The notes under the pieces: model-generated | What the model saw: the letters and a program-made list of their open reading frames with translations, nothing else | What the model was told of the DNA's origin: nothing | Database searches by the model: none | Assembly (NCBI GenBank): GCA_029259175.1 | Contig: JAPDJH010000020.1 | Location: forward strand, 1-12,409 | Reading direction: 5' to 3' | Source of the DNA: Hadesarchaea archaeon | GTDB taxonomy: Archaea > Hadarchaeota > Hadarchaeia > Hadarchaeales > Hadarchaeaceae | Length of the DNA stretch: 12,409 nt | Position numbers and translations under genes: made by a program | Shown: positions 1 to 12,409 of the stretch, piece after piece | Layout: each line of letters begins with the position of its first letter | Numbering within the stretch: the first letter of the stretch is position 1

Positions 1-126
1 AGGTAGCCCGAGGGGAACGAACGATTCCATAGAGCATCACCTCCTTGGAGTTGTTTCCCATCCCCTCGGGTCCTAGCCCCCAATCGTTCTATGAGGAGAG
101 ACCTAAAGCGTTATTTGAACAGCATC
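1..126 (-). mobile_element. 5' end of a multicopy element (probable insertion sequence), left copy, reading outward
   Basis: Bases 1-126 are the exact reverse complement of 12283-12408, and identity stops abruptly at AACAGCATC|. On the minus strand it has RBS GGAGGTG and an ATG at 30 starting MESFVPLGLP, which runs off the window. The IS identity is inferred because no transposase domain is visible. Confidence 0.65.
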
Positions 127-195
127 GTGTATCATATGAAAGTGTGTGTCTTTGGCTGGAAAAACCCGTGGCTCAGGCGCGCAAGGCGCACAGGA

Positions 196-392
196 CCGGT
201 CTTGGGCACCGTCCTAAAAGACCCGGCGGGAAGGCCTTTAGACGCAACCTTCTAGTAGTTGCCATGTATCCTGAGTCTCCTACAAGCCTCGCGATGAAAG
301 AAATCACCAAGCTTCTCTCCCTCAAGATACCTAAGGCTGATTTCAGACAGCGAATCGAGCGCGGTCTTGAGCGGATCGCCCGGACAAAATGA
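196..392 (+). pseudogene. C-terminal remnant of a MinD/ParA-family ATPase, frameshifted and 5'-truncated
   Basis: One frame gives PVLGTVLKDPA (196-228). A shift at about 229-230 continues KAFRRNLLVVAMYPESPTSLAMKEITKLL to TGA 390-392. Together these resemble the MinD C-terminal pattern PVLG.IPEDP.VR.A....P.V..YP.SP...A..EI. No P-loop is present. Confidence 0.5.
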
Positions 393-428
393 GCGAGCGT
401 GAAAACATTATTTTAAGGGCCTACGAGC

Positions 429-466
429 AAAAAGTTTTAGAAATCCTGTAGAAATGTGGGTGGAGG
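429..466 (+). promoter_or_regulatory. Putative BRE/TATA promoter and RBS of the Mo-hydroxylase operon
   Basis: A-rich run then TTTTAGAAA (435-443), and GGAGG (462-466) 6 nt before ATG 473. Confidence 0.45.
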
Positions 467-472
467 ATGTGA

Positions 473-1228
473 ATGGAATTCCTAAGGCCGAAAACAGTGG
501 AAGAGGCCGTGGAGCTGCTCGACCACCCGCACGCTCTCCCCGTAGCCGGAGGAACGGCTTTTCCCGGAAAGCCCAACGCTGAGCGTCTGGTCGATCTAAC
601 GTCTCTGGAGCTGAACTATGTGGAGGAGCGGCCCGATGGCTTCCACGTTGGGGCAACCACCACCATCGCCGAGCTGGAGCGCTCCCCCGTGGCTGAAATG
701 GCGGGCGGCTACATCCGGCAGGCCTGTGAATTTCTGGCCGACACTCCGCTTCGAAACATGATCACCGTTGGAGGAAACATCGCGTGCGGCCACCTCTGGG
801 CCCACCTGCCGCCCGTGCTGATGACGCTCGGAGCGCGAACCATCATAGCCGGAAAGCGAAAACGAGAACTCACCGTGTACGAGGTGGTCTCCGCGGGGCT
901 CCAGCGCGGGGAACTCATCCAGGAGGTGATCATCCCAAAACTCGGGGGACGCGGCGTGTTCAAAAAGTTCGCCCTCACGCGCACCGACTACGCGGCCGTG
1001 AGCGTGGCCGTTTACTGGGACGAGCTCGGGCGTCGTGTGGCGGTGGGAGGACTCGTCCGGCCACAACGGCTCGGCGATCTCGAAGGGCAAATCGACATCA
1101 CGCCCGAGCTCCTCGACAGAGCGGTGGACGAGCTGAATCCCGTGCCCCATCCGCACTTCGATCCCGAGTACCGGAAACACGTGCTCAAAGTGTTGCTCCA
1201 GCGGGCCATCGCGGAGGTGGAGCACTGA
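473..1228 (+). CDS. Xanthine dehydrogenase-family FAD-binding (medium) subunit, CoxM/YgfM-like
   Basis: 251 aa with N-terminal RPKTVEEA, AGGT, IGA-like VGATTT and RNMITVGGNI motifs. It has an RBS and is first in a coupled FAD/FeS/Mo operon. Confidence 0.92.
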   Translation: MEFLRPKTVEEAVELLDHPHALPVAGGTAFPGKPNAERLVDLTSLELNYVEERPDGFHVGATTTIAELERSPVAEMAGGYIRQACEFLADTPLRNMITVGGNIACGHLWAHLPPVLMTLGARTIIAGKRKRELTVYEVVSAGLQRGELIQEVIIPKLGGRGVFKKFALTRTDYAAVSVAVYWDELGRRVAVGGLVRPQRLGDLEGQIDITPELLDRAVDELNPVPHPHFDPEYRKHVLKVLLQRAIAEVEH

Positions 1229-1698
1229 TGGAGATTTGCTGCAAGATCAATGGGGAGGAACGCAAGCTGTGCTTTGAGCCCCACGAGCGTCTGCTACACG
1301 TGTTGCGCCGCCACGGCTATTACGAGGTGAAAGATGGGTGCAGCGAGGGGCACTGCGGCGTGTGCACGGTGCTCGTCGACGGCAAACCGGTTAAATCCTG
1401 TCTCATGTTTGCCGCTCAGGCCGAGGGAAAAGAAATCACCACCGCGCGGGGGCTCGGAAGCCCGGAGTCTCCGCACCCCATCCAGCAGGCCTTCGCAGAC
1501 GAGGGGGCGGTGCAATGCGGCTTCTGCACACCCGCCATGATCCTTTGCGCTCACCACCTCCTCCAGCGTGTGCCCGATCCAAGCGATAAAGAAATCCGCC
1601 GCGCCCTAGACGGCGTGCTGTGTCGCTGTACCGGCTATCAAAAAATCATAAAAGCCGTAAAAACGGCTGCTCAGCGCATTGGGGGTGAGGCCAAGTGA
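1228..1698 (+). CDS. Xanthine dehydrogenase-family 2x[2Fe-2S] (small) subunit, CoxS-like
   Basis: The true start is ATG 1228, in a TGATG overlap and preceded by GGAGGTGG. The 156-aa product has GCSEGHCGVCTVLVDG...SC, QCGFCTP and LCRCTGY motifs. Confidence 0.95.
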   Translation: MEICCKINGEERKLCFEPHERLLHVLRRHGYYEVKDGCSEGHCGVCTVLVDGKPVKSCLMFAAQAEGKEITTARGLGSPESPHPIQQAFADEGAVQCGFCTPAMILCAHHLLQRVPDPSDKEIRRALDGVLCRCTGYQKIIKAVKTAAQRIGGEAK

Positions 1699-4025
1699 AG
1701 GACTTCAAAGTCGTTGGAAAGCCCGTGCGCAAGATAGACGCTATACCGCTCGCCACCGGTCAGCCGCTCTTCACCGACGATGTGGACATGCCGGGGATGC
1801 TGCACGCACGCATATTGTGGTCGCCCTACGCACACGCTAGGATAAAGGATATCGACATTTCAGAGGCGGAGCGTCTCCCGGGTGTTCACGCCGTCCTGTG
1901 TTACAAAAACGTGCCGCGCGTTATGCACACGACAGCCGGACAGGCGTGGCCCGAGCCCTCCCCCTATGACACCGCGATGTTCGATCGAAAGGTTCGCTAT
2001 GTCGGGGATCGTGTCGCTGCGGTGGCCGCCGAAACGCCCGAGATCGCAGAGCGGGCTCTACAGCTCATCCGCGTGGAGTACGAGCCTCTGCCGGCGGTCT
2101 TGGATCCCGAAGAGGCGATAAAGGAAGGCGCGCCCGTGATCCACGACGAGCCCGACTGCAAGTACGTTCTGCCCATCCGCTGGGATCCGAAGCGCAACAT
2201 CGCTGCTCACGTGGAGCTCGAAACGGGAGATTTCGAGCGCGGCCTGAGAGAGGCGGAGGTAGTGGTGGAGGGGAAGTTCAGAACACATCAGGAGCAGCAC
2301 TGCTGTCTCGAGACCCACTCCTGCATCGCTTACGTCGACCCCGCCGGGCGGCTGGTGATCCGCACCAGCACCCAAGTGCCCTTTCACGTCAGGCGGATAG
2401 TGGCCCAGTGTCTCCAGATTCCGGAGCGCATGGTCCGCGTGGTCAAGCCGCGGATAGGCGGCGGGTTTGGAGGAAAGCAGAGCATGATAATCGAGGACGT
2501 CTGTGCCATGCTGGCATGGAGAACCAAGCGCCCCGTGCGCTTGGTGTACACCCGCCGCGAAGAGTTCATGTCTGCTCACGTCCGGCACGCCATGGTGTTG
2601 TGGGGCAAAATCGGGGCCAAGCGTGACGGCAGGCTGACCGCGATAGAACTCCGGGTGCTGAGCAATGCCGGTGCGTACGGCGCGCACGGGATGACGGTCG
2701 TTAACAACACCTGTGCGAAAACCCTCCCGCTCTTCCGCTGTGAGAACATCAGGTGGGTTGCCGATGTCGCGTACACCAACACCGTTCCCGGAGGGGCATA
2801 CCGTGGGTACGGCGTTACTCAGGGAATCTTTCCGATGGCGATCCTCATGGATGAACTTGCCGAACGCTTGGGAATGGATCCGGTAGACTTCTGGAAGCTC
2901 AACACGGTTCGTGAGGGCGATACCCACCCGATCTTTGAAAAGCTGGGTGAGGTCGGCAAGGGGGTAGCCATGCGGATCGAGAGCTGTTCGCTGCCCGAGT
3001 GCATAGACCGCGCGGCAGAGGTCTTCGAGTGGAAGAAGAAGCGCGCCGAGTATTCCAAGCCCCAGTCCGGCCCGGTGAGGCGGGGAGTTGGAATGGTGTG
3101 TGTAGCCCAGGGGGCGACCGTCCCCCTGATCGACATGGCTTCGGCGTCTGCCAAGATGAACGACGATGGTTCCTTCAACCTACTCATCGGGGCGACCGAT
3201 CTCGGGACGGGGGCAGACACTGTTCTCTCCCAGATCTTCGCGGAGACGCTGGACATACCGGTTGAAGACGTGATAGTGTACGCCGCGGACACCGATTTCA
3301 CGCCCTTCGACAAGGGAGCCTACGCGTCCAGCACCACCTACTGCTCGGGCATGGCGGTGCTCAAGACCGCCGAGGCGATAAAGCGCCAGATCCTCAAGGT
3401 CGCCTCCGAGATGCTCGGCGAGCCCGAGGAGAACCTCCGGGTCAGACAGAAGGGAGTGGAGTCCAAGCAGAGCGGGAAGCGGGTCGAGTTCCACGAGATC
3501 GCCAAGCACTCGATGTACGTGCGAAAACAGTTCCAGATCGCGGCCACCGAGTCGTTTGCGAGCCCCCTGCCGCCGCAGAGCTATTCCGCGCACTTCGTGG
3601 AGGTGGAAGTGGATGTGGAGACGGGGGAGGTGAGGGTGCCGCTCTACGTGGTGGCGGTCGACTGCGGGACTGCGATAAACCCGAAGCTGGCGGAGGGGCA
3701 GGCAGAGGGTGCGGTGCTCAACGGGATAAGCCATGCCCTGTACGAGCAATACGTGTGGGACGAGAGAGGCCGGATGCTGAACCCCAGCTTCGGCAGCTAC
3801 AGAATTGCGACCACTCTGGACGCGCCGGAGATCAAGACGATTCTGGTTCCGAGCTATGAGCCGTCGGGGCCGTATGGGGCAAAGTCGATTGGAGAGGTGT
3901 GTGTGAACGGGCCGCTCCCGGCGATTTCTAACGCAATCTATCATGCGGTCGGAATCAGGCTCAGAGAATCGCCCTTCACTCCGGATCGAGTCCTGCGCGC
4001 GCTCAAGGGAAAATCGAAGAGCTAG
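1695..4025 (+). CDS. Xanthine dehydrogenase-family molybdopterin-binding (large) subunit, XdhD-like
   Basis: 776 aa with a GTG start overlapping the upstream TGA. Motifs are STQVPF, GGGFGGKQ, AYRGYG, DLGTG, FDKGAYASSTT, GQAEG and GAKSIGE (catalytic Glu). Confidence 0.95.
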   Translation: MKDFKVVGKPVRKIDAIPLATGQPLFTDDVDMPGMLHARILWSPYAHARIKDIDISEAERLPGVHAVLCYKNVPRVMHTTAGQAWPEPSPYDTAMFDRKVRYVGDRVAAVAAETPEIAERALQLIRVEYEPLPAVLDPEEAIKEGAPVIHDEPDCKYVLPIRWDPKRNIAAHVELETGDFERGLREAEVVVEGKFRTHQEQHCCLETHSCIAYVDPAGRLVIRTSTQVPFHVRRIVAQCLQIPERMVRVVKPRIGGGFGGKQSMIIEDVCAMLAWRTKRPVRLVYTRREEFMSAHVRHAMVLWGKIGAKRDGRLTAIELRVLSNAGAYGAHGMTVVNNTCAKTLPLFRCENIRWVADVAYTNTVPGGAYRGYGVTQGIFPMAILMDELAERLGMDPVDFWKLNTVREGDTHPIFEKLGEVGKGVAMRIESCSLPECIDRAAEVFEWKKKRAEYSKPQSGPVRRGVGMVCVAQGATVPLIDMASASAKMNDDGSFNLLIGATDLGTGADTVLSQIFAETLDIPVEDVIVYAADTDFTPFDKGAYASSTTYCSGMAVLKTAEAIKRQILKVASEMLGEPEENLRVRQKGVESKQSGKRVEFHEIAKHSMYVRKQFQIAATESFASPLPPQSYSAHFVEVEVDVETGEVRVPLYVVAVDCGTAINPKLAEGQAEGAVLNGISHALYEQYVWDERGRMLNPSFGSYRIATTLDAPEIKTILVPSYEPSGPYGAKSIGEVCVNGPLPAISNAIYHAVGIRLRESPFTPDRVLRALKGKSKS

Positions 4026-4045
4026 GAAGACTCGGGATAAAGAAG

Positions 4046-4330
4046 GACTACGATAAATCGGAGAGTTCAAGCGAACGAATTTTTCAAGGAAAACTGCCGA
4101 ACTCGCATGCCCCCAAGACTACGATAAATCGTAGAGTTGACGAGGCGGACATTGGACTACGATGAATCGTAGTTGGTGCCGATTCTATGCGTTCTCCCTT
4201 TGCGATTGTGATGTTGCGGAGCCCTACGATAAATCGTAGTGTGTCGATCTCGAGCCGCGGGGACTACGATAAATCGTAGAGTTCCATCAACAAGCCCGCC
4301 AGCATCCAGACTACGATAAATCGTAGACTT
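4046..4330. repeat. Array of six co-oriented palindromic repeats, consensus RGACTACGATAAATCGTAGAGTT, with unique linkers
   Basis: The 16-nt core CTACGAT-(A/G)A-ATCGTAG starts at 4048 (one mismatch), 4119, 4157 (GA loop), 4224, 4264 and 4311. The array lies between two convergent stop codons. Confidence 0.95.
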
Positions 4331-4345
4331 CCAAGCCAAAAATCA

Positions 4346-6286
4346 TTAGGCCCGCGTCCCGCCGCTGGGATAGCGATCCAGCGACCAGTAAGGCGGTCCG
4401 TCCCAGTCCGGATACGGCATCCCGCGCTCGAGTTCGTCGGCCACCCGCTTCAGCCCAAGGCTTTCCAGCTTCGCTCTCGTCGGAGCTGCAGTGTTCCAGT
4501 CCCAGCCGCGAACCTGATAGTACTTGGAGAGAAGCTCCTCGTGCTTTCGGATTTCTTCCTCCGCCTCCTTCGTCCCCTTCAGGTTTGGTCTCAGCACCAA
4601 GCGATCGTCCTTGCGCTTTATGCCCTGCCGCACCAGAAACGCCCGCTCCACCGCATATATCCGCTCCACCGCGTCCGTGATATCCTGCGACTTAAACTCA
4701 ACACCCGTCAGAGCCGTCAAGAGCTTGGCGACCCCGTCCCAGAGCGGATAGCGGTGGATGAGCGGGACCGCAGCAGCCCAGTTGTTCACGCTTCCCTTGC
4801 AACGGCCGATCGAGTCGGCGAGAGTGCAGGCGTTCTCGGAGAGCACCAGAGCCAAGACCGGATCATCCGGGATGTAACCCTTGGCCTTCAACTCCGGGAA
4901 GATCTGGGGGTCGTTCTCGCCAAAGGCCCAGCTGCGCCCCCGCAGGTGATCCGCCCCCCGAGTCGAAGTCGCGTGGGCGAGTGTGAACACTCCCACGGGA
5001 TAGTCGGAAGGACCGCGGCACGTTCCCTTCACGTGATAACAGTAATCCATGGCCTTTGGCCCGTACCGCTTCGCAACAGCATACATCCCCTCCGCCAGCA
5101 AGCTGGCGAACTTGCCCTCTCGCAGCGCGATTCGGTGAATGAGCTCGATCTGATCATCGGTGGCTTCCCATTCGAGCGAGACGCCGTCCGTATCACGCTC
5201 GGAAATTATACCGCGATGATAGAGCTCCTTGGCGAACGCGATCACGTTGCCCAGAGGAATTGTACACATACCGTACTTGTCCGCGAGGTTGCCCATCACC
5301 ATTATCGCTATCGGATCCGTTATCCCGCAGTTGGTTCCGCAGCAGAAGATCGTCTCGTACTCCAGCGCGACCCCGACCTCATCCTTGTACTTGCCCTCCG
5401 GAATGCGATACACATCGCGACAGCTCACAACACATCCATAACACGCCGCGCGCTTTAACTCGTAGCGCTTCCATCCCTTGGGAGTGATGTCGGGCGGCAC
5501 ATCCTTCTCGGACAAGTATTTGGAGAAGTAGCGGTAGCCGGGCCACCACCGGATGACCCCTAGGTGGGTGCCGTACTCGGCGATCTCGCGCTGGGTCGGG
5601 TCGCGCAGAAAGAACTGGTTGTCCTCCATTGCAAGCCTGCGGAACTCCTCCTCGTTAGCCGCCTCTACCCGCTTGGTTCCGCGGACTGTGATGGCTTTCA
5701 GCCGCTTCGAACCGAGCACGGCGCCGCTTCCGCGAGCTGCCGTGAAGTGGCGGTCGAACACCGTGCAGGCAAAACGAACAAGATTTTCACCGGCTTGGCC
5801 AATAGAGCACACCCAGAAGTCCTTCCCGTGGATCTCCTTGAGCATGTCGGTGGTTTCCCAGGTGGTGCGGCCCCAGAGGTCAGAAGCATCGCGGAGTTCC
5901 ACATCGTCGTCATCGATGAGCAGGTACACGGGTTTGCTCGCGCGCCCAGTCACGATTATCTGGTCGTAGCCCGCGCGCTTCATGAAGGTCGGGAAGAATC
6001 CGCCAGCATTGCCATCTCCCAAGATGTATGTGAGTGGGGAGAGGGTGCTCACCTCTATACGGCCAGAACTCGTGAGCATGGTTCCGGTGAATGGGCCGAC
6101 AGCAAGACACAGCACATTCTCCGGGGAAAGGGGATCAATTCCTGGCTTGATCTCCTCAAAAAGGACTTTGGAGTTCAAGCCGCGGCCACCTAGGTACTCT
6201 TTTGCCACTTTCAGATCCAGTGGCTGCTTGACGACTTTCTCGCGGCTCAGATCCACTCGCAAGACTGTTCCAGCCCAGCCTTTCAT
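4346..6286 (-). CDS. Aldehyde:ferredoxin oxidoreductase family (tungstopterin, [4Fe-4S])
   Basis: 646 aa with GWAGTVLRVDLS, LGGRGL, SIGQAGEN, GAVLGSKRLKAI, CYGCVVSC (CxxCxxxC), EYET, RGADH, DSIGRC and YYQVRGWD motifs. Confidence 0.95.
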   Translation of the reverse strand: MKGWAGTVLRVDLSREKVVKQPLDLKVAKEYLGGRGLNSKVLFEEIKPGIDPLSPENVLCLAVGPFTGTMLTSSGRIEVSTLSPLTYILGDGNAGGFFPTFMKRAGYDQIIVTGRASKPVYLLIDDDDVELRDASDLWGRTTWETTDMLKEIHGKDFWVCSIGQAGENLVRFACTVFDRHFTAARGSGAVLGSKRLKAITVRGTKRVEAANEEEFRRLAMEDNQFFLRDPTQREIAEYGTHLGVIRWWPGYRYFSKYLSEKDVPPDITPKGWKRYELKRAACYGCVVSCRDVYRIPEGKYKDEVGVALEYETIFCCGTNCGITDPIAIMVMGNLADKYGMCTIPLGNVIAFAKELYHRGIISERDTDGVSLEWEATDDQIELIHRIALREGKFASLLAEGMYAVAKRYGPKAMDYCYHVKGTCRGPSDYPVGVFTLAHATSTRGADHLRGRSWAFGENDPQIFPELKAKGYIPDDPVLALVLSENACTLADSIGRCKGSVNNWAAAVPLIHRYPLWDGVAKLLTALTGVEFKSQDITDAVERIYAVERAFLVRQGIKRKDDRLVLRPNLKGTKEAEEEIRKHEELLSKYYQVRGWDWNTAAPTRAKLESLGLKRVADELERGMPYPDWDGPPYWSLDRYPSGGTRA

Positions 6287-6310
6287 GAAAACCCCAGTCG
6301 CTTACACCCG

Positions 6311-6330
6311 AAAATATAAAAATATTTTTT
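6311..6330 (-). promoter_or_regulatory. Putative TATA/BRE promoter of the AOR-family gene
   Basis: The minus strand reads AAAAAATATTTTTATATTTT about 30 nt upstream of ATG 6286. Confidence 0.55.
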
Positions 6331-6442
6331 GAGGTGGCCAAAAGCACACGAGGACCAGCGCAAGCGAACTGCCGGCATCGCCATAAGCGCCCATCGTGCT
6401 CCTTGCCGACCGCCTTATACGTGTGCGGCCCCTACACATATT

Positions 6443-6886
6443 GTGATCGACAAAGCCTTCGTTGCCGGATATGCCATCTTCGTGTGCGTGTTATGGTCAG
6501 CCCTATTGCTCCTGCTGGGTAGAAAGCTGGACGCCCGCTTCACCCGGCCCGTGCTCTACGGGGCCCTCTTCGCACTAATCACCCAGTTCCTGTTCGGAGC
6601 AGGGATTGTGGGTCTCTTTCTCGGGGGTGTGATTGCGGGCTACGCGGTCGCCGGAATCGCGCCGTCAAGCCTCACCAGACTACGGAGCGGCACTCTAGCT
6701 GGTCTCATCGCGGACGCCAGTTTTTTGTTGGCCGTTGCGCTCTACCTCGCCGCCAACTTCCCCGATGTGTCCACACCCTTTGTGGGGCTGTGCTCCACCA
6801 CGCTCGTTTTGCTCGTAAGAGACCTGCTGATAGCGGGCTTGGGGGCCGTGGTGGGCGGACTCCTGAAAACTCCTTCACCCAAATAA
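6443..6886 (+). CDS. Small integral membrane protein (about 4-5 TM helices, Gly-rich, DUF5518-like pattern)
   Basis: Hydrophobic ORF containing GLFLGGVIAGY and LIAGLGAVVGGLL. GTG 6443 is preferred over 6329 because TTATA at 6415-6419 lies about 25 nt upstream (leaderless geometry) and the longer N-terminus is hydrophilic. Confidence 0.75.
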   Translation: MIDKAFVAGYAIFVCVLWSALLLLLGRKLDARFTRPVLYGALFALITQFLFGAGIVGLFLGGVIAGYAVAGIAPSSLTRLRSGTLAGLIADASFLLAVALYLAANFPDVSTPFVGLCSTTLVLLVRDLLIAGLGAVVGGLLKTPSPK

Positions 6887-6900
6887 AGAAGCTTTATACA
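6886..6900 (+). promoter_or_regulatory. BRE/TATA promoter of the tRNA
   Basis: Purine-rich AAGAAG followed by C-TTTATA (6893-6898), about 28 nt before the tRNA 5' end. Confidence 0.7.
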
Positions 6901-6925
6901 TCACTCATTCCAAAGAATGAAACGG

Positions 6926-7003
6926 AGCGGGGTGGGGCAGCGTGGAGTGCCCGCCGGGCTCATAACCCGGAGGTCGGAGGTTCAAGTCCTCCCCCCGCTA
7001 CCA
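6926..7003 (+). tRNA. Initiator tRNA-Met (CAT), intronless, CCA encoded
   Basis: Acceptor stem AGCGGGG/CCCCGCT (A1-U72). Anticodon stem CCGGG/CCCGG has three consecutive G-C pairs around CTCATAA. T arm GGAGG-TTCAAGT-CCTCC, ending ACCA. Confidence 0.97.
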
Positions 7004-7066
7004 TTCGAAACAGCATCCCCAGAAGCGCTCCGTCCATCCGCACTTTTGAAGACCGGAATAGCTTTA

Positions 7067-7406
7067 TCAACGTGCAAGCCGGCACAAGAACTTCGGCACG
7101 TCTTCTTTCTCCAGCACCTTCACCCCGCGCGGATACCGCCGATGGGGTTTTCCAGCCTTGATCTCGACTTTTAAGTTGCCCGCAACACAGTCTATCTCGA
7201 GTTTGTTCCGCCAATAAAACACTTCGCCAAACTGATGCAAGAGATGCTCCTGCACCACCCACTCGTAAAGCAAACACGTGTTCGGCTCCAGTCCGAAAAT
7301 CGATGAATACGTCCGAGCTACAAAAGGATCTCATGAAAATCTTCTTTTCTTTCCTGAAGTTTACTCTCTGGCCAGCTTTGTGATATGCCACGCCAACAAT
7401 TTGTAT
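7067..7406 (-). pseudogene. C-terminal remnant of an AAA+ ATPase with DUF4143 (PD-(D/E)xK-like) domain, frameshifted
   Basis: IQIVGVAYHKAGQRVNFRKEKKIFMR (7406-7329) joins, after a shift at about 7330, DPFVARTYSSIFGLEPNTCLLYEWVVQEHL...FYWRNKLEIDCV...VEIKAG. This gives the KIFxxDP, LYExxV, YWR..EID and EIK motifs. An in-frame TAA lies at 7409-7407 and there is no ATPase domain. Confidence 0.75.
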
Positions 7407-7506
7407 TTAAATAATCGACACTTTACTGTCAACCATGAACAACGCCCACCCGGCTTGGACCGGCATACCCCAATTCCTTTAACTTTCCTCGCCCTAGTGA
7501 AAGTGC

Positions 7507-8358
7507 ATGATACCCGAACGCGCGTTCGTGAAGGGAGTGGTCGAGCTCATCCGTCGCGCAGAGACCGTCGCCCCCTCCGACTACCGGAAAGCACTCCAAC
7601 GGGCTCTGCGCCGCGAGCGCAACGAGATCGCGCGGGTGCAGCTCCAGACCATGTTAAAAAATCTAGAACTGGCGGAAAGGTCTCAGCGCCCCATATGCCA
7701 AGATACCGGAACATTCACCTTTTTTATTCGTTCACAAACACCGTTCCCGTTCGATGTGGCCCGAGCTATCAGGCGTGCAATCGCTCGCGCTGAACGCGAG
7801 ATCCCTCTACGCCGCAATTGGGTGGATCCGCTCACTCGGAGGCCTCTGAGGGCTTCCGACGCTAAAGCGGAAATCCATCTGGAGCCCGGCGCGCCCCCCG
7901 AGATCAGCGTGCTGGTGAAGGGAGCCGGAACTGAGAACTTTTCGCGCCTGTGGACGTTGCACCCCACCAACGACACTAGTGAGCTCACCACGCGCTTGGT
8001 GGATCTGCTCCAAGAGGCGGGAGGAAAACCATGCCCCCCGGTGACCCTAGGAGTGGGAATCGGAGGAACATCATCCCAAGCACTAGTGCTGGCAAAACAC
8101 GCCCTCCTGCGCCGCATCGACAAACCCAATCCAGATCCCCAGCTCCGAAAGCTGGAAAAAAGTTTGGAAGCGAAGCTCAACGCCTTGGGTGTTGGGCCGA
8201 TGGGGCTGGGCGGACGCACCACTGTGCTGCGCGTGCTCGCCGAGGCGGCGCCCTGCCACACCGCCACCTTGCCTGTGGGCGTGGTGCTCCAGTGCTGGCC
8301 CGGACGCCGCGGGAGAGCCGTCATCGAAGACGGCCAACTAAAGGTGATCGACCCGTGA
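7507..8358 (+). CDS. Class I Fe-S fumarate hydratase / L-tartrate dehydratase family, alpha subunit
   Basis: 283 aa with PICQDTG, KGAGTEN, PCPP, GVGIGG, GPMGLGG, CHTA and QCW motifs. TTTAA at 7478-7482 suggests a leaderless promoter. Confidence 0.93.
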   Translation: MIPERAFVKGVVELIRRAETVAPSDYRKALQRALRRERNEIARVQLQTMLKNLELAERSQRPICQDTGTFTFFIRSQTPFPFDVARAIRRAIARAEREIPLRRNWVDPLTRRPLRASDAKAEIHLEPGAPPEISVLVKGAGTENFSRLWTLHPTNDTSELTTRLVDLLQEAGGKPCPPVTLGVGIGGTSSQALVLAKHALLRRIDKPNPDPQLRKLEKSLEAKLNALGVGPMGLGGRTTVLRVLAEAAPCHTATLPVGVVLQCWPGRRGRAVIEDGQLKVIDP

Positions 8359-8897
8359 TCGAGCTAACAGCCCCGCTCCAAAAGCAGGATATCAAACGTC
8401 TTAAAGTCGGTGATGTGGTCTACCTCAGCGGAAAAATAATCACAGCACGTGACCGAGCATACAAGCGCGTGGTGACTGGGCATAGAATTCCCGTTGATCT
8501 GCGCGGTTGGGCGGTCTATCACTGCGGGCCGCTTGCAATCCGCAAAAACAAAGAGTGGAAGGTGATCTCGGCCGGGCCAACCACCAGCGCCAGGTTGGAT
8601 CCTGTACAACTTGAATTCATCAAACGTACCGGCGTGAGAGCGCTCATCGGAAAGGGAGGGGTCAGAAACACGGCTGCCGAGGGTATGAGAAAGCTCGGCT
8701 GTGTTTACTTGGCGTTTCCCGGTGGTGCAGGGGTTGTGGCAGCCAAAGCGATAAAACGTGTCGAAAGCGTGTGGTGGCGTGACCTTGGCGATACAGAAGC
8801 GCTGTGGGTGCTCCGCATGCAACACTTCGGACCGCTGATCGTGGGCATCGACTTGCACGGCGGCGATCTGTTTTCGCTGAAACAGCGCAAAACATGA
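8355..8897 (+). CDS. Class I Fe-S fumarate hydratase / L-tartrate dehydratase family, beta subunit
   Basis: GTG 8355 overlaps the alpha-subunit TGA, with RBS AGGTGA upstream. The 180-aa product has LKVGDVVYLSGKIITARD, YHCGP, AGPTTSAR, IGKGG and FGPLIVGIDLHG motifs. Confidence 0.93.
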   Translation: MIELTAPLQKQDIKRLKVGDVVYLSGKIITARDRAYKRVVTGHRIPVDLRGWAVYHCGPLAIRKNKEWKVISAGPTTSARLDPVQLEFIKRTGVRALIGKGGVRNTAAEGMRKLGCVYLAFPGGAGVVAAKAIKRVESVWWRDLGDTEALWVLRMQHFGPLIVGIDLHGGDLFSLKQRKT

Positions 8898-8947
8898 ACT
8901 TCGAAACACCGATGTTTAGGCAGGATAAACAGCCAAAAATTTTGATG

Positions 8948-9000
8948 AAAGAAAAAACAAAAATAAAAAGCTGGAGGAGCTGAGTGCGTTCTTCAGCCCC
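8948..9000 (-). terminator. Hairpin plus long T-tracts terminating the surface-protein gene
   Basis: Immediately after TGA the minus strand reads GGGGCTGA-N9-TCAGCTCC, then TCCAGC, then TTTTTATTTTTGTTTTTTCTTT. Confidence 0.7.
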
Positions 9001-12000
9001 TCACGTGCGCCTGAAGATTGCGATCGCAGCCAGGATTAGTGCAATGATGACGATGACGATTGCATAGGTCGCCCACGGAGTCACCGTGCGGGTGATGGTT
9101 GCAGAATCAGAGCCTGAGTTGCCCACGGCGTCGGTTGCCGTCACCGCCACGAGGTTCTGACCTTCAGACAGCGGCACGCTCACGCTGAAGGTGCCGGTCG
9201 ACTGGTCGAACACCACGGAGGCGGTCGACGGGCTGACTGTCAGGGTGATGTCAGCGTAGGACTCCCAATCGTCGATCTGAACCGACCCAGAGATGACGAT
9301 GCTAGCCTTGTCAGTGGTGATGTTCTTGTACTGGGAGTCGATGGTCACAGTCGGGGCGGAGGCATCGTAGAGGAAGTAGCCGTAGAGAGTTCGAGATGTG
9401 CTCTCATTACCGGCTACGTCCACTGTTGAAACCTCTATCCGCACAACCTGTCCCTGATACCCGCTCAGATCGAGAGTAGTACTCCAAGTCCGGTTGCTCA
9501 CACTAAGTGGAATAGTGTCCAACACGTTACCGGTGGAGTCAAGGATATAAATCTTGACCTGAGTAACATCGCTCTCTGTCACAGTCCCGTCTATATAGTA
9601 TGAGTAGGTACGGCTAGTGTACGGATTCTGCGGGTTGTTGTAAGTCTGGTAGGCCTTGGAAGTGGTGGACAGAGTGGGCGCGCTCGGTGGCTGGACGTTG
9701 ATCTTGAACGAGAAGTTCTCTGCTGCACGGTGTGGAGAACCACGCCCGGCGTAGTTATCGCTGTCACCTGCATACACCTGGACAACGTAGTTGCCCTCCG
9801 GAAGGGCGATGGTGCTGTTCTCGAAGTCGAAGCTGAGGAAGACCCCACTAACCACGTTCTCCTCATTCTCGAGTTTCGGAGGAGTCTTGGGCACCAATGG
9901 ATTGGGCATTCCGGGAACGTTGTCCCCGTTCTCGTAGGTAAGGACAACCACCCAACCGCGGTCCCAATTCTCGTTCTCTCTGAAGTTCTCGAAGAGGTCC
10001 CAGGTAGGAGTAGTGTTGCCCAGGTTATCGATACCTAGGAGAGAATCGCTGAAATGCACCTTTATAGTAAGTTCGTTTTCCGTGGCATATCCGCCATTAG
10101 AAACCTGAGTACCACTCGCCGTTTCTACCGTTATCGACACGGACGGTGGGTTGAGATCCACATAAAGGTTGTCCCAGTTCTCTTCGCTCACGTTGCCGGC
10201 CTTATCTTGTACCACGATGGCGATGCGGTGCTTGCCCTCGGACAGATCCTCGAGGTTAAGGTACCACTTGTCCGCGAAGGAATCGTAGCTCATCGCATAT
10301 TCAGTGTTGTCCACTTTTATCTTGACAGCTTCCACTGTGTTCTCGTTCTCAACGCCTTGGTAATTGTCTTTAATGTCGTCCTTGTCGATCTTTATGTTGA
10401 AGCTGTCCTTGGTCAAGATGCTGTCCGTCGGCCACTGCGCCGCCCCCATAATGGTGCTGAGCTTCTTGGCTGGCGGTGCGCGCCGGTCGACAAAGATTAT
10501 ATTTTCATAGTCCACCTGTGCGTCCAGATCGTTGCCCACTTTGTCTTTCACACTTATGATTTCCAGCCGGATCGGGCCGTCGCGGTTCTCGTTGTCTCCG
10601 GTAACATAGGTGGCCTCCCAGATCTTGTTCTCGGAGTCCACGGGAGCAAAGTTGTCCTCGAGTTGCACCCACTCTCGAGGAGTGACATTGTAGTTTTCGA
10701 CCAAGCGGATGTTTTCGATGCTAGAAATCGTTTCGGAGAAGGTGATTCTGATAGCCACAGACGCATCTTCCTTGACCCACACATAGTCTTGGCCGTTGAC
10801 ACTCACGGCGGTCACGGTTGGCGGGGTGTTGTCTACCTCGATGGAGTACTCCTTGGTTCCTATCAGATTGTTGCTCGCGTCGTAAAAGCCAGCAACCACC
10901 GTGTAGGTGCCGGTGGCAGCGGTTGTGAGATCGGCCGAGAACTTGAAGCTCAGGGTGTCACCCGGATCGAGGTTGTCGGAACCATCAGCAGTCCAAGTGA
11001 GCGTGTCACCGCCCTGGTCTGGATCCCATCCAGCGGGGACGGATACCACCTTGTCCTTGTTATCGATGACCACCTTAGTGTCCTTCACTCGGAGCACGTA
11101 GTTGTCCGCCCCTATCCGGACTTGGATGTTTTCCGCGACCTGAATGCTCTGACCAGCCAGTATCTTTACTTTATTGTCAGAAATTTGGATGTTGTCTCCA
11201 ACTTCAACGTCAAGTGTAGTGCCTCCGATATCAGTCTTTGCCTCAAGTGCGCTAACTCGGTTTTCCTTCAGAATAAACTCGTTGTCGCCGAGCAACTTTA
11301 TCTTGTTCTCACCAGCGGAAACATAAAGGGCATTGTCGTTCTGAGCTGTGACTTTTAAATAGGTGTTCTCAATCAGAACGGCCAAATTGTCATCCCTGTC
11401 GTACCAGTAAATGTATACATTTTCTTTCGTCTGCACCTTGTTGTCATCGTCCAAGTAGAAAGGTATCAGAACGGCTGGCGCGATCTTCGTGCCCACAGCT
11501 AGATTCTCCTGGTTTTCGCTAAGTCCAACAGAATTGTCAGTGCCTGGAACGGTCACCTTGATGTTCTCATCCGCGTTCAATGTCACAGACTTTTCTTGTC
11601 GCTCGAGATAAATTGTTGCTCCACCCGGAATCCAAAGCTCAGTCCCAGAAACTATGTAAATCTTCTGGTTGTCCACTTCCGCGAGCAACGTTAGTTCGTT
11701 GTCTGGAGCCACATAGACCTTGTTATCATCAGCTAGGTGCAAGTTTTCACCAGCAGGGATTACTGCAACTCCCTTAAGATCCCAAGACTGAACAGTATCG
11801 TCTTTCTTTATCTGGAGGACCACCTTCGTTATCACGGACGAGGTGTTGTTCGTCACTGACAACGTGAACACTTCTCTTCGAGCTCCACCCTTGACCAAGT
11901 TTGGCTCCACAGTCATCGAAACGTCGGCCTGAGCGGTAGTAGTTGAAATCGAAAGTACCATAGCAATCGGCGAAATCAGCATGGCTGCGATCAGCATTAT

Positions 12001-12015
12001 AGCTGCTGCTCTCAC
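9001..12015 (-). CDS. Large secreted, C-terminally membrane-anchored surface protein with Ig-like repeats (candidate S-layer or cell-surface glycoprotein)
   Basis: 1004 aa, GTG start with RBS GAGGTGA (12026-12020). It has a signal peptide ending AQA|D, repeated Ig-type DxxGN and VD.xPP motifs, and a C-terminal TM helix followed by RRT. It is acidic, beta-rich, has no Cys and carries about 10 N-x-S/T sequons. Confidence 0.9.
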   Translation of the reverse strand: MRAAAIMLIAAMLISPIAMVLSISTTTAQADVSMTVEPNLVKGGARREVFTLSVTNNTSSVITKVVLQIKKDDTVQSWDLKGVAVIPAGENLHLADDNKVYVAPDNELTLLAEVDNQKIYIVSGTELWIPGGATIYLERQEKSVTLNADENIKVTVPGTDNSVGLSENQENLAVGTKIAPAVLIPFYLDDDNKVQTKENVYIYWYDRDDNLAVLIENTYLKVTAQNDNALYVSAGENKIKLLGDNEFILKENRVSALEAKTDIGGTTLDVEVGDNIQISDNKVKILAGQSIQVAENIQVRIGADNYVLRVKDTKVVIDNKDKVVSVPAGWDPDQGGDTLTWTADGSDNLDPGDTLSFKFSADLTTAATGTYTVVAGFYDASNNLIGTKEYSIEVDNTPPTVTAVSVNGQDYVWVKEDASVAIRITFSETISSIENIRLVENYNVTPREWVQLEDNFAPVDSENKIWEATYVTGDNENRDGPIRLEIISVKDKVGNDLDAQVDYENIIFVDRRAPPAKKLSTIMGAAQWPTDSILTKDSFNIKIDKDDIKDNYQGVENENTVEAVKIKVDNTEYAMSYDSFADKWYLNLEDLSEGKHRIAIVVQDKAGNVSEENWDNLYVDLNPPSVSITVETASGTQVSNGGYATENELTIKVHFSDSLLGIDNLGNTTPTWDLFENFRENENWDRGWVVVLTYENGDNVPGMPNPLVPKTPPKLENEENVVSGVFLSFDFENSTIALPEGNYVVQVYAGDSDNYAGRGSPHRAAENFSFKINVQPPSAPTLSTTSKAYQTYNNPQNPYTSRTYSYYIDGTVTESDVTQVKIYILDSTGNVLDTIPLSVSNRTWSTTLDLSGYQGQVVRIEVSTVDVAGNESTSRTLYGYFLYDASAPTVTIDSQYKNITTDKASIVISGSVQIDDWESYADITLTVSPSTASVVFDQSTGTFSVSVPLSEGQNLVAVTATDAVGNSGSDSATITRTVTPWATYAIVIVIIALILAAIAIFRRT

Positions 12016-12060
12016 TTTCTCACCTCTTCTTTATTTTGCAAAAAACCCTCCACACGACCC

Positions 12061-12075
12061 TATTTAAAGATTTCG
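12061..12075 (-). promoter_or_regulatory. Consensus BRE+TATA promoter of the surface-protein gene
   Basis: The minus strand reads CGAAATC-TTTAAATA, about 45 nt upstream of the GTG start, leaving a short leader with an RBS. Confidence 0.75.
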
Positions 12076-12282
12076 AGTGCTTATAAAGCCCAAAACTCGA
12101 AAAAGGGGCAGAATTTTCTTCGTTGAATGCTAAAACCTGGTTCGGCAGATGTCGAAGGATCCGGCCGGAGTCAAGCTTCGTGCAACAACCATTTCCCCGG
12201 GATTTCTCTACCCGCAGAAAAGAAAAACGCGCAAGTCGCCTAGAAAACAAATTTATTCAAATCTGTTTTCTCCAGATTACTT

Positions 12283-12409
12283 GATGCTGTTCAAATAACG
12301 CTTTAGGTCTCTCCTCATAGAACGATTGGGGGCTAGGACCCGAGGGGATGGGAAACAACTCCAAGGAGGTGATGCTCTATGGAATCGTTCGTTCCCCTCG
12401 GGCTACCTG
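12283..12409 (+). mobile_element. 5' end of the same multicopy element (probable insertion sequence), right copy, reading outward
   Basis: Inverted copy of 1-126 beginning GATGCTGTTCAAATAA. RBS GGAGGTG (12365-12371) precedes ATG 12379, giving MESFVPLGLP, truncated at the window end. Confidence 0.65.

Follow-up and report, generated by a model that had tools for sequence, protein, structure and literature searches.

The window analysed here, a stretch of 12,409 nt that forms contig C14 of a Hadesarchaea archaeon genome, carries an array of six short palindromes between two convergent enzyme genes. The array is best read as an orphan copy of the putative recognition sites of a selfish or mobile module that encodes a Cas2-like protein, a reading to which we give a probability of about 0.6. 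The array has paralogues in the same genome, occupies a segment that sister genomes do not carry, and differs between strains; in several genomes of the Hadarchaeota, genes of one small protein family are physically linked to palindromes of this kind. The module is apparently undescribed: the accessible parts of the literature yielded no description of the gene-palindrome association, of REP-like elements in Hadarchaeota, or of REP/RAYT systems in archaea.

The palindrome array and its paralogues

The repeated unit, CTACGAT[A/G]AATCG[T/G]AG, is found six times on the + strand between 4048 and 4326, with its asymmetric centre pointing the same way in all copies. Coordinates of the array, of the flanking genes and of the other arrays discussed below are collected in Table 1. 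Four of the six copies are exact, one is changed in the stem and one in the centre. The chance expectation for the motif is 0.01, as estimated from 200 dinucleotide shuffles, none of which reached 12 two-strand matches. Core-to-core spacings measure 71, 38, 67, 40 and 47 nt. They are never multiples of 3, so that the copies are in phase in no reading frame. The palindromes are preceded by RGA in 5/6 cases, and followed by AGTT in 3/6 and by ACTT in one more. The motif scan and the shuffles thus agree with the preliminary description of this DNA, which had reported six copies in one orientation, the same spacings and linker lengths, partly conserved flanks (5' RGA, 3' AGTT) and the lack of a common frame; the Pfam domains of the neighbours likewise bear out its pair of convergent enzyme genes, an XDH subunit on the + strand facing AOR on the - strand. 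A decayed seventh copy, proposed at 4029-4041, is not recovered when up to 3 substitutions are allowed, and would need indels. A scan of positions 3800-4600 against Rfam returned 5 matches, every one far under the gathering score. Words resembling C/D boxes, seen in linker B, were dropped as a candidate feature; by eye, they are not preserved in the paralogue of that linker.

Table 1. Coordinates of the array in the window (contig C14), of its flanking genes, and of palindrome families elsewhere in the source genome
Feature	Position	Strand	Remarks
XDH, xanthine dehydrogenase/CO dehydrogenase-family molybdopterin-binding subunit (upstream flank)	1695..4025	+	Pfam MoCoBD_1, MoCoBD_2, Ald_Xan_dh_C
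Inserted segment holding the array, stop codon to stop codon of the convergent genes	4026..4345	+	lineage-specific, 320 nt
Palindrome U1	4048..4063	+	T>G at position 14, one stem pair broken
Linker F, 55 nt	4064..4118	+	paralogue search negative
Palindrome U2	4119..4134	+	exact
Linker A', 22 nt	4135..4156	+	weak paralogue: C1 linker 1, 14/24 aligned columns
Palindrome U3	4157..4172	+	central A>G
Linker B, 51 nt	4173..4223	+	paralogue C1:41418-41465, 37/51
Palindrome U4	4224..4239	+	exact
Linker D, 24 nt	4240..4263	+	weak paralogue: C1 linker 3, 14/25
Palindrome U5	4264..4279	+	exact
Linker E, 31 nt	4280..4310	+	weak paralogue: C1 linker 4, 20/35
Palindrome U6	4311..4326	+	exact; homology to the C1 array stops 2-5 nt past U6
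AOR, aldehyde:ferredoxin oxidoreductase (convergent flank)	4346..6286	-	Pfam AFOR_N, AFOR_C
F1 array C14	4048-4326	+	six copies
F1 array C1	C1:41363-41569		five copies, one orientation
F1 array C7	C7:6771-6875	other strand	three copies and a half copy, one orientation
F2, CTACGAACCTTCGTAG	C2:14989-15583		six copies
F3, TGTCCCATATGGGACA			16 copies: three clusters and one single
F4, TCTAGACACGTGTCTAGA			two arrays at contig ends, 83% alike
F6, CTACACACCCCTGTGTAG			six copies
F7, GACAAAGGTTTGTC			six copies

The source genome (G000) measures 1.306 Mb in 23 contigs, and is 91% complete. The motif of the window, called F1 below, recurs in it, as a check proposed in the preliminary description had asked: 14 copies with at most 1 substitution are grouped in exactly three intergenic clusters in 1.3 Mb, located on contigs C14, C1 and C7. 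Four isolated F1-like sites with 2-3 mismatches, found elsewhere in the genome, are chance-like. The arrays on C1 and C7 are both flanked by divergent genes, which encode a DeoC-type aldolase and EPSP synthase in the case of C1, and Trm5/TYW2 and an aspartate/ornithine carbamoyltransferase in the case of C7. Inspection of the sequence places the two arrays upstream of TATA-like elements that belong to these genes. F1 motifs were found in 0/3 genomes of the same genus, and 57 other relatives gave only 3 single matches with one mismatch, which are taken as chance. Pairs of F1 motifs 20-50 nt apart were found in none of 185,579 species genomes and in none of the IMG/VR viral contigs; in JGI metagenomes, one contig carries such a pair, and it comes from a strain of the source organism.

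The three arrays share linkers as well as palindromes. Aligned with the C1 array, units U2-U6 of the window match its units U1-U5 in the same order (219 nt at 75% identity, E 5e-31). Over these five units the hairpins are identical at 78/80 positions and the four linkers at 85/135 (63%; Fisher p 4e-10). Since the hairpins stay nearly identical while the linkers drift, the 16-mer is constrained or homogenised; the comparison indicates that it is held constant by selection or homogenisation, while the sequence in between is drifting. The first linker of the C1 array is close to the first of the C7 array (93% identity over 60 nt, hairpins included). Read by eye, all arrays fit a single order of linker types, F-A-C-B-D-E, and different units are absent in each. 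At E < 0.01 the linkers have no other match in the genome. Fragments of F and B, the two longest linkers, found no match when searched against viral contigs as exact 24-nt patterns. The linkers, formerly described as unique and unrelated to one another, are indeed so within the array; in the genome, 4/5 have colinear paralogues on C1. The idea that they might be guides is not supported, as they have drifted to 63% identity from one paralogous array to the other, and match nothing else in the genome or in the viral contigs searched.

A k-mer and hairpin census of the genome identified further clustered palindromes (families F2, F3, F4, F6 and F7 in Table 1). All their arrays lie between housekeeping genes, and at least 11 palindrome arrays are present in the source genome; 400 kb of the same-genus genome G003 contain no such palindrome family. 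The palindromes of F1, F2 and F6 have GTAG at the end, where it forms one half of a symmetric CTAC...GTAG stem; GTAG is absent from F3, F4 and F7.

Insertion and strain variation

The region between XDH and AOR differs in length among related genomes. In the same-genus genome G001 the two genes overlap by 11 nt tail to tail (L021, ORFs 613..2550 + and 2540..4048 -), and a gap of 6 nt separates them in L036, another Hadesarchaea MAG. From this overlap and this 6 nt gap it follows that the 320 nt at 4026-4345 are lineage-specific. The other loci behave in a similar way. The spacer between the Trm5 and carbamoyltransferase genes measures 77 nt in G001 vs about 550-600 nt in the source genome, that between the aldolase and EPSPS genes about 170 nt in G002 vs 329 nt in the source genome, and the F2 module (~690 nt) is missing from the orthologous site of G001. 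The F7 locus matches sister genomes on one flank only. To judge from these comparisons, the arrays are insertions. At the XDH/AOR junction the C-termini of both genes are like those of G001, and the ends of the element are the palindromes themselves. A target-site duplication or terminal inverted repeat could not be shown at this site, where the L036 spacer measures 6 nt, and no transposition intermediate was seen.

Two strains differ from the source genome in the units that they carry. Metagenome contig L020 represents a strain of the C1 locus (97.4% identical), and its first unit is one that the source genome carries on C7 only (68 nt, 95.6%). In a contig assembled from a DNA run of another study (X8), position 4142 is joined to 4261 with 12 other letters in between; two units are therefore missing in the X8 strain. 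The same strain has T at 4061, which makes the U1 palindrome perfect. The comparison of the orthologous intergenic region across strains and relatives, suggested earlier as a check, thus gives a segment absent in the sister species and units that differ in two strains.

A small Cas2/VapD-like gene linked to palindromes

Within-genome tblastx showed similarity between a stretch inside the F2 array and ~390 nt that separate the C7 array from the carbamoyltransferase gene. The F2 stretch is an intact ORF of 96 aa (P0001, C2:15058-15345), has a conserved core of about 70 aa, and is bordered by palindromes on both sides. Its C7 counterpart (C7:6863-7182, - strand) is the pseudogene of a ~74-aa gene, broken by one in-frame stop and a frameshift. 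The frame of the pseudogene enters hairpin U1 of the C7 array, which is the source of its last codons and of the stop (..DYDKS*). An exhaustive phmmer search identified ten relatives, and one of these, the intact 74-aa protein P0009, matches the pseudogene and ends in the same last five residues. With a local profile, further members were found inside the F7 array (79 aa) and inside the F3 array, both intact like P0001, and at C8 without an array. The genome contains five family ORFs, 4/5 of which touch an array. The canonical cas2 gene, which lies near a CRISPR array on C1, obtains a marginal score against the local profile. The F6 array encloses a 98-aa HTH_23 gene that is not Cas2-like, and in F4 a gene is absent from the assembled part. 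The protein associated with the palindromes is encoded on contigs other than that of the window.

Similarity of the family to Cas2 and VapD is weak to borderline at the sequence level. The small ORFs beside the C7 array have no match in Pfam, and P0001 finds its own cluster only when compared with PDB sequences, NCBIfam and a word-indexed protein search. A large protein collection contains 31 clusters of the family, all hypothetical, and a Pfam domain is assigned in none. One relative, L098, exceeds the cut-off of the Pfam CRISPR_Cas2 model (24.7 vs 23.8 bits), and L113 stays just under it (23.2 bits); the F7 gene scores 19.6 bits (E 0.001), and the relatives other than L098 span E 8e-5 to 1e-3. 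The F3 gene matches the Cas2-like PaaX_M domain (E 5e-4). PADLOC Cas2 models match 5/6 of the Cas2-like proteins scanned, P0009 at E 0.013. Proteins of the F1/F2 subfamily have neither Pfam nor NCBIfam matches. Against PDB sequences the family profile finds 3exc at E 0.004 and SSO1404 at E 1.3, and the top matches in Foldseek are VapD and Cas2 chains, with E from 1.7e-3. An Asp at the end of strand 1 (D7) is invariant in two alignments of the family (A1, 9 sequences; A2, 7 sequences), in what we take to be the catalytic position of VapD and Cas2. The title of PDB entry 6zi1 names a D7N mutant. Members of the LSGWHY subfamily were found neither in viral contigs nor, at E 1e-5 and in a search run without a positive control, in 38 genomes of another archaeal phylum.

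Linkage of gene and palindromes extends beyond the source genome. The family profile matches 31/66 Hadarchaeota genomes, the source genome included. Loci were sampled from other genomes (29 in all), and perfect copies of a locus-specific palindrome were counted within a few hundred nt of the gene: three or more were found in 10/29 loci, two in 4/29, and no repeated palindrome in 15/29. When up to 2 mismatches are allowed, single loci feature as many as nine copies. In a layout that recurs, a first copy marks the start of the gene, a second falls on the stop codon or directly past it, and a further run lies on one side, with spacings of about 30-100 nt. Within -45..+40 nt of the stop, 13/30 family genes have a perfect palindrome, compared with 88/1321 among long ORFs used as controls (p 4e-8). 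In one subfamily, a partner gene lies upstream and encodes 107 aa without a known domain. Relatives with palindromes of the CTACG type include G029 (14 copies) and G043 (24 copies). The latter, which belongs to another species, also has gene-less arrays of 11 and 7 copies spaced by 31-151 nt, which makes the array of the window one of a class. Cas2 homologues without antitoxins occur on selfish elements, beside resolvases or relaxases, according to the accessible text of Makarova and colleagues (PMC3506569); among the recurrent neighbours of the family genes, no resolvase or relaxase was found.

Readings of the array and comparison with known systems

The proposed module, compact and variable among lineages of the Hadarchaeota, would consist of a Cas2/VapD-like gene of ~70-90 aa and of several gene-specific palindromes of 14-18 bp, placed at the start of the gene, at its stop and further out. 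The palindromes may be the recognition sites of a presumably dimeric protein, which would most likely act on duplex DNA. We infer that the module enters intergenic spaces as selfish or mobile DNA, and leaves behind arrays without the gene. Recombination at identical palindromes may then allow units to be gained, lost and exchanged, and the three F1 arrays could themselves have spread by ordinary recombination. As the cognate F1 gene on C7 is a recently broken pseudogene, the array in the window is probably a young relic; a recent loss of the gene, which has one stop and one frameshift only, fits palindromes that are still near-perfect. Sites for a dimeric DNA-binding protein, one of the models put forward in the preliminary description, come closest to the present evidence, with a small Cas2/VapD-like protein as the putative binding partner.

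The palindromes themselves bear on the nature of the target. Stem mismatches, scored in 18 modules, are compatible with a G.U pair on the sense strand in 24 cases and on the antisense strand in 21; 13 are of other types, and 54 copies are perfect. There is no strand bias. A hand count of 19 families gave 10 in which self-complementarity extends through the centre, 6 in which it does not and 3 mixed ones, figures that serve as a hint only, the families being related. The lack of G.U strand bias and the self-complementary centres favour a symmetric dimer on duplex DNA over a hairpin formed by one strand.

The main rival, which we consider rather unlikely, places the same module at the RNA level. 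Transcribed hairpins would be bound or cleaved by a VapD-like endoribonuclease, which they would titrate or feed; the array would be transcribed at the 3' end of an operon, that of XDH or of AOR, and act as a protein sponge, or as an RNA resembling type III antitoxins, and orphan arrays would be anti-addiction decoys. VapD and some Cas2 proteins are endoribonucleases, as stated in the accessible text of PMC3506569. In several modules a palindrome covers the start or stop codon of the gene, which would suit control of its own mRNA, and the subfamily with the 107-aa partner has a toxin-antitoxin-like layout. Contigs from RNA libraries cover 4008-4182 and 4242-4707 at 100% identity; DNA can occur in such libraries, however, so that these contigs are no proof that the array is transcribed. 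The RNA version would also lead one to expect an excess of G.U pairs on the sense strand, which is absent, and gives no role to the palindromic centre, which about half of the families extend through the would-be loop and which an RNA hairpin does not need. Most F2 and F7 copies lie upstream of the TATA-like element of the gene, and hence would not be transcribed from that promoter. When the 320 nt are folded, on either strand, long-range pairing between copies dominates, rather than a row of local hairpins, which does not tell DNA from RNA as the target.

Toxin-antitoxin systems resemble the module in part. As in VapXD, a small VapD-like protein has an N-terminal Asp, and one subfamily has an upstream partner gene. 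In ToxIN, a type III toxin-antitoxin system, a repeat array lies beside a nuclease gene, and here too a repeat array lies beside the gene of a putative nuclease. Most modules lack a partner gene, and the protein fold differs from the ToxN type. The repeats of ToxIN are fixed-length tandem units upstream of the gene, whereas the palindromes are irregularly spaced and found on both sides of it.

A selfish or mobile module acting on DNA, the reading that we prefer, has next to be set against ordinary regulation by the host. Operators for a transcription factor of the host, or an element that serves the neighbouring metabolic genes as insulator or terminator, would account for a motif that is a typical 7-2-7 dyad, and for the divergent core promoters that two of the three F1 arrays immediately precede. 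This is improbable for the window array, which lies between two 3' ends. The functions of the neighbours are unrelated (XDH/AOR, aromatic amino-acid genes, Trm5/OTCase), the motif is missing from the three same-genus genomes and limited, in the 57 other relatives, to the single one-mismatch matches mentioned above, and the arrays are en-bloc copies of one another. A further parallel is offered by the centromere and iteron arrays of plasmids, to which small dimeric proteins bind (ParR-parC, omega), as they too feature close short sites around the gene of a small putative binding protein. In contrast to these, the arrays studied here are chromosomal, intergenic and found at several loci, and neither a partition NTPase nor a replication gene is adjacent.

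BOX elements of pneumococci and MITEs are composite, intergenic elements with a variable number of modules and no gene of their own. The window array shares with them the variable module number, the intergenic location and the lack of a gene. It differs in that each palindrome family is associated with a particular small gene; neither a target duplication nor, beyond the palindrome, terminal inverted repeats could be shown.

CRISPR arrays and the Cas1-Cas2 pair call for a similar comparison. Dyad repeats, non-repeated inserts, units that vary between strains and a Cas2-family gene beside the arrays are common to both, and would be expected if the array were a CRISPR-like set of repeats and spacers whose linkers are processed into guide RNAs. 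This is nevertheless very improbable. The repeat core measures 14-18 bp; the inserts range here from 22 to 55 nt, are common to several arrays, and drift, and fragments of the longest two found no match in viral contigs. No cas1, leader or effector is present at these loci, and the neighbours of the window array are XDH and AOR. The real CRISPR array of the genome lies elsewhere, on C1, and has a different repeat of 37 nt. A bolder version of the mobile module retains a connection with CRISPR, and we regard it as distinctly unlikely. A stand-alone Cas2-like protein would recognise and cut its own palindrome, and repair of the staggered cut would duplicate the palindrome around captured filler DNA, so that arrays would grow without Cas1 or a length ruler. 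Gene and arrays would then count as mobile DNA of a new class in archaea, and as a living analogue, or a relic, of a step towards CRISPR arrays.

REPs are present in high copy number, often in more than 100 copies per genome. The F1 family, with 14 copies in 3 clusters, falls far below that figure. In other respects the arrays follow the logic of REP/BIME elements and their RAYT genes (REPtrons), as outlined in the accessible text of PMC3733652: intergenic mosaics of palindromes, variable between strains, with several families in one genome, a cognate gene flanked by its own palindromes, many copies without a gene, and placement between convergent genes, as for one array here. Three families also end in GTAG, the reported tag of REPs (the same text), and Y1_Tnp genes are found in 13/60 related genomes. 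A classical REP/BIME family mobilised in trans by an HUH Y1 transposase (RAYT, or TnpA of the IS200/IS605 type) is even so the least probable of the readings, and hardly credible: PF01797 has 0 matches in the source genome (91% complete) and none in the three same-genus genomes, in a search whose control was positive in 6/14 known genomes, and without an HUH/RAYT transposase the model fails on the enzyme, although a gene for it could lie in the missing part of the genome. The gene linked to the motif belongs to another family and encodes a ~74-aa Cas2/VapD-like protein, by which mobility would be putative. All copies have one orientation, in place of the alternation described for BIMEs in the accessible text of PMC2817692, the linkers are of considerable and uneven length, the host belongs to the archaea, and GTAG is part of a symmetric stem where it is present at all.

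Behaviour of the REP/BIME kind is thus observed, but enzyme, orientation and copy number fail membership of that family. The REP-like family proposed in the preliminary description stands as to recurrence, mosaic units, absence in sister species and strain variation, and falls as to orientation, number of copies and the Y1_Tnp/RAYT gene for which a search had been suggested, none being found in the source genome or in the three same-genus genomes.

REP-like palindromes with a cognate gene are known in bacteria, where the gene encodes an HUH transposase; an archaeal report was not found. The Hadarchaeota arrays would extend a REP-like genomic logic to a phylum of archaea, where the protein is another one and far smaller. 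The ancestral role of Cas2 and VapD is still debated. Should the protein recognise the palindrome, the module would be a simple natural system in which to study sequence-specific recognition by a Cas2-fold protein, the origin of repeat arrays with variable inserts, and the shaping of very small genomes by selfish DNA, as suggested by the census of at least 11 arrays vs none in 400 kb of G003. The strain-variable arrays are also useful markers for uncultured Hadarchaeota.

Palindrome clusters with a Cas2-like ORF

Small Cas2/VapD-like proteins, recognized by weak to borderline similarity, are encoded amid clustered palindromes of families F2, F7 and F3. The F2 reading frame is intact, and is surrounded by the palindrome copies; the cluster is flanked by a B3_4-domain gene on one side and a methylpurine-DNA glycosylase gene on the other, and the whole segment is missing from the orthologous site in a genome of the same genus (G001). 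One of the F7 palindromes encodes the C-terminus of the Cas2-like ORF, and neighbouring genes encode a DUF7343 winged-helix protein and a phosphoglycerate mutase. F3 repeats reside at more than one locus, and on contig C16 copies are found around the Cas2-like ORF. On the same contig, two copies with similar flanks bracket an AAA_14/DUF4143 ATPase gene. A stretch within the region of this gene (C16:4880-5017) shares 70% identity across 138 nt with window positions 7130-7267. A gene for a 106-aa ArsR-type HTH protein adjoins one F3 cluster.

Features of the Hadesarchaea genome under study (contigs C) and of loci (L) from this or other genomes
Feature	Coordinates	Strand	Description
F2 locus	L053:3990-4600 = C2:14989-15599		CTACGAACCTTCGTAG, six copies
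F2 Cas2-like ORF	L053:4056-4346	-	96 aa
F7 locus	L054:3847-4300 = C2:26846-27299		GACAAAGGTTTGTC, six copies
F7 Cas2-like ORF	L054:3847-4086	-	79 aa
F3 loci	L058:4657-6940 (C16), L055:3905-4160, L056:3631-3782		TGTCCCATATGGGACA, 16 copies
F3 Cas2-like ORF	L058:6432-6755 (C16)	-
F6 locus	L061:3637-4375 = C3:183136-183874		CTACACACCCCTGTGTAG, six copies
F6 HTH_23 gene	L061:3666-3962	-	98 aa, within the six copies
F4 arrays	L059:20-370, L060:4129-4471		TCTAGACACGTGTCTAGA, ends of C5 and C9
107-aa and Cas2-like genes	L113:1402-1996	-
107-aa and Cas2-like genes	L098:1142-1749	+
107-aa and Cas2-like genes	L109:1149-1764	+
CRISPR array	C1:214332-215700		37-nt repeat, period ~74, at least 19 copies
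Canonical cas2-like ORF	C1:219878-220279		~4 kb from CRISPR array
~100-nt dispersed repeat	C2:184275, C3:48108, C3:59123, C3:67094, C4:30383, C4:115570, C6:25972, C10:33748		core CCGGGAACGGGGC
18-nt palindrome	C2:97595, C6:64083, C6:71107, C6:73047, C8:27761, C8:27796		TTGTTATAWWTATAACAA

Variant layouts

F6 is organized as the other families, the small protein being of another kind (HTH_23); array and gene lie upstream of ribonucleotide reductase. The two F4 arrays, 83% identical across 403 nt, are both placed at contig ends, and have no associated gene in the assembled part. In several genera a conserved 107-aa gene, which has no Pfam match, precedes the Cas2-like gene. The spacer of this pair holds a single palindrome, and within 130 nt past the stop there are up to six degenerate copies. 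This layout resembles that of a toxin-antitoxin pair.

Other repeats of the genome

The regular CRISPR array and the canonical cas2-like ORF both lack sequence relationship to the palindrome families. The ~100-nt dispersed repeat is present in 7-8 copies. The 18-nt palindrome, dispersed in six copies that are mainly single units, resembles ordinary regulator sites more than it does the palindrome arrays. Identical 126-nt stretches, inverted relative to each other, occupy the window ends (1-126 and 12283-12408); the same stretch, a repeat or an assembly-graph overlap at which the assembly breaks, also terminates contigs C1, C3 and C16.
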